Made by a program: the position numbers and the translations under genes
In this document: positions 1-64,000 of the stretch, piece after piece
Position numbering within the stretch: position 1 is the first letter of the stretch
Layout: each line of letters begins with the position of its first letter
Notes under the pieces: model-generated
What the model was told of the DNA's origin: nothing
Seen by the model: the letters and a program-made list of their open reading frames with translations, nothing else
Database searches by the model: none
Source: an uncultured Candidatus Rokubacteria bacterium
GTDB taxonomy: Bacteria; Methylomirabilota; Methylomirabilia; Rokubacteriales; CSP1-6
DNA length: 64,000 nucleotides
Assembly: GCA_963771355.1 (NCBI GenBank)
Contig: CAVYTA010000006.1
Span: 1,344,001-1,408,000, forward strand
Reading direction: 5' to 3'

Positions 1-562
1 TCGAAGGCCCCCGGGTGCTCGCGGTCGTACCGACCGCCGAGCTCGAGCAGCGCCTCGAAGGTCATGACCTGGTCGTCCTGGAAGCCGTGCAGACCCTCCA
101 TGTCGTAGACGACGATCTTCACCAGGGCCGGGCAGCGCGCGCGCACTTCGAGGATCTTGTCGAGCTGCTCCTCGTTCTCCACGAAGAAGAAGCGGGTACC
201 GCTGTCGTTGACGATGTACTCGACCTGGCGGGCGGAGTCGGTGGAGTAGATGCCGTTGGGGATGCCGGCCACCGACATGACGCCGAGATCGGTGTAGAGC
301 CACTCCGGTCCGTTGTCCGCGAGGATCGCGACCACGTCGCGCGGCTCGAGCCCGAGCGCCACGAGCCCCAGGCCCACCCGCCGCGCCCGCTCGCCGTAGT
401 CGCGCCAGGAGATACCCCGCCAGATGCCGAGGTGCTTCTCGCGCAGGGCCACGCGATCGCCCCGCTCGCGCACCACGTGGCGAAAGAGCCGGGGCAGGGT
501 GTCCTGCCCGTGCACGGTGAAGGCCGCGCGATCGGACGAGGAGACCGGGCCGGGTGCCGTTC

Positions 563-572
<10 letters not shown>
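1..572 (-). CDS. Long-chain fatty acid-CoA ligase (AMP-binding), 5' part; runs off the window edge
   Basis: Not in the ORF track. Manual translation from ATG at 572 gives MALRTAPG...DTLPRLFRHVVRERGDRVALREKHLGIWRGISWRDY...ILADNGPEWLYTDLG...GIYSTDSARQVEYIVNDSG, a typical FadD15-like N-terminus. It overlaps the livF stop. Confidence 0.85.
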
Positions 573-1336
<764 letters not shown>

Positions 1337-1340
1337 CGGG

Positions 1341-2099
1341 TCAGCCTCCGAGGTACGCCTTGATCACGTCGGGATGCTCCTGCACTTCGCGTGACGTCCC
1401 GCAGGCCACCACGCGCCCGTAGTTCAACGCCAGCACCCGATCGGACACCGCGCTCACCAGGCTCATGTCGTGCTCGACCATGAGCACGGTGATGCCGAGC
1501 AGCGTGCGGATGTCCTGGATCCAGAAGGCCATGTCCGCGGTCTCCTCCACGCTGAGGCCGGAGGAGGGCTCGTCGAGCAGGAGCAGCGCCGGCTCGGTGC
1601 AGAGCGCGCGTCCCATCTCGACGACCTTCCGCACCCCGTAGGGCAGGTTCACCACGAGGCTGTCGCGATAGGCCTGCAGGGCGAGGAAGTCGATCACCTT
1701 CTCGGCCGCTTCGCGGTGGGCGCGCTCCCGCGCCCGTACGCTCGGCAGGAACAGCAGCTCGGCGGCCAGGTGCGGGCGGGCGTGGGCGTGACGGCCCAGG
1801 AGCAGGTTCTGCAGCACGGTGGCGTGCTCGAACAGCTCGATGTTCTGGAAGGTGCGCGCGACGCCGCGGCGGGCAATCTCGTGGGGCGGCACCTGGGTGA
1901 TGTCCTCGTCCCGGAAGATCAGGCGGCCCTGGGTCGGGTCGTAGATGCGGGAGATCAGGTTGAAGATCGTGGTCTTGCCCGCCCCGTTGGGCCCGATGAT
2001 GGTGAAGACCTGGCCCTGCTCGACCTCGAAGCTCACGCCGTCCACGGCCCGGATGCCCCCGAAGTTCACCACGAGCTCGTCGACGGCGAAGAACGTCAT
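1341..2099 (-). CDS. livG: ABC transporter ATP-binding protein (LivG-like)
   Basis: Start MTFFAVDELVVNFGG overlaps the upstream stop (ATGA). GPNGAGKTT, RTFQN, LLLDEPSSG and the C-terminal VIKAYLG are present. Confidence 0.93.
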   Translation of the reverse strand: MTFFAVDELVVNFGGIRAVDGVSFEVEQGQVFTIIGPNGAGKTTIFNLISRIYDPTQGRLIFRDEDITQVPPHEIARRGVARTFQNIELFEHATVLQNLLLGRHAHARPHLAAELLFLPSVRARERAHREAAEKVIDFLALQAYRDSLVVNLPYGVRKVVEMGRALCTEPALLLLDEPSSGLSVEETADMAFWIQDIRTLLGITVLMVEHDMSLVSAVSDRVLALNYGRVVACGTSREVQEHPDVIKAYLGG

Positions 2100-3238
2100 C
2101 GCAGCCGCTCCGAGCGCATGTAGGTCTTCTGGCGTCGGAAGGTGGCGCGCTTGTAGAGCGGGAAGGTCGAGAAGAAGACCTGCATCTTGCGCCACCGGCC
2201 ATAGATGCCGAGCGGCTCGAACAGGATGAAGAGCACCAGGATCAGGCCGAAGATGCCAGGCTCGAGGCCCGGCTGCTTGACGAAACGGTCGAGCCCCAGG
2301 TACACGACGGCTCCCGCGTCCTGGCCGAGCAGCGCCACCGCCTGGCCCGCCCACTGGGGCACGCGGTCGCGCGCCTCCGAGATCAGCACCGGCAGGATCG
2401 CCACGAACACCGCGCCGTAGAGCGCGCCGTGCAGACTGCCGAGGCCGCCCACCACGACCATCAAGAGAAATTGGATCGAGAGGAGCACGCTGAAGATGTC
2501 CGGGGCCAGGTAGCCGATCTTGTGCGCGAACAGCGCGCCCGCCGCGCCCATGAGACCGGCGGAGTAGGCGAAGGCCATCGTCTTGTAGCGCGCGAGGTGC
2601 ACGCCCATGGACTGCGCAGCGATCTCGCTGTCGCGGATGGCCACCCAGGCCCGGCCGGTGGGCGCCCGGAGCACGTTGGCGGTGAGCCAGAGCCCGGCGA
2701 TCAGCACGGCCACGCAGAGGAAGTAGAACGCGACGTCGGAGGCGAACGAGACGCCGAAGATCACCGGCTTGTCCACCGGCCGGCCCTTGAGGCCGTGGGT
2801 GACCCGGTCCCAGCGCGTGAACACTTCCTGGATGATCAGCGCGAAGGCGAGCGTGGCGATGGTCAGGTAGACGCCGGTCATGCGGAGCGCGGGCAGACCC
2901 ACCAGCACGCCCGCCGCCGCCGAGATCGCCGCGGCCAGCGCCACCGAGACCACCCAGGGCAGGCCGAGATCCTGGAGACAGAACACGTGGGCGTAGGCGC
3001 CGATGCCGAGAAACGCTGCGTGTCCGAGGCTCACCAGGCCGGTGTAGCCGGCCAGCACCATCAGCGAGAGTCCGCAGAGCCCGTAGATGAAGACGAGGCT
3101 CACGTCCACCAGATAGGACGGCACCGCCAGCGGCAGCAGGATCACGGCCGCGAGCAGGCCTCCGTACCAGCGGCGCTGGACGCGATCGCGGAAGAGGCCC
3201 AGGTCGTCGTCGTACGCGGTCTTGTACGGAAAGCGCAT
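2096..3238 (-). CDS. livM: ABC transporter permease (LivM-like)
   Basis: GYTGLVSLGHAAFLGIGAY, YLTIATLAF, AIRDSEIAAQSMG; multiple hydrophobic segments. Confidence 0.92.
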   Translation of the reverse strand: MRFPYKTAYDDDLGLFRDRVQRRWYGGLLAAVILLPLAVPSYLVDVSLVFIYGLCGLSLMVLAGYTGLVSLGHAAFLGIGAYAHVFCLQDLGLPWVVSVALAAAISAAAGVLVGLPALRMTGVYLTIATLAFALIIQEVFTRWDRVTHGLKGRPVDKPVIFGVSFASDVAFYFLCVAVLIAGLWLTANVLRAPTGRAWVAIRDSEIAAQSMGVHLARYKTMAFAYSAGLMGAAGALFAHKIGYLAPDIFSVLLSIQFLLMVVVGGLGSLHGALYGAVFVAILPVLISEARDRVPQWAGQAVALLGQDAGAVVYLGLDRFVKQPGLEPGIFGLILVLFILFEPLGIYGRWRKMQVFFSTFPLYKRATFRRQKTYMRSERLR

Positions 3239-3245
3239 GCGCCGG

Positions 3246-4118
3246 TCAGACCTTCTTCCGACCCACGGTGCCGAACAGACCCTGGGGCCGGATGGCCAGC
3301 ACCAGGAGCAGTACGATGTAGGCCGCCACGTCTTTGAACCCCTGGGGCAGGTACACGCCCGAGAACAGCTCGATCAAGCCGATGGTGACGCCGCCGACCA
3401 GCGCACCCGGGATGGAGCCGAAGCCGCCCAGGACCGCGGCCGCGAAGGACTTCAACCCGATGAACCCGAGGTTGATGTCGATCAGCGACACCGGCGCGAG
3501 CAGCACGCCGGCGATGGCGGCCACCCCCGCCGAGATGGCCCAGATCAGCGAGAACATTCGCTTCACCGGGATGCCCATGTAGTAGGCGGCAAGCTGGTTC
3601 TGGGAGGCGGCCTGCATGGCGACCCCCACGCGCGAATACGTGAAGAAGGCGTAGAGCAGCGCGCACAGGAGCACCGTGCCCACGATGATGGCCACGTACT
3701 CGTGGCTCACGCTGACCGCGCCGAGCCGTGTCGTCCTGGCGCTGAACGGGGTCGGCAGCGTGTAGATCTCGGAGCCCCAGGTCATGGAGGCGAAGCTCCG
3801 GAACATGGCGCCGAGGCCGATCGTGAGCATGACCACCGCGAACTGGGGCTGGCCGATGACGCGCCTCAGGAGCGTGGCGTCGAGGACGGCGCCGAACAGC
3901 GCGACGATCCCCACCGCGAGGGCGAAGGCGGCCCAGTAGCCGACTCCGTACCAGACCACGAACATGTAGCAGACGAAGGCACCCAGCATGAGGAGATCGC
4001 CCTGGGCGAAGTTGACCAGCTCGGTGGCCTTGTAGATGAGGACGAAGCCGAGGGCGACCAGGCCGTAGATGCAGCCGACGGCGACACCGTTCAGGGCGAG
4101 TTGCAGAATGGTATCCAG
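3246..4118 (-). CDS. livH: ABC transporter permease (LivH-like), probable CTG start
   Basis: The frame extends 5' of the ORF-track ATG to (L)DTILQLALNGVAVGCIYGLVALGFVLIYKATELVNFAQG, the conserved LivH N-terminus. A G-rich SD-like run precedes the CTG at 4118. Confidence 0.9.
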   Translation of the reverse strand: MDTILQLALNGVAVGCIYGLVALGFVLIYKATELVNFAQGDLLMLGAFVCYMFVVWYGVGYWAAFALAVGIVALFGAVLDATLLRRVIGQPQFAVVMLTIGLGAMFRSFASMTWGSEIYTLPTPFSARTTRLGAVSVSHEYVAIIVGTVLLCALLYAFFTYSRVGVAMQAASQNQLAAYYMGIPVKRMFSLIWAISAGVAAIAGVLLAPVSLIDINLGFIGLKSFAAAVLGGFGSIPGALVGGVTIGLIELFSGVYLPQGFKDVAAYIVLLLVLAIRPQGLFGTVGRKKV

Positions 4119-4335
4119 AGCGGACCCCCCACCGGCGACGCCGGCTGCTGCGCCCGTCCGCCGCGACGACCCTGTCGCAGGATAGGCAACATGAACGACC
4201 TCCGGAGACGGTCGCCCCCTTCCTTGGGCCCCGTCAACGTGACCTCAGGTGCCAGACTCGGCCGCTGGCCGCCCTGAGGCGCACGACACCCAACACCCTC
4301 CGCGCGAGCCGAGAGCACCGGGCTGGCGCAGCGAC

Positions 4336-4364
4336 ACCCTAGCCAGGCGCCGCGCAGGTGTCAA
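4336..4364 (-). promoter_or_regulatory. sigma70-like promoter for the liv operon
   Basis: Minus strand TTGACA-17 bp-TAGGGT. Confidence 0.6.
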
Positions 4365-4945
4365 GCGTCCAGGCGGACTTCATGCACCTCGCCAGGGCGG
4401 CGCGAGTCCTTGACGCCCCGCTCGACGGCATCCATGCTTTCGGCACGGCGAAGTCGGAGGCGCACGCCCTCACGGTGACCATTCGGGAGACGCCCTGTCG
4501 AGACACCATGAGCGGCGAGGCGATGAGCCATGCGGTGACCGTGCGACTGAGCGGGCGCGAATATCGCGGCTGCGGCGTGGTGCTGCGCACCGGTTCGCTC
4601 ACCAATACCTACTGGAAGCTCACCGAGCTTGACGGTCGCGCCGTGCTCGCCTCTCCCGATCGCCGGGAGCCGCATCTGCGACTGATGGTCGAAGGCGCCC
4701 GTGTGGCCGGCTCCACCGGGTGCAACAGTATCCTCGGCCGCTACGAGCAAGCTGGAGACCGCATCCGATTCTCCGCGCTGGCCACCACGCGGATGGCCTG
4801 CCTCGACGCGGAGGCCAACCGTCAGGAAGGGGTCTTCGCGGAAGTTCTGGGCCAGGTGGACCGCTTCATGGTGTCGGGCGATGCCCTCACCCTCTACCAG
4901 GGAGACCGGCCCCGGGCTCGCTTCGCTGCCGTGTACCTACGCTAG
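4358..4945 (+). CDS. META domain (HslJ-like) protein, start uncertain and possibly 5'-truncated
   Basis: LTNTYWKLTEL...VAGSTGCN...ATTRMAC is a META pattern. It is preceded by a PCRDTMSG...YRGCG segment. No signal peptide is visible. Confidence 0.75.
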   Translation: MSSVQADFMHLARAARVLDAPLDGIHAFGTAKSEAHALTVTIRETPCRDTMSGEAMSHAVTVRLSGREYRGCGVVLRTGSLTNTYWKLTELDGRAVLASPDRREPHLRLMVEGARVAGSTGCNSILGRYEQAGDRIRFSALATTRMACLDAEANRQEGVFAEVLGQVDRFMVSGDALTLYQGDRPRARFAAVYLR

Positions 4946-4960
4946 ACCCGCTCCTTGACG

Positions 4961-6193
4961 TCAAACTGGACGCCCGCTCGAGGCCGCGTCGTCCCCCTCG
5001 GCGGAGGGCCGGCGTCGCCGGCGCCGGCCCAGCAGGCTGGCCGGGCGCACGGCGTCCTCGCCGAAGCGCTCGGTGAGCTGGTCCAGCGCCCGTCCCAGGC
5101 GCTCGCGCCGCGCGAGGTCGGGACCGAAGAGTGGGATCTGCCCCTGCCCCGCGGGACCCAGCCCGGACACCGAGAGACCAAGGAGGCGCACCGCCTGGAT
5201 GAGCCGCACCCGGCCGAGCAGCGCGGCAGCCTCCTCGAAGATACGCAGGCCATCCTGGGTGGGCTCGCCGGTATGGGCGCGCGTGTAGGTCGAGAAGTCG
5301 GCGAAGCGGATCTTGAGCGTCACTACGCGCCCGGCATACCCTTCGGACCGCAGCTCCCGGGCCACCCGCTCGGCCTGCCCTCGCAGGGTCGCGCGCAGGC
5401 GGTCGAGGTCACGATGGTCGGCGTCAAAGGTCTCCTCCGCGCCCATGGACTTGGGCACGCCGAACGGCTCGACCGGGCGCTCGTCGCGGCCGCGGGCGAG
5501 CTCTGCGAGAGCAAGGCCGCCGCTGCCGAAGCGTGCCTCCAGCGCAGCGCGCGGCATTTTCGCGAGCTGACCGATCGTTCGGATGCCGAGGCCCTCCAGC
5601 TCGGACGCGGTGACCTTGCCCACGCCCCAGAGCCGTCCGATGGGAAGCGGCGCCAGGAAGGCTTCCTCGGACCCGGGTGGTACGACCACGAGCCCGTCGG
5701 GCTTCTCGAGCTCGGACGCCACCTTGGCGAGGAACTTGTTCGGCGCCACCCCCACCGAAGCGGTCAGGGACATTTCGGCGCGTATCCTCGCCTTGATCTC
5801 CCGCGCGATGCGGGGGCCGTCGCCGCGAAGCGCGCGGCTCTCGGTGACGTCGAGGAAGGCCTCGTCGATGGACACCGGCTCCAGCAGCGGCGTCCACTGC
5901 GCCAGCAGCGCCATGATCTCTCGCGATACCCCCGCGTACTTGTCCATGGCCACCGGCAGGTACACGGCGTCGGGACAGAGCCGGTAGGCGCGACTGATGG
6001 GCATGGCGGAGTGAATGCCGAAGCGGCGAGCCTCATAGGAGGCGGCGGAGACGACGCCGCGCCCGCCCGGCAGGGCGCCCACCACCACCGGGCGGCCCCG
6101 CAGCTCGGGTCGGTCCCGCTGCTCGACGGACGCGTAGAACGCGTCCATGTCCACGTGAATCACCGTCCGGATCGCGGGCGCGGATCCGGGCAT
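4961..6193 (-). CDS. dinB: DNA polymerase IV (Y-family)
   Basis: IHVDMDAFYASVEQ, ASYEARRFGI, SIDEAFLD, NKFLAKVAS. Confidence 0.95.
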   Translation of the reverse strand: MPGSAPAIRTVIHVDMDAFYASVEQRDRPELRGRPVVVGALPGGRGVVSAASYEARRFGIHSAMPISRAYRLCPDAVYLPVAMDKYAGVSREIMALLAQWTPLLEPVSIDEAFLDVTESRALRGDGPRIAREIKARIRAEMSLTASVGVAPNKFLAKVASELEKPDGLVVVPPGSEEAFLAPLPIGRLWGVGKVTASELEGLGIRTIGQLAKMPRAALEARFGSGGLALAELARGRDERPVEPFGVPKSMGAEETFDADHRDLDRLRATLRGQAERVARELRSEGYAGRVVTLKIRFADFSTYTRAHTGEPTQDGLRIFEEAAALLGRVRLIQAVRLLGLSVSGLGPAGQGQIPLFGPDLARRERLGRALDQLTERFGEDAVRPASLLGRRRRRRPSAEGDDAASSGRPV

Positions 6194-6199
6194 GGCGGA

Positions 6200-6769
6200 C
6201 TACTGCGCGGGGCCCCCGAGGCCGAGCGAAGGAGCCACCGCGGTGAGCGCGCCGATGACGAAGCGCAGATGCTCCTCGAGCGGCACCGCCAGCTCCTCGG
6301 CCCCCCGCGTGACGTCGTGGCGGTTCACCGTCCGGGCGAAGCCCTTGTCCTTGAGCTTCTTGAGCACGGAGGCGGGCTCGAGGCCGGCGATGGCGCGACC
6401 GGGCCGCACCAGGGCGCAGGCGGTGACGAAGCCGGCGGGCTCGTCGCAGGCGTAGAGCGCCCGGTCGAGCAGGGACACCCGAGGGCAGCCGGAATAGTCG
6501 GCATGGGCGAGGATGGCGTACACGATCTCTTCGGGTACCCCCCGCGCGCGCAAGATCTCCGCGCCCTTGAGCGGATGCTGGGGCGCGGTGGGGTGTATCT
6601 CGTAGTCGAAGTCGTGGAGCATCCCGGCGATGCCCCAGGCCGCCGCATCCGCGCCGTAACGGCCGGCATAGGCCCGCATGGCCGCTTCCACCGCGAGCGC
6701 GTGCTTGCGCAGGCTGTCGGTGTGGGTGAATTCGGTGAGGACACTCCAGGCGGCGGAGCGATCGATCAT
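6200..6769 (-). CDS. HD-domain phosphohydrolase
   Basis: KHALAVE...GMLHDFDYE...H...ILAH...ACDE metal-binding pattern. Confidence 0.88.
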   Translation of the reverse strand: MIDRSAAWSVLTEFTHTDSLRKHALAVEAAMRAYAGRYGADAAAWGIAGMLHDFDYEIHPTAPQHPLKGAEILRARGVPEEIVYAILAHADYSGCPRVSLLDRALYACDEPAGFVTACALVRPGRAIAGLEPASVLKKLKDKGFARTVNRHDVTRGAEELAVPLEEHLRFVIGALTAVAPSLGLGGPAQ

Positions 6770-6801
6770 CTCGGGACCGGGGAGGGGGAGGCGGTCCTAC
6801 A

Positions 6802-6984
6802 TCAAGCGCGGGCGGTGGGCTGGCGGGCCTTCCACTTGTCGATGGACTTCTTGGACAGGAGCCACTGGCCGTTGTGATGCAGCGCGGGGATGCGGCGCTC
6901 GAGAGCCATGCGCGTCACCGTCTGCTCGTCCATGGCCAGGTACTGCGACGCCTCCTTGATGCTCATCGTGTCCGTGGGAACCAC
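6802..6984 (-). CDS. Small helix-turn-helix (excisionase/HTH_17-like) DNA-binding protein
   Basis: MSIKEASQYL...TVTRMALERRIPA...GQW...IDKW pattern; AAAGGAG SD upstream. Confidence 0.8.
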   Translation of the reverse strand: MVPTDTMSIKEASQYLAMDEQTVTRMALERRIPALHHNGQWLLSKKSIDKWKARQPTARA

Positions 6985-7024
6985 GCCGTCTCCTTTTTCA
7001 TTCGTCTCTCGCTCTGGGCCGCTT

Positions 7025-7693
7025 TCACGCCTGTTCCTCGCTCTCGCGCGCGGGGTGCTTCAGGGCCTCCAGCTCGCCCTCGAGCGCCCGAATGCGGTCG
7101 AGCAAGTGCTCCACCGTCCGCGCCAGCGGATCGGGCAGGTCCACCTGGTTGAGGTCGATCTCGCCGTGGACACGCTGCCCGTCACGATATGTTACCCGGC
7201 CGGGCACGCCCACGACAACCGAGTTCTCCGGGACCTCCCGCACCACCACCGAGCCCGCGCCGATCCGGCTCCCCGCCCCGATGGTGAAGCCGCCCAGAAT
7301 CTTGGCCCCCGCGCCCACGGTGACGTTGTCGCCCAGGGTGGGATGACGCTTCTCCCGCCGCACACTGGTGCCGCCGAGGGTCACGCCCTGGAGCAGCGAC
7401 ACGTTCTGGCCGACCTCCGCCGTCTCGCCGATGACGATGCCCATGCCGTGGTCGATGAAGAGGCCCGGCCCGAGCTTGGCCGCGGGATGAATCTCGATCC
7501 CGGTGAGGAAGCGGCCCAGGTGGGCCACGAAGCGCGCGAGCGTATGCCAGCCCGCGTTCCAGAGGCGGTGCGCCACGCGATGAATCCAGATGGCGTGGAC
7601 GCCGGGATACGCCAGCACCACCTCGAGCTTCGAGCGCGCGGCGGGATCCCGTTCGAGCACGGTCTGCACGTCGGCTTTCATCCGCTCGAACAT
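7025..7693 (-). CDS. cysE: Serine O-acetyltransferase
   Basis: [39 protein letters not shown] hexapeptide region; start MFERMKAD. Confidence 0.95.
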
Positions 7694-7697
7694 CGCC

Positions 7698-8099
7698 TCA
7701 TGCCTCCCCGGCCGGCCAGCCGCCGGCCTCTCGCATCCGGGCCATCGCATCCCGCGCCGCCGCCCGGACGGCTGCGCTCACCACGTGGGCGGCATGGGCC
7801 CGGTCCGCGGGGAGTCCTCCCACCGCCGACTCCACGCGCGCGTCGACCAGCTCCAGCAAGTCCTCCACCGCCACCCCCCGGATCAGCTCCGTGGCCGCGC
7901 TCGAGGCCGCGATGGTCGGCCCGCACCCGTAGGTCTGGAACCGCGCCTCCGTCACCCGACCCTCGCGCACCCGCAGGTACACTCGCGCGAGGTCCATACA
8001 CTCCGGGTACTCACTCTCCCCGACCCCGTCGGGATCGCGCATCATGCCCGCATTCCGCGGGTTGCGAAAGTGCTCGATCAGGGTCGGGCTATAGCGCAC
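7698..8099 (-). CDS. IscU/NifU N-terminal-like scaffold homolog, divergent
   Basis: [16 protein letters not shown]...CMD...FQTYGCG; the third Cys is absent (RAHAA). Confidence 0.85.
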
Positions 8100-8100
8100 C

Positions 8101-9255
8101 TCAAGCCTTCAGGGGAGAGAGGCTCCGCAGCTTCCCCGCCAGCGGCTCCACGCAGTCCAGCACGTAGTCGACGTCCTCGGCGGTGGTGGTCCGGCCCAGC
8201 GAGCACCGCACCGCACCCATCGCCCAGTCCAGGGGCATCCCCATGGCCACGAGCACGTGGGAGGGCTCGATGCTCCCCGAGGTACAGGCCGACCCTGCCG
8301 AGACCGCGACGCCCTTGAGATCCAGCCCCAGCACGATGGATTCGGACTCGATGTGCCGGAAGCACACGTTGCAGGTGCCGGGCAGCCGCTCGGTGGGATG
8401 GCCGTTGAGCCGGATCTCCGGCACCCGCCGCTCGAGGCCCGCCCAGAGGCGATCCCGGAGCCCGCGGACCCGGGTCTCCTCGGCCGCCATGTCGCGGGCC
8501 CGCACCTCCACCGCCCTGCCGAGGCCGACGATGCCGGGGACGTTCTCGGTGCCCGCGCGACGCCGCCGCTCGTGCTCCCCGCCGTGCTGCACCGACACCA
8601 TCTTGGTGCCCTTGCGGATATAGAGGCCGGCGATGCCCTTCGGCCCGTAGATCTTGTGCGACGAGAAGGACAGCAGGTCGATGCCGAGGGCGTCGAGGTC
8701 CAGCGGAAGCTTGCCGAAGGTCTGCACCGCGTCCACGTGGAAGGGAATCTCCCGCTCGCGGGTGAGCCGCCCGATGGCGGCCACCGGCTGGATGGTCCCC
8801 ACCTCGGAGTTGGCGTGCATGATCGACACCACGATGGTGTCGGATCGGAGCGCGCGCCGCACGTCGTCCGGATCCACCATGCCGTGGCCGTCCACCGGCA
8901 CGTACGTGGCCTCGAAGCCCGCCTTCTCCAGGGCCTGCACGCTGCGGAGGACGGCGTGGTGCTCCACCGCGGAGGTCACGATGTGCCCGCGGCCCCGCGC
9001 GGCGGCGATTCCCTTCACGGCCACGTTGTCGGATTCGGTCCCGCCGGAGGTGAACACGATCTCGTCCTTGCCCACGCGGAGGAAGTGCGCCACGCGCTCG
9101 CGCGCGCCCTCGACCCCGTCGCGCGCCTCGCGGCCGAAGCCGTGGATGCTGGAGGGATTCCCGAACCGCTCGGAGAAGAACGGCAGCATCGCCTCGAGCA
9201 CCTCCGGATGCACGGAGGTGGAGGCGTTGTGATCCAGATACACGCGACGGTTCAT
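8101..9255 (-). CDS. nifS: Cysteine desulfurase (NifS/IscS type I), second copy
   Basis: YLDHNAST, FTSGGTES, HVDAVQ, SSHKIYGPKG (PLP Lys), SAGSACTS (catalytic Cys). Confidence 0.93.
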   Translation of the reverse strand: MNRRVYLDHNASTSVHPEVLEAMLPFFSERFGNPSSIHGFGREARDGVEGARERVAHFLRVGKDEIVFTSGGTESDNVAVKGIAAARGRGHIVTSAVEHHAVLRSVQALEKAGFEATYVPVDGHGMVDPDDVRRALRSDTIVVSIMHANSEVGTIQPVAAIGRLTREREIPFHVDAVQTFGKLPLDLDALGIDLLSFSSHKIYGPKGIAGLYIRKGTKMVSVQHGGEHERRRRAGTENVPGIVGLGRAVEVRARDMAAEETRVRGLRDRLWAGLERRVPEIRLNGHPTERLPGTCNVCFRHIESESIVLGLDLKGVAVSAGSACTSGSIEPSHVLVAMGMPLDWAMGAVRCSLGRTTTAEDVDYVLDCVEPLAGKLRSLSPLKA

Positions 9256-9283
9256 TGACGGTCCCCTTTCACGATGCTAGGCT
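9255..9283 (+). promoter_or_regulatory. sigma70-like promoter of the dsrE-like gene, overlapping the nifS start
   Basis: TTGACG-17 bp-TAGGCT with an extended TG, 9 nt before the ATG at 9293. Confidence 0.6.
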
Positions 9284-9292
9284 GAGCCCGCG

Positions 9293-9610
9293 ATGGAATA
9301 CGCGGGGAAAAAGCTCGGTCTCATGCTCTCCACCGGCCCCGAACACCGCAACCTCGAGACCGTGGTGGGTCTGTCCGAGGCGGCGCTCGATCGCGGCGCG
9401 CAGGTCTACCTCTACCTCATCGACGACGGCGTGGCCGCCGTCGACGACCCTCGCGTCCAGACGCTGGGCGAGCGGGGCGCGCGTCTCTTCGTGTGCGCCT
9501 TCGGCTGCCAGAAGCGCGGGCTCCCGCTCTCGGAGCGCGCCACCAACTGTGGCCTGGTGGTGCTCACCGACGTCATCATCGGCACCGATCGCTTCGTCGC
9601 GCTGAACTGA
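9293..9610 (+). CDS. DsrE/TusD-like sulfur relay protein
   Basis: YLYLIDDGV...LFVCAFGCQKRG, with Cys at the DsrE sulfur-carrying position. Confidence 0.82.
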   Translation: MEYAGKKLGLMLSTGPEHRNLETVVGLSEAALDRGAQVYLYLIDDGVAAVDDPRVQTLGERGARLFVCAFGCQKRGLPLSERATNCGLVVLTDVIIGTDRFVALN

Positions 9611-9614
9611 TCGC

Positions 9615-9971
9615 GTGCCCGACGGCCGGCCCGTGCTCGTGCTGATCTCGGAGGATCCGCGCGTGTCCCACCGCGCCAACGAGGCCATGCGCATCGCGCT
9701 CGGCGTGGTGGCGGGCGAGAACGACGTGGCGGTGGTGCTCAGCGGGCCCGCCGCCCACCTGCTCGACGCCGACACCGACGACCTCGTGGACGGGGACGAC
9801 ATCGCCAAGTTCCGCGCGGCGCTGAAGAAGCTCGGTATCGTCTTCCACGTGGAGACCGGCGCCGCGCCGTCGGATCCCGACTGGAATGCGGACGGCCACC
9901 CGGTGGCTCCCATCGACGCGGACGGAGTAGCCGCGCTCGCCGCCCGGGCGAGCCGGTACCTCGTCTTCTGA
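9615..9971 (+). CDS. DsrF/TusC-like protein
   Basis: VLVLISEDP...EAMRIALG...VVLSG; size and position between DsrE- and DsrH-like genes. Confidence 0.7.
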   Translation: MPDGRPVLVLISEDPRVSHRANEAMRIALGVVAGENDVAVVLSGPAAHLLDADTDDLVDGDDIAKFRAALKKLGIVFHVETGAAPSDPDWNADGHPVAPIDADGVAALAARASRYLVF

Positions 9972-10192
9972 TGGCGCGCTACCTCCACCTCCTCAAGGCC
10001 GACACGCCCGCGCTGGCGCCCGCGGTCATCGGACAAGCCGCCCCGGATGCTACCGTCACCGTGGTCATGCTGGACGGGAGCGTCCCCCCGACCCTGCCGC
10101 CGGGCGCACGTCTCCTGCGCCTGGGCGAGGGCCTCGACCATGCCGGGCTCCTCGACCTGATCTTCGAGTCGGACCACGTGATCAGCTGGTAG
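9971..10192 (+). CDS. DsrH/TusB-like protein
   Basis: YLHLLK N-terminus and LLDLIFESDHVISW C-terminus typical of DsrH; TGATG coupling to the upstream gene. Confidence 0.68.
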   Translation: MARYLHLLKADTPALAPAVIGQAAPDATVTVVMLDGSVPPTLPPGARLLRLGEGLDHAGLLDLIFESDHVISW

Positions 10193-10207
10193 CATCTCGG
10201 CCCGGCG

Positions 10208-10408
10208 TCACCGGTCGCGAAACTCTTCGTGCCACTTCATCTGGATAGCCTCGAGGATGCCCTCGTTGGAGGCCTTCGGATCGTCGTCGAAGTCCTCCAG
10301 CGCGATCACCCACTTGTGCAGGTCGGTGAACCGCACCGTGAGCGGGTCCGTGTCCGGATGCACGTCCATCAGCGCGATGGCGATGTCCTCCGCGTCCGAC
10401 CATTTCAT
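10208..10408 (-). CDS. iscX: Fe-S assembly protein IscX
   Basis: [13 protein letters not shown]...[10 protein letters not shown]...[20 protein letters not shown]. Confidence 0.93.
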
Positions 10409-10728
10409 TTCGGTATCTCCACGACGACGTCGCCTTTCACCACCGCCTGGCAGCCGAGGCGCGAGTGGAGGGTCAGCCCCTCGGCGGTGTCGAGACGGTC
10501 CTCCTCGTCGGGCTCCATGGGGGAGAGGTTGCCCTCACCCTCGCGGACGATGACGTGGCAGGTGGTGCAGGCGCAGCTGCCGCCGCAGTTGTGCTCGAGA
10601 TGGATGTCGTTCGCGAGCGCGATGTCCAGCAGCGACCCGGGCTTGCCGTGGTCGGCCAGCGGATACTTGTCGTCGTCCACCTCCACGGTGACGTCGAGGG
10701 GAAGGAAGGTCACCTTGTGCTTCGCCAT
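10405..10728 (-). CDS. fdx: ISC [2Fe-2S] ferredoxin
   Basis: [13 protein letters not shown]...SRLGCQ. Confidence 0.93.
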
Positions 10729-12554
10729 CAGGAAGACTCCAGGATACTGTCCGCCCGCTTGGAGGCCAGGGCCCCCTTGAGGGCGGCATCCATCATGGCC
10801 TCGGCCAGCCGCTCCGTGGCCCGATTCACTTCAGTGGTGCGCTCGTGGATGAGATCGCGGTCCGTCCCCGCGCGCGCCTCGCGCAGCCGGCCCAGCGCGG
10901 CCTCGATGCGCTCCCGCTCGCCCGGCTCGGCGAGCTGCGCAGCCTGCGCCAGGGCGCGCTGCACGTGGTTGGCCACGTTGTCGGCCTCGGTCTGCGCCTC
11001 GATGAGGAGCCGCGCGGCCACGTCGGCCTCCGCGTGCTCGAAGGACTCGTCCACCATCCGCTCCACCTCCGCCTCCGTGAGCCCGTAGGTGGGGCGCACC
11101 TCGATGGACGACTCCTTGCCCGTCCGCAGCTCCTTGGCATGGACCTGGAGGATGCCGTTGGCGTCGATCAGGAAGGTGACCTCGATCTTGGGCATGCCCG
11201 CCGGCATGGGATCGATCCCCCGCAGCTCGAAGCGGGCGAGAGAGCGGTTGTCCCGCGCCAGCTCGCGCTCCCCCTGCAGCACATGGAGGTCCACCACCGT
11301 CTGCCCGTCCACCGAGGTGGTGAACTGCTCCTTGGCCATGGTGGGGATGGTGGTATTGCGCGCGATGAGCACGCTCACGATCCCGCCCAAGGTCTCGATG
11401 CCCAGCGACAGCGGCGTGACGTCCAGCAACAGCATGTCGGTGATCCCGCCGGCCAGGATCTGGGCCTGCACCGCCGCCCCCAGCGCCACCACCTCGTCGG
11501 GATTGAGCTGGCTGTGCGGCGTCTTGCCGAACAGCGCCTCCACCCGCCGGCGCACCAGCGGCACCCGGGTGGAGCCTCCCACCAGCACCACTTCGTCCAC
11601 GTCGGCGGGCGCAAGCCCGGCGTCGCGGAGCGCCAGCCGGCAGGGGCCGAGGGTCTGCTCCACGAGGGGGCCGAAGCGCGCTTCCAGATCCTCGCGCGTG
11701 ATGTCGCGGCGGTAGACGAAGTCGCCGAACGGGATGGCGAGCTGGGTGCGCGCCTCGAAGGACAGGCGGCACTTGGCGGCTTCCGCGGCCAGCCGCAGCT
11801 CCTGCCGCGCCTCCGCGTCCCCGGAGAGGTCCGCGCCGTGCGTGGCGTGGATGTCCTCCAGGAGCCAGTCCACCAGCACCCGGTCGAAGTCGTCGCCGCC
11901 GAGGTGGGTGTCACCGTTGGTGGCGAGCACCTCGAACACCCCGTCCTTGACCCGAAGGATGGAGATGTCGAAGGTCCCGCCGCCGAGGTCGTACACCGCG
12001 ATGGTGCCCTGGGCCAGCTTCTGCAACCCATAGGCCAGCGACGCCGCGGTGGGCTCGTTGACGATGCGCAGCACCTCGAGCCCCGCGATGCGGCCAGCGT
12101 CCTTGGTGGCCTGGCGCTGGCTGTCATTGAAGTAGGCGGGCACGGTGATTACCGCCTGCTCCACTTTCTCGCCGAGCGCGGCTTCGGCCCGTTGCTTCAG
12201 CGCACGGAGGATCTGGGCGGAGACCTCGGGCGGCGTCACCTCGCGCTCCCCTACCCGGATGCGGACCACCTCGGCGGCGGGAATCACCTCGAAGGGCAGA
12301 TGGGCGAGCTCGCCCTGGACATCCTCGTAGCCCCTCCCCATCAGCCGCTTCACCGAATAAATGGTGCGGGCGGGGTTCCGGACGAGCTGGCGCCGCGCGG
12401 CGTCGCCCACCAGCACGCCCTCGGGCGTGTACGCCACGATGGAGGGCAGGAGCGCGCGACCGTCCGCGTCCGGGAGGATCCGGGGCGCGCCACGGTCGAC
12501 GTAGGCCACCAGGCTATTGGTGGTCCCGAGGTCAATGCCGACGATGTGAGACAT
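10728..12554 (-). CDS. hscA: Fe-S chaperone HscA (Hsp70)
   Basis: [31 protein letters not shown]; position in the isc operon. Confidence 0.92.
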
Positions 12555-13137
12555 GACTCTCCAGATCTTCTCCGAGCGCGTCGCTCAGGTCGTCGATGAC
12601 GGTGCGCAGATACGCCCGCGCGGCCAGCCGCGCCTTGAACCACTCGAGGAGCGGCCGGCGGTCGGCCCCCGCGCCCAGCGCGGCGTCCCAGTCCGCCGCC
12701 CGGCCGATGATGGCTTCCTCCTCCGTGCGCTTCCGCTCCCGCAGGCGCTCCCGCTCCTCACGGAGCTGGGCGCGAGCCGCCTCATCCATGCCCCCCGCCT
12801 TGGCTTCCTCGAGCGCCTCCTGCACGTCCATCATCTCGGCGAGGAGCTCCCGGGGCGCGACCGGGCGCTCCGTGGCGCCCTCGCGGGTGTCCCGGCCCTC
12901 TTCCAGGGCGATCAGGTACTCCACGCGCGCGAGCGGGTCCCGCAGCGCTCGATAGGCGCGGTTGACCAGGGCGGAGCGGGCAAGCGTCTTCGCCTGCGCG
13001 TCCGCGTCCGCGCCCTGATGGAAGTCCGGGTGATGCGCGCGGCTCAACTCGTAGAAGCGCGCACGGAGCGCCTCGCCGTCCACGGTGAGCTTGCGCGGTA
13101 GCCCGAACACCGCGAAGTAGTCGTCGATCCCCGTCAC
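12532..13137 (-). CDS. hscB: Fe-S co-chaperone HscB
   Basis: DYFAVFGLP...HPD J-domain...NRAYRALRDPLAR. Confidence 0.92.
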   Translation of the reverse strand: MTGIDDYFAVFGLPRKLTVDGEALRARFYELSRAHHPDFHQGADADAQAKTLARSALVNRAYRALRDPLARVEYLIALEEGRDTREGATERPVAPRELLAEMMDVQEALEEAKAGGMDEAARAQLREERERLRERKRTEEEAIIGRAADWDAALGAGADRRPLLEWFKARLAARAYLRTVIDDLSDALGEDLESHVSHRRH

Positions 13138-13166
13138 CTCACACCTCTCATCAACCTGAAGGGGCC

Positions 13167-13201
13167 ATAAAATACGAACGGGCCCGCCGGGGCCCGTTCG
13201 T
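13167..13201 (-). terminator. Stem-loop or intrinsic terminator between iscA and hscB
   Basis: Perfect 12-bp stem ACGAACGGGCCC/GGGCCCGTTCGT followed on the minus strand by ATTTTAT. Confidence 0.65.
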
Positions 13202-13222
13202 CGTCGTTCCCGGGGGCCCGAC

Positions 13223-13549
13223 CTAGGCCGAGAACGAGGTCCCGCAACCGCAGCTGGATTTCGCCTGGGGGTTCACGAAGGTGAAGCCGCCCTGCAGCCC
13301 CTCCGTCACGTAGTCGAGGGTCGTCCCGTTGAGGTAGAGGTAGCTCTTGGCGTCCACCACCACCGGCACTCCGTCGATCTCGAATGTCTTGTCGTGCTTG
13401 CCCTTCTCGGTGTCGAACTCCAGCGAGTAGGAGAGCCCGGAGCAACCGCCCCCCTTGACGCCCATGCGGAGGAAGACCTGCTCCAGCTTCTGCTCCTCCA
13501 TGAGCTTCTTCACCTGCTTCGACGCCTTCTCGGTCAGGATCACCGCCAT
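13223..13549 (-). CDS. iscA: A-type Fe-S carrier IscA
   Basis: GVKGGGCSGLSY...NPQAKSSCGCGTSF. Confidence 0.94.
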   Translation of the reverse strand: MAVILTEKASKQVKKLMEEQKLEQVFLRMGVKGGGCSGLSYSLEFDTEKGKHDKTFEIDGVPVVVDAKSYLYLNGTTLDYVTEGLQGGFTFVNPQAKSSCGCGTSFSA

Positions 13550-13585
13550 ATGGATGTGCCTCCTCGAATGGGACTCGACCCGTCC

Positions 13586-14002
13586 TTAGGACGCGCCGGC
13601 GTCCGCTCCCGCTTCCGCCTTGGCCCACTTATCCTTGTAGTCGGTGAGCGCCGCCTTGATGGCATCCTCCGCCAGCACGGAGCAGTGGATCTTCACCGGG
13701 GGCAGCTTCAGCTCATTGACGATGTCGGTGTTCTTGATCTTGGCCGCCTCGTCCACCGTGCGCCCCTTCAGCCACTCGGTGGCCAGGCTCGACGAGGCGA
13801 TCGCGCTGCCGCAGCCGAAGGTCTTGAACTTCGCGTCCTCGATGACCCCCGTCTCGACGTTGACCTTGATCTGGAGCTTCATGACGTCGCCGCACTCCGG
13901 CGCCCCCACCAGCCCTGTCCCCACTCCCGGGGTGTCCTTGCCGAAGGACCCCACGTTCCGCGGGTTGTTGTAGTGGTCGACCACCTTTTCGCTATAGGCC
14001 AT
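13586..14002 (-). CDS. iscU: Fe-S scaffold IscU
   Basis: MAYSEKVVDHYNNPRNVG, GAPECGD, KTFGCGSAIASS, LPPVKIHCS. Confidence 0.96.
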   Translation of the reverse strand: MAYSEKVVDHYNNPRNVGSFGKDTPGVGTGLVGAPECGDVMKLQIKVNVETGVIEDAKFKTFGCGSAIASSSLATEWLKGRTVDEAAKIKNTDIVNELKLPPVKIHCSVLAEDAIKAALTDYKDKWAKAEAGADAGAS

Positions 14003-14035
14003 GGCTCATCCGCCTCCTGATCGGCGCCGGCGCCG

Positions 14036-15262
14036 CTATTCAGCCTTCCACTTGATGGTCTTGAGATCCACGCCTTCCTTGGCGAGCTCGTAGAGCGGCG
14101 ACATTTCGCGGAGCCGCTGCACCACGTCCACCGTGCGCGCCGCCACGAAGTCCACCTCTTCCTCGGTGCTGAACCGGTGCAGGCCGAAGCGGATGGACGA
14201 GTGCGCCAGCTCCGCGTTCACCCCGAGCGCCGAGATCACGTAGGAGGGTTCGAGGGTCGACGACGTGCAGGCAGAGCCGGAGGCCAGGGCCACTTCCTTG
14301 TTGAGCCCCATCAGCACCGACTCCCCCTCGACATAGGCGAAGGAAATGTTGAGATTGTGGGGCAGCCGCCGCTCGGGATGACCGTTGAGGAACGCCTCGT
14401 CCACCCGGGACAGGATGGCGTCCTGCAGCCGGTCCCGCAGCCCGGCCAGCCGCTTCGACTCGTCCGGCATCACCTCGCGACAGATCTCGGCCGCGCGGCC
14501 GAAGCCCACCGCCAGCGGCACCGGCACCGTGCCCGACCGCATTCCGCGCTCGTGGCCGCCGCCGTCGATCATCGGCGCCAGCCGCACCCGCGGGCCCTTC
14601 CGCCGGACGTAGAGGGCTCCCACGCCCTTGGGTCCGTAGAGCATGTGCGAGGTCGAGGACAGCAGATCGATCCCCATCGCCTCCACGTCCACCGGCACCT
14701 TGCCCACCGCCTGAGTGGCGTCGGTATGGAAGACGATGCCCTTTTCCTTGGCGAGCGCGCCGATGGCCGCGATGTCCTGAACGGTGCCGATCTCGTTATT
14801 GGCGAGCATCACCGAGATCAGGATGGTCTTGTCCGTCAGGGCGGCGCGAATCGCCTCGGGATCCACCAGGCCGTCGGCGCCCACCGCGAGATAGGTCACC
14901 GCGAATCCCTGCCGCTCGAGCCGCTTGCACACGTCGAGCCCCGCCCGCTGCTCGATGGCGGTGGTCACGATGTGATTGCCCTTCTCGCGGTACATCTCGG
15001 CCACGCCCTTCAGCGCCAGGTTGATGGACTCGGTGCCCCCCGACGTGAAGACCAGCTCCTTGGGGTCGCGGGCGCCGATCAGCTTGGCAAGCTCACCGCG
15101 CGCCCGGTCCACTGCGCCCTCCGCCTCCCACCCGAAGGGGTGGTTGCGGCTCGCCGGATGCCCGAACTTCTCGGTGAAGTACGGCAGCATGGCGTCCAGC
15201 ACCCGCGGGTCCACCGGCGTGGTGGACTGGCTATCCATGAAGATCGGCAGCTTCAACGTCAT
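14036..15262 (-). CDS. iscS: Cysteine desulfurase IscS
   Basis: TTPVDPRV, FTSGGTES, SGSACTS and the LREMSPLYE...IKW IscS tail. The usual PLP-binding HK reads SHMLYGPKG here. Confidence 0.9.
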   Translation of the reverse strand: MTLKLPIFMDSQSTTPVDPRVLDAMLPYFTEKFGHPASRNHPFGWEAEGAVDRARGELAKLIGARDPKELVFTSGGTESINLALKGVAEMYREKGNHIVTTAIEQRAGLDVCKRLERQGFAVTYLAVGADGLVDPEAIRAALTDKTILISVMLANNEIGTVQDIAAIGALAKEKGIVFHTDATQAVGKVPVDVEAMGIDLLSSTSHMLYGPKGVGALYVRRKGPRVRLAPMIDGGGHERGMRSGTVPVPLAVGFGRAAEICREVMPDESKRLAGLRDRLQDAILSRVDEAFLNGHPERRLPHNLNISFAYVEGESVLMGLNKEVALASGSACTSSTLEPSYVISALGVNAELAHSSIRFGLHRFSTEEEVDFVAARTVDVVQRLREMSPLYELAKEGVDLKTIKWKAE

Positions 15263-15284
15263 CGGTCTCCGTCTCCCCTCTCGT

Positions 15285-15722
15285 CTATCGGGTCGCGGTC
15301 AGCGCCGCCACCGGAACCACCGCGTCGGCGCCAAGCTCGGCCAGTGTCATGCCGTCCAGCATCGAGGTGATGCTCGCCTGGATCTTCTGCACGGGCAGCC
15401 GCAGGTTGCAGCGCGAGTACTGCGGGCAGTGATCGTCCACCACGCAGCTCGTGATCTGCACCGGCCCCTCGAGCGCCCGCAGCACCTGCCCCACCGTGAT
15501 GTCGTGCCGCGGGCGGGCGAGGACGTAGCCGCCCTTCGGCCCGTTGTGGCTCACGATCAGCTTCTTCTTGGCCAGCCGCTGGAGGATCTTGGCCAGCAGC
15601 TCCGCCGGGATATTGAACTCCTCGGCGATCCGCTTCGCACTCACCGCCGCTTCGTCCGGATGCGCGGCGATGTAGTAGACGGCCATCAACCCGTAGTCGG
15701 CCCGCTTCGTGAACCGCAGCAT
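15285..15722 (-). CDS. iscR: Rrf2-family regulator (IscR-like)
   Basis: KRADYGL, GPKGGYVLAR, three Cys (CVVDDHCPQYSRC); first gene of the isc operon. Confidence 0.85.
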   Translation of the reverse strand: MLRFTKRADYGLMAVYYIAAHPDEAAVSAKRIAEEFNIPAELLAKILQRLAKKKLIVSHNGPKGGYVLARPRHDITVGQVLRALEGPVQITSCVVDDHCPQYSRCNLRLPVQKIQASITSMLDGMTLAELGADAVVPVAALTATR

Positions 15723-15743
15723 TTCGTGTCCCGACCCCCGGCT

Positions 15744-15809
15744 ATATCCGACCGTTTCTATCGGCGACCGTTATGGTCGGAGTTTGCTCCCCCCGGCCCG
15801 GGAAGTCAA
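15744..15809 (-). promoter_or_regulatory. isc promoter with two tandem IscR type-1-like operators
   Basis: Minus strand TTGACT-17-CAAACT (15781-15809). Operators ATATCCGACCGTTTCTATCGG and GACC-GTTAT-GGTCGG (15744-15785). Confidence 0.65.
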
Positions 15810-15818
15810 CCGATTCCT

Positions 15819-16847
15819 CTATTTTTCCAATGAGACCCAGGCCTCCCTCAGGCGGGCGGCAGCCTCCTCGGGGGCGAGGTTATTGACGTAGATCCCCCCG
15901 ATACGCTTGAGGCGCTCTGGGCTCGGCAAGATACCGATATGCCAGTGATAATCGTCGGCGAGGGTGGCCCATTCTCCTGGCATCACCTTGGAGGCCCGAT
16001 TGGGGGCGTTGTAGAGTGCCATTTCCAGGGAGGGGTCCCCCAGCGCGTCGGTGAAGGTCCGGAAGCTGCCCCCGAGCACCCGGGCCAGATCGGCCACCAG
16101 GTCGCCGGAGAGCGCATCCTCATAGGCGGCCGCGTGCTGTCGGGGCAGGATCCACGTCTCGAACGGCGCCCGCGCCGCATAGGGCACGACGACCACGAAC
16201 CGCTCCGTCTCGTGGATCACCCGCTCACGGTCGGCCAGCTCCTGCCGGATGATGTCGCAGTAGATGCAGCGATGCTTGTAGCGGTAGTAGTCGCGCGCCT
16301 CGTCGAGCTTGCGACGGCCCTCGTCGAAAATGATGGGAATGGCGGTGAGACGGGAGTAGGGATGCCGGATGCGCGAGGCCGTGCGGGGGTGCCGCCGGGT
16401 GACGAGGATGTCGCGGATGGCGAGGTCGCGCTTCAGGTCACGGATCCGCTCGCCGTACATCCAGAGAACCCGCTCCCACTGTGCCTCCGGCATGGTGGCA
16501 GGCGTGTCGTCGTGACGCGGGCTCTCCACGATGAGCTCGGTGGCTCCCCGGGGCGTGATCTTGTCATAGAGGCCCACCCCCTCGCGCAAGAGCGGGAGCT
16601 CGATGCGAAAATACGGATCGCGCTCGGGGATGGCGCGCACCGACCAGTCCCCACTGTTGGCGGGCGCGCCGTCTTTTCGATAGCACGCGGTCTCGGGCGG
16701 CGTGAGCCGCTCATTTCCTGGGCAAAAGGGACACTCGCCCTCATGCGCGCTGGCGCTGCCGGGCGGGCGCACGAGCACCCACTGGCCTCTCGTGGGATCC
16801 TTGCGCAACTCGCTCAGGGAAGATTCGCTCGCGGCGGACTCGCTCAT
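15819..16847 (-). CDS. GalT/HIT-superfamily uridylyltransferase-like protein with degenerate active site
   Basis: ELRKDP...W, CPFCPGNE, ELIVESPRH, CIYCD, APFETWILP and DYHWH are retained, but HPHSQ is replaced by HPYSR. Confidence 0.85.
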   Translation of the reverse strand: MSESAASESSLSELRKDPTRGQWVLVRPPGSASAHEGECPFCPGNERLTPPETACYRKDGAPANSGDWSVRAIPERDPYFRIELPLLREGVGLYDKITPRGATELIVESPRHDDTPATMPEAQWERVLWMYGERIRDLKRDLAIRDILVTRRHPRTASRIRHPYSRLTAIPIIFDEGRRKLDEARDYYRYKHRCIYCDIIRQELADRERVIHETERFVVVVPYAARAPFETWILPRQHAAAYEDALSGDLVADLARVLGGSFRTFTDALGDPSLEMALYNAPNRASKVMPGEWATLADDYHWHIGILPSPERLKRIGGIYVNNLAPEEAAARLREAWVSLEK

Positions 16848-17019
16848 GGCCCGGTCACGATAGAGAATGCGCCGCGGCAAGTCAACCGGACGGGTCGCCA
16901 GCCCGGTAATTACGACTCGGTAGCGGTGATCCGAGTGGCTCCTTCTTCGACAGGCGCGGCGCGCAAGTGCTCACGGAGTCGGTCGAAAGACGGGCATGAT
17001 TTTTGTAACGATTACTGTC

Positions 17020-17892
17020 ATGAGTGATTCTCTCGCACGCCTCTACTCCGGCCGGCCGCCTGTCCGCGCCCAGGTCGAGCAGGAAGGGGCCGCGGCGCGC
17101 CGCCGGTATCGTCGCGCCCTCATGGCGCTCACGCGGTCGGGCTTGCCGTTCCTCGTGGGCGGCGCCTATGCGCTCGAGCACTACACGACCATTGCGCGGT
17201 GGACCAAGGACCTCGACATCTTCGTGCTGCCTGGTGACGTGGACGGCTGCCTGGACGCGCTGACCTCCGCCGGTTTCGAGACGGAGATCGCGTTCCCGCA
17301 CTGGCTCGCCAAGGCCTATGCGGGCCGCGACTTCATCGACCTGATCTTCAGCTCCGGCAACGGGGTCGCGGAAGTGGACGACGAGTGGATGGCCCACGCC
17401 ACCCCCGGTCATGTCCTCGGCCTGCCGGTTCCCCTCTGTCCGGCGGAGGAGATGATCTGGTCCAAGGCGTTCGTCGCCGAGCGCGAGCGTTATGACGGGG
17501 CCGACATCGCTCATCTCATCCGTGCCTGCCACGCCGGGCTCGACTGGGAGCGCTTGGTCCGACGCTTCGGCGCGCACTGGCGCGTGCTGCTCAGCCATCT
17601 GCTGCTCTTCGAGTTCGTGTATCCTTCCGAGCCGGCGCCAGAGGCGCGCCACTGGGCCCGCGTGCTCGCCCGGCGACTCGAGGCGGCCGGGAGCGTGCCC
17701 GATGCGAGCGAGCGCATCTGCCAGGGCTCCCTCCTGTCCCGCTCCCAGTACCTCCCCGACATCGTCGCATGGGGATATGGGGACGCGCGGCTGCGCCCGC
17801 ACGGGCGCATGAGCGAGGAGGCGGTGCAGCAGTGGACGGACGCCATCGACGAGGACGAGGAGGGCCCGCGTGCGCATCGCAGCGGTGGGTGA
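17020..17892 (+). CDS. Uncharacterised nucleotidyltransferase-fold protein
   Basis: FLVGGAYAL...TKDLDIF (GG...DxD motif); WLAKA, SKAFV.ERERYDGADIAH. Confidence 0.8.
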   Translation: MSDSLARLYSGRPPVRAQVEQEGAAARRRYRRALMALTRSGLPFLVGGAYALEHYTTIARWTKDLDIFVLPGDVDGCLDALTSAGFETEIAFPHWLAKAYAGRDFIDLIFSSGNGVAEVDDEWMAHATPGHVLGLPVPLCPAEEMIWSKAFVAERERYDGADIAHLIRACHAGLDWERLVRRFGAHWRVLLSHLLLFEFVYPSEPAPEARHWARVLARRLEAAGSVPDASERICQGSLLSRSQYLPDIVAWGYGDARLRPHGRMSEEAVQQWTDAIDEDEEGPRAHRSGG

Positions 17893-18637
17893 CCTTCACT
17901 GCGGCGTCGGGTCGGCGGGAGCCCTGGAGCCATTGTTCGGCGCCATGAGCCGCGCCGCCGACGTGCTCGTCCTCTGCGGCGACCTCACCGATTACGGGCT
18001 GCCCGATGAGGCGCAGGTGCTGGCGCGCGAGCTCCAGGTCGCCAGCCCGGCGCCGATGATCGCCGTGCTCGGCAACCACGACTTCGAGTCTGGGGCCGCC
18101 GACCAGGTGCGGGGCATCCTCGAGGACGCCGGTGTCCACGTGCTCGACGGCGGCACCCACGTAGTCGGCGGGGTGGGCTTCGCGGGCGTCAAGGGCCTGG
18201 GCGGCGGGTTCGGCGAGCGTGCGCTACAGCCCTGGGGCGAGGAGGTCATGAAACGCCTGGTGCACGAGGCGGTGGGAGAAGCGCTCAAGCTCGAATCCGC
18301 CCTGGCCCGCCTCCACACCTCGGTACGCGTGGCCGTACTGCACTACTCACCCATCCGCGGCACCGTGGAGGGCGAGCCGCCCGAAATTTTCGCGTTCCTG
18401 GGTTCGAGCCGGCTCGAGGAGCCGCTGGTTCGGTACTCGGTCACCCTGGCGCTGCACGGTCATGCGCATCGCGGCTCGCTGGAGGGGCGCATCCGGACCG
18501 GCGCGCCGGTGTACAACGTCTGCCTGCCGCTCCTGCGCGCGGCCTTTCCCGGGGAGCCGCCGTTCCGCCTGATCGACCTCGGCGAGATTCCCGAAGTCGA
18601 GCCGGCAGCAGCGCCCGCGGCGGGCGTCGGTCTTTAG
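17870..18637 (+). CDS. Calcineurin-like metallophosphoesterase
   Basis: GDLH, GDLTD, GNHD, LHY and HGHAH motifs; overlaps the upstream gene. Confidence 0.9.
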   Translation: MRIAAVGDLHCGVGSAGALEPLFGAMSRAADVLVLCGDLTDYGLPDEAQVLARELQVASPAPMIAVLGNHDFESGAADQVRGILEDAGVHVLDGGTHVVGGVGFAGVKGLGGGFGERALQPWGEEVMKRLVHEAVGEALKLESALARLHTSVRVAVLHYSPIRGTVEGEPPEIFAFLGSSRLEEPLVRYSVTLALHGHAHRGSLEGRIRTGAPVYNVCLPLLRAAFPGEPPFRLIDLGEIPEVEPAAAPAAGVGL

Positions 18638-18643
18638 TGCGGG

Positions 18644-19990
18644 CTAGTCCTTGAACTGGGACTTCAGCTTGCGCAGGTGCAGCCGCGCCACGTCCACCCA
18701 GTCCTTTTCCGCCGGCAGCGGGCCGGCGAGCGCGATGTACCGTTCCCACAAGGAGATGGCCTCCTTGGGATCCACCTTCTCGTAGACCAGGGCCAGGTTG
18801 TACAGGGCGCCCGTATTCTTGTCGTCCTGCTCGACCACCTTGCGGTATTCGCCGATCGCGTCCTGGTACAGTCCCTTGTCCTCGTAGACCTCGGCCAGCC
18901 CCATCCGCGCCTCCACGTAGCGCGGATCCAGCTCCACCGCCTTCTTGTAGGCAGTGACCGCCTCGAAGTAGAGCTGCTTCTCGCCGTAGTAGATCTTGCC
19001 CAGGCTCACATACACGCGCGGATTGAGCGGGTTGTGCACGAGCGCCTTCTGATAGGCGCTGACCGCCCCGTTCACGTTGCCCTTGGCGGCACTGGCGTCC
19101 CCGAGCCCCGCGTAGGCGTCGGCGAAGTAGGGCCGCAGCTCGAGCGCCTTGTTGTACGCCTCGATGGCCTGATCGAAGAGCCGGCGGGGCGCGGTCAGGA
19201 AGAGATCGCCGAGGGCTTTGTAGGGCTCGGGATAGGTCGGGTCCAGCTGGGTGGAGGCACGGAACTGCGCCGCCGCCTTCCAGCGATTGCCCAGCGTCTG
19301 GTGGACGACGCCCAGCCCGTACTGGGACACCACGAACTGCGGATCGAGCTCCACCGCGCGGCCGAGCAACTCCACCGCCGCCTCGTTGCCTTCCTGGGTG
19401 CCTCGCTGCGTCGACATCTGGCCCTTGATGTAGGCCTCGTACGCGCGGGCGGACCCGGTGGGGGCGGCGTATTTCTGCACGCGCGCCAGCTCCGCGTCGG
19501 TGGCGGGTACCTTGAGGGCACGCAGATACGCGACCGGAATGGTCTTGAGCCGCTCGAGAAGCTCCCCCTCCGGCACCGTCACCGCTTCCAGCGCCCCCTG
19601 GGCGGCCTGATCACCCTTCAGCTCGATGAAGCGGGGCTGGAAGGACAACTCCCCGGCGGTCCGACGGACCTCGCCGTACAGCGCGATGTCGGCGTTCAGC
19701 GCCCGGGCCGCGGACAGGGCGGATTTCTCGCTCCAGAAGTCCGACTGGGGCACCGTCCTGAGGCGCCCGCGGTCGATCTGGACCAGCGCGGGAACCTGGA
19801 TGAGCGCGAGCCCCAGGCTTTCCGCCACCGCCTCGCCCAGCCACTGCTCCTCGCGCCCGAGATCGATCGGTGCAAAGGGCAGCACGAGCACGCTGCGGGG
19901 CTTGGCCGAAGCCGACGAGGCCCCCAGCAGCAGCAGGCCTCCGAGGAGCGCGCTGAGTACCGTCCGGTTAGGGATCGTGCGGAGTCGCAT
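18644..19990 (-). CDS. Secreted TPR protein with N-terminal TolB-N-like domain
   Basis: Signal peptide, VLVLPFA...WLGEAVAESL, then many TPR repeats (AVELDP, ALELRP). Confidence 0.85.
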   Translation of the reverse strand: MRLRTIPNRTVLSALLGGLLLLGASSASAKPRSVLVLPFAPIDLGREEQWLGEAVAESLGLALIQVPALVQIDRGRLRTVPQSDFWSEKSALSAARALNADIALYGEVRRTAGELSFQPRFIELKGDQAAQGALEAVTVPEGELLERLKTIPVAYLRALKVPATDAELARVQKYAAPTGSARAYEAYIKGQMSTQRGTQEGNEAAVELLGRAVELDPQFVVSQYGLGVVHQTLGNRWKAAAQFRASTQLDPTYPEPYKALGDLFLTAPRRLFDQAIEAYNKALELRPYFADAYAGLGDASAAKGNVNGAVSAYQKALVHNPLNPRVYVSLGKIYYGEKQLYFEAVTAYKKAVELDPRYVEARMGLAEVYEDKGLYQDAIGEYRKVVEQDDKNTGALYNLALVYEKVDPKEAISLWERYIALAGPLPAEKDWVDVARLHLRKLKSQFKD

Positions 19991-22900
19991 TTCCGGTCCC
20001 CCCTCGACCCCAGAGCCGTCGCAGGGGCGTCACCACCCGGCTCAGCAGGCCAGGTCCGACGCGCCGGAGCGCGATCTCAGGAATCAGCATCGCCGCCACC
20101 AGGCCCACGAGCCAGGGCCAGAGCTCCAGGGACAGCCGCGACCGCCGCCGGGCCTGCAGGAAGGCGTCGCGGGGCTGTGCGAGCACCCCACCGCCGGTCA
20201 GCTCCGACAGCTCCCGCAACAGCGCCTCGTCCACTCCGAGCTCCTTGAACTCCTGAGAGTACGGTACCACCAGTCCGGCGAGCTGGGAGCCCACCATTTG
20301 CTCGCCCCGGCGCTGGGACATGGCGACGAGGTACACGCCCTCCCGCGCGGCGGGGAAGCGCCCGCGATAGCGGCCGGGTCCCACCTGCTCGAGCTCCACC
20401 ACGCTCCGCTGCTTGTCGGGCGCCACCACACCCACCTGGGAATCGAGGAAGTTGATGAACTCCCCCTTGGGATCCACCGCGTCCACCACGATCTCGCCGG
20501 TCTCGTCGTTCCGCTGCACCGCGGCGACGGTGTCGCTGCGCGTCCCCGTGCGCAGCGTCCAGCGCGTGAGCTGCGACCAGAACTTGTTGAACCCGCCCCA
20601 GCGCATCCAGAGCACTGCCCACTTCGCCTTGGCGTCCGACGTGAAGGCCGCGGTGCGGCCGAGGCCGTAGCGCCAGGTGGCGAGCAGCGGATCTTCCTGA
20701 TGCGTGAGCAGGACCATGTCCGCGGTGCCCTTGAGCGAGGTGGCCACGTAGCCGCCCAGCGGCGGCGCGTTCTTCCAGTCGATGTCCTGGATGGCCTCGT
20801 GCGCGGGCGAGCCCACCGACGCCTTGAAGGGCTGCTCCACCAGCGAAGCCTTGGAAGCCAGCTGCGTCTCCAGCGTGAAGATGCGCGGGATGGTGGTGTC
20901 GTCCTCCGTGTAGTAGAAGCGCCCGCGCCCCCATTTCGCGATGTCGAACATGAGCTGGGCATCGGCGTCCTTGCCGATGGCCACCGAGGACACCGTGATC
21001 TTGTCCTTGGCCATTCGCCGGACGAGGCCGGAGAAGTCGCCGCGGGTCATCTGCCCGTCGGAGAGGAAGATCACGTGCTTGAGCAGGGCGGACCGCTCGA
21101 AGAGTACCTGGTACGACTCCTTGAGCGCGGGATAGCCGTCCGTCCCGCCGCCCGCCTTGATCGTCGAGATGGCCTGATGGACGGTCCCCTTGTCGCGCGC
21201 CGGACGGACAGCCGAGTCCCAGATGAACTCGGTGTCCCAGCTCATGATGCCGACCTCGTTCCGCTCGTCGAGGAGGTCCACCACGAGGTGCGCGGCCTCC
21301 TTGGCGATGTCGAGCTTGGTGACCCTGGAGTCGGTGGTCATGGCCATGGAGCCCGACCGGTCGATGGACAGCACCACCGCGAGGCTCGGGATCTCGAGCT
21401 TCTGCTTCACCTCCATGGTCACCGGCAGGGCTTCCTCGATGGGGGTGCGGTAGTAGCCGCCCAGTCCGAAGCTTTCCTCGCCCCCCAGCATGATGAGCCC
21501 GCCGCCCTGGTCGCGCACGTAGTCCCGGATGTTCTCCATCTGCTTCTTGGTCATCTTCAGCGACGAGACGTTGGACAGGATGATCCCGTCGTATTTCTGC
21601 AGCCCCGCCATGTCCTTGGGGATTCGGTCCGGCTCCACCACCTCCACGTCCACGTGCTGGGCGCGCAGGGCGGCGGCAAGCGTCTGGCCCTGCGCCCGAT
21701 CCTTCTCCGCCAGGAGTACCTGCGGCCGGCCGCGCACCACCACCGTCCCCACCGAGCGATTGTTCTCGTCGATGGTGTCGCCCTCGACCTCGATCGCCGC
21801 CTGATAGACGTGGATGCCGCTCTGCTCCAGCGCCTGTCGATAGGTGTAGACGTTCTTGCCCGCGGTCATGCGCACGACCTGTGAGCCGAGGAACTCCCCA
21901 TTTCGGTAGAGGGACAGGCGCCCCTGGGTGTCGGCCTGGCTCCACGCCACCACCTTGGCCTGGAAGGGCTCGCCGAACTTCACCTCCACCGGCAGCACCA
22001 TGGACTCCACCACCACTTCCTGCTTGAAGGTGAGCGGAGCGGGAACGTAGTAGACGTCGGCGCCCGCGTCCTTGGCCGCCTGCGCCACCGCGAGGGCATT
22101 GCCCGCGTTCTGGCGCCCGTCGGTCAGGAGCACGAAGCGGTTGGCGTGGCCGGGGGGCGCGGTGGCCAGCGCCAGCTGCAGCGCCTGGGCGAGATTGGTC
22201 CCCCGCCCACCCACCTGCACCTGCGGGCGATCGAGCTTCGACGAGGGCTTGAGCGCCTGATCCACCACCGCCTCGTCGCCGAAGACGATGAGGCCGGCCT
22301 GGTCCCCCGGCTGCAGCGACTGCGCGGCCTGGGCGGCGAAGCGGAAGGCGTTCTCACGCGCGGCGAGGCTCACGCTGTCCGAGACGTCCAGGAGGAACAG
22401 TACGTTCAGCCGGTCCACCCAGCGAGGCACGGTGGGCCGCGCGAGGGCAACCACCAGCACTGCCAGGAGCACGCAGCGCAAGCCCAGGGCCCAGCGCTCG
22501 CCTGCGGTGAACGGCAGCACCAGCCGCCCCCCGGTCTGGCGCCGCCAGTAGAGAAAGCCTTCCAGGGCGAACACCGCCAGCGCGAAGAGGACGAAGTACG
22601 GCCAGAGCTCACGCTGCACGGGAACGGGGGCCGCCTCCGGCCGCGCGCCCTCCACGAAAGTGGGCACGGGCCGCGGAGTGAGATCCGACTCGTCCCCGGT
22701 CCCGATGTTGACCGCCACCCGCGTCTCGCCGCGGGAGGTGGTCACCCGGTACACGCCCACCTCGTCCGTCTCCGTGTAGCTGGCGAGCCCGCGGGTGACC
22801 TGGGCCTGGACCACGCGCCCGGAGGGCGTCTTCACGGTGGCGCTCGTCACCCCGTGCTCGACGGGAAGCAGGATGGACTGCCCGGTGGCGAGCTGGAGGC

Positions 22901-24365
22901 TCGACTGGTCCAGTCCCGCCGGGTGCAGCCAGCGCAGGCTCTTCGACAGCATGAGCGGGAAGGCCACCCGCAGCGGGAAGTCCGAGCGGAACAGGTCGAA
23001 GCCGAAGAACACCGCCTTCCGATCGCGCTCCTCGAGGAGATAGATGAGCGGGCCGCCCTGCGCCTCCACGAGCGTCTTCCCGGGCGCGAGGGGCCGCACT
23101 CGCATCGCCTCCTCGATGGCCACCTTGGCGAAGTCGATCTGCCGCATGATCGGGTGGTTGCGGTCCCAGTCCATGATCACGGGCGACTCGAGCCGGCCCA
23201 GCACCTCGATGGGCACATCGCCGGGGGCGGCGTTGACCAGCACGAAGCGCCCGTTCCCGACGCGGGCCGGATTCACCCCGTCCACCACCACCACGTCGAA
23301 GCTCTCCATGCCGCCCTGATACGCGTCCGGTGTCCGCACCTCGAGCTTCACCTGCGGGTCGGTCTTGAGCACCTTCTCGAGGAAGAGGTTGCCCGGGCTC
23401 ACCAGGAGGACGGCGATGTCGCGCGGCGGCGGAATCACCGCGTAGGCGGCGTTGTCGGCCTCGAGGTCGTCCGACACGTTGAGCCGCGCCCGCACCACGC
23501 CGCCGCCGGGGTGGCTGAAGGGCAGCACCACCGCGCGGCGGACGTTCGGCTCGAGCGTGAGCGACTTCTCGGCGATGAGATCGTTGTCCAGGTGCAGGGT
23601 GAAGGAGAGGGACTGCGTCTCGCCGGAGAAGTTCACCACCGAGAGGAAGGCCTGGGAGTCGAAGGCCCCGAAGTAGTTCCGCCGGACGGCGAGATTGGTG
23701 ATGGCCACGTTGCGCCCGCGCTGCCCCACCGCCGTCCAGCGCACGCGGACATCGTCGCCCTGCCCCTTCACCGCCTCCGGGTGCGCGCCGTCGGTGAAGA
23801 CGTGGATCTCCGCGCGCGCGTCGGGTCCCACCAGGGCCCGCGCGGTGCGGATGCCGTCCCCCAGCCGGTTCGGCAGGTCGCGGGCGTGCGCCCCGCGCAC
23901 CGCCCCCACCACCTCGTTGCGGTCGCGCGTGAAGGGCGCGAGCACCTTGGGCTGCACCCCCGCCTCGATCACCATGACCTCGGCGCCCTCGCCGAGGCGG
24001 CTCACCAGGCCGAGGGCCTCGCGCTGGGCGTGCGCGAACCGTGAGGGCGAGAGGTCGGTGGCCTTCATGGAGGCCGAGGTGTCGAGCACCACCACCACCC
24101 GCTTGGCCCCGTACCCGCTCACCGTCACGACCGGCCGGGCCAGCGCGAGGGTGAGCGCGATGAGAGCCAAGATCTGCAGCAGCATCAGCGGGTCGCGCTG
24201 GAGGCGCTGGAAGAAGGCGGAGGCCTCGCGGTCACGCAGGGCGGGGTCCCAGAGGAGGAGGCTCGACACCCGCTGCGGCCGGCGCCGCACCTTCAAGAAA
24301 TAGAGAAGCAGGAGCGGGACCGCGAGGGTCGCGAGCAGGAGCGAGAGCGGCGAGAGGAAGCTCAT
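19968..24365 (-). CDS. Large membrane protein with BatA N-terminus, three VWA domains and GATase1-like segments
   Basis: MSFLSPL...LLLYFLK...VSSLLLW BatA motif; MIDAS-like DTSASM, DVSDSV and DRSGSM; YDGIILSNV...GGGLIMLGGEESFGLGGY. Confidence 0.87.
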   Translation of the reverse strand: MSFLSPLSLLLATLAVPLLLLYFLKVRRRPQRVSSLLLWDPALRDREASAFFQRLQRDPLMLLQILALIALTLALARPVVTVSGYGAKRVVVVLDTSASMKATDLSPSRFAHAQREALGLVSRLGEGAEVMVIEAGVQPKVLAPFTRDRNEVVGAVRGAHARDLPNRLGDGIRTARALVGPDARAEIHVFTDGAHPEAVKGQGDDVRVRWTAVGQRGRNVAITNLAVRRNYFGAFDSQAFLSVVNFSGETQSLSFTLHLDNDLIAEKSLTLEPNVRRAVVLPFSHPGGGVVRARLNVSDDLEADNAAYAVIPPPRDIAVLLVSPGNLFLEKVLKTDPQVKLEVRTPDAYQGGMESFDVVVVDGVNPARVGNGRFVLVNAAPGDVPIEVLGRLESPVIMDWDRNHPIMRQIDFAKVAIEEAMRVRPLAPGKTLVEAQGGPLIYLLEERDRKAVFFGFDLFRSDFPLRVAFPLMLSKSLRWLHPAGLDQSSLQLATGQSILLPVEHGVTSATVKTPSGRVVQAQVTRGLASYTETDEVGVYRVTTSRGETRVAVNIGTGDESDLTPRPVPTFVEGARPEAAPVPVQRELWPYFVLFALAVFALEGFLYWRRQTGGRLVLPFTAGERWALGLRCVLLAVLVVALARPTVPRWVDRLNVLFLLDVSDSVSLAARENAFRFAAQAAQSLQPGDQAGLIVFGDEAVVDQALKPSSKLDRPQVQVGGRGTNLAQALQLALATAPPGHANRFVLLTDGRQNAGNALAVAQAAKDAGADVYYVPAPLTFKQEVVVESMVLPVEVKFGEPFQAKVVAWSQADTQGRLSLYRNGEFLGSQVVRMTAGKNVYTYRQALEQSGIHVYQAAIEVEGDTIDENNRSVGTVVVRGRPQVLLAEKDRAQGQTLAAALRAQHVDVEVVEPDRIPKDMAGLQKYDGIILSNVSSLKMTKKQMENIRDYVRDQGGGLIMLGGEESFGLGGYYRTPIEEALPVTMEVKQKLEIPSLAVVLSIDRSGSMAMTTDSRVTKLDIAKEAAHLVVDLLDERNEVGIMSWDTEFIWDSAVRPARDKGTVHQAISTIKAGGGTDGYPALKESYQVLFERSALLKHVIFLSDGQMTRGDFSGLVRRMAKDKITVSSVAIGKDADAQLMFDIAKWGRGRFYYTEDDTTIPRIFTLETQLASKASLVEQPFKASVGSPAHEAIQDIDWKNAPPLGGYVATSLKGTADMVLLTHQEDPLLATWRYGLGRTAAFTSDAKAKWAVLWMRWGGFNKFWSQLTRWTLRTGTRSDTVAAVQRNDETGEIVVDAVDPKGEFINFLDSQVGVVAPDKQRSVVELEQVGPGRYRGRFPAAREGVYLVAMSQRRGEQMVGSQLAGLVVPYSQEFKELGVDEALLRELSELTGGGVLAQPRDAFLQARRRSRLSLELWPWLVGLVAAMLIPEIALRRVGPGLLSRVVTPLRRLWGRGGTGNATPHDP

Positions 24366-25255
24366 CCGACCAGGAATCCCTTGAGCTGACGGAGCATGAA
24401 CTCCTCCACCGGAGTATCGGTCACCACCCGGTGATAGCCGATTTCGTTTGCGCGGCAGAAAGCCTCGGCCCTCTCGAGGAACTCCCGCAGCCGCTGCCGG
24501 TACACGCGCAGCGCGTCCGCGTCGAGGGTGAGGTCGCGTGTCTCGCCCGTCTCGGCGTCCTCCAGCCGCAAGTCCCCGCCCCAGCCCGGATTCATCTCCT
24601 CCGCCGCCAACAGGTGGATCACGTGCACGTCGTGACGGCGCTCCAGCAGCCCGCGGAGCCCGCGCTCATAGCCGCCCGGGTCCATGAGATCCGAGATGAG
24701 GACGGCGAGCCCGGCCTCGCGGGTGCGCAGACGCCACGCGGCGAGGCCCTCGTTGAGCGAGGTCCCGCCGGCCGGCCGGACGCGAGACAGGAAATCCAGG
24801 AGCGGCAGCACCTGGCCGCGGCCCCGGGTCGGGCTCCAGCCCTCGGCGATGCGCTCTCGCACCACGCCCACCCCGACGCGCTCGAGGTTCACCAGGCCGA
24901 CGAAGCCCAGCGCCGCCGCCAGTCGCGCGCCGTAGTCAAGCTTGCTCGGCGCGCCGAAGCTCATGGAGGCGGAGGCATCGAGGAGGAGGTTCAAACAGAG
25001 ATCTTCCTCGTCCACGAAGAGCTTGACGTAGAGCCGGTCGAGCCGCGCGTAGATGTTCCAGTCCACGTAGCGAAGGTCGTCGCCGTGTCCGTACGGGCGG
25101 TAGTCGGAGAACTCGACGCTGATGCCCTTGCGGGGGCTGCGCCGCTCGCCCTTGACCCGGCCGCGGAACGCCCGGCGCGACAGCAGCGCCAATCGCTCCA
25201 GCTGCGCGAGGAAGTCCGCGGAGAGGAGCTCCTGCCCGCGGGAGGCGATCGGCAC
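24362..25255 (-). CDS. DUF58 domain protein
   Basis: EFSDYRPYGHGDDLRYVDWNIYAR...LYVKLF...LLDASASM. Confidence 0.92.
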   Translation of the reverse strand: MPIASRGQELLSADFLAQLERLALLSRRAFRGRVKGERRSPRKGISVEFSDYRPYGHGDDLRYVDWNIYARLDRLYVKLFVDEEDLCLNLLLDASASMSFGAPSKLDYGARLAAALGFVGLVNLERVGVGVVRERIAEGWSPTRGRGQVLPLLDFLSRVRPAGGTSLNEGLAAWRLRTREAGLAVLISDLMDPGGYERGLRGLLERRHDVHVIHLLAAEEMNPGWGGDLRLEDAETGETRDLTLDADALRVYRQRLREFLERAEAFCRANEIGYHRVVTDTPVEEFMLRQLKGFLVG

Positions 25256-25259
25256 GGGG

Positions 25260-26732
25260 CTACTTCTCGTCCAGTGACTGGAAGTACTGCTTGACCTGGC
25301 TCTGGTAGTCCCGCGGCACCTGCTCGCGGGCGATGGCCTCTTCCATCATCTTGCGGTACTGGCCCACCACGCCGAGGTACTGAAGCCGCGACGGCGTATT
25401 GGCCCCCTTGCCGAGGAGATTGGTGTCCATGCCTTCCTTGCGGCCCGGCCGCGACTGCCCCTCGACGCCCACGTCGAAGGGATTGGCGCGCAGCCGCTGG
25501 GTGGGATCGCCCTTGGGGTTGCCGCTCTTGCCTTTGCCCGGAAACAGCCCCTCGCCCTCGGGGAAGTCGCCCTCGTCCCCCGGCCCCGGCTGGCCCTGCC
25601 CGCGCTGATTCCCCCGCTGGCCGCCGCGCCGCTCGCTCTCGCGGCCGCCGCGAAGCCCCTTGCCGTCGGAGCCCTTTTCCTCCATGGAGCGGAGCTTGTT
25701 CAGCGCGCGCTCCATGGCGTCCATGGCCTTGTCGCTCTGCCCCTGCTCGAGGGCTTCCATCCCCTCGCCGATCTCGCCGCTCCAGGGATTCTGGCCGCCG
25801 CCCTTCCGGCCGAGCTTCTCCATCTCGTTCAGCAGCTCGCGCATCTTGTCGGGCGAGAACTGGTTGCCGCCCATGGCCCCGCGCAGCTCTTTCGCCCGCT
25901 GGAACATCGCCTTGCTCTGGCTCTGGGTGAAGTCGCGCTGGAGATCGGGAAGCCGGTCCACCTGCTCGAGCATCCGGATCCGCTCGTCGCCCTTCTTGAC
26001 GAAGGCGTTGAAGTCGGGGCTCTTGGAGCCCAGCGAGGTGTCCTTGAACACGGCGGCGAGATCGCCGGACTGGGTGGGACCGGCGCCGCCCTGGCGGGGC
26101 GCCACCGTGCGCTCCTGCATGTCGGCCCGCGGAAGCGGCTCACGCCGGGTCGCCGCCTTGCGCTCGTCCGACTCGATCTTGCCCCCGCGGTCGGCAGGCT
26201 TGGCCTCGTCCTCCTCCGACTTCGCGGTGAAGTCCGGCAGGCCGGCGGTGGGCAGCGGGATGGGCGGGGCCAGCGCCAGCACCAGCCCCAGGGCCAGGGG
26301 CAGGGGGACGAGCTTCGCCTCGCGGGGCAGGATCCGCGGCACCACGCGCCGGCCGTCGCGTGCCTCCACGCGCGCCAGGGTGTCGGTCAGCAGCCCATCG
26401 ACCAGCGGCGTGCGCTCCGGATGCTCCGCCCACTCGATCGCGGTGGCGACGCGGTCCTGGAAGCCGAAGCCGCGATCGGCGAGGCGGGCGGCCTCGGTGG
26501 GCGTGACCTTCCGGAAGAAGCCCCAGAGCCCGCCGGCAAGGGCCCCCGCCAGCAGAAGCGCACCGGCGATCACGAAGGCCAGCGCGCCCAGCGACTCGCG
26601 AAACACCAGCGGGACGGCGGCCGCCACCGCCCCGGCGAACAGGCCGCGAAGCGCCCAGAATTCGGCGCGCCGCATGCGCACCTCGCGCATGACCTGCTCC
26701 ACCAGTCGCTCGAGGATCCTCGGATCGGGCAT
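25260..26732 (-). CDS. Membrane-anchored coiled-coil/Gly-rich protein of the MoxR cluster
   Basis: Start MPDPRILERL; three hydrophobic segments, DRVATAIEW, charged and Gly-rich tail ending VPRDYQSQVKQYFQSL. Confidence 0.75.
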   Translation of the reverse strand: MPDPRILERLVEQVMREVRMRRAEFWALRGLFAGAVAAAVPLVFRESLGALAFVIAGALLLAGALAGGLWGFFRKVTPTEAARLADRGFGFQDRVATAIEWAEHPERTPLVDGLLTDTLARVEARDGRRVVPRILPREAKLVPLPLALGLVLALAPPIPLPTAGLPDFTAKSEEDEAKPADRGGKIESDERKAATRREPLPRADMQERTVAPRQGGAGPTQSGDLAAVFKDTSLGSKSPDFNAFVKKGDERIRMLEQVDRLPDLQRDFTQSQSKAMFQRAKELRGAMGGNQFSPDKMRELLNEMEKLGRKGGGQNPWSGEIGEGMEALEQGQSDKAMDAMERALNKLRSMEEKGSDGKGLRGGRESERRGGQRGNQRGQGQPGPGDEGDFPEGEGLFPGKGKSGNPKGDPTQRLRANPFDVGVEGQSRPGRKEGMDTNLLGKGANTPSRLQYLGVVGQYRKMMEEAIAREQVPRDYQSQVKQYFQSLDEK

Positions 26733-26776
26733 CCCGTCCCTCCCCCGTATCGCGGCAGACGCCGGGCGTCCCGCGC

Positions 26777-27814
26777 TTATCGGACGAACGCGTCCTTGCC
26801 GGTGGTGCTCAGCGACTCCGCCGCCTCGACCAGCTGATCGATCAGGGTGTCCGCGTCCACGCCCTCCGCCTCGCCCTCGAAATTCAGGATGAGGCGATGC
26901 CGGATGGCCGGCAGGGCCATGGCGCGGAGATCCTCCACGCTCACGTTGTAGCGGCCCTCGGATAGTGCGCGCACCTTGGCGCCGAGCACCAGGGCCTGCG
27001 CGCCGCGAGGGCTGGCGCCGTAGCGAACGAACCGCCGCGCCGCCTCGGGCGCCCGGTCCCACTGGGGGTGGCTGGCCAGCACGATGTAGGAGGCCAGCTC
27101 GCGCACGTGGGCGGCCAGCGGAACTTCCCGCACGAGCTCGCGGAACGCCATCACCTCGGGCCCGGTCATGACGCGCTGGACCTCGACCTCGCGGGGCCGG
27201 GTGGTCCGGTCGATGATCTCCGTCAGCTCCTCGAGCACGGGATAGCGGACCCGCAGCTTGAAGATGAACCGGTCGAGCTGCGCCTCGGGGAGCGGATACG
27301 TCCCCTCCATCTCGATGGGGTTCTGAGTGGCGAGGACGAAAAAGGGCATGGGCAGCGGATGTGCCGTGCCCGACACGGTGACATTGCCTTCCTGCATCCC
27401 CTCGAGGAGGGCCGACTGCGTCTTGGGCGTGGCGCGGTTCACCTCGTCGGCGAGGAGGATGTGGCCGAAGATGGGGCCCCGCTGGAACTGGAAGTGCTTC
27501 CGCCCGCCCGCGTCCTCCGCGATGATGTTGGTGCCGATGATGTCGCCGGGCATCAGGTCGGGCGTGAACTGGATCCGCGAGAACGTGAGGTCCAGGCACT
27601 CCGATAGGGTCTTGATCAGGAGCGTCTTGCCCAGTCCCGGCACCCCTTCGAGGAGCACGTGGCCGCCGGCGAAGAGCCCGACGAGGACCTGGTTCACCAC
27701 GTCGTCGTGGCCGACGATCACCTTCTGCATCTCCGCGCGGAGCGCCCGGAAGGCCTGGACGAAGGCCTCGACGCGCTGCTCCTGGGTTCCGGACGGCTGC
27801 GGGGACTGCGCCAT
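26777..27814 (-). CDS. moxR: MoxR-family AAA+ ATPase
   Basis: HVLLEGVPGLGKT, RIQFTPDLMPGDIIG, LADEVNRATPKTQSALL, ATQNPIEMEGTYPLPEAQLDRF. Confidence 0.95.
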   Translation of the reverse strand: MAQSPQPSGTQEQRVEAFVQAFRALRAEMQKVIVGHDDVVNQVLVGLFAGGHVLLEGVPGLGKTLLIKTLSECLDLTFSRIQFTPDLMPGDIIGTNIIAEDAGGRKHFQFQRGPIFGHILLADEVNRATPKTQSALLEGMQEGNVTVSGTAHPLPMPFFVLATQNPIEMEGTYPLPEAQLDRFIFKLRVRYPVLEELTEIIDRTTRPREVEVQRVMTGPEVMAFRELVREVPLAAHVRELASYIVLASHPQWDRAPEAARRFVRYGASPRGAQALVLGAKVRALSEGRYNVSVEDLRAMALPAIRHRLILNFEGEAEGVDADTLIDQLVEAAESLSTTGKDAFVR

Positions 27815-27866
27815 GAAGAGCCCCTTTCCCGAACTGGTGATGGGGAGGCCGACTGAAATTTGACCC

Positions 27867-27895
27867 ATCATATGGGTGGTTCCCCGACCCGTCAA
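27867..27895 (-). promoter_or_regulatory. sigma70-like promoter of the moxR operon
   Basis: TTGACG-17-TATGAT; the -10 lies within the inverted repeat ACCCAT-cat-ATGGGT (27863-27877). Confidence 0.65.
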
Positions 27896-28097
27896 CCCGA
27901 TGCGCGGTAGGGACGCCGAAAAGCTGCCCCTACTGCGCACCAGAAAGGGAGAAAATCCCGGCCGGCCGGAAGCGCCGCGCCCCGGAACGACGTCTCAAGA
28001 GGCAGGAACGGGGAGTGGGGCCTGTGTTAAGGTGACTTCCGCGTACACGGGCGCGAACGGGCCGATCGCGATCGGCAAACCCTCAACGGGGAGAGCG

Positions 28098-28349
28098 ATG
28101 CCGGAGCAGCCGATGAACCTGGACTGCCGCGAATGCATGGACCTCCTGTGCGACTACGTGGACGGGAGCCTTCCGAAGCATCAGGCCGAGCTCCTCGAGT
28201 GGCATCTGGAAGGGTGCTCGCCGTGCGTGACCTTCGTGAATACCTATAAGGGGACGGTGGACGCGGCCCGGCGGCTCCGCGAGACCACGCTCCCCCCCGA
28301 GCTGCAGCAGAAGCTCGTCGCCTTCCTCAAGCGCTCCGCGCGCGCCTAG
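28098..28349 (+). CDS. Stand-alone zf-HC2 (ZAS) anti-sigma-like protein
   Basis: LDCRECMDLLCDYVDG...HLEGCSPC (HxxxCxxC); GGGGAG SD. Confidence 0.85.
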   Translation: MPEQPMNLDCRECMDLLCDYVDGSLPKHQAELLEWHLEGCSPCVTFVNTYKGTVDAARRLRETTLPPELQQKLVAFLKRSARA

Positions 28350-28374
28350 CCCTCCGGCGCACGATCCGCCGCCC

Positions 28375-29466
28375 TCAGGCGCCGAGCTCCCGCGCCGTCA
28401 GCTTGTAGCGGAACGAATCCGGGTCCAGGCTGTCTCGCCGCTCCCCGCTCACCTCCGCCTGGGGATACATGAAGAAGCCCAGCGCGTCGCCCGTGGAGCC
28501 CGGCAGCTTGATGTCATGGGCGTAGTTGTAGGCCAGCCAGTTCATCTCCCACTGGCCGAACAGCTTGGCGCGGGCCTTGAGCACGGCCGGGTCGGTCAGC
28601 GGCAATCCGCCGCGCTCCTCCAGGACCACTTTCCGCACGTCCGCGGGGTCCACCGGCACCCAGCCGAAGCCGGTCAGATAGGACTCGGCCCGGCAGTGCT
28701 GCGCCTTCGTGATCTCGCCGCTCTTGCCGAGGCTCTTGAACTCCGCCGAGTCGGCCACCCGCACGCCGTACACGTCGCGCGACGGAACGCCCACCGACCG
28801 CGCCAGGCCGACGTACAGCGCGTTGAGGTCGGCGCACTTGCCGCTCAGGTTGCCGGACTCGAGCATGGCGCGGATGTCGCCGATCCCGCAGCCGCGCACC
28901 TTGGGATCGCGGAAGGTGTTGTCCACGATCCACTCGTACAGCGCGCGCGCCTTGTCCAGATCGGACTTCTGCCCCTTGGTGATCTCGCGCGCCGTCTTCT
29001 GGACGATTCCGTCGGTGGGCATGAGCCGCGTGGGCTCGAGATAGCGCGCGAGCACTCGGCGGTCCTCGCGGACATCGGCCGGCCGGGACAGGTCCACCGC
29101 GCGATCGCGCGTGGCGAAGCGCGTGGTCACCTCGACCACCGGCGCCGTCGCACCCGCCTCCCACTCCGCATGGAAGATGCCCGCGCCATACTTGTCCTCG
29201 CGGACGACGCGGCCCACCTTGGCATTGCCGGTCCAGGTCTGGCCGAGATTCTTGAAGTAGTCGGTGTCCGCGGTGAGCGGCAGCGGTAGCCACGTGCGCA
29301 CCGTCCCGGTCGGGTTCAGGATCTCCGCGCGCGTGACGACCTCGAAGGCCCGCCAGCGCGTGCCCTCCGACGCGCTCTGCGCGAGGGCGCGCCGCGCCCC
29401 GCCCGTTCCCGCCGCCAGCGCGACCGACGCGGCCAGTCCCGTCCTCAAGAACGCACGACGCCTCAT
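28375..29466 (-). CDS. Tat-exported transglutaminase-like protein
   Basis: MRRRAFLR twin-Arg signal; catalytic triad segments GKCADLN, QHCRAE and VDPAD. Confidence 0.88.
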   Translation of the reverse strand: MRRRAFLRTGLAASVALAAGTGGARRALAQSASEGTRWRAFEVVTRAEILNPTGTVRTWLPLPLTADTDYFKNLGQTWTGNAKVGRVVREDKYGAGIFHAEWEAGATAPVVEVTTRFATRDRAVDLSRPADVREDRRVLARYLEPTRLMPTDGIVQKTAREITKGQKSDLDKARALYEWIVDNTFRDPKVRGCGIGDIRAMLESGNLSGKCADLNALYVGLARSVGVPSRDVYGVRVADSAEFKSLGKSGEITKAQHCRAESYLTGFGWVPVDPADVRKVVLEERGGLPLTDPAVLKARAKLFGQWEMNWLAYNYAHDIKLPGSTGDALGFFMYPQAEVSGERRDSLDPDSFRYKLTARELGA

Positions 29467-29561
29467 TCGAAGGAGCCTCCTGGTGATGTGACTCGTGCTC
29501 GTCATGGTACGAACCTGCCCGGACAAGTCCAATTGGCTGTTTCGATGGGAATCGCGCGGCG

Positions 29562-29578
29562 GATAGGGCGCGTCTATC
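29562..29578. promoter_or_regulatory. LysR-type T-N11-A box
   Basis: GATAG-GGCGCGT-CTATC palindrome upstream of the transglutaminase gene and next to lysR. Confidence 0.55.
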
Positions 29579-29615
29579 GCCGCGAAGGCGAACGGCGGCG
29601 GGATTGGTGTCCGGC

Positions 29616-30509
29616 CTAGCCGGGATCGGCCTCGAGAAAGATTCGAAACGCCTCCGCCACCGGCGAGCGTATCCGGTCCTTGTGGGTCACCACGTGGAAC
29701 GCGCGAGTGATGGCGAGATCCTTCACCTGGAGGCAGATGAGCCAGCCGGCCCGGCACTCCTCCTCCACCGCGCGGCGCGAGAGGATGGTGATGCCCATCC
29801 CCGCCTTCACTGCCTGCTTCACGGCCTGGCTCGAGCCCATCTCGCCGACCACCCGCAGCGCGCCCAGGTCGACCCCGGCGCGCTCGAGCGCGGCCTCCAG
29901 CGCGGCCCGCGTGCCGGACCCCGCCTCGCGGATGAGCAGCGGCTCCCGCGCCAGCTCCGCCAGCGTGATCTCCACGCGCCCGGTCCAGGGATGCCCCGCG
30001 GGCGCCACCACCACCTCCTCGTCGGGGAGGAGCTCGCGAAACTCGAGCCCGCGCCGCGGCAGGCGCGCCCCCACCACCGCCACCTCGACCCGGCCCTCCG
30101 CCACCCAGTCCGTCACGCCCCGGCTGTCGCCGATGAGCAGGGTCGTCGAGATGTCCGGGAACTTCTCCTTGAACCGGCCCAGGATGGCGGGAAGGATGTA
30201 TTCCCCCGGGATGGTGCTCCCGCCGACGACCAGGACGCCGCTCATCCGGCCCTGGAACGCGTCCATCGCCTGCCGCGCCTCGCGCGCGAGGGTGAGCATG
30301 CGCCCCGCGTACGAGAGCAGCAGCTGGCCGGCCCGCGTGACGCCGGCGCCGCGCCCCAGCCGGTCGAGCAGGCGCACGCCGAGCTCGTCCTCGAGGGAGC
30401 GGATATGCTCGGACACGGTGGGCTGGGTGAGATGCAGCGCCTCGGCGGCGCGGGAAAAGGAGGCGAGCTCGGCCACCTTGGTGAAGATCTCGAGCTGGCG
30501 CAGATCCAT
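29616..30509 (-). CDS. LysR-family regulator (CysL / selenium-metabolism-associated-like)
   Basis: SFSRAAEALHLTQPTVSEHIRSLE HTH; GGSTIPGEYILP, REAGSGTR. Confidence 0.9.
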   Translation of the reverse strand: MDLRQLEIFTKVAELASFSRAAEALHLTQPTVSEHIRSLEDELGVRLLDRLGRGAGVTRAGQLLLSYAGRMLTLAREARQAMDAFQGRMSGVLVVGGSTIPGEYILPAILGRFKEKFPDISTTLLIGDSRGVTDWVAEGRVEVAVVGARLPRRGLEFRELLPDEEVVVAPAGHPWTGRVEITLAELAREPLLIREAGSGTRAALEAALERAGVDLGALRVVGEMGSSQAVKQAVKAGMGITILSRRAVEEECRAGWLICLQVKDLAITRAFHVVTHKDRIRSPVAEAFRIFLEADPG

Positions 30510-30569
30510 GGCGGTCGAGTATAGAAGCGGGCCCGGAGGCTGTCCAGCGGCCTTCCACCCGCGCCGGAC

Positions 30570-31949
30570 TCAGCCGAGCAGGGACTCGGCGGCCTCCATG
30601 AACCCTTCCGCGAGCGTCGGATGGGCGTGGATGGTCGCGGCCACGTCCTCGGCCAGGAGCGCATTCTCGACCGCGAGCGCCCCCTCGGCGATCAGCTCCC
30701 CCGCCCCGGGCCCCACGATGCCCACGCCGATGAGGCGCCCGGTGGCGACCTCGGCCACGAGCTTGGTGAGGCCGTCGGCGCGCCCGAGCGTGGCGGCGCG
30801 TCCGGAGGCGGCCCAGGCGAAGCGTGCCACCCGCACCTCGCGGCCGGCGGCGCGCGCCTCGGGCTCGCTCATCCCGCACCACGCCACCTCGGGATCGGTG
30901 AAGACCACCGCGGGCACGACGACATTGTCGAAGGCGGCGGGCCGGCCGGCGATCACCTCCGCGGCCACCTTGCCCTGGCGCATCGCTCGGTGCGCGAGCA
31001 TCGGCTCGCCGGTGACGTCCCCGACGGCGAAGATGCGCGGGTCGTCCGTGCGACAGTGCCCGTCCACCGTGATGAGTCCGCGTCCGTCCACGCGTGCCCG
31101 CGTCGTCTCGAGGCCGAGCTCCGCGCTTCGCGGGCGGCGCCCCACCGCCACGAGCGCGCGGTCGTACCGCTCCGGGCGCCCGCCCAGCGTCGCCTCCACC
31201 TCCGCGCCCACCTCGCGGAGGCTCTCGATGCGCGTCCCCAGCCGGATCTCCGCGAACTGCTTTGCGATGTGTCGGGCCAGCGGCTGCACGAGGTCGCGAT
31301 CGACACCGGGCAGCACGCCCTCCGCCATCTCGACGAGCGTGACCCGGCTCCCCAGGGCGGCGTAGACCTGCCCCAGCTCGAGCCCGATATAGCCGCCCCC
31401 CACCACCAGGAGCCGCTCCGGCACGTCGGGCACCTCGAGCGCGGCGGTCGAGTCCATGATGCGCTCACCCGCCGTCACGCCGGGCAGCGTGGCCGGCTCG
31501 GAGCCCGTGGCCACGATGGCGTGGCCGAAGCGGATGGTCTGCGGCGCCTCGCCCTCCACCCGCAGCGTCCGTGAGCCCTCGAAGATCCCCCGTCCGGTCA
31601 CCAGCTCCACCTTCTTGGCGCGCGCCACGCCGGCGAGCCCCTTGGCGAGCTTGCCCACCACGCGCTCCGTCTTCCACTTCCGCAACGGGTCGAGCGCAAA
31701 TCGCGGCGGGCCGAACTCCACGCCGAGCTCGCGGGCACGCTCCACCTCGGCGACGACGTGGGCGACGTGGAGCAACGCCTTGGAGGGAATGCAGCCCTCG
31801 TGGAGACAGGCCCCGCCGAGGCGCCCGTCGCCGTCCACGATCAGCGTCTCGAGCCCGAGGTCGGCGCAGCGGAACGCGGCGGAGTAGCCTCCGGGACCGC
31901 CGCCCACCACCACCACGTCCACCTCGCGCACGAGATCGCCCATGACCAT
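30570..31949 (-). CDS. lpdA: Dihydrolipoyl dehydrogenase (E3)
   Basis: GGGPGG, GGACLHEGCIPSK, GGGYIGLE, HAHPTLAE. Confidence 0.95.
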   Translation of the reverse strand: MVMGDLVREVDVVVVGGGPGGYSAAFRCADLGLETLIVDGDGRLGGACLHEGCIPSKALLHVAHVVAEVERARELGVEFGPPRFALDPLRKWKTERVVGKLAKGLAGVARAKKVELVTGRGIFEGSRTLRVEGEAPQTIRFGHAIVATGSEPATLPGVTAGERIMDSTAALEVPDVPERLLVVGGGYIGLELGQVYAALGSRVTLVEMAEGVLPGVDRDLVQPLARHIAKQFAEIRLGTRIESLREVGAEVEATLGGRPERYDRALVAVGRRPRSAELGLETTRARVDGRGLITVDGHCRTDDPRIFAVGDVTGEPMLAHRAMRQGKVAAEVIAGRPAAFDNVVVPAVVFTDPEVAWCGMSEPEARAAGREVRVARFAWAASGRAATLGRADGLTKLVAEVATGRLIGVGIVGPGAGELIAEGALAVENALLAEDVAATIHAHPTLAEGFMEAAESLLG

Positions 31950-31961
31950 GACGCGACTCGC

Positions 31962-33311
31962 TCAGAGACCGAGCAGCAGCCGGCCGGGCGTCTCGAGCAG
32001 CGCCACGATCTCCGCGGCGAAGCGCGCCCCGTCGGCGCCGTCGGCGACGCGGTGGTCGAAGGTGAGCGTGAGCGGCAGCAGGAGGCGCGGAACGATGACC
32101 CCGTCGCGCACCACCGGCTCGAGGCGCGCGCGCGCCAGCGCCAGGATCGCGACCTCGGGATAGTTGATGATGGGGATGGCGCCGGTGCCGCCCAGCGGGC
32201 CGATATTGGTGACGGTGAAGGTGCCGCCGCGGAGATCGTCCAGGGCCGCCTTGCCCTCGCGCACGCGCTGCGCGAGCGCGGCCAGCTCGCGGGCCACCTC
32301 CAGCACCGGCTTCTGGTCCACGTCGCGCAGCACCGGCACGATGAGGCCGCGGTCCGTGGCCACCGCCACGCCGAGATGGTAGTGGCGCTTGAGGACGAGC
32401 TCGCCCGCGCCGGGGTCGAGGCTCGCGTTGAAGACGGGGTGCTTGGTGAGCGCGGTGGCCACCGCCTTCAGGAGAAAGCTCGTGAGCGTGAGATAGATCC
32501 CCTGCGCGCGGGCGGGCTCGAAGCCGCCGCGCACCACCGCGTCGAGCTCCGTGATGTCGGCGCGGTCGAAGTGCGTCACGTGGGGGACGAGCGCCGCCGA
32601 GAGCGCCATGCGCTCGGCGATGGTCCGGCGGAGGTGCGTGAGCGGCACGCGCTCCACCGGACCCCATTGCTCGAAGCGCGGCAAGGGCGGCGGCTGGAGC
32701 CCCACCGCGGCGAGCGGCCGCGCGGGACCGGCGGGCCGGGCCGGCTCCGTCGGCACGCTGGACACCGTTGAACGAGGGGACGGTGCGACGGGCGAGGCCG
32801 GCGCGCCGGCGCCGCCGCCGGCCGCGGCGCGCACGTCCGCGTCGGTGATGCGGCCCGCCGGGCCGCTCCCCGTCACGGAGGCGAGATTCACCGCCAGCTC
32901 GCGCGCCAGCCGCCGCGTGGCGGGCGTCGCCGGGGGCGGTCCGCCGTCCGTGCGGCGCGTGCCGGCGGTCGCCGGGGCCGCGGCGATGGGTACGGCCGCA
33001 GTGGCAGGCGCCGGCGCGGCGGGCGCCGCGGTGGCGCGGCTCGGCGCGGGCGCGGCCGCCGCCGGGACCACTTTCGCGTCGGCGAAGCTGACCAGCACGG
33101 CGCCGACCTTCACCGTCTGGCCGGGCTGGACGTGCACCCGCTCCACGCGCCCCGCCATGGGGGACGGGATCTCCACCTGCGCCTTGTCGGTCTCGACCTC
33201 GAGGAGGGGCGCGTCCTCCGCGATCACATCGCCCTCGCGTACCAGCACCTTCACGATCTCGGCCTCGGTGAGTCCCTCCCCGAGATCGGGCAGCTTGAAG
33301 TCGCGCGACAT
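31962..33311 (-). CDS. Dihydrolipoamide acyltransferase (E2)
   Basis: Single lipoyl domain (VETDKA), Ala/Pro linker, E3-binding ATPATRRLARE, DHRVADG. Confidence 0.93.
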   Translation of the reverse strand: MSRDFKLPDLGEGLTEAEIVKVLVREGDVIAEDAPLLEVETDKAQVEIPSPMAGRVERVHVQPGQTVKVGAVLVSFADAKVVPAAAAPAPSRATAAPAAPAPATAAVPIAAAPATAGTRRTDGGPPPATPATRRLARELAVNLASVTGSGPAGRITDADVRAAAGGGAGAPASPVAPSPRSTVSSVPTEPARPAGPARPLAAVGLQPPPLPRFEQWGPVERVPLTHLRRTIAERMALSAALVPHVTHFDRADITELDAVVRGGFEPARAQGIYLTLTSFLLKAVATALTKHPVFNASLDPGAGELVLKRHYHLGVAVATDRGLIVPVLRDVDQKPVLEVARELAALAQRVREGKAALDDLRGGTFTVTNIGPLGGTGAIPIINYPEVAILALARARLEPVVRDGVIVPRLLLPLTLTFDHRVADGADGARFAAEIVALLETPGRLLLGL

Positions 33312-33323
33312 GGCTCGCGCCGC

Positions 33324-34304
33324 CTAGAAGGCCAGCGTCTCGCGGGCGGCGGCCACCACCCGCGCGGCGTCGGGGACATTGGCCTTCTCGCGCGCGAACC
33401 CGGGGAACGGGATGTCGTAGGCAGTGACGCGCCGGATGGGCGCCTCCAGCGAGAGGAAGGCCCCCTCCTGGATGGAGGCGGCAATCTCCGCGCCGGGGCC
33501 GAAGCTCCGCGGCGCCTCGTGCACGATCACCGCCCGCCCCGTCTTCCCCACCGAGGCCACCAGGGCCTCGCGGTCGAGCGGCGAGACCGTGAGGAGATCG
33601 ACGATCTCGGCCTGCACGCCATCCTCCTGCTCGAGCGTGTCCGCGGCCTCCCGCGCGACGCGCACCATGGCGCCATAGGCCACGAGGGTAAGGTCTCCCC
33701 CCTCCCGGTCCACGCGGGCCCGGCCCAGGGGCATGGTCTCCGGCTCGTCCGGCACCTCCTCCTTGGCCGCGTGATAGAGCGCCTTGGCCTCGAAGAAGAT
33801 GACGGGGTCGGGGTCGCGAATGGCCGCCGCCAGCAGGGCCCGGGCATTGCGGGGGCTCGAGGGCACCACCATCTTCAGCCCGGGGATGTGGGCGTAGAAC
33901 TGCTCCTCGCTCTCCGAGTGATGCTCGAGCGCGCGCACCCCGCCGCCGTACGGCATGCGCACCACCAGCGGGACCTGGAAGCGCCCCTGAGAGCGCTGGC
34001 GGAAGCGCGCGACGTGATTCTCGATCTGGTGGAAGCACTGGAAGGCGAAGCCGGAAAACTGGATCTCGCAGACGGGGCGCAGCCCGTACAGTGCCATGCC
34101 CACCGCGGTGCCCACGATGGCGGCCTCGGCCAGGGGACTGTCGATCACGCGCCGCGAGCCGAACTGCCGCTGCAGGTCGTCGGTGACGCGAAACACGCCG
34201 CCGTCCACGCCCACGTCCTCACCCAGGATGAGGACGTCGGGATCACGCTCCATCTCCTGCTGGAGCGCGACGTTCAGCGCCTTCACCATGTTGAGCTTGG
34301 TCAT
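33324..34304 (-). CDS. pdhB: 2-oxoacid (pyruvate) dehydrogenase E1 beta
   Basis: MTKLNMVKALN, GEDVG..GGVFR, EHHSES. Confidence 0.92.
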   Translation of the reverse strand: MTKLNMVKALNVALQQEMERDPDVLILGEDVGVDGGVFRVTDDLQRQFGSRRVIDSPLAEAAIVGTAVGMALYGLRPVCEIQFSGFAFQCFHQIENHVARFRQRSQGRFQVPLVVRMPYGGGVRALEHHSESEEQFYAHIPGLKMVVPSSPRNARALLAAAIRDPDPVIFFEAKALYHAAKEEVPDEPETMPLGRARVDREGGDLTLVAYGAMVRVAREAADTLEQEDGVQAEIVDLLTVSPLDREALVASVGKTGRAVIVHEAPRSFGPGAEIAASIQEGAFLSLEAPIRRVTAYDIPFPGFAREKANVPDAARVVAAARETLAF

Positions 34305-35449
34305 CGTCTGGTCGTCCGCTGCCCGCGCATGGGCACGGGGGCGGGCGGCTCGTCGCCGTCGGCGGCCGCGGCGGGCGCGGGCGCGCTCGCGCGCAGCCGC
34401 GCCGCCACCTCCGCGCGCTGGGCTTCGACATTGGCCGGCGGCGCGCCATACGCGTGGTCGAACATGGTCAGGGGATCGGGCGGCTCCGCGGACTCGAAGC
34501 GGGCCACCGCGGCGGCGATCTCGGCGTCGATGTCCGCCTCGACACCGGCCACCATGATGTTCCGCTTCTCGAGATAGGCGGTGAAGCGCGTGAGCGGATC
34601 CTTGCGCTCCCAGGCCGCCACCTCCTCCTGCGAGCGGTACTTGGTCGGATCGTCGGCGGTGGTGTGGACGCCGAGCCGGTAGGTGACGCACTCGATCAGG
34701 GTGGGGCCGTCACCCGCCCGCGCGCGATTCACCGCGTCCCGGCTGGCGACATACGTCGCCAGCACGTCGTTGCCGTCCACCTGGATTCCGGGGAAGCCGT
34801 AGGCGAGCGCCTTCTGGGCGAGGGTCGCGGAGTGCGTCTGCTTCTTGAGCGGCACCGAGATCGCCCACTGGTTGTTCTGGACCACGAAGACGATCGGCAC
34901 CGACCAGACGCCGGCGAAGTTCAGCGCCTCGTGGAAGTCGCCCTCCGAGGTGGCGCCGTCGCCGCAGTACGCCATCACCACCGCGTCGTCGCCGCGATAC
35001 TGGATCGCGTAGGCCAGCCCCACCGCGTGGGGCAGCTGGGTGGCCACCGGGATGCACACCGGGAGGTCATGCTGCTCGGGGCCGGGCTGGCCGCCTTCCA
35101 GGTGCCCCGAATAGAGGAGGAGCATCTTCTCGATCGACCAGCCGCGCCAGATCATGGCCGCGGTCTCGCGGAAGGAGGGCACCATCCAGTCGGTGGGGCG
35201 AAGCGCGAACACGCTGCCCATCTGCGCGGCTTCCTGCCCCTTGATCGGCGCGAAGGTGCCGATCCGTCCCTGGCGCTGCAGCCGGACCATCCGCTCGTCC
35301 AGCCGCCGGCCGAGGACCATGGCGCGGTAGAGGTGCCGGAGCTCATCGGCGGTGAGCGCGGGGTCGAGCGCCTCGTCGAGATTGCCATCACTGTCCAGCA
35401 CGGACAGGTGCTCGATGGGGTACCGCGGCTCGACAGTGGTCCTCGGCAT
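34301..35449 (-). CDS. pdhA: 2-oxoacid (pyruvate) dehydrogenase E1 alpha
   Basis: LQRQGRIG, GQEAAQ, GDGATSEGDFHE...QNNQWAIS TPP motif, HTTADDPTKYR. Confidence 0.92.
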   Translation of the reverse strand: MPRTTVEPRYPIEHLSVLDSDGNLDEALDPALTADELRHLYRAMVLGRRLDERMVRLQRQGRIGTFAPIKGQEAAQMGSVFALRPTDWMVPSFRETAAMIWRGWSIEKMLLLYSGHLEGGQPGPEQHDLPVCIPVATQLPHAVGLAYAIQYRGDDAVVMAYCGDGATSEGDFHEALNFAGVWSVPIVFVVQNNQWAISVPLKKQTHSATLAQKALAYGFPGIQVDGNDVLATYVASRDAVNRARAGDGPTLIECVTYRLGVHTTADDPTKYRSQEEVAAWERKDPLTRFTAYLEKRNIMVAGVEADIDAEIAAAVARFESAEPPDPLTMFDHAYGAPPANVEAQRAEVAARLRASAPAPAAAADGDEPPAPVPMRGQRTTRR

Positions 35450-35460
35450 GGAGGTCTCCC

Positions 35461-35491
35461 GGAAAGAAAAAGGGGCCCGCGGGGGCCCCCT
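35461..35491 (-). terminator. Intrinsic terminator after the fmdB-like gene
   Basis: Minus strand GGGGCCC-ccgc-GGGCCCC followed by TTTTTCTTT. Confidence 0.75.
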
Positions 35492-35517
35492 GGACTAATC
35501 GGACCGACGCGCGATCG

Positions 35518-35742
35518 CTAGTGACACCCGCAGCCCCCGCCGCAGCAGCCGCCGCCCCCCAGGGGCGCGGCGCCGCCCGAGGGCGCGGAGCCCGCGGACA
35601 CCGCGGTACGCGCGCGGAAGAGCGACAGCCGCTTCATCACCCGCTCGGCGCCGCAGGCCGGGCAAGCCACCGCGGTGCTGCCGTTGACGAGCTTCTCGAA
35701 CTCGCGGTCGCAGGTCAGGCAGGTGTACTCGTAGATCGGCAC
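35518..35742 (-). CDS. FmdB-family zinc ribbon protein
   Basis: MPIYEYTCLTC...FEKL...CPACG...KRLS; Gly/Cys tail CCGGGCGCH. Confidence 0.9.
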   Translation of the reverse strand: MPIYEYTCLTCDREFEKLVNGSTAVACPACGAERVMKRLSLFRARTAVSAGSAPSGGAAPLGGGGCCGGGCGCH

Positions 35743-35744
35743 CG

Positions 35745-35945
35745 CTATTCCCCTCCGCGCTGGACGTAGCTCTTCACGAACTCCTCCGCGTTCTCCTCGA
35801 GGATGTCGTCGATCTCGTCCAGGAGATTGTCGAGATCCTCCTTCAGCTTCTTGCCCTTCTTGGCGAGCTCGCCGCTTCCCGCGCCGGACTCATCGCCTTC
35901 CGCCGGCTTGCTCGGCCTCGTTTCCTTCTTCTTCTGCTCTGCCAT
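35745..35945 (-). CDS. pup: Prokaryotic ubiquitin-like protein Pup
   Basis: 66 aa, disordered N-terminus, LDNLLDEIDDILEENAEEFVKSYVQRGGE matching the Pup C-terminal consensus; strong AGGAGGT SD. Confidence 0.92.
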   Translation of the reverse strand: MAEQKKKETRPSKPAEGDESGAGSGELAKKGKKLKEDLDNLLDEIDDILEENAEEFVKSYVQRGGE

Positions 35946-35989
35946 GGGACCTTACCTCCTGGCCTCCTCGCGCGAGGCCGGCACGCGGG

Positions 35990-36541
35990 CTAGACCGTGG
36001 GGAGCACGATCCCCTGCTGGCCCTGGTACTTCCCCTGCCGATCCGCGTACGACGTCAGGCACGCCTCGTCCGACTCGAAGAACAGCACCTGCGCGATGCC
36101 CTCGTTGGCGTAGATCTTCGCGGGCAGTGGGGTGGTATTGCTGATTTCCAGCGTCACGAACCCTTCCCACTCGGGCTCGAAGGGAGTCACGTTGGTGATG
36201 ATGCCGCACCGGGCGTAGGTGGACTTCCCCACGCAGATGGTGAGGACGTTGCGCGGGATCTTGAAGTACTCGACGGAGCGCCCCAGCGCGAACGAGTTGG
36301 GGGGGATGATGCAGACGTCCCCCTGGAAGTCGACGAACGAGCGGGGATCGAAGGCCTTGGGATCCACGATGGTGTTGTTGATGTTCGTGAAGATCTTGAA
36401 CTCGTCGGAGATTCTCAAATCATACCCGTAGGAGGAGACGCCGTACGAGATCATGCCCTTGCGGACCTGCCGATCCTCGAAGGGCTTGATCATGCCCTGC
36501 TCGAGGGCCAGCTGCTTGATCCACCGATCGCTCTTGATCAC
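35990..36541 (-). CDS. dcd: dCTP deaminase
   Basis: [39 protein letters not shown]. Confidence 0.95.
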
Positions 36542-36618
36542 GTCCGATCGCTCTTTCTCACGTCATGGCCCCCAGTGCATCTCACTACGGTCATGGTACT
36601 GCCGCCCCCGAGAGGGAG

Positions 36619-37521
36619 TCAAGCAACCGGCTCGCAGGTGACGCCGGTGACGTCCACCGCCAGCGTCACCGCGCGCCCGGCGGTGCCGGTCTCGCGCAGG
36701 GCCGCCTCCATGGCGGCGCTCACCGCGTCGCCGGGGCCCGCCACCGGGGCGAGGAGGGAGGGCCCCGCGCCGCTGAGCACGCAGCCGAGCGCGCCGGCGC
36801 CGCGCGCCGCCGCCACCGCGGCGGGCAGCCAGGGAAAGAGGCGCCAGCGCTGCGGCTGGTGCAGGCGGTCATCGAGCGCCGCCGGGAGGAGATCGAGACG
36901 CCCCGCGCTCAGGGCGCCGAGGAGCAGGCCCATCCGCTGGAGGTTGAACACGGCGTCCGCGCGCGACACCGAGGCGGCGAGCACGGCGCGGGCCTCCTCG
37001 GTCGAGCCTTCGATCTCCGGGATGAGCACCACCCATCGGATGGTGGGCGGCACCGGCAGCGACAGCGCGACCACGCGGTCGCCGGAGTGACAGGACACGG
37101 TGAGCCCGCCCAGGAGCGCGGCGGCCACGTTGTCCGGATGGCCCTCCGCGCGTGTGGCCAGCTCGAGCAGCGTGTCGCGCGAGAGGCCGCCGCCGGCCAG
37201 CGCATTGCCGGCCACGAGCCCGCCCATCCAGGCGGCGGCGCTCGATCCCAGGCCGCGGCTCGGCGGGATGCGATTCACGCAGCGGAGCGCCACGCCGCGA
37301 AACGGACGGCCGGCGGCCTCGAAGGCCATGCGCACCGCGCGCGCGACCACGTTCCGCGCGCCCGTCTCCAGCCGGCCCGCGCCCTCTCCCTCGATCACCA
37401 CCGAGACGCCGTCGGCCTCCTCGGCGTCGACATCATTGTGCAGCGCCAGCGCCAGCCCCAGCACGTCGAAGCCCGGGCCGAGATTCGCCGAGGTGGCGGG
37501 CACGCGGACGTGGACGCGCAT
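36619..37521 (-). CDS. thrB: Homoserine kinase
   Basis: VPATSANLGPGFD, IPPSRGLGSSAA, EGHPDN, LHQPQR, SGAGPS. Confidence 0.95.
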   Translation of the reverse strand: MRVHVRVPATSANLGPGFDVLGLALALHNDVDAEEADGVSVVIEGEGAGRLETGARNVVARAVRMAFEAAGRPFRGVALRCVNRIPPSRGLGSSAAAWMGGLVAGNALAGGGLSRDTLLELATRAEGHPDNVAAALLGGLTVSCHSGDRVVALSLPVPPTIRWVVLIPEIEGSTEEARAVLAASVSRADAVFNLQRMGLLLGALSAGRLDLLPAALDDRLHQPQRWRLFPWLPAAVAAARGAGALGCVLSGAGPSLLAPVAGPGDAVSAAMEAALRETGTAGRAVTLAVDVTGVTCEPVA

Positions 37522-37536
37522 GGCGGGGACTGTACC

Positions 37537-38274
37537 CTACAGCCGCTTCAGCAGCCACTCCGGCGTGAGGCTGAGCGCCCAGGAGTTCAGCACGATGTAG
37601 TAGTTGGTCACCACGAGGACGCCCACCGCGACGAGCAGCAGCCCGGCGACGCGCTCCACCACGGGGATGAACGGGCGATAGCGCTTGAAGAAGGCGAGGA
37701 AGCTTCCCAGCGCGAGCGAGAAGAGCAGGAAGGGAATGCCCAGCCCCGCCGAGTAGGCGAGCAGCAGCGCGGTGCCCTGCCCGACCGTGCGGTCGCTGCT
37801 CGCGAGCGTGAGGATGGAGCCCAGGATGGGCCCGACGCACGGGGTCCAGCCGATGGCGAAGGTGAGCCCGACCGCAAAGGACCCGACCACGCCGGCCGGC
37901 TTCTGCTGGATCTGGAGCTGGGCCGAGCGCCCGAAGAGACCCACGCGGAGAAACCCCGCGATGTAGAGCCCGAAGACGATGATGAGGATGCCGCCCGCCA
38001 CGCGGATCCAGTCCCGATACGCGAGGAGGAACTGGCCCGCGGCGCTCACCGAAACTCCGAGGCTCACGAACACCGCGGTGAAGCCCGCGATGAACGCGAG
38101 CGAGTGCAGGACCACGCGTCCCCGGGTGCCGGTCGTCACCTCGCCCGAGAGACGCTCCACCGACATGCCGGTGATGAAGGACAGGTAGGAGGGGAAGAGC
38201 GGGAGGACGCAGGGGGAAAGGAAGGAGAGAATTCCGGCCACAAGCGCCGCTGATAGACCAACCGAATCAGTCAC
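37537..38274 (-). CDS. ccdA: Cytochrome c biogenesis protein CcdA
   Basis: SFLSPCVLP and GWTPCVGPIL in a polytopic membrane protein. Confidence 0.92.
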   Translation of the reverse strand: MTDSVGLSAALVAGILSFLSPCVLPLFPSYLSFITGMSVERLSGEVTTGTRGRVVLHSLAFIAGFTAVFVSLGVSVSAAGQFLLAYRDWIRVAGGILIIVFGLYIAGFLRVGLFGRSAQLQIQQKPAGVVGSFAVGLTFAIGWTPCVGPILGSILTLASSDRTVGQGTALLLAYSAGLGIPFLLFSLALGSFLAFFKRYRPFIPVVERVAGLLLVAVGVLVVTNYYIVLNSWALSLTPEWLLKRL

Positions 38275-38284
38275 TTGAATCCAA

Positions 38285-38815
38285 TCATCTCAAGAGAGAC
38301 TCGAAGAGCTGCCTCGCGGCCGGACGATCCCACTCCCGGGGTCCCAGGGCGATGTGGGTGATGCTGCCCTTCCGGTCGATGATCAGGCTGGCCGGCAACA
38401 CCCGGACTCCGTAGAGGCTCGCCACGCGAAGCCTCGGATCGAGGCCGACCGGAAAAGTGAACCCGCTCTCCTTCACGAAGCGCGCGACGCTGCGGGTCGA
38501 GCCCTCGGAGTCGTTCGAGACGGCGAGCACCACCAGCCCTTGCTCGCGGAACTTCTGGTAGAGGCGCTCCATCGCCGGCATCTCCTCCTTGCAGGGCCCG
38601 CACCACGTCGCCCAGAAGTTGAGGAGCACCACGCGGCCGCGAAAATCGGCGAGCGAGACCTTGGCGCCATCGGGAGTCGGCACCTCGAAGGGCTTGGCGG
38701 ACTGCGCCCGGCCCGGCCGGACGAGCTCGAGCTGCGCTGCCGGATCCTCGGCGCGCGCGGCCACTCCGGGCGCCCCCACGAGCGCGAGCACGATGATCAG
38801 GAAGCTGCGTATCAC
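38285..38815 (-). CDS. TlpA/ResA-like thiol-disulfide oxidoreductase
   Basis: Signal anchor, then LNFWATWCGPCKEEMP; GTG start at 38815. Confidence 0.9.
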   Translation of the reverse strand: MIRSFLIIVLALVGAPGVAARAEDPAAQLELVRPGRAQSAKPFEVPTPDGAKVSLADFRGRVVLLNFWATWCGPCKEEMPAMERLYQKFREQGLVVLAVSNDSEGSTRSVARFVKESGFTFPVGLDPRLRVASLYGVRVLPASLIIDRKGSITHIALGPREWDRPAARQLFESLLR

Positions 38816-38884
38816 GACGGCAGTATACACGCCACCCCCGGCTCCCCCGGCGCCCAGCCGGTCTGTGATAGGGTGCTTCTGGGC

Positions 38885-40102
38885 ATGACTTTGACCATCA
38901 TCGCGGACGACCTCACCGGCGCCTGCGACACCGGCTGCCTCTTCGCCGGGCCGGCGCCCGTCGGCGTGATCGCGGAGCCCGGCCTCGACCAGAGCGACGC
39001 GGGCGTGGTGGCGGTGGACACCGAGAGCCGCGCCCTCCCCGCTCCCGACGCGGGCCGGCGCGTACGCGCCGCCGCCTCGCGGCTGGGAACGCGGCTGCAC
39101 GCGGGCCCGCTCTTCAAGAAGATCGACTCCACCATGCGGGGCCCGGTGGCCGCCGAGCTCGAGGCGCTGCTGGACACGGGCGGCTGGGACGGCGCGCTGG
39201 TGTGCCCCGCCTTTCCCGCGCAGGGCCGCGTGGTCCGCGACGGCGTGCTCCACGTCGACGGCGTGCCTGCTCACGGGACGGTGATCGGGCGCGATCGCCA
39301 CTATCCGGGCGCCACCTCCGACGTGGGAGAGATTCTTGCGCAGGGCATGGCCCACGGCACCAGGCGGGCGATTCACCGGCTACCGCTGGCCGCCGTGCGC
39401 GCCGGCGCCGAGGCCGTGCGCGACGCGCTGGGCCGGGCGGCAGGCGGGCTGGTCGCCGCCGACGCGGAGACGGACGCGGACCTCGCCGTGCTCGCCGGCG
39501 CCACCGCGCCGCGCCTGGCCTGGCTGCTCGCGGGCTCGGCCGGGCTCGGGCAGGCGGTGGCGGGCGCGCTCCAGTTTCCACGCGCCACCGTTCCCCTTCC
39601 GCCGGGCCGCGCCTGGCTCTGGGTGGTGGGCAGCCTGCACGCGGCGAGCCGCGCCCAGCTCGCCGCCCTCGAGGCGGCGGGCGCGGAGGGCGTGTATCTC
39701 GACGGCCGCACGAATGAGGGCGGCCGCGCGCCGGATCATGCGACGGTGCGACGCGCGCTCGGCCGCGGCCGCCCCGCCTTCCTCGCCAGCGCCCCCGGGG
39801 CGCGGCTCGCGCCGCGTGAGGCCTCCCGCGCGCTGGGCGCGGCCACCGCGCGCGTGCTCGCCGATTCCGCGCCCGACGTCCTCGCGGTGACCGGCGGCGA
39901 GACCGCCTACGAGGTGCTCCAGGCGCTGGGCGCCACGCGCCTCGATCTCCTCGGCGCGCCCGCGAGCGGGCTCGCGCTGGGGGCCCTCACCTTCGCGGGC
40001 TCCCCTCGACCGGAAGGAAGCCCCTTACCGCTGCTCGCCAAGGCGGGCGGCTTCGGCGCGCCGGATCTCTTTCTGACCCTTCTGGAGGGACGGGCCCCCT
40101 GA
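38885..40102 (+). CDS. Four-carbon acid sugar kinase (DUF1537)
   Basis: IIADDLTGACDTG, DTESR, KKIDSTMRG, PAFPAQGR, TGGETA, KAGGFG. Confidence 0.92.
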   Translation: MTLTIIADDLTGACDTGCLFAGPAPVGVIAEPGLDQSDAGVVAVDTESRALPAPDAGRRVRAAASRLGTRLHAGPLFKKIDSTMRGPVAAELEALLDTGGWDGALVCPAFPAQGRVVRDGVLHVDGVPAHGTVIGRDRHYPGATSDVGEILAQGMAHGTRRAIHRLPLAAVRAGAEAVRDALGRAAGGLVAADAETDADLAVLAGATAPRLAWLLAGSAGLGQAVAGALQFPRATVPLPPGRAWLWVVGSLHAASRAQLAALEAAGAEGVYLDGRTNEGGRAPDHATVRRALGRGRPAFLASAPGARLAPREASRALGAATARVLADSAPDVLAVTGGETAYEVLQALGATRLDLLGAPASGLALGALTFAGSPRPEGSPLPLLAKAGGFGAPDLFLTLLEGRAP

Positions 40103-41136
40103 GCGCGCGCCTCCCCCTGCTGGGCATCACCATGGGCGATCCCGCCGGCGTGGGGCCCGAGATCACCGCGAAGGCGCTGGCCCTGCCGGCGGTGGCCTCC
40201 ACGTGCCGTCCCGTCGTCATCGGCTCGGGCGACGTGTTGGCGGCCACGCTCGAGCTGCTGCACTCGCCGCTGGCGCTCCACCGTGTCAAGTCGCCCGCGG
40301 AGTGCCGCTTCGCCGCGGGCACCCTGGAGTGCCTCGACCTCGAGAACGTGGACGTGCCGAGCCTGCCGCGCCGCGCGGTGAGCGCGGAGGCGGGCCGAGC
40401 CGCCTACGACTACATCGAGACGGCGGTGCGCCTCTGCCAGGGGCACGAGATCGACGCCATGGTGACCGCCCCCATCAACAAGGAGGCGCTGGCCGCCGCC
40501 GGGCACCCGCACACGGGACATACCGAGATCCTGGCCAAGCTGTCCGACACCCGCGACTTCGCCATGCTCCTCATGGGCAAGGAGCTGCGCGTGATCCACG
40601 TGACCACCCACGTGGCGCTGCGCCGCGTCCCCGACCTGGTGACGCGCGAGCGTGTGGGCCGGGTGATCGGGCTCGCGCAGCAGACCATGAATTTCCTCGG
40701 CGTGGCGCGCCCGAAGATCGCGGTCTGCGGGCTCAACCCGCACGCGGGCGAGGACGGCCTCTTCGGCGACGAGGAAGGGCGCGTGATCACCCCGGCCATC
40801 GAGGCGGCGCGGGGCGAGGGCCTCGACGTGTACGGGCCCCTGCCCGCCGACACGCTGTTCTCGCGCGCGCGCGGCGGGGAGTTCGACATCGTGGTCGCCA
40901 TGTACCACGACCAGGGCCACGTTCCCGTGAAGACGCTGGGCTTCACGTTCGATCAGGCGGCGGGCACGTGGACGGGGCTGTCCGGCGTGAACGTGACCGT
41001 CGGCCTCCCGTTCCTGCGCGTGTCGGTGGACCACGGCACCGCCTTCGATCGCGCCTGGAAGGGCATCGCCAATCCCGAGAGCATGATCGAGGCCATCGCG
41101 GTGGCCACCCACATGCTCGGTGCGCGCGGGAACTAG
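40099..41136 (+). CDS. pdxA: PdxA2-type 4-phospho acid sugar dehydrogenase, probable CTG start
   Basis: GITMGDPAGVGPE, TAPINKE, GHTE, GLNPHAGE, MYHDQGH, SVDHGTA. The frame extends to a CTG that overlaps the upstream TGA. Confidence 0.92.
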   Translation: MSARLPLLGITMGDPAGVGPEITAKALALPAVASTCRPVVIGSGDVLAATLELLHSPLALHRVKSPAECRFAAGTLECLDLENVDVPSLPRRAVSAEAGRAAYDYIETAVRLCQGHEIDAMVTAPINKEALAAAGHPHTGHTEILAKLSDTRDFAMLLMGKELRVIHVTTHVALRRVPDLVTRERVGRVIGLAQQTMNFLGVARPKIAVCGLNPHAGEDGLFGDEEGRVITPAIEAARGEGLDVYGPLPADTLFSRARGGEFDIVVAMYHDQGHVPVKTLGFTFDQAAGTWTGLSGVNVTVGLPFLRVSVDHGTAFDRAWKGIANPESMIEAIAVATHMLGARGN

Positions 41137-41153
41137 GCGCGCCCGCGCGGTCC

Positions 41154-42935
41154 ATGGACGAGGCGGTTCTCCGCGAGCGCGTTGGTGAGGTGGTCCGCGG
41201 ACGGGTGAGCCGCCGCCGCTTCATCCAGGAGCTGGTGGCGCTGGGGCTCACGACGCCGCTCGCCGCCCAGCTCTTGCCCCCCGCGCCGCCGGCGGCCGCG
41301 CAAGCGCCGGCGCGCCGCGGCGGTGGGGGCGCGCTTCGCCTCCTGTACTGGCAGGCGCCCACCAGCCTCAATCCCCACCTCGCCACCGGGGTCAAGGACG
41401 TGCACGCCGCCCGGCTCTTCTACGAGCCCCTGGCCGCCTTCGATCCCGAGGGAAACCTCGTGCCCCAGCTCGCCGCCGAGATCCCCACGCGGGACAACGG
41501 GGGCCTCGGGCGCGACGGCACCTGGGTGCGCTGGCGGCTCAAGCGCGGCGTGACGTGGCACGACGGCCGGCCCTTCACCGCCGACGACGTGGTGTTCAAC
41601 TGGGAGTACGCCGGCGACCCCGCCACCGCCGCCACCACGCTGTCCAACTATCGCGACCTCGAGCGCGTGGAAAAGATCGACGACTTGACGGTGCGGGTGG
41701 TCTTCAAGCAGCCCACCCCGTACTGGGCGGGCCCCTACTGCGGCGGCGCCGGGCTGATCATCCCGCGGCATCACTTCGATGCCTATCGCGGCGCGGCCTC
41801 GCGCGAGGCGCCCGCCAATCTGCGACCCGTCGGCACCGGGCCGTACCGGCACGGCGACTTCCGTCCCGGCGACGCCCTGCGGGCCGAGCTCAACCCCGGC
41901 TTTCATGTGGCGGGGCGCCCTGCCTTCGACCAGGTCGAGCTGAAGGGCGGCGGGGATGCCGCCTCCGCCGCCCGCGCGGTGCTCCAGACCGGGGAGTACG
42001 ATTTCGCCTGGAACATGCAGGTCGAAGACGACGTCCTCAAGCGCATGGAGGGAGGCGGCAAGGGCCGCATCGTGTTCACCCCCAGCAGCAGCACGGAGTT
42101 CATCGAGCTCAATTTCGCCGACCCCTGGCGCGAGGTGGACGGCGAGCGCGCCAGCGCAAAATCCAGCCACCCCCTCCTGTCCAGCGCCGACGTCCGGCAG
42201 GCGCTCGCCCTGCTGGTGGACCGCGAGACCATCCAGTCCGAGATCTACGGGCGCCAGGGACAGACCACGCCGAACTTCCTGGTCGCGCCGTCGCAATTCC
42301 GGTCGCCGAACACGCGGTGGGAGTTCAACCCCGAGCGGGCCACCCAGCTGCTCGAGGGCGCCGGCTGGCGCCGTGGCGCCGACGGGGTGCGCGCCAAGGA
42401 CGGTCGCCGGCTCGCGCTGGTCTTCCAGACGTCGATCAACGCCCCCCGGCAGAAGACGCAGGCCATCGTGAAACAGGCCTGCGCGCGGGCCGGCATCGCG
42501 GTGGAGCTCAAGTCCGTGGTGGCCGCCACCTACTTCTCCTCGGACGAGGCGAATCCGGACACCGTCCGGCACTTCAACGCGGACCTGCAGATGTACCAGC
42601 TCCTCATGGGCCGGCCGGATCCCCAGCGCTACATGGAGCGCTTCACCTCGTGGCAGATCGCGGCCAAGGAGAACAAGTGGACCCTCGGCAATACCGGCCG
42701 CTGGCGGAACGAGGAGTACGACCGGCTCTGGCGCGCCTCCGAGCGAGAGATGGACCCCGTCAAGCGCGCGGCCCTCTTCATCCGGATGAACGACCTGGTG
42801 ATGCGGGAGGGCGTGGTCATTCCCCTCGTCTGGCGCAACGAGGCCACCGCGGTCTCGACGCGGCTGCGCGGGGTCAACATCTCGCCCTGGGACGGCAATC
42901 TCTGGAACCTCGCCCTCTGGCAGCGCGCGACCTGA
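41154..42935 (+). CDS. Peptide/nickel ABC substrate-binding protein (family 5), Tat signal; paralog 1
   Basis: SRRRFI Tat motif; LKRGVTWHDGRPFTADDV; VGTGPY. Confidence 0.92.
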   Translation: MDEAVLRERVGEVVRGRVSRRRFIQELVALGLTTPLAAQLLPPAPPAAAQAPARRGGGGALRLLYWQAPTSLNPHLATGVKDVHAARLFYEPLAAFDPEGNLVPQLAAEIPTRDNGGLGRDGTWVRWRLKRGVTWHDGRPFTADDVVFNWEYAGDPATAATTLSNYRDLERVEKIDDLTVRVVFKQPTPYWAGPYCGGAGLIIPRHHFDAYRGAASREAPANLRPVGTGPYRHGDFRPGDALRAELNPGFHVAGRPAFDQVELKGGGDAASAARAVLQTGEYDFAWNMQVEDDVLKRMEGGGKGRIVFTPSSSTEFIELNFADPWREVDGERASAKSSHPLLSSADVRQALALLVDRETIQSEIYGRQGQTTPNFLVAPSQFRSPNTRWEFNPERATQLLEGAGWRRGADGVRAKDGRRLALVFQTSINAPRQKTQAIVKQACARAGIAVELKSVVAATYFSSDEANPDTVRHFNADLQMYQLLMGRPDPQRYMERFTSWQIAAKENKWTLGNTGRWRNEEYDRLWRASEREMDPVKRAALFIRMNDLVMREGVVIPLVWRNEATAVSTRLRGVNISPWDGNLWNLALWQRAT

Positions 42936-42945
42936 GAGGAGCCCC

Positions 42946-43629
42946 GTGGACCAGCCCTACGACGTGATCACCTTCGACTGCTACGGCACCCTCATAGACT
43001 GGGAGCGGGGCGTGCGCGACGGCTTCGCCGCCGCGGCGGCGGCGAGCGGGCGCCCGGTGGACACGTCGGCCGCGATGCGACTCTTCGCGGAGACGGAGCC
43101 CGTCGTGCAGGCCGAGGCCTTCCGGAGTTATCGTGACGTCCTCGCCGAGACCGGCCGGCGCGTGGCGGTACGTCTGGGCTGGGCGCTACCGGCCGCGCGC
43201 GCGGGCTTCCTCGCCGAGAGCATCCTGGGCTGGACGCCCTTCCCCGACACCAACGCGGCGCTGCGCCGCCTGGCGGGGGCGGGCTACCGGCTCGGCATCC
43301 TCTCCAACGTGGACGACGACCTCCTGGCCTGGACGAGGCGCCACCTCGCCGCGCCCTTCGACCTGGTCGTTACCGCGGAGCAGGTGCGCTCCTACAAGCC
43401 GGCCCCCGGCCACTTCCTCGCGGCGCGGGCCCGCATCGGGAGCCGTCCCTGGCTGCACGCAGCCCAGAGCTATTTTCACGACATCACCCCCTGTCGGGCG
43501 CTGGGAATCCCCTGCGCCTGGATCAACCGCAAAGGCGAAGCGTCCGGCGGCGCCGCGCGGCCGGACCGCGAGTTCCCCACGCTCACCGCGCTGACCGAGT
43601 GGCTGGCGCCGGTGCCGGCGCACGCTTGA
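42946..43629 (+). CDS. HAD-family hydrolase (haloacid dehalogenase type II-like)
   Basis: FDCYGTLIDWE, ILSNVD, SYKP, HAAQSYFHDI. Confidence 0.9.
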   Translation: MDQPYDVITFDCYGTLIDWERGVRDGFAAAAAASGRPVDTSAAMRLFAETEPVVQAEAFRSYRDVLAETGRRVAVRLGWALPAARAGFLAESILGWTPFPDTNAALRRLAGAGYRLGILSNVDDDLLAWTRRHLAAPFDLVVTAEQVRSYKPAPGHFLAARARIGSRPWLHAAQSYFHDITPCRALGIPCAWINRKGEASGGAARPDREFPTLTALTEWLAPVPAHA

Positions 43630-43654
43630 CAGTCATGGGGCACGCCCGTATAAC
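43626..43654 (+). promoter_or_regulatory. Near-consensus sigma70 promoter for SBP paralog 2
   Basis: TTGACA-17-TATAAC; the -35 overlaps the HAD stop codon. Confidence 0.7.
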
Positions 43655-43697
43655 GAGCCAACCCTCGAGCCGCCCACGCGAGACAGGAGACGTCACC

Positions 43698-45497
43698 ATG
43701 GACGAGCAGGCCCTTCGGCAACACGTCGACGACGTCAAGGCCGGGCGCGTGAGTCGCCGGTCGTTCATCCGCACCATGGCGGCGCTCGGCGTCACCGCGC
43801 CGCTGGCCGCCCAGATGCTCGCGTCCGCCGGCGTGCGGCCCGCGCAGGCTCAGTCCTCGGCCTTCACGCCCACCAAGCGCGGCGGCGGCGGGGCGCTGAA
43901 GATGCTCTGGTGGCAGGCGCCCACGCTGCTCAATCCCCACTTCGCCACCGGGACCAAGGACCAGGAGGCCTCCCGCATCTTCTACGAGCCCCTGGCCGGC
44001 TACGACCCCGACGGCACCGTGGTGCCGATACTGGCGGCCGAGCTCCCCACCGTGACCAACGGCGGACTGGCGAAGGACCTCACGTCGGTGACCTGGAAGC
44101 TCAAGAAGGGCGTGAGCTGGCACGATGGCAAGCCGTTCACCGCCGACGACGTCGTGTTCAACTACGAGTTCGTGATGGATCCCGCGAACAAGACCGTCAC
44201 CACCGGCTCCTACTCGGAGATCTCGAAGCTCGAGAAGCTCGACAGCCACACCGTGAAGCTCACCTTCAAGAAGCCCCAGCCCTTCTGGGCGGATGCCTTC
44301 TGCGGCGTGCGCGGCATGATCATCCCCAAGCACGTCTTCGAGCCGTTCCGCGGCGCCAAGGCCCAGGAAGCACCGGCCAATCTCAAGCCGGTCGGCACCG
44401 GAGCCTATCGGATCGTCGACTTCCGCCCGGGCGACATCGTCCGGGGGGATGCCTTCTCCGGCTACCACGTGCCCAACCGCCCCTTCTTCGACAGCGTGGA
44501 GATGAAGGGCGGCGGCGATGCCGCCTCCGCGGCACGCGCGGTGCTCCAGACCGGGGAGTACGACTACGCCTGGAACCTCCAGGTCGAGGACGACATCCTC
44601 AAGCGCATGGAGCAGGGCGGCAAGGGCAGGGTCAACATCTGGGCCACCGGCAATCCCGAGCACATCCAGTGCAACACCACCGACCCGTGGACCGAGGTGG
44701 ACGGGGAGCGCTCCAGCATCAAGACCAGCCATCCCACGCTCTCGGATCCCGCCGTCCGGGGGGCGCTCAACCTCCTGGTGGACCGTGCGGCGGTGCAGGA
44801 GCAGATCTACGGACGGGGCGGCCAGACCAGCGCGAACTTCCTCAACGCCCCCTCGCGCTTCCACTCCCGGAACATCCGCTGGGAGTTCAACCCGGACAAA
44901 GCCAACCAGCTCCTGGATGCCGCCGGCTGGAAGCGGGGGGCCGACGGCGTGCGCGTCAAGGACGGCAAGCGGCTCAAGTTCCTCTACCAGACCTCGATCA
45001 ACGCGCCCCGACAGAAGACCCAGGCCATCGTGAAGCAGGCGGCGGCGAAGGCGGGCATCGAGATCGAGCTCAAGTCGGTGGTGGCCTCGGTGTTCTTCGC
45101 CTCCGACCCGGGCAATCCCGACACCTACCCCCACTTCTACTCGGACCTGCAGATGTACAACACCACCATGAGCGCCCCGGACCCGCAGTCCTTCATGCTG
45201 CAGTTCTGCTCCTGGGAGGTGGCGCAGAAGGCCAATAGCTGGCAGGGCCGGAACATCACGCGCTTCCGGAACGACGAGTACGACCGTGCCTATCGGGCGG
45301 CGGAGGGCGAGGTGGACCCGCTGAAGCGGGCCGCGCTCTTCATCAAGATGAACGATATCGTGATCAGCAACGTCGCGGTGATCCCGGTGCTCTGGCGCAA
45401 CGGCGTCTCCGGCTCGGGCCTCAAGCTCCGCGGGATGGACCTCAGCGGCTGGGACAGCACCCTGTGGCGGCTGCCCTTCTGGCACCGGGAAGCGTAG
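43698..45497 (+). CDS. Peptide ABC substrate-binding protein, Tat signal; paralog 2
   Basis: SRRSFI; WQAPTLLNPHFATG; LKKGVSWHDGKPFTADDV. Confidence 0.93.
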   Translation: MDEQALRQHVDDVKAGRVSRRSFIRTMAALGVTAPLAAQMLASAGVRPAQAQSSAFTPTKRGGGGALKMLWWQAPTLLNPHFATGTKDQEASRIFYEPLAGYDPDGTVVPILAAELPTVTNGGLAKDLTSVTWKLKKGVSWHDGKPFTADDVVFNYEFVMDPANKTVTTGSYSEISKLEKLDSHTVKLTFKKPQPFWADAFCGVRGMIIPKHVFEPFRGAKAQEAPANLKPVGTGAYRIVDFRPGDIVRGDAFSGYHVPNRPFFDSVEMKGGGDAASAARAVLQTGEYDYAWNLQVEDDILKRMEQGGKGRVNIWATGNPEHIQCNTTDPWTEVDGERSSIKTSHPTLSDPAVRGALNLLVDRAAVQEQIYGRGGQTSANFLNAPSRFHSRNIRWEFNPDKANQLLDAAGWKRGADGVRVKDGKRLKFLYQTSINAPRQKTQAIVKQAAAKAGIEIELKSVVASVFFASDPGNPDTYPHFYSDLQMYNTTMSAPDPQSFMLQFCSWEVAQKANSWQGRNITRFRNDEYDRAYRAAEGEVDPLKRAALFIKMNDIVISNVAVIPVLWRNGVSGSGLKLRGMDLSGWDSTLWRLPFWHREA

Positions 45498-45530
45498 GCA
45501 TCCGTACGGGCCCCGGGAGCCAAGCCATTC

Positions 45531-45586
45531 CAAGGGCGGCGGAACCCCCCGCCGCCCTTGACAGTTTCCCTCTTGCAGCATATAAG
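45531..45586 (+). promoter_or_regulatory. 12-bp hairpin overlapping the promoter for SBP paralog 3
   Basis: CAAGGGCGGCGG-6 nt-CCGCCGCCCTTG, then TTGACA(45558)-17-TATAAG. Confidence 0.65.
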
Positions 45587-45665
45587 AATGGGACCGTCCG
45601 CACGCAGTTGGCCGGTCACCGCCGACCCACCCAGGAGGACCACATTGCAGGAGGAGCACACGAAC

Positions 45666-47456
45666 ATGGATGAACGTGAACTTCGGAGTCTCATCGGTCA
45701 GGTCAAGGCTGGTCGCCTGAGCCGGCGCGCTTTCGTTCAGATGATGGTCGGCGTCGGCCTCACCGCCCCGCTCGCCGCCCAGATGCTGGCATCGGCCGGG
45801 GTCGCCCAGGCCCAGTCGAAGCTGGCCTACAAGCCCACCAAGCGCGGCGGGGGCGGAGCGCTGAAGGTCCTGTGGTGGCAGGGCGCCACCCTGCTGAATC
45901 CCCACTTCGCCACCGGCACCAAGGACCAGGACGGCTCACGGATCTTCTACGAGCCCCTGGCCTCCTGGGATCCCGACGGCAACCTCGCGCCGACCCTGGC
46001 CGCCGAGATTCCCAGCGTGCAGAACGGCGGCGTCGCGAAGGACGGCAAGTCGGTGACGTGGAAGCTCAAGAAGGGCGTTACCTGGCACGACGGCAAGCCC
46101 TTCACCGCCGACGACTGCGTGTTCACCTGGGAGTACTGCGCCGATCCCGCCACGGCATCGGTGAACATCGGCACCTACAAGGATGTCAAGGTCGAGAAGG
46201 TCGACAGCCACACCATCAAGGTCAGCTTCACCAAGCCCACGCCCTTCTGGGCCGACGTCTTCGTGGGCGTGCGCGGCATGATCATCCCCAAGCACCTGTT
46301 CGAGCCCTTCAAGGGAGCCAAGTCGCGCGAGGCGCCGGCCAACCTCAAGCCCGTCGGCACCGGGCCCTACAAGTTTGCTGACTTCAAGCCCGGCGACATG
46401 GTGCGGGGCGATCTGAACCCGACCTATCACATGGCGAATCGGCCCTTCTTCGACACCATCGAGATGAAGGGCGGCGGCGACGCGGTCTCGGCGGCGCGGG
46501 CCGTCATCCAGACCGGCGAGTTCGACTACGCCTGGAACATGCAGGTCGAGGACGAGATCCTCAAGCGGATGGAGCAGGGCGGCAAGGGCAAGGCCGACAT
46601 CGTGGCCGGCGGCAACATCGAGCACATCCAGTGCAACTTCACCGATCCGTGGAAAGAGGTGGACGGTGAGCGCGCCAGCATCAAGACCACGCACCCCGTG
46701 CTGAGCGACCCCGCCGTCCGGCAGGCGCTGAACCTCCTGGTGGACCGCGCCTCGGTGCAGGAGCAGATCTACGGCCGCACCGGGATCGCCACCGCGAACT
46801 TCCTCAACCAGCCCTCGCGGTTCGCATCGAAGAGCACCAAGTGGGAGCTCAACGTCGACAAGGCCAACCAGGTCCTCGAGGCGGCGGGCTGGAAGAAGGG
46901 CTCGGACGGCATCCGCGCCAAGGACGGCAAGAAGCTCAAGTTCGTCTACCAGACCTCCATCAATGCCCCGCGCCAGAAGACCCAGGCCATCGTCAAGCAG
47001 GCGGCGGCCAAGGCGGGCATCGAGCTCGAGCTCAAGTCGGTGACCGCGTCGGTGTACTTCTCGTCGGACGTGGCCAATCCCGACACCTACAGCCACTTCT
47101 ACACCGACATCCAGATGTACACGACCACGATGACCCAACCCGATCCCGAGCAGTTCATGCGCCAGTTCCTCACCGAGGAGGTCGCCTCCAAGGAGAACAA
47201 GTGGCAGGGGCGCAACATCACGCGCTGGCGCAACGAGGAGTTCGACAAGCTCCACAAGGCCTCCGAGTCGGAGCTCGATCCGGTGAAGCGCGCCGCGTTG
47301 TTCATCAAGATGAACGAGCTGGTGATCCAGAACGTCGTGGTCATCCCGGTGGTGTTCCGTCCCCGCGTGGCCGCCGTCGCCAACACGCTGCGCGCCGAGC
47401 AGAGCGGCTGGGACTCCGACTTCTGGAGCCTTCAGAGCTGGTATCGCGAGGGGTAG
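45666..47456 (+). CDS. Peptide ABC substrate-binding protein, Tat signal; paralog 3
   Basis: SRRAFV; highly similar to paralog 2; AGGAGGAG SD. Confidence 0.93.
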   Translation: MDERELRSLIGQVKAGRLSRRAFVQMMVGVGLTAPLAAQMLASAGVAQAQSKLAYKPTKRGGGGALKVLWWQGATLLNPHFATGTKDQDGSRIFYEPLASWDPDGNLAPTLAAEIPSVQNGGVAKDGKSVTWKLKKGVTWHDGKPFTADDCVFTWEYCADPATASVNIGTYKDVKVEKVDSHTIKVSFTKPTPFWADVFVGVRGMIIPKHLFEPFKGAKSREAPANLKPVGTGPYKFADFKPGDMVRGDLNPTYHMANRPFFDTIEMKGGGDAVSAARAVIQTGEFDYAWNMQVEDEILKRMEQGGKGKADIVAGGNIEHIQCNFTDPWKEVDGERASIKTTHPVLSDPAVRQALNLLVDRASVQEQIYGRTGIATANFLNQPSRFASKSTKWELNVDKANQVLEAAGWKKGSDGIRAKDGKKLKFVYQTSINAPRQKTQAIVKQAAAKAGIELELKSVTASVYFSSDVANPDTYSHFYTDIQMYTTTMTQPDPEQFMRQFLTEEVASKENKWQGRNITRWRNEEFDKLHKASESELDPVKRAALFIKMNELVIQNVVVIPVVFRPRVAAVANTLRAEQSGWDSDFWSLQSWYREG

Positions 47457-47465
47457 ACCGGCCGT

Positions 47466-47494
47466 CCGCGGGCCGGGTAGCCCCCGGCCCGCGG
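47466..47494 (+). other. GC-rich stem-loop between SBP and permease genes
   Basis: CCGCGGGCCGGG-5 nt-CCCGGCCCGCGG with no U tract; likely mRNA-stabilising. Confidence 0.55.
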
Positions 47495-47538
47495 CTCCCG
47501 CGTCACCGCTGACAACGACGACTGCCGACAACGACTGA

Positions 47539-48498
47539 ATGGCCAAGTATCTGGTCCGGCGCGTGCTGATCTCCATCCCGGTGCTGGCGGGGATCAGCCT
47601 CGTGCTCTTCACCATCCTCGCCCTGGCCCCCGGCGATCCCTTCGAGGAGCTGGCCACCAACCCGAACGTGCCGCCGGAGGTGCGCATGAACCTGCGCGCC
47701 CAGTTCGGCCTCGACGACCCCGTCGCCGTCCGCTACCTGCGCTGGTTCACCTCCATGATGAAGGGGGACTGGGGCTTCTCCTTCGTGAGCCGCGTCAACG
47801 TGGACCAGCTCATCCTGCAGCGGCTGCCCACCACCATCCTCGTCATCGGCTCCGCGCAGCTCCTGGGCCTCCTCATCGCCATCCCCATCGGGGTCATCTC
47901 GGCCACCCGGCCGTACTCGCTGTTCGACCAGGTGGCCACCACCGGCGCCTTCCTGGGCTTTTCCCTGCCCACCTTCTTCACCGGCCTTCTCTTCATCCTC
48001 TTCTTCAGCATCTTCCTCGACTGGCTCCCCTTCATCTACCGGGCCGACATCAGCGCTTCCGGCTGGCGGTGGTGGTGGGAGCATATCCGCCAGGCCATCA
48101 TGCCGGTCTCGGTGCTGGCCCTGTTCCAGGCCGCCTCCATGACCCGGTTCATGCGCTCGGCGGTGCTCGACGTGATCCAGCTGGACTACGTGCGCACCGC
48201 CCGGGCCAAGGGGCTCGCCGAGCGCGTGACCATCGTGCGGCACGTGGTGCGCAATGCCCTCATTCCGGTGGTCACCCTGGTGGCCCTGCAGGTTCCCACC
48301 ATCTTCGCCGGCGCCCTCATCACCGAGCAGATCTTCCGGGTGCCCGGCATCGGCTCGCTCCTCATCAGCTCGATCCTCGCCAACGACACCCCGGTGATCA
48401 TGGCCATCACCTTCGTGTTCTCGGCGCTGGTGGTCCTCTTCAACCTCGTCGCCGACATCCTCTATGGCTGGCTCGATCCCCGCATCTCGTACCGGTAG
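47539..48498 (+). CDS. Peptide ABC permease (DppB/OppB-like)
   Basis: LAPGDP, GDWGFS, DYVRTARAKGL, HVVRNAL, LDPRI. Confidence 0.93.
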   Translation: MAKYLVRRVLISIPVLAGISLVLFTILALAPGDPFEELATNPNVPPEVRMNLRAQFGLDDPVAVRYLRWFTSMMKGDWGFSFVSRVNVDQLILQRLPTTILVIGSAQLLGLLIAIPIGVISATRPYSLFDQVATTGAFLGFSLPTFFTGLLFILFFSIFLDWLPFIYRADISASGWRWWWEHIRQAIMPVSVLALFQAASMTRFMRSAVLDVIQLDYVRTARAKGLAERVTIVRHVVRNALIPVVTLVALQVPTIFAGALITEQIFRVPGIGSLLISSILANDTPVIMAITFVFSALVVLFNLVADILYGWLDPRISYR

Positions 48499-49423
48499 GG
48501 AGGCGGCGGACGCGCTGGCGGGGGCGCCGGTCTTCGCGTGGCGCCCGTCCTCCTCGCTCCGCGCGGAGGCGTGGCGGCGCTTCCGACGTCACCGGCTCGC
48601 GCTGTTCGGCGGGGCCGTCCTCATGGTCATGGTGATTGCCGTCCTCGCCGGCCCCTTCGTGTACCGGGTGCCCATCGACGAGATCGACTTCAAGGCGAAG
48701 CTCAAAGGCCCCTCCTGGGCTCATCCGCTCGGCACCGACGACCTCGGCCAGGATCTCCTGGCCCGCATGCTCTACGGCGGCCGGATCTCGCTGGCGGTGG
48801 GGCTCAGCGCGATGCTCATCGCCATCCTCGCCGGCACCGCGGTGGGCGCCATCGCCGGCTTCACCGGCGGCATGGTGGACCACGCGCTGATGCGCATCAC
48901 CGACCTCTTCCTCTCGCTGCCCGGCCTGCCCCTCCTGCTCCTCATCGTGTATCTCTTCCGCGACACCCTGAAGAAGTACCTCGGGCCCGAGATCGGCGTC
49001 TTCGTGATGATCGTGGCGGTGATCGGCGGGCTCCGGTGGATGCCGGTGGCGCGGCTGGTGCGCGCCCAGTTCCTGTCGCTTCGCGAGAAGGAATTCGTGG
49101 AAGCGGCGCGCGGCCTTGGCGCGGCGCCCCTGCGGCAGGTGCTCCGTCACATCCTGCCGAACTCGGTGGGGCCCGTCATCGTGGCCGGCACCATCGACGT
49201 GGCGGCGGCCATCATCGCCGAGTCGTCGCTGTCCTTTCTCGGGCTGGGCTTCCCGCCCGACATCCCGACCTGGGGGCGCATCCTCTTCGACGCCAAGGAC
49301 AACCTCGACTTCGCCCCCCACTGGGCGCTGTTCCCCGGCACCGCCATCTTCCTCACCGTGCTCTCGATCAACTACATCGGGGACGGTCTCCGGGACGCCC
49401 TCGATCCTCGCAAAGTTCTCTAG
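48464..49423 (+). CDS. Peptide ABC permease (DppC/OppC-like)
   Basis: HPLGTDDLGQD, EFVEAARGLG, HILPN, GDGLRDALDP. Confidence 0.93.
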   Translation: MAGSIPASRTGREAADALAGAPVFAWRPSSSLRAEAWRRFRRHRLALFGGAVLMVMVIAVLAGPFVYRVPIDEIDFKAKLKGPSWAHPLGTDDLGQDLLARMLYGGRISLAVGLSAMLIAILAGTAVGAIAGFTGGMVDHALMRITDLFLSLPGLPLLLLIVYLFRDTLKKYLGPEIGVFVMIVAVIGGLRWMPVARLVRAQFLSLREKEFVEAARGLGAAPLRQVLRHILPNSVGPVIVAGTIDVAAAIIAESSLSFLGLGFPPDIPTWGRILFDAKDNLDFAPHWALFPGTAIFLTVLSINYIGDGLRDALDPRKVL

Positions 49424-49448
49424 ACCCCAGTCCGCCGGGAGGCTCGCA

Positions 49449-50897
49449 TTGACCGCACGTGAACTCTGCTACACGCCCGCCACCGAGCTCGTCCGTCTCT
49501 ACCGCGCCCGCAAGGTCTCGCCGCTCGAGGTCATGGAGGCGGTGCTGGCGCGGGTGGATTCGGTCAACCCCGCGCTGAACGCGTGCGTGACGGTGGCGCG
49601 CGAGTCGGCCCTGGCGGAGGCCCGCCGCGCCACCGCGGCGCTGCGCCGGCGCGGGGCGCTGCCACCGCTGCACGGGGTGCCGGTGTCGATCAAGGACCTC
49701 ACCCCCACCAAGGGGATCCGGACGACCTGGGGGTCGAAGATCTACGAGCACCACGTGCCGAAGGAGGACGCGCTGGTGGTCGAGCGGCTCAAGGCCGCGG
49801 GCGCCATCGTCTTCGCCAAGACGAATACCCCCGAGTTCGGCGCCGGCGGCAACACGTTCAACGCCGTCTTCGGCGCGACGCGGAACCCGTGGGACCCCGC
49901 GCTGACCTGTGGTGGCTCCAGCGGGGGCGCGGGAGTGGCGCTCGCCACCGGCATGGGCCCCATTGCCCAGGGCTCGGATCTGGGCGGCTCGCTCCGGACT
50001 CCCGCCGCGTTCTGCGGCGTGGTGGGGTTCCGGACCACGCCGGGCCTGGTGCCGCAGGTCCCGGCCGACCTCGCCTGGGACTCGCTCTCGGTGACGGGGC
50101 CCATGGCGCGGACGGTGGGCGACACCGCCCTCATGCTGGCCGCCATCGCCGGCCCCGACGCGCGGGCACCCCTGTCCTATGCGGTGGACACCCGCGTCTT
50201 CACGCAGGCGCTCCGGTCCCCCTCGGTGAAGGGGCTCCGCATGGCGTGGACGCCGGACCTGAACGGCCTCATCCCCGTGGACGCGGAGGTGGCCCGCGTC
50301 GCCGCCGGTGCCTGCCGCGTCTTCCGCTCGCTGGGGGCCCGCGTCGACCACGCGTGCCCGGACTTCTCCGAGGTCAACGACATCGTGCTCGGCACCCGCG
50401 GCCTCTCCATGGTGGCCCGGCACGCGGACAAGCTGCCCCAGTGGAAGGACAAGCTGCAGAAGGGGCTCCTGTGGAACATCGAGCAGGGGCTCGCACTCAC
50501 CGCCGCCGACATCGGTCGCGCCGAGGTCTCGCGCAGCGTCCTCTGGCAACGCGTGCGGGCCTTCATGGAGCGGTACGACTTCCTCCTCCTCCCCACGGTG
50601 GCGGTGCCCCCGTTCCCGGTGGAGCAGCGCTACCCGACCGAGATCAACGGCAAGCCGCTGGACAACTACACGCAGTGGTTCTTCCTCACCTACGGCATCA
50701 CCCTCACCGCCCTGCCCGTCATCTCCGTCCCGTGCGGATTCACCGCGAGTGGGCTGCCGGTGGGGCTGCAGATCGTGGGGCGCTGGCATGCGGAAGCGGC
50801 GGTGCTCCGGGCCGCGGCCGCCTTCGAGGCCGCGCAGCCGTGGGCGGACCGCATCCCGCCCGTGGTCACCGCCCGGGAGCGCGCGCACCGGGCCTAG
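49449..50897 (+). CDS. Amidase signature family enzyme
   Basis: PLHGVPVSIKD, KTNTPEFG, GGSSGG, GSDLGGSLR; TTG start with GGGAGG SD. Confidence 0.92.
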   Translation: MTARELCYTPATELVRLYRARKVSPLEVMEAVLARVDSVNPALNACVTVARESALAEARRATAALRRRGALPPLHGVPVSIKDLTPTKGIRTTWGSKIYEHHVPKEDALVVERLKAAGAIVFAKTNTPEFGAGGNTFNAVFGATRNPWDPALTCGGSSGGAGVALATGMGPIAQGSDLGGSLRTPAAFCGVVGFRTTPGLVPQVPADLAWDSLSVTGPMARTVGDTALMLAAIAGPDARAPLSYAVDTRVFTQALRSPSVKGLRMAWTPDLNGLIPVDAEVARVAAGACRVFRSLGARVDHACPDFSEVNDIVLGTRGLSMVARHADKLPQWKDKLQKGLLWNIEQGLALTAADIGRAEVSRSVLWQRVRAFMERYDFLLLPTVAVPPFPVEQRYPTEINGKPLDNYTQWFFLTYGITLTALPVISVPCGFTASGLPVGLQIVGRWHAEAAVLRAAAAFEAAQPWADRIPPVVTARERAHRA

Positions 50898-50960
50898 GCG
50901 GGCGCCCGGTTGCTTCTGACCTCGCGCGCCCCCGCCCATCCGGGCGGTATCATCGGACGC

Positions 50961-53477
50961 ATGAGCGCGGACTCCTGCCGCCCGCTCGCCCTCGCGCTCG
51001 CCTTTCTTGCCCTGTGCCTCGCGGGGCCCGCCGGGGCGCAGGCGCCTCCCGCGCCCGCCGGCGCCCAAGCGCCTGCCGGACCCGCCGCACCGACGTCCCC
51101 CGGCCCTGGCGCCGCGCAGCCGCCCGCCGGACCCGCCGCCGCGCCGATTCCCGTCCCCGACATCGTCCGCCGCGCCGACGAGGTGGCGGCGCGTCTGCGC
51201 GCGCTGGAAGAGGCGGCGCGCGCGCGGACCGATGTCTCGGAGATCGAGCGGCGGCTTCCCGCCCTCGGCGAGGATCTGCGCGCCCGCGCGCAGACGATGG
51301 CGCGCACGCTCGCGGACCGGCCGCGCGGCCCCCTCCTCGACAATCTCGCCAGCCCCTTCCTGGCCGCGCGCAGCCCGCTCACCGGGTGGCCGGATCAGCT
51401 CACGCGGCTCGCCACCGAGCTCGAGCGCGACCTGGGCGAGCTGGTCTCGCTCCAGGCCACCTGGCAGGCCACCCGCGCGGAGGCTCGGCGCACCGCCGCG
51501 CCCGCCGCGGTGCTCGCGCGCGTGGACGCCAGCCTCGCCGCCATCGCCGCCACCGAGAGGGCGATCAAGGCGCGACGCGCGGAAGTGCTGCAGCTCCAGG
51601 AGCGCGTCTCGCAGCAGAGCGCCGCGCTGGAGGCCGCGCTGGCCCGCATCGCCAAGGCCCGCGCGGACACGGATCGGCCGCTGCGGGTCCGCGACGCCGC
51701 ACCCCTCTGGGAGATGCGCGCCTCGCTGGATACGCTCGGCGAGGTACCGGCCCGCGCTCGCGAGTGGTTCGCCGCCGACCGGGACGCCCTCCGAGGCTTC
51801 CTGCAGCAGCATCAGGGTGTCATCCCGCTGCACGTCCTCATCTGGATCGCGCTCTCGGTGGCCTTCTTTCTCCTCCTGCGGCAGGCGCGCAAGCGCAGCG
51901 ACGAGGATCCGACCCTCGCGGAGGCGGTGCGCATCTTCGAGTACCCGCTCGCCGCCGCGCTGCTGGTGGCGCTCTTCTTCACGCCCTGGCTGTATGGCGA
52001 CCTGCCGCGGGTGGTACGGACGGTGGGGAGCCTCATCGGGCTCATCCCCGTCCTGCGCATCGTCACCGGGCTCGCGGAGCCGCCGCTGCGGGCGAGCTTC
52101 GTCGGGCTCGGCGCCTTCTACGCCCTCGAGCGCCTCGACGACATCGCGGAGGTGGTGCCGCTCTTCGACCAGCTCGTGTTCATCGGCGAGATGCTCGTGG
52201 GCATCGGCTACCTCGCCTGGGGGCTGTCGCGGCGGCGGTGGGTGCTGGCGGCCGCGCGCCGCCCGGCGCTGTTCCGGGCGCTCGGGCTCGGCATGCTCGG
52301 CGCGATGGCGGTGGCCGCCGTGCTGGGCGCCATCGGCTACGTGCGGCTGGGGCGGCTCCTGGGCTCCGGCGCGCTGTCCTTCGGCTACCTCGCCATGGTG
52401 TTCTACGCCGGCTTTCGCGTGGCGCTGGGACTGGTCGCCTACGCCCTCCGCACCCGGCCGCTCGTCTACCTGCGCCTCGTCCCGCGAAACCGCGCGCTGA
52501 TCGAGGCGCGCGCGCGCCAGGTGCTCCGCTGGCTCGCCCTCGGCGGCTGGGTGCTGGCCATGCTCGGAACGCTCGGCCTCGAGGACAAGGCGCGGGCCGC
52601 GCTGGGCAGCGTGCTTGCCGCCCGCATCTCCCGCGGCAACCTGAGCCTCTCGGTCGGTGACGTGGTGGCCTTCGGGGTGACGGTGTGGCTGGCCTTTCTC
52701 GTCTCGCGCCTGGTCCGCTTCGTCCTCGAAGAGGACGTCTACCCGCGCGTCGGCCTGGCGCGCGGGCTCCCGTACACGGTGTCCACGCTGCTCCATTACA
52801 GCATCCTGCTGCTGGGCTTCATCTTCGCGGTGGCGGCCATGGGGGTGGATCTCAACCGCGTCACCATCCTGGTGGGCGCGTTCGGCGTCGGCATCGGCTT
52901 CGGCCTCCAGTCGGTGGTGAACAACTTCGTCTCCGGGCTCATCCTCCTCGTCGAGCGCTCCCTCCAGGTGGGGGACGCGGTGCAGATCGGGGATCTCTCG
53001 GGAGAAGTCCGGCGCATCGGCATCCGCTCCAGCATCGTGCGCACCTGGGACGGCGCCGAGGTCATCGTCCCCAACGGGATTCTCACCGCGGAGAAGCTCA
53101 CCAACCTGACGCTCTCCGACCGACTGCGCCGCATGGACATCCGCGTGGGCGTGGCCTACGGCACCGACGCAGACCGTGTCCTGGCGATCCTGCGCGAGAC
53201 CGCCGTCGCGCACCCCGGCGTGGTCGGCGAGCCCGCGCCCCTGGTCTTCTTCACCGGCTTCGGGACGGTGGCGCTGGAGTTCGAGCTGAAAGCCTGGACG
53301 GCCCGCTTCGAGGAGGCGGGGCTGGTCAAGAGCGGGCTCGGGCTGGCCATCCTGTCTGCTCTCACCGAGGCGGGAATCGAGATCCCGTACGGCCACCAGG
53401 AGGTCCGGCTCGTGCAGGGGGAGCCGGCACGCGACGAGCCGGGGCTCGGCCCGCCCCCGCCCGCTCCCCGCGCCTAG
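50961..53477 (+). CDS. Large MscS-family mechanosensitive channel (MscK/MscM-like)
   Basis: Signal peptide, coiled-coil region, multiple TM helices, GAFGVGIGFGLQSVVNNFVSG. Confidence 0.9.
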   Translation: MSADSCRPLALALAFLALCLAGPAGAQAPPAPAGAQAPAGPAAPTSPGPGAAQPPAGPAAAPIPVPDIVRRADEVAARLRALEEAARARTDVSEIERRLPALGEDLRARAQTMARTLADRPRGPLLDNLASPFLAARSPLTGWPDQLTRLATELERDLGELVSLQATWQATRAEARRTAAPAAVLARVDASLAAIAATERAIKARRAEVLQLQERVSQQSAALEAALARIAKARADTDRPLRVRDAAPLWEMRASLDTLGEVPARAREWFAADRDALRGFLQQHQGVIPLHVLIWIALSVAFFLLLRQARKRSDEDPTLAEAVRIFEYPLAAALLVALFFTPWLYGDLPRVVRTVGSLIGLIPVLRIVTGLAEPPLRASFVGLGAFYALERLDDIAEVVPLFDQLVFIGEMLVGIGYLAWGLSRRRWVLAAARRPALFRALGLGMLGAMAVAAVLGAIGYVRLGRLLGSGALSFGYLAMVFYAGFRVALGLVAYALRTRPLVYLRLVPRNRALIEARARQVLRWLALGGWVLAMLGTLGLEDKARAALGSVLAARISRGNLSLSVGDVVAFGVTVWLAFLVSRLVRFVLEEDVYPRVGLARGLPYTVSTLLHYSILLLGFIFAVAAMGVDLNRVTILVGAFGVGIGFGLQSVVNNFVSGLILLVERSLQVGDAVQIGDLSGEVRRIGIRSSIVRTWDGAEVIVPNGILTAEKLTNLTLSDRLRRMDIRVGVAYGTDADRVLAILRETAVAHPGVVGEPAPLVFFTGFGTVALEFELKAWTARFEEAGLVKSGLGLAILSALTEAGIEIPYGHQEVRLVQGEPARDEPGLGPPPPAPRA

Positions 53478-53606
53478 CGAGCCGTCGGCGTCCCCGGGGC
53501 GGCGCCGGAGGCATTCGCGCTACAATGCCGGCGATCCGCCGTCCGGGGCGGACCGTCCCTCACGCCGCACCTGCCCGAACGTCGGACCTGGAAGAGGAGC
53601 CCACGC

Positions 53607-54080
53607 ATGAAGCCGAAGATCGGGATCAACGACGACAAGCGAGAGAGCCTGGTGGAAGTCCTCAACGATCTGCTCTCCGACGAGTACGTGCTGTACACCA
53701 AGACGCGCAACTACCACTGGAACGTGGTGGGGACCCAGTTCAACGACCTCCACAAGTTCTTCGAAGCCCAGTACGAGGAGCTGGACGACTTCATCGACGA
53801 CATCGCGGAGCGCGCCCGCAGCCTGGGAGGCCACGCGCTGGGAACGCTGGCGGAGTTCACCCACCACGCCCGCCTGAAGGAAGAGCCCCGGAAGTTTCCC
53901 CAGGCGAAGCAGATGCTGGTCAATCTCCTCGGCGACCACGAGGCCCTGATCCGCACCCTGCGCGCGGATCTCCAGACCGCGCTGGACAAGCACGGCGACG
54001 CCGGCACCAGCGACTTCCTCACCGGGCTCATGGAGAAGCACGAGAAGATGGCCTGGATGCTGCGGTCGTTCCTCGGCTGA
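53607..54080 (+). CDS. dps: Dps ferritin-like protein
   Basis: KTRNYHWNVVG...LHKFFE...DDIAER...HEKMAWML. Confidence 0.95.
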   Translation: MKPKIGINDDKRESLVEVLNDLLSDEYVLYTKTRNYHWNVVGTQFNDLHKFFEAQYEELDDFIDDIAERARSLGGHALGTLAEFTHHARLKEEPRKFPQAKQMLVNLLGDHEALIRTLRADLQTALDKHGDAGTSDFLTGLMEKHEKMAWMLRSFLG

Positions 54081-54095
54081 GCCCCGGGCCCGCGT

Positions 54096-54638
54096 CTAGC
54101 CGCGGCGGGCCAGGCTCCGGAGCGGCGCGCCCGTCAGGCGTGTGAGTATCCACTGCCGGCGCAGCCCGGCGCCGAGCCGCTCGTAGAAGCGGATGGCCGG
54201 ACGATTCCAGTCGAGCACGGCCCACTCCAGCCGGCCGCACCCGCGCTTCACCGCGATGCGGGCGAGCGCGGCGAGCAAGGCCTTCCCTGCCCCCGCCCCG
54301 CGCTCCTCGGGGAGGACGAAGAGGTCCTCCAGATACAGGGTGGGCTTGGCGAGAAAGGTCGAGAAGGTGAAGAAGTAGAGCGCCATACCCACCGGCCGCC
54401 CCCCACGCCGGCAGATGAGCGTCTCGAAGTAGCGGCGGCGGCCGAACCCGTGGCGGCGCACTTCGGCGGGGGTGGCCTTGCATTCATGGCGCAGCCGCTC
54501 GTAGTCGGCGAGCCCGCGGATCAGGGCGACGATGGTCGGGATATCGCGCACGGTCCCGGGGCGGATGGTGAGAGCGCCCGCGCGCTTCGCGCGAGCGAGC
54601 CGCCGCGACGGGCGGCGCGCGGACCGCTTCGCCCTCAT
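54096..54638 (-). CDS. GNAT acetyltransferase (SSAT/PaiA-like)
   Basis: LADYE, FSTF...LYLEDLFV.PEERGAGAG, EWAVLDWN.PAIRFY. Confidence 0.9.
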   Translation of the reverse strand: MRAKRSARRPSRRLARAKRAGALTIRPGTVRDIPTIVALIRGLADYERLRHECKATPAEVRRHGFGRRRYFETLICRRGGRPVGMALYFFTFSTFLAKPTLYLEDLFVLPEERGAGAGKALLAALARIAVKRGCGRLEWAVLDWNRPAIRFYERLGAGLRRQWILTRLTGAPLRSLARRG

Positions 54639-55963
54639 GCCGCCGCGGCCGCGAGCAGCATCTCGGTATAGGCGCGCACGCCCTCCCGGATGTTCTCGAG
54701 CGAGAGCCGCTCGTCGTTGCCGTGAATGCGCCGGAGCTCGCCCTCGTCGCAGACGAACGGGCTCCAGCCATAGCCGTGCAGCCCCATGCGCCGGAACACC
54801 CAGTTGTCGGTGAAGGCGACCAGGATCTCCGGCGTGACCACCACGCCCGGCGCGCGCCGGCGCAGCGTGTCGGCCAGGTGCTTGTAGAGCTCGGTGTCCG
54901 GAGGCGAAAGGTTCGGCTGCTTGGCCTCGCCGGTGATCTCCACCGCCACCTGGGCGTCCGCCACCAGGCGCTCGACCCAGACCCGGATCTCGTCGGGATC
55001 GTCACCGGCCAGCATCCGGCAGTCCACCTCGGCCACCGCCTCGGGCGGGATCACGTTGCGCTTCTCGCTGCCCTTCAGCATGTTGACCGCGAAGGTGGTG
55101 CGCACCAGCGCGGCGTGATGCGGATTGGCGAGGAAGCGCGCGCGGAAGGCGGGGTCGGCGAGGGACCGCTCGACGTCGTCGAGCCCGCGGCCGGCCTCTC
55201 CGGGCAGCACCGAAGCCAGGGCGCGGAAATACTCGCGCGTCTCGGGCAGCACCCGGAGCGGACGCTCGGCCTGGAGCAGGCGTCCCAGCGCGCGGATGAG
55301 CCGGTGGGGCGCGGTGTCCGGCCACGGCATGGAGCCGTGCCCGGGCTCGCCGCGCGCGGTGAGGCGCAAGGACAGCCCCGTCTTCTCCGAGATCACGATG
55401 GTGCCCAGGGGGGCGCGTGCGTCGTGACGCGTCGCCACGAAGCCCAGCTCCGATATCGCGTATTCCGCGCCGTCCAGCCAGTGCGCCCGGTGGTCCGCCA
55501 CCCACTGGGCCCCGAAGCGGCTGCCCGCCTCCTCGTCGGCGGTGGCGAGATAGATGAGGTCGCGCTTGAGCGGAACCCGCGCCCGCTTGATGGCGAGCAC
55601 CGCACCCAGCTGGAGGATGCCGGTGGACTTCATGTCCAGCGCGCCGCGCCCGTAGAGATAGCCGTCCTGGATGACCCCGCCGAAGGGATCCACGCTCCAG
55701 TAGCGGCGGTCGGCGTAGACCACGTCGATGTGGTGGTGGAGCACGATGCCGGGCAGCGAGCCGTCGCCCTTGACGCGGGCCACCAGATTCCCCCGCCCCT
55801 CCGCCGACTCCGCGGTCTCGCTGGCGATCCCGTCGCCCTCGAGCGCAGCGGCGAGGAAGCGCGCGCCGCCCGTCTCCCGGCCGGGCGGATTGGTGGTATC
55901 GATGGTGAGGTAGCGGCGGAGGAGATCGATGGTCTCCTCGCCGAGGGCCTTCCAGTCCATCAT
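54635..55963 (-). CDS. M20-family metallopeptidase/deacylase
   Basis: IDTTNPPG.E, HHIDVV, GRGALDMK, ADEEAG, HGNDER. Confidence 0.92.
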   Translation of the reverse strand: MMDWKALGEETIDLLRRYLTIDTTNPPGRETGGARFLAAALEGDGIASETAESAEGRGNLVARVKGDGSLPGIVLHHHIDVVYADRRYWSVDPFGGVIQDGYLYGRGALDMKSTGILQLGAVLAIKRARVPLKRDLIYLATADEEAGSRFGAQWVADHRAHWLDGAEYAISELGFVATRHDARAPLGTIVISEKTGLSLRLTARGEPGHGSMPWPDTAPHRLIRALGRLLQAERPLRVLPETREYFRALASVLPGEAGRGLDDVERSLADPAFRARFLANPHHAALVRTTFAVNMLKGSEKRNVIPPEAVAEVDCRMLAGDDPDEIRVWVERLVADAQVAVEITGEAKQPNLSPPDTELYKHLADTLRRRAPGVVVTPEILVAFTDNWVFRRMGLHGYGWSPFVCDEGELRRIHGNDERLSLENIREGVRAYTEMLLAAAAA

Positions 55964-57243
55964 GCCCGGCTCTCCCAGTACCGACCGGGATGGGGCCGCT
56001 TGGCGAGCCGGCGCTCGAGGAGACCGCGGCTCTGCGCGACGTCGCCACCGCGCAAAGCCGCGGCCAGCAGGGTGTCGTGAAAGACCTCGCGCTGGGCGTG
56101 GCTGCCGCCCACCTCGAGGATGCGCGACTCGACGGGGGCGATGCGCGCCACCGCGGCGGCGTGCTCGCCGCGGACGAAGGCGTGGAGCCCTTCCAGCAGC
56201 GGGATGACCACTTCCCCGAGGGTCGGGTTGCGCGACTTCTTCCCGCGCGCGCGCAGCCGATCGAGCTGGAGCTCGGCGCTGGCCCACTCTCCCGCCGCGG
56301 CCAGCGCCATGCCCACGTGGAGGTCGTGGAACAGCAGCAGCGGCAGCTCGAGCCGGCTCCGCGCCGCCTCGCCCAGCTGGCGCCATCGCTCGGGGTCCGG
56401 ATGCTCGAAGAGGTCGAGCCGCCAGGCCAGCGACACCGAGTCCTGGAGGTCGGCGCTCACCTGGATGGGGATACGGCCGAACACCGACTGGAAGAGCGCC
56501 GCCGCGCGGTCGTAGCGCCCGGCCGCGAGGTGCATGAGGGCCAGGTGCCAGAGCAGGTGGTTCCGGAAATACCCCAGGTGGTCGCAGGGATGAATGCGCG
56601 GCGGCAGCGCCTCCGCCCCGCGGTCGTTCTCCCCGGTCTCGTACAGCACATGCGCGACGGTATGGACTGCCCAGGCGTCCTTCGGGTTCATTCCCAGCGC
56701 GCGCTCCGCCAGCGGCAAGGCTTCGGCGTAGCGGCGATTCTCCTCCAAGCTGAAGGCGTGGAGCCCCAGCACATAGGAGTCGCCGTCGAGGGCGCCCCGC
56801 ACCGACTCCGTCAGGGCCAGCATCTCCTCGGAGCGTCCCTGCCAGAAGTGGATGTAGTAGAGGCGCTGGATCAGCATCATGTCGCGTGGATGTTCGGCGA
56901 GGATCTCCCGGATGAGCGGGATGGCGTCGTTGCCCCGCCCGCCCACCCAGAGCGCGAGGGCCTCTACGTGGCGGCGCTCGCGCGCCGAGAGGTCGGAGGT
57001 CGCCGCGGCGGCCACCGCGCGGCCCATCTCCGCGCGCCCCTCGGACATCTCCTCATTCAGATAGCGCGCGACGGCCAATCCACACCGGGCCAGCACGAAC
57101 TCGGGATCGGCCGCCAGCGCGGCCTCGAAGTCGGTCACGGTGTCCGCGGCGAATCCCAGGAGCGCGCGCACGCCGCGATCGTAGCCGTCGACGGCGACGC
57201 GGGAGTCGGTGGAGACGGTCAGCCCGTAGGCGTCGCGCAGCAC
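55960..57243 (-). CDS. TPR protein (TTC38-like)
   Basis: LAADPEF, HAFSLEE, DAWAVHTVAHVL, HLLWHLAL, GGSHAQREVF. Confidence 0.82.
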   Translation of the reverse strand: MLRDAYGLTVSTDSRVAVDGYDRGVRALLGFAADTVTDFEAALAADPEFVLARCGLAVARYLNEEMSEGRAEMGRAVAAAATSDLSARERRHVEALALWVGGRGNDAIPLIREILAEHPRDMMLIQRLYYIHFWQGRSEEMLALTESVRGALDGDSYVLGLHAFSLEENRRYAEALPLAERALGMNPKDAWAVHTVAHVLYETGENDRGAEALPPRIHPCDHLGYFRNHLLWHLALMHLAAGRYDRAAALFQSVFGRIPIQVSADLQDSVSLAWRLDLFEHPDPERWRQLGEAARSRLELPLLLFHDLHVGMALAAAGEWASAELQLDRLRARGKKSRNPTLGEVVIPLLEGLHAFVRGEHAAAVARIAPVESRILEVGGSHAQREVFHDTLLAAALRGGDVAQSRGLLERRLAKRPHPGRYWESRA

Positions 57244-57306
57244 GGCGGCATCGTAGCAGACACGCCCTCGGGCTGTCGACGGCGCCCCGCCGGCTCGCGC
57301 CGCGCT

Positions 57307-57507
57307 TCAGTCCGCCGCGCTGGGCACGATGATCCAGAGGATGATGTAGACGAGAATCCCGGGGAACGCCACCGACAGGATGGAGCCGACGACGTAGAGC
57401 ACCCGCACCAGGGTAGGATCCCAGCCCAGCCATTCCGCGATGCCGCCGCAGACGCCGGCAACCATGCGGTGCCGCCGCGAGCGCCGGAGCGGCCGGCGCA
57501 GATCCAT
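57307..57507 (-). CDS. pspC: PspC-domain protein
   Basis: LRRSRRHRMVAGVCGGIAEWLGWDPTLVR...YIILWIIVP. Confidence 0.9.
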   Translation of the reverse strand: MDLRRPLRRSRRHRMVAGVCGGIAEWLGWDPTLVRVLYVVGSILSVAFPGILVYIILWIIVPSAAD

Positions 57508-58496
57508 CACGCGGCCCCCCGGAAATTCCGCGCGAGGAACTCCACCGCGCGTCGCTCCGCCCAGGAGGGCCCGGCGCCGCCCTCGAGGAAGCCCGCATGG
57601 CCGCCCTCGGCGGGAAAGGCCGCCTCGAGCCAGGCTGAGCGCTCCACCTCGGCCCGCGGCAGGGTCTCCGGCGGGACGAAGGGGTCGTTCACGGCGTTGA
57701 TGAGGAGCGTGGGCCGGCGGATCTCGGGCAGATACGGTCCGCTGCTCGACCGGCTCCAGTAGTCCTCCTCGTCGGCGAAGCCGAAGATCGGCGCCGTCAC
57801 CAGCCGGTCGTAGAGCCTGAACGTCCCCGCGCGCAGGGCGGCCGGCACGTCCACCCGCTCCGTGTAGAGCGCCGACTTCGCCCGGATCTTGGCCTTCATG
57901 GTGCGGAGGAAGTGGGCGGTGTAGAGGAGGCGGTTCATCCCGCGGTCGAGCGCCGCCGCGCAGGCGGCGAGGTCGAAGGGCACCGAGATCGCGACCGCGG
58001 CCGCGATCTCGTCCGGCGCGCCGTCCCCCTGCTCCCCGAGCCACTTCAGCGCGACGTTGCCGCCGAGGGAGACGCCGACCAGGCCCAGACGCGCGCCGGG
58101 CGCCGCGGCGATGAGCCGCCGCACCGTCCAGTCCAGATCGGAGGTCTCCCCGGAGTGGTAGAGGCGTCCCAGCCGATTCAGCTCCCCGCTGCAGGAGCGG
58201 AAGTGCAGCACGACGCCGCGCCAGCCCGAGGCCTCCACGAGCCCCATGAGCCCCAGGGCATAGTGCGAGTCCGACGAGCCTTCCAGCCCATGGAGGACGA
58301 CCACGCAGGGCGCGCGGGCATCATCGCGACCGGCCGCCAGCCAGTCGAGGTCGAGGAAGTCGCCATCCGGCGTCTCCCAGCGCTCGCGTCGGAGCGCGGG
58401 CCGCCGCGGGCGCCTCCGGAGCGGTCCCCAGAGGCTTTGCAGGTGCCGCCCCCGCAGCCACCACGGCGGCCGGTAGTCAGCGGGGGCGGCAGTCAT
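57507..58496 (-). CDS. YheT-family alpha/beta hydrolase
   Basis: HLQSL, DGDFLDLDW, HGLEGSS, FRSCSG, YHSG, GVSLGG, DPF, GGHAGF. Confidence 0.9.
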   Translation of the reverse strand: MTAAPADYRPPWWLRGRHLQSLWGPLRRRPRRPALRRERWETPDGDFLDLDWLAAGRDDARAPCVVVLHGLEGSSDSHYALGLMGLVEASGWRGVVLHFRSCSGELNRLGRLYHSGETSDLDWTVRRLIAAAPGARLGLVGVSLGGNVALKWLGEQGDGAPDEIAAAVAISVPFDLAACAAALDRGMNRLLYTAHFLRTMKAKIRAKSALYTERVDVPAALRAGTFRLYDRLVTAPIFGFADEEDYWSRSSSGPYLPEIRRPTLLINAVNDPFVPPETLPRAEVERSAWLEAAFPAEGGHAGFLEGGAGPSWAERRAVEFLARNFRGAA

Positions 58497-58514
58497 ACGT
58501 ACGCGAGGGCGCCG

Positions 58515-59051
58515 CTACTCCTGGCCCTCGAGGATGAGCTTCACCACCTGCGGCGCGATCTCGCGCGCGCGCTGATCCAGCTGGGCCTCGGAGAGGTTGG
58601 CGATGGGATGCGGCATGGCGAGGAACTTGTACGCGGGCAGCCCCCACGACTGGGCCATCGCCCGCCCGGTGCCCTCGAAGACGTCGGTGACGATCGACGC
58701 GGCGGGAACGCCGTTCTTCTCCATCAGGATTCCGTCGAGCACACTGCCCGACGAGCAGGACCCTCAGTCGCCGATGCCGGCGACGACGACGTCGACGGTC
58801 CGCTTGGCCTCCTCCAGGATCTCCGCGTGCGCGGGGACGCTGGCATTGTGCTTCCGCCACATGCGGCACTCCGCCGCGCCGTAGTCGTTGATGAGGATCT
58901 CGCCGATCCGGTGCAGCAGCCGATCGGAGTTGAACTTGGTGTTCTCCACCAGGCCCACGCGCTTGCCCTTCAGCGAGTCCGGGCGCGCCACGAAGGTCAA
59001 CGGCTGGCGGCGCGGCTCCACGGTGGGGTCGAGGATTTCGATGGGTGCCAT
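58515..59051 (-). CDS. UGSC-motif selenoprotein (in-frame TGA at 58764-58766 read as Sec), 178 aa
   Basis: MAPIEILDP...VDVVVAGIGD-(TGA)-GSCSSGSVLDGILMEKNGVP...LEGQE reads as one frame across the TGA, giving a UxxC motif, with a SECIS-like hairpin downstream. Confidence 0.88.
58727..58763 (-). promoter_or_regulatory. Putative bacterial SECIS element
   Basis: 11 nt after the UGA comes the stem GUCGGGCA-GUG-UGCUCGAC with G in the apical loop. A possible lower stem is GGGUCC/GGAAUCC. Confidence 0.65.
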
Positions 59052-60100
59052 CAGGCCCTCCTCTCTCGGATGAGCTTCGTCACCGACTGGGAGGAGCGGC
59101 GGCCCCCCGCCCAGCCTGGGATGTAACACGAGAACGCGCCCGCGCGACCGCCCGCGGCGAGCACGAGCACGTCCTCCGGTCCCGCCACCAATGACTTGTA
59201 GGTGGTCTCGTCCTGCGGGGTCACTCCCCCGGGCAGGCGCTCCGTACGCTTGAAGTGGGCGAGGCTGACCTGGGTATTGTCGAAGACGTACTTCCGGATG
59301 TCGGCCTTGGTCCAGCCCCCCGCCGCGATGGTCCGCATGTGCTCGCCGGCGAGCACCACCACGTACTGGGGCTGACCCCCGGTGCTGTTGTGGTGACGCA
59401 TGTCGTCGCAGAGCGTCTTGAGGATCCCCTCCGGGGTGCTGGAGAGCTGGTTGTAGAACTGCCGCGGCCCTTCCGCCGACATCACCGTCACCGTGCTGTC
59501 GCCGGCGGCGAAGCCCCGCTCGACGTGCAGCGGTGTCCAGGGGCTCTCCGCCTCGTTCTCCGCGATCACGTAGGTGTACTTCCCGGGATGGCCGATGGTG
59601 CCACGGTCGAGCAGGCCGGGCAGCGTCCCGATCACGTTTCGCATGACCAGGCGCAAGGCGCGCCCCACGGTGGCGTTGGAGCGCCAGCCCGGCCCGAAGA
59701 GATTGTCCTCGCAGTTGAAGCCGAAGCGAGTGGCGATGGGCCCGTTGACGATCATGAGGACGGCGGCGCCGCCGGTGGAGGTGGCGGGTCCGTGATAGCC
59801 CCAGGCCGGCTCCGCGATGCCCTCCACTGCCGCCACCACGATGGGCATGTACTCGGGCCGGCAGCCCGCCATCACCGCGTTGATGGCGACCTTCTCCGCC
59901 GTCACCGCGACCTGGCGATTGGTGATGTAGGCGATCTGATGGTCCGGCTCGAGCCCGGCGGCCTCGAGCATGGCCCGCACCGCCGGCTCGGTGGGCGGGA
60001 CCACGGGGAGTCCGTCCGTCCAGCCCCGGTCGTAGCACAGCTCCATGGCCAGCCCGATGTCCGCGACGACGTGACGCTTGGAGGCGAGTGCCGTTGTCAT
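59051..60100 (-). CDS. Conserved uncharacterised protein, partner of the UGSC selenoprotein
   Basis: GWTDGLPVVPPT, INAVMAGC.PEY, NGP, GPG.RSNATVGRA, GHPGKY...AENE..SPW.PLH; TGATG coupling to the selenoprotein gene. Confidence 0.85.
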   Translation of the reverse strand: MTTALASKRHVVADIGLAMELCYDRGWTDGLPVVPPTEPAVRAMLEAAGLEPDHQIAYITNRQVAVTAEKVAINAVMAGCRPEYMPIVVAAVEGIAEPAWGYHGPATSTGGAAVLMIVNGPIATRFGFNCEDNLFGPGWRSNATVGRALRLVMRNVIGTLPGLLDRGTIGHPGKYTYVIAENEAESPWTPLHVERGFAAGDSTVTVMSAEGPRQFYNQLSSTPEGILKTLCDDMRHHNSTGGQPQYVVVLAGEHMRTIAAGGWTKADIRKYVFDNTQVSLAHFKRTERLPGGVTPQDETTYKSLVAGPEDVLVLAAGGRAGAFSCYIPGWAGGRRSSQSVTKLIRERRA

Positions 60101-60128
60101 GCCGGGGATTATACCCGAAGATGCGAGC

Positions 60129-61391
60129 ATGCCCGGGGCCGCGACGCCGCACGTGGTCATCGTGGGGGGCGGCTTCGCCGGCCTCAACGCCGCTCGCGTG
60201 CTCGCGCGCCGGCCGGTGCGCGTGACCCTGGTGGACCGCCGCAACCATCACCTCTTCCAGCCGCTGCTCTACCAGGTCGCCACCGCGGGGCTCTCTCCCG
60301 CCAACATCGCCACCCCCCTGCGGTCGATCCTGAGAAAAGCACCCGGCGTCCGCGTGCTCCTCGCCGCCGCCGAGCGCGTGGAGCCGGCGGCACGCCGCGT
60401 GATCCTCGACGAGGGCGAGCTGACCTACGACGCGCTCATCCTCGCGGTCGGCGCCACCCACTCCTACTTCGGCCACGACGAGTGGGAGACGCTGGCCCCC
60501 GGGCTCAAGACCCTGGAGGACGCGCTGGAGATCCGCCGGCGCGTGCTGCTCGCCTTCGAGGCCGCCGAGCGCGCGCGCGACGGCGCCGAGCGCCGCGCCC
60601 TCCTCACCCTGGTGGTCATCGGCGGCGGCCCCACCGGCGTGGAGCTGGCCGGCGCGCTGGCCGAGCTCGCGCGCCACACCATCGCCCGCGACTTCCGGGA
60701 GGTGGACCCGACCCAGACGCGGGTCGTCCTCCTCGAGGGGGGACCGCGAATCCTCGCGACCTTTCCCGAGGACCTCGCCCGCGCGGCGGCGCGCAGCCTC
60801 GAGCGCCTCGGCGTGGAGGTACGCACCGGCGCCCTGGTGACGCGTATCACGCCGGATGCGGTGTGGGTGGGCGGCGAGCAGATCCGTTCGCGCGCCGTGC
60901 TCTGGGCGGCGGGGGTGGCGGCGGCCCCGCTGGCCCACACGCTCGGCGTGCCGCTGGACCGCGCCGGACGCATCCCGGTCACCCCCGATCTCTCGGTGGC
61001 GGGGCATCCGGAGATCTTCGTGGCCGGCGATCTCTGCGCCTTCAGCCACGGGACGGACGGGCCCCTTCCCGGCGTGGCTCCGGTGGCAATTCAGCAGGGG
61101 CGGGCGGCGGCCGCCAATGCCTGGCGCCGGCTGGCCGGCGAGGCCACGCACCCCTTCCGCTATCGCGACCGCGGCAGCATGGCCACCGTGGGCCGCGCCG
61201 CCGCGGTCGCGGTGATCGGCCCCCTTCGGCTCTCGGGGCTCACCGCCTGGCTGGCCTGGCTCGTCGTGCACATCGCCTTCCTGATCGGCTTCCGGAACCG
61301 TTTCCTCGTGCTCTTCGAATGGGCATGGGCGTACAGCACGTGGCAGCGGGGCGCCCGCCTGATCACCGGCTGCTGGCGCGGTCCGGCCTAG
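60129..61391 (+). CDS. ndh: Type II NADH:quinone oxidoreductase
   Basis: GGGFAG, HLFQPLLYQVAT, GGGPTGVELAG, WAAGV, APVAIQQG. Confidence 0.92.
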   Translation: MPGAATPHVVIVGGGFAGLNAARVLARRPVRVTLVDRRNHHLFQPLLYQVATAGLSPANIATPLRSILRKAPGVRVLLAAAERVEPAARRVILDEGELTYDALILAVGATHSYFGHDEWETLAPGLKTLEDALEIRRRVLLAFEAAERARDGAERRALLTLVVIGGGPTGVELAGALAELARHTIARDFREVDPTQTRVVLLEGGPRILATFPEDLARAAARSLERLGVEVRTGALVTRITPDAVWVGGEQIRSRAVLWAAGVAAAPLAHTLGVPLDRAGRIPVTPDLSVAGHPEIFVAGDLCAFSHGTDGPLPGVAPVAIQQGRAAAANAWRRLAGEATHPFRYRDRGSMATVGRAAAVAVIGPLRLSGLTAWLAWLVVHIAFLIGFRNRFLVLFEWAWAYSTWQRGARLITGCWRGPA

Positions 61392-61439
61392 TACACTGGA
61401 ACGGTCCCACTACACTGAACCCGGAGGATTCGAGCGTCC

Positions 61440-63017
61440 ATGCCCCTCATCGCGTATTTCTCGATGGAGTACGGGTTGCACGAGGAGTTCCCCTCGTACG
61501 CCGGCGGTCTCGGTATCCTCGCCGGGGACTTCATGAAGTCGGCGGGCGACCTCGGGATGCCGGTGGTCGGCATCGGACTGCGCTGGGCCCAGGGCTACAC
61601 CGCCCAGCGCATCGGCGAGGACGGCCAGCCGGTGGACGAGTGGCACGATCACAAGCCCGACTTCCTCACCGATACCGGCACGCGGGTGCGGGTGCGCGTG
61701 GCCGCCCGTGAAGTCGAGTGCCGCGTGTGGCGCGTGGCGCGTTACCAGATCGCGCCGCTCTTCCTCCTCGAGCCCACCGACCCGCGCGACCTGTGGATCA
61801 CCCGCCGCCTCTATGACCCCCGCCCCGACTGCCGCATCGCCCAGGAGATGCTGCTCGGTATCGGCGGCATGCGCGCCCTCCGCGCCATGCACCAGCCGGT
61901 GGACCTCTACCACTTCAACGAGGGGCATGCGGTGTTCGCCGGGCTCGAGCTCATCGCCGACCGGATGGAGGCGGGGCATCAGTTCGAAGACGCGTGGCAG
62001 GCGGTGCGGCCCACCATCGTCTTCACCACTCATACCCCGGTGCCGGCGGGAAACGAGGCGCACTCGCTCGACGATCTCCACCGGCTCGGCGCGGACTGCG
62101 GCCTCCTGCCCGCCGAGCTGCGCGCGCTGGGCGGCGATCCGTTCAATATGACGGTGGCGGGGCTGCGCCTGGCCCACCGGGCCAATGCGGTGGCCCAGCT
62201 GCACGGCGAGACCGCGCGGAAGATGTGGGCGGGCGTGGAGGGCGCCGCGCCCATCATCGCCATCACCAACGGGGTCCACGTGGGCACCTGGCAGGACCCG
62301 CGCGTGCCCTCGGCACTGTCGAGCGACGGCGCGCTCCGCGCCACGCGGCGCGAGCTCAAGGAGGAGCTCTTCGCGGAGGTGGCACGGCGCACCGGGGTGC
62401 GCATGGACCCGGGCGCGCTGACCATCGGCTTTGCCCGGCGCGCCGCCACCTACAAGCGCCCCGATCTCCTCCTCCGCGAGCCCCAGCGCCTGGCCCGCCT
62501 CCTCAAGGAAGGGGGCGTGCAGGTGCTCTTCGCCGGAAAGGCGCATCCCGCGGACCAGGAAGGCAAGGCGGTGATCGCAAACCTGGTCCGGACCATCCGC
62601 CAGTGGCCGGAGTCCATCGCCTTCCTCGAGAACTACGACATGGGGCTGGCGCGCTTGCTCACGCGCGGGTGCGACGTGTGGCTCAACAATCCGAAGCGGC
62701 CGCTGGAGGCCTCGGGGACCTCGGGCATGAAGGCGGCCATGAACGGCGTGCTCAACCTGTCGGTGCTGGACGGCTGGTGGCCGGAGGGGTGCGAGCACGG
62801 CGTCACCGGCTGGGCCATCGGGGACGACACCGAGCCGCCCGACGTCGACCGCCGCGACCTCGCCGCGCTGTACGACACGCTGGAGACCGAGGTGCTGCCC
62901 ACCTGGGCCGCTCCCGACCGCTGGACGCGGATGATGCGCGCCTCCATCAAGATGGGAGTCGAGCGGTTCTCCTCCGACCGGATGGTGCGCGAGTACTTCG
63001 AGAAGCTCTACGTCTAG
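61440..63017 (+). CDS. glgP: Alpha-glucan phosphorylase, short form
   Basis: AYFSMEYG, YAGGLGILAGD, HFNEGH, FTTHTP, GFARRAATYKR, EASGTSGMKA (PLP Lys). Confidence 0.92.
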   Translation: MPLIAYFSMEYGLHEEFPSYAGGLGILAGDFMKSAGDLGMPVVGIGLRWAQGYTAQRIGEDGQPVDEWHDHKPDFLTDTGTRVRVRVAAREVECRVWRVARYQIAPLFLLEPTDPRDLWITRRLYDPRPDCRIAQEMLLGIGGMRALRAMHQPVDLYHFNEGHAVFAGLELIADRMEAGHQFEDAWQAVRPTIVFTTHTPVPAGNEAHSLDDLHRLGADCGLLPAELRALGGDPFNMTVAGLRLAHRANAVAQLHGETARKMWAGVEGAAPIIAITNGVHVGTWQDPRVPSALSSDGALRATRRELKEELFAEVARRTGVRMDPGALTIGFARRAATYKRPDLLLREPQRLARLLKEGGVQVLFAGKAHPADQEGKAVIANLVRTIRQWPESIAFLENYDMGLARLLTRGCDVWLNNPKRPLEASGTSGMKAAMNGVLNLSVLDGWWPEGCEHGVTGWAIGDDTEPPDVDRRDLAALYDTLETEVLPTWAAPDRWTRMMRASIKMGVERFSSDRMVREYFEKLYV

Positions 63018-63028
63018 CCGGCGCGAGC

Positions 63029-63480
63029 TTACTTCGCCTTGGCGATCTCGTCGGCCAGCTCCTGGGCGCGCTTTTGTCCATGGGCTGGAGGCGCTCCAGG
63101 ACCTTCCGCGCCTCCTCCACCTGCCCCATCTTCACGTAGGCCTCGCCGAGATACTCGAGCGCCTCCGGGAAGCGCGGCTTGAGCCGCAGCGCCTCGTCGT
63201 AGGCCTTCACCGAGTCGGGATAGTTGCCCACGTTCCTGAGCGCGTAGCCCAGCTCGTTCCACGCCTCCGGGTAGTCGGGCTTGAGCTCGGTGGCCTTCTT
63301 GAAGGACGCCACCGCCACCGACCACTCCTTCGCTTTCTTGGCGCGCACGCCCTTGCCGTACTCCTCCTCGGCCGGTGTCTGTACGGGACCTCGGCTGGGC
63401 GAATACGGGGTGGACTCGGCGCGCGCGGCGATGGGCGCGGCCACGATCAGAGCAAGAGCGAGCGCGATCAATGTCGTCAT
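63029..63480 (-). CDS. Small secreted TPR protein with apparent 1-nt frameshift near the 3' end
   Basis: Signal peptide MTTLIALALAL and TPR repeats. The natural ending KRAQELADEIAKAK* lies in another frame after ATGGACAAAAG. Confidence 0.75.
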
Positions 63481-63530
63481 AGGGCCTCCCTTCGAGCGTG
63501 GGATTCGTGGGCCTGCGCGTGACGGGACTA

Positions 63531-64000
63531 TCATAGCCCCCCGCGCAACCCCGTCCCCCGAATCGGTCGCACCGACAGCAACGCGAGCACGGCTGCGAGC
63601 GCGCAGACCCCGCCCGCGACCGCGAAGGCCGCGGTGAAGGCCCCGCTCCAGCCCAGCGCGCGCTCGAGCCCGCCGAACACGGTGGCGGAAGCCTGGACCC
63701 CCGCCACGATGCCCAGCGTGCGGCTCATGAAGGCCAGGCCGCCCGCCGCGCCCTGCCCCGCCGCCGGGAAGGCGCGCATCACCTGGGTGAGATTGGGCAC
63801 CTGGAAGAGGCCGAGGCCCAGTCCCACCAGGGCCAGCGCCGCTCCCACCAGCGGCCACGACGACGTCGCGTCGAGGCGGCTGATGAGGATGAGCCCGGCC
63901 GCTTCCGCCGTCAGCCCGAGCGTGATGGGAAGCCGCGGGCCCGCGCGATCGGTGATGCGGCCGGCCAGCGGCGACATGGCGGCGGTGCCGAGCGGCGTCA
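63531..64000 (-). CDS. MFS transporter (DHA2/EmrB-like), 3' part
   Basis: AGRITDRAGPR, GLGLGLFQVPN, SRTLG; hydrophobic; start lies outside the window. Confidence 0.85.
   Translation of the reverse strand, partial: TPLGTAAMSPLAGRITDRAGPRLPITLGLTAEAAGLILISRLDATSSWPLVGAALALVGLGLGLFQVPNLTQVMRAFPAAGQGAAGGLAFMSRTLGIVAGVQASATVFGGLERALGWSGAFTAAFAVAGGVCALAAVLALLSVRPIRGTGLRGGL

Follow-up and report, generated by a model that had tools for sequence, protein, structure and literature searches.

The window, that is, the whole stretch of 64,000 nucleotides analysed here, encodes on its minus strand a protein of the UGSC family in which an in-frame TGA is, judging from sequence comparisons, almost certainly recoded as selenocysteine (Sec). 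The gene as such is unremarkable and belongs to a family already catalogued. The C-terminal half of its product probably shares ancestry with the Sec domain of the glycine reductase GrdB. Together with the product of the gene immediately upstream, here called the partner, it might form a predicted two-subunit catabolic reductase and act as its GrdB/PrdB-like nucleophile subunit, a reading put forward tentatively (Table 1).

Table 1. Features of the UGSC locus, in window coordinates
Feature	Position	Strand	Basis
UGSC-family selenoprotein gene, 178 aa, U96-G-S-C99	58515..59051	-	Matches to NF041046 and PF24696
In-frame TGA, inferred Sec codon, residue 96	58764..58766	-	Context AGIGD*GSCSSG
Bacterial SECIS upper hairpin	58732..58754	-	Core nt 15-22 with 26-33 = 58752-58734; loop GUG 58744-58742
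Partner gene, 349 aa, no Pfam/NCBIfam family; Unknown_1	59051..60100	-	Adjacency and motif of Fig. S1A
AGGAGG resembling a Shine-Dalgarno site, 5 nt ahead of the UGSC start and within the last codons of the partner	59057..59062	-	Sequence reading
TATAAT, 7 nt before the partner ATG	60108..60113	-	Same TATAAT-N7-ATG in orthologous loci
YheT-like alpha/beta hydrolase, 18 nt downstream, lineage-specific third gene	57507..58496	-	NF008218, 244 bits (below the cut-off of 267)

Read from 59051 down to 58515, the gene is a single frame of 178 codons and a TAG stop with one internal TGA, as the original prediction had proposed where the open-reading-frame lister gives two pieces (one ending at 58764, the other starting at a GTG at 58742). 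With the TGA read as Sec, the translation matches NF041046 of NCBIfam over its full length (141.2 bits, cut-off 125) and PF24696 of Pfam (195.9 bits against 25 bits), and its proposed membership of the UGSC family is confirmed by both curated models. Among the best 120 of 175 database homologues, 109 span site 96; a cysteine stands opposite the TGA in 106 of these, in line with the expectation, and C99 is a cysteine in all 109. Seven of the 11 predictions that do not span the site stop exactly before the TGA. The selenoprotein had been described as hidden and as liable to be split by annotation pipelines. The lister did split it and those seven of 120 predictions do end right before the TGA, but NCBI keeps a curated model. 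The word "hidden" overstated the novelty, the family having been published since 2007.

Every one of the 30 orthologous and 45 paralogous loci has the TGA (75/75, these loci having been chosen among TGA-bearing matches). Its recurrence in the 29 orthologous loci besides this one is a pattern that a sequencing error would not produce. A UGSC match occurs in 60 of 61 genomes of the bacterial family, two of them unpublished; every one of the matches listed carries a TGA, and 202 further matches lie beyond the list. Judged by the names of their sources, close homologues and an ESM Atlas cluster suggest Rokubacteria/Methylomirabilota. Natural Cys forms are found in cultured strains of Microbacterium, Citricoccus and Saccharopolyspora.

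The hairpin downstream of the TGA lies where it had been predicted. Counted from the U of the UGA, it follows an 11-nt spacer and occupies nt 15-33; the loop, GUG, falls at nt 23-25 and lies 19 nt away from the UGA; the pairing can be extended to nt 13-35, and the fold energy is -14.6 to -14.7 kcal/mol. The bacterial SECIS model of PMC13188914 describes a loop of 3-9 nt, a stem of 4-16 bp, a G in the first two loop positions, a spacing of 16-37 nt and a minimum free energy of at most -7.5. Here the loop has 3 nt with G first, the stem 8-10 bp, the spacing is 19 and the energy -14.6 kcal/mol. The minimal 4-bp rule is lax and accepts 3607 of 5000 random TGAs of the genome, whereas a 10-bp stem is found at 38 of 5000. 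In E. coli fdhF the element likewise has an 11-nt spacer, an upper stem-loop from nt 15 and G23 and U24 in the loop, but it contains a bulged U17 (PMC8659212), whereas the stem here is an unbroken 8-10 bp with a 3-nt loop.

The claim of a SECIS-like hairpin stands on comparison and not on energy. Folding energy alone lies within the range of shuffled sequences (z -1.3 and -1.7 for the two shortest stretches, with 20 and 12 of 200 shuffles equally good, and z -0.8 for the two longer stretches). The hairpin is taken to be more than chance because of the comparative evidence, which shows it conserved solely in TGA-bearing loci. The 30 orthologous loci all carry the same bases at nt 13-35, and their proteins are 71-83% identical to the one studied here. 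A covariation set was assembled from 57 TGA loci, 54 of them distinct (12 of the 30 orthologues, 5 paralogues and 40 picked down the ranking). In this set 94.4% of the cells pair, and four of the eight pairs change on both sides. None of 500 shuffles reaches the pairing or the covariation score, a test inflated by relatedness and by taking the structure from the present sequence; slid registers pair at 19-53%. In the same register, 62% of the cells pair in 80 Cys-codon loci, collected by a scan pattern that selects Cys forms, and the full hairpin is present in one of the 80.

The hairpin also leaves its mark on the protein. Of 56 Sec loci, 50 encode Ser103 by AGT, a codon that makes up 2.2% of the Ser codons genome-wide, and across Sec loci residues 102 and 105 occur as G/L (18), S/L (15), W/H (14), C/H (8) and A/A (1). 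This amino-acid covariation is driven by one SECIS base pair, and to protein coevolution methods it would mimic a residue contact.

The genome, which is 99.8% complete, was found to contain the Sec machinery for which the prediction had called: selA (TIGR00474, 555 bits), selB (TIGR00475, 367 bits) and selD (TIGR00476, 266 bits, contig C4), each over its cut-off, and a tRNA-SeC(TCA) at C7:111447-111544, to which selA and selB adjoin. PF24696 finds six UGSC copies, and in each of them a single TGA falls at the corresponding place in the motif. The machinery, the Cys pairing and the TGA-linked hairpin support the reading of a 178-residue selenoprotein. It is highly improbable that the TGA instead ends the protein, reflects a lesion in a pseudogene or stems from a sequencing error: that the hairpin energy is not significant by itself would suit this explanation, but it has to contend with the recurrence of the TGA at all 75 family loci (picked from TGA-bearing matches), with the conservation of the halves on either side, with the complete machinery and with a hairpin that goes with the TGA forms.

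The original prediction caught the UGSC gene and its hairpin and missed the adjoining partner gene. The partner stop overlaps the UGSC start by one base (TGATG), and the arrangement of the Shine-Dalgarno-like site suggests that UGSC would be translationally coupled to the partner. Counting a partner as adjacent when it lies at most 400 bp away or in the retrieved flank, it adjoins UGSC in 151 of 154 other loci (28/29 orthologous, 45/45 paralogous and 78/80 Cys-codon). A fused UGSC piece is present in 33 of 150 partner representatives, in either order, and in the present genome six of eight partner genes are paired with a UGSC gene or domain, with one natural fusion. The two partner-family genes without an adjacent UGSC gene are at C6:2676288-2677301 and C5:215690-216631. 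The adjacency, the natural fusions in both orders and the overlapping stop and start indicate a two-part module. The two proteins would form a physical complex. The partner family is large, with 5165 representatives at 50% identity clustering, and none of 89 members examined gave a convincing Pfam match. A UGSC/Unknown_1 fusion was reported by Zhang and Gladyshev in 2008 (PMC2398784), and the partner motif is present in the Fig. S1A alignment of its supplement; on the strength of this motif and of its position, the upstream gene is identified as Unknown_1.

The TATAAT before the partner is likely a leaderless operon promoter. The TATAAT-N7-ATG arrangement occurs in 8 of 29 orthologous loci, this one counted, and most of the others show a Shine-Dalgarno sequence instead. 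A scan that needs a -35 element found no sigma-70 site before the operon and no terminator. On the plus strand, a divergent NADH dehydrogenase-like gene (likely start 60129) has its start codon 29 bp from that of the partner, with a single TATAAT between them, which could possibly be a bidirectional leaderless promoter for both genes; such a neighbour was seen in 4 of 29 other loci, their flanks being short. In 26 of 30 orthologous loci, this one counted, the flank includes the YheT-like hydrolase found downstream here; the 45 most frequent ORF clusters around the Cys loci held no recognisable copy of it. Its conservation may be plain synteny.

The protein belongs with the "UGSC-containing protein" of Zhang and Gladyshev (PMC1976440, PMC2398784). 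It shares with that family the D-U-G-S-C motif, the in-frame TGA with a bacterial SECIS element and the link to Unknown_1. Where the fusion was reported in 2008, separate coupled genes and six paralogues in one genome are seen here. The excerpts of bioRxiv 10.1101/2022.07.06.499078 that were searched contain no mention of UGSC. The present analysis would add to the family a flavodoxin/Rossmann-like model and a profile match to the Sec domain of GrdB, the one predicted and the other derived from alignments.

The AlphaFold2 model of UGSC, built with Cys for Sec, has a pLDDT of 91 and shows a five-stranded parallel alpha/beta domain with a flavodoxin/Rossmann-like strand-helix order. In it, strand 3 ends with U96, and C99 falls within the opening turn of the helix that follows. 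The structural matches listed include receiver, flavodoxin, SDR and periplasmic-binding domains, none of which stands out; the best has Z 10.4 and rmsd 3.3 over 125 aligned residues. No thioredoxin-fold protein appears among the Foldseek matches listed or the top 50 VIA matches. The predicted model does not fit the Trx-like fold assumed in print: PMC2398784 considers UGSC likely a Trx-fold protein with a redox role, and PMC13188914 assumes a Trx-like fold. Sequence searches of solved structures with UGSC, the partner and GrdB returned nothing credible, and the ESM Atlas gave no usable named match for a Cys homologue of UGSC.

The partner is modelled with a pLDDT of 95. Its VIA search gave no chain with Z of at least 8 among 48,161, which shows neither a new fold nor a difference. 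Its best Foldseek matches are class I fumarate hydratases (E 5e-4, TM 0.30), and the same chain is also VIA rank three (Z 5.3, rmsd 5.4, 185 aligned), Z below 8 being common background; this is the sole whole-chain hint for the fold. The partner family has two conserved Cys columns, of which one is kept in the partner here, and Cys80 is near-invariant (0.96 of 69 rows). D29, R140, N142, R147 and E181 of this partner are further conserved residues. An automatic ESM Atlas name for the partner, "Thioredoxin family protein", was rejected for lack of Pfam support, other clusters being unnamed or auto-named.

The printed default, in which UGSC is a real selenoprotein acting as a general thioredoxin-like thiol/disulfide oxidoreductase or antioxidant that reduces the partner Cys or other proteins, appears unlikely, given the parallel alpha/beta sandwich of the model and the lack of any thioredoxin-fold protein among the matches listed. 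The one-to-one tie to a single partner family in catabolic clusters would also be odd for a housekeeping redoxin. In its favour are the UxxC at a helix N-terminus in the model, the near-invariant Cys80 and the many Sec candidates of the genome that look peroxiredoxin- or AhpD-like. The preference of PMC2398784 for a Trx fold and a redox role points the same way.

An origin shared with GrdB is considered probable. The resemblance was tested against ten GrdB-family and 15 PrdB-like sequences from related genomes. In HHalign, a 155-sequence UGSC profile aligned with the Sec region of GrdB at 94.9% (E 4e-8, 93 columns) with U and C in register, and broad UGSC profiles reached 95-96% against the GrdB Sec domain. 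The combined GrdB and PrdB-like profile gave 92.8% unmasked and 80% with Cys masked, against 0.3% for the reversed control and 2.5% for the best of 30 column shuffles. Among control families from the genome (98 built), the best of 56 reached 54%. When the 12 SECIS-coded residues were masked on both sides, two broad profiles kept 88-89%. Narrow profiles performed less well: the orthologue-only profile gave 18% and the Cys loci 57% (3% and 41% when masked), a Cys-only protein alignment gave 23% with the motif out of register, and PrdB-like profiles alone gave 5-37%. The alignment is limited to residues 76-174. PF07355 matched neither the present protein nor 105 Cys homologues; because this model ends at the Sec, it barely tests the Sec region.

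UGSC resembles GrdB (of glycine, sarcosine and betaine reductase) and PrdB (of D-proline reductase) in several further respects. Its Sec stands at a strand end in U-G-x-C and is followed, in the same order, by E-x-x-G-x-P, a hydrophobic strand and H-P-(L/I)-(G/A). It shows paralogue expansion and a larger second subunit, which for UGSC is predicted. It differs in having about 95 residues before the Sec versus 150 or 346, in its many Cys forms in aerobic genera, in a partner unrelated to GrdE and in a match that is weak with narrow profiles. The idea that the partner is a proprotein of the GrdE/PrdA type was rejected (0.1% against 16 GrdE-family sequences), and against full GrdB it also gave 0.1%. 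With a partner unlike GrdE or GrdB, the activating chemistry of GrdB/PrdB is left without an identified counterpart. PF07355, the GrdB/PrdB family, matches 39 of the 61 family genomes, several with multiple full GrdB and GrdE copies, whereas neither GrdB (PF07355) nor GrdA (PF04723) was found in the present genome, where controls were also without a match. Among the excerpts returned by a literature search, no published link between UGSC and GrdB was found.

For GrdB and PrdB, PMC10298544 and PMC11229817 describe a selenolate that attacks a substrate carbon; the selenoether so formed is converted by a thiol into a selenenyl-sulfide. According to a proposal in PMC10838667, fluoroacetate loses its fluorine through C-F cleavage by a GrdB-like pair that works without pyruvoyl. 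For the nucleophile-subunit reading of UGSC, a comparable sequence of events can be outlined. SelB would bind G23/U24 of the loop and bring Sec-tRNA to the UGA. The partner would bind and polarise a small substrate, and the selenolate of U96 would attack a carbon bearing a leaving group (C-N, C-S, C-O or C-halogen) to form a selenoether. C99 would then resolve it to a selenenyl-sulfide, to be recycled by a cellular thiol reductant; the six paralogous pairs of the genome might handle different substrates. A U96/C99 selenoether cycle with the partner as the substrate-binding subunit is given slightly less than an even chance. Observations against the reductase reading include two of the eight partner paralogues in the genome that are without an adjacent UGSC gene, and the common occurrence of Cys forms of UGSC, though PrdB with Cys for Sec was inactive in vitro (PMC11229817).

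The neighbourhoods of the Cys forms suggest a catabolic setting. They were surveyed through ORF clusters of the 80 Cys loci and 81 hand-picked ORFs from 14 of the 80, many of these loci being close kin. Recurrent families comprise acyl-CoA ligases and dehydrogenases, CoA transferases, amidohydrolase-2, Zn-alcohol dehydrogenases, luciferase-like enzymes and aconitase X, together with TctC, NMT1 and family-5 binding proteins and IclR/GntR regulators; IlvD/Edd dehydratases also recur near these loci. Within the neighbour families scanned (81 hand-picked ORFs, 14 of 80 loci), no gene for a dedicated reductant turned up repeatedly. In the present genome, two UGSC paralogues abut TRAP transporters.

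Other functions can be drawn from the same data. The two proteins could constitute a metallo-hydro-lyase, in which a metal or an Fe-S cluster would be held between the subunits by U96, C99 and the partner Cys, on the pattern of two-subunit class I fumarate hydratases. The partner's best Foldseek matches and its VIA rank three, the three thiol/selenol ligands at hand and the recurrence of aconitase X and IlvD/Edd dehydratases nearby are consistent with this idea, but the scores lie in the common-background range (Z < 8), there is no sequence match to solved structures, and the GrdB-like sequence pattern would be left unexplained; it is considered decidedly unlikely. Quite unlikely as well is a selenoprotein and partner with another chemistry, such as sulfur/selenium transfer or hydrolysis via a Sec/Cys acyl intermediate. 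CoA ligases, CoA transferases and the YheT-like hydrolase are frequent neighbours, and the partner fold is without a clear match; against this, no test in this analysis was positive for it, and the invariance of C99 (109/109 among the best 120 of 175 homologues) is more in keeping with redox cycling than with a mere transfer of acyl groups.

If the reductase reading is extended further, UGSC and Unknown_1 could represent an unrecognised and very widespread third branch of glycine/proline-reductase chemistry that dispenses with the pyruvoyl cofactor, which is possible but doubtful. In it, a stripped-down GrdB-type Sec/Cys domain would be joined to a substrate-binding subunit without a clear structural match. 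Were this third branch real, soil bacteria with several paralogous copies would cleave carbon-heteroatom bonds of imported small molecules. The GrdB link and a fold other than thioredoxin would replace the label "unknown redox protein" by an enzyme hypothesis open to testing, and the natural Cys versions in cultured strains allow tests that do not require Sec expression.

Several side observations concern the genome as a whole. The SelD at C4:225335 is a Cys form, apparently joined to a domain upstream within a single long frame, which resembles the Ndh-SelD fusions described in PMC2398784. A genome-wide search gave 128 TGA read-through candidates with a coding signature and a hairpin, indicating a large selenoproteome. 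About 30 of the 128 look by eye like known families, and presumably include three of the FdhA type (one a contig-end duplicate), several peroxiredoxin/TlpA-like proteins, AhpD-like CxxU and DsbA-like proteins, MoeB and rhodanese. At C7:248670 (plus strand), an in-frame TGA with a 7-bp hairpin marks a possible less-known selenoprotein, in a gene that we take to encode a CoA-transferase subunit. Another TGA, at C6:2158953 (minus strand), is flanked on either side by strongly coding sequence, with a short hairpin at a distance of 20 nt; the family was not recognised, and the site may be either a gene junction or a selenoprotein. Of the sequencing runs that hold part of the stretch (22 of 24 listed), at least six are RNA runs (share 0.30-0.57, soil or rhizosphere), and no inference is drawn from them. 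Identical sequence is present at the contig ends C4:311654 and C7:2605 and at C5:2455 and C7:812109, which suggests overlapping contigs in the assembly.
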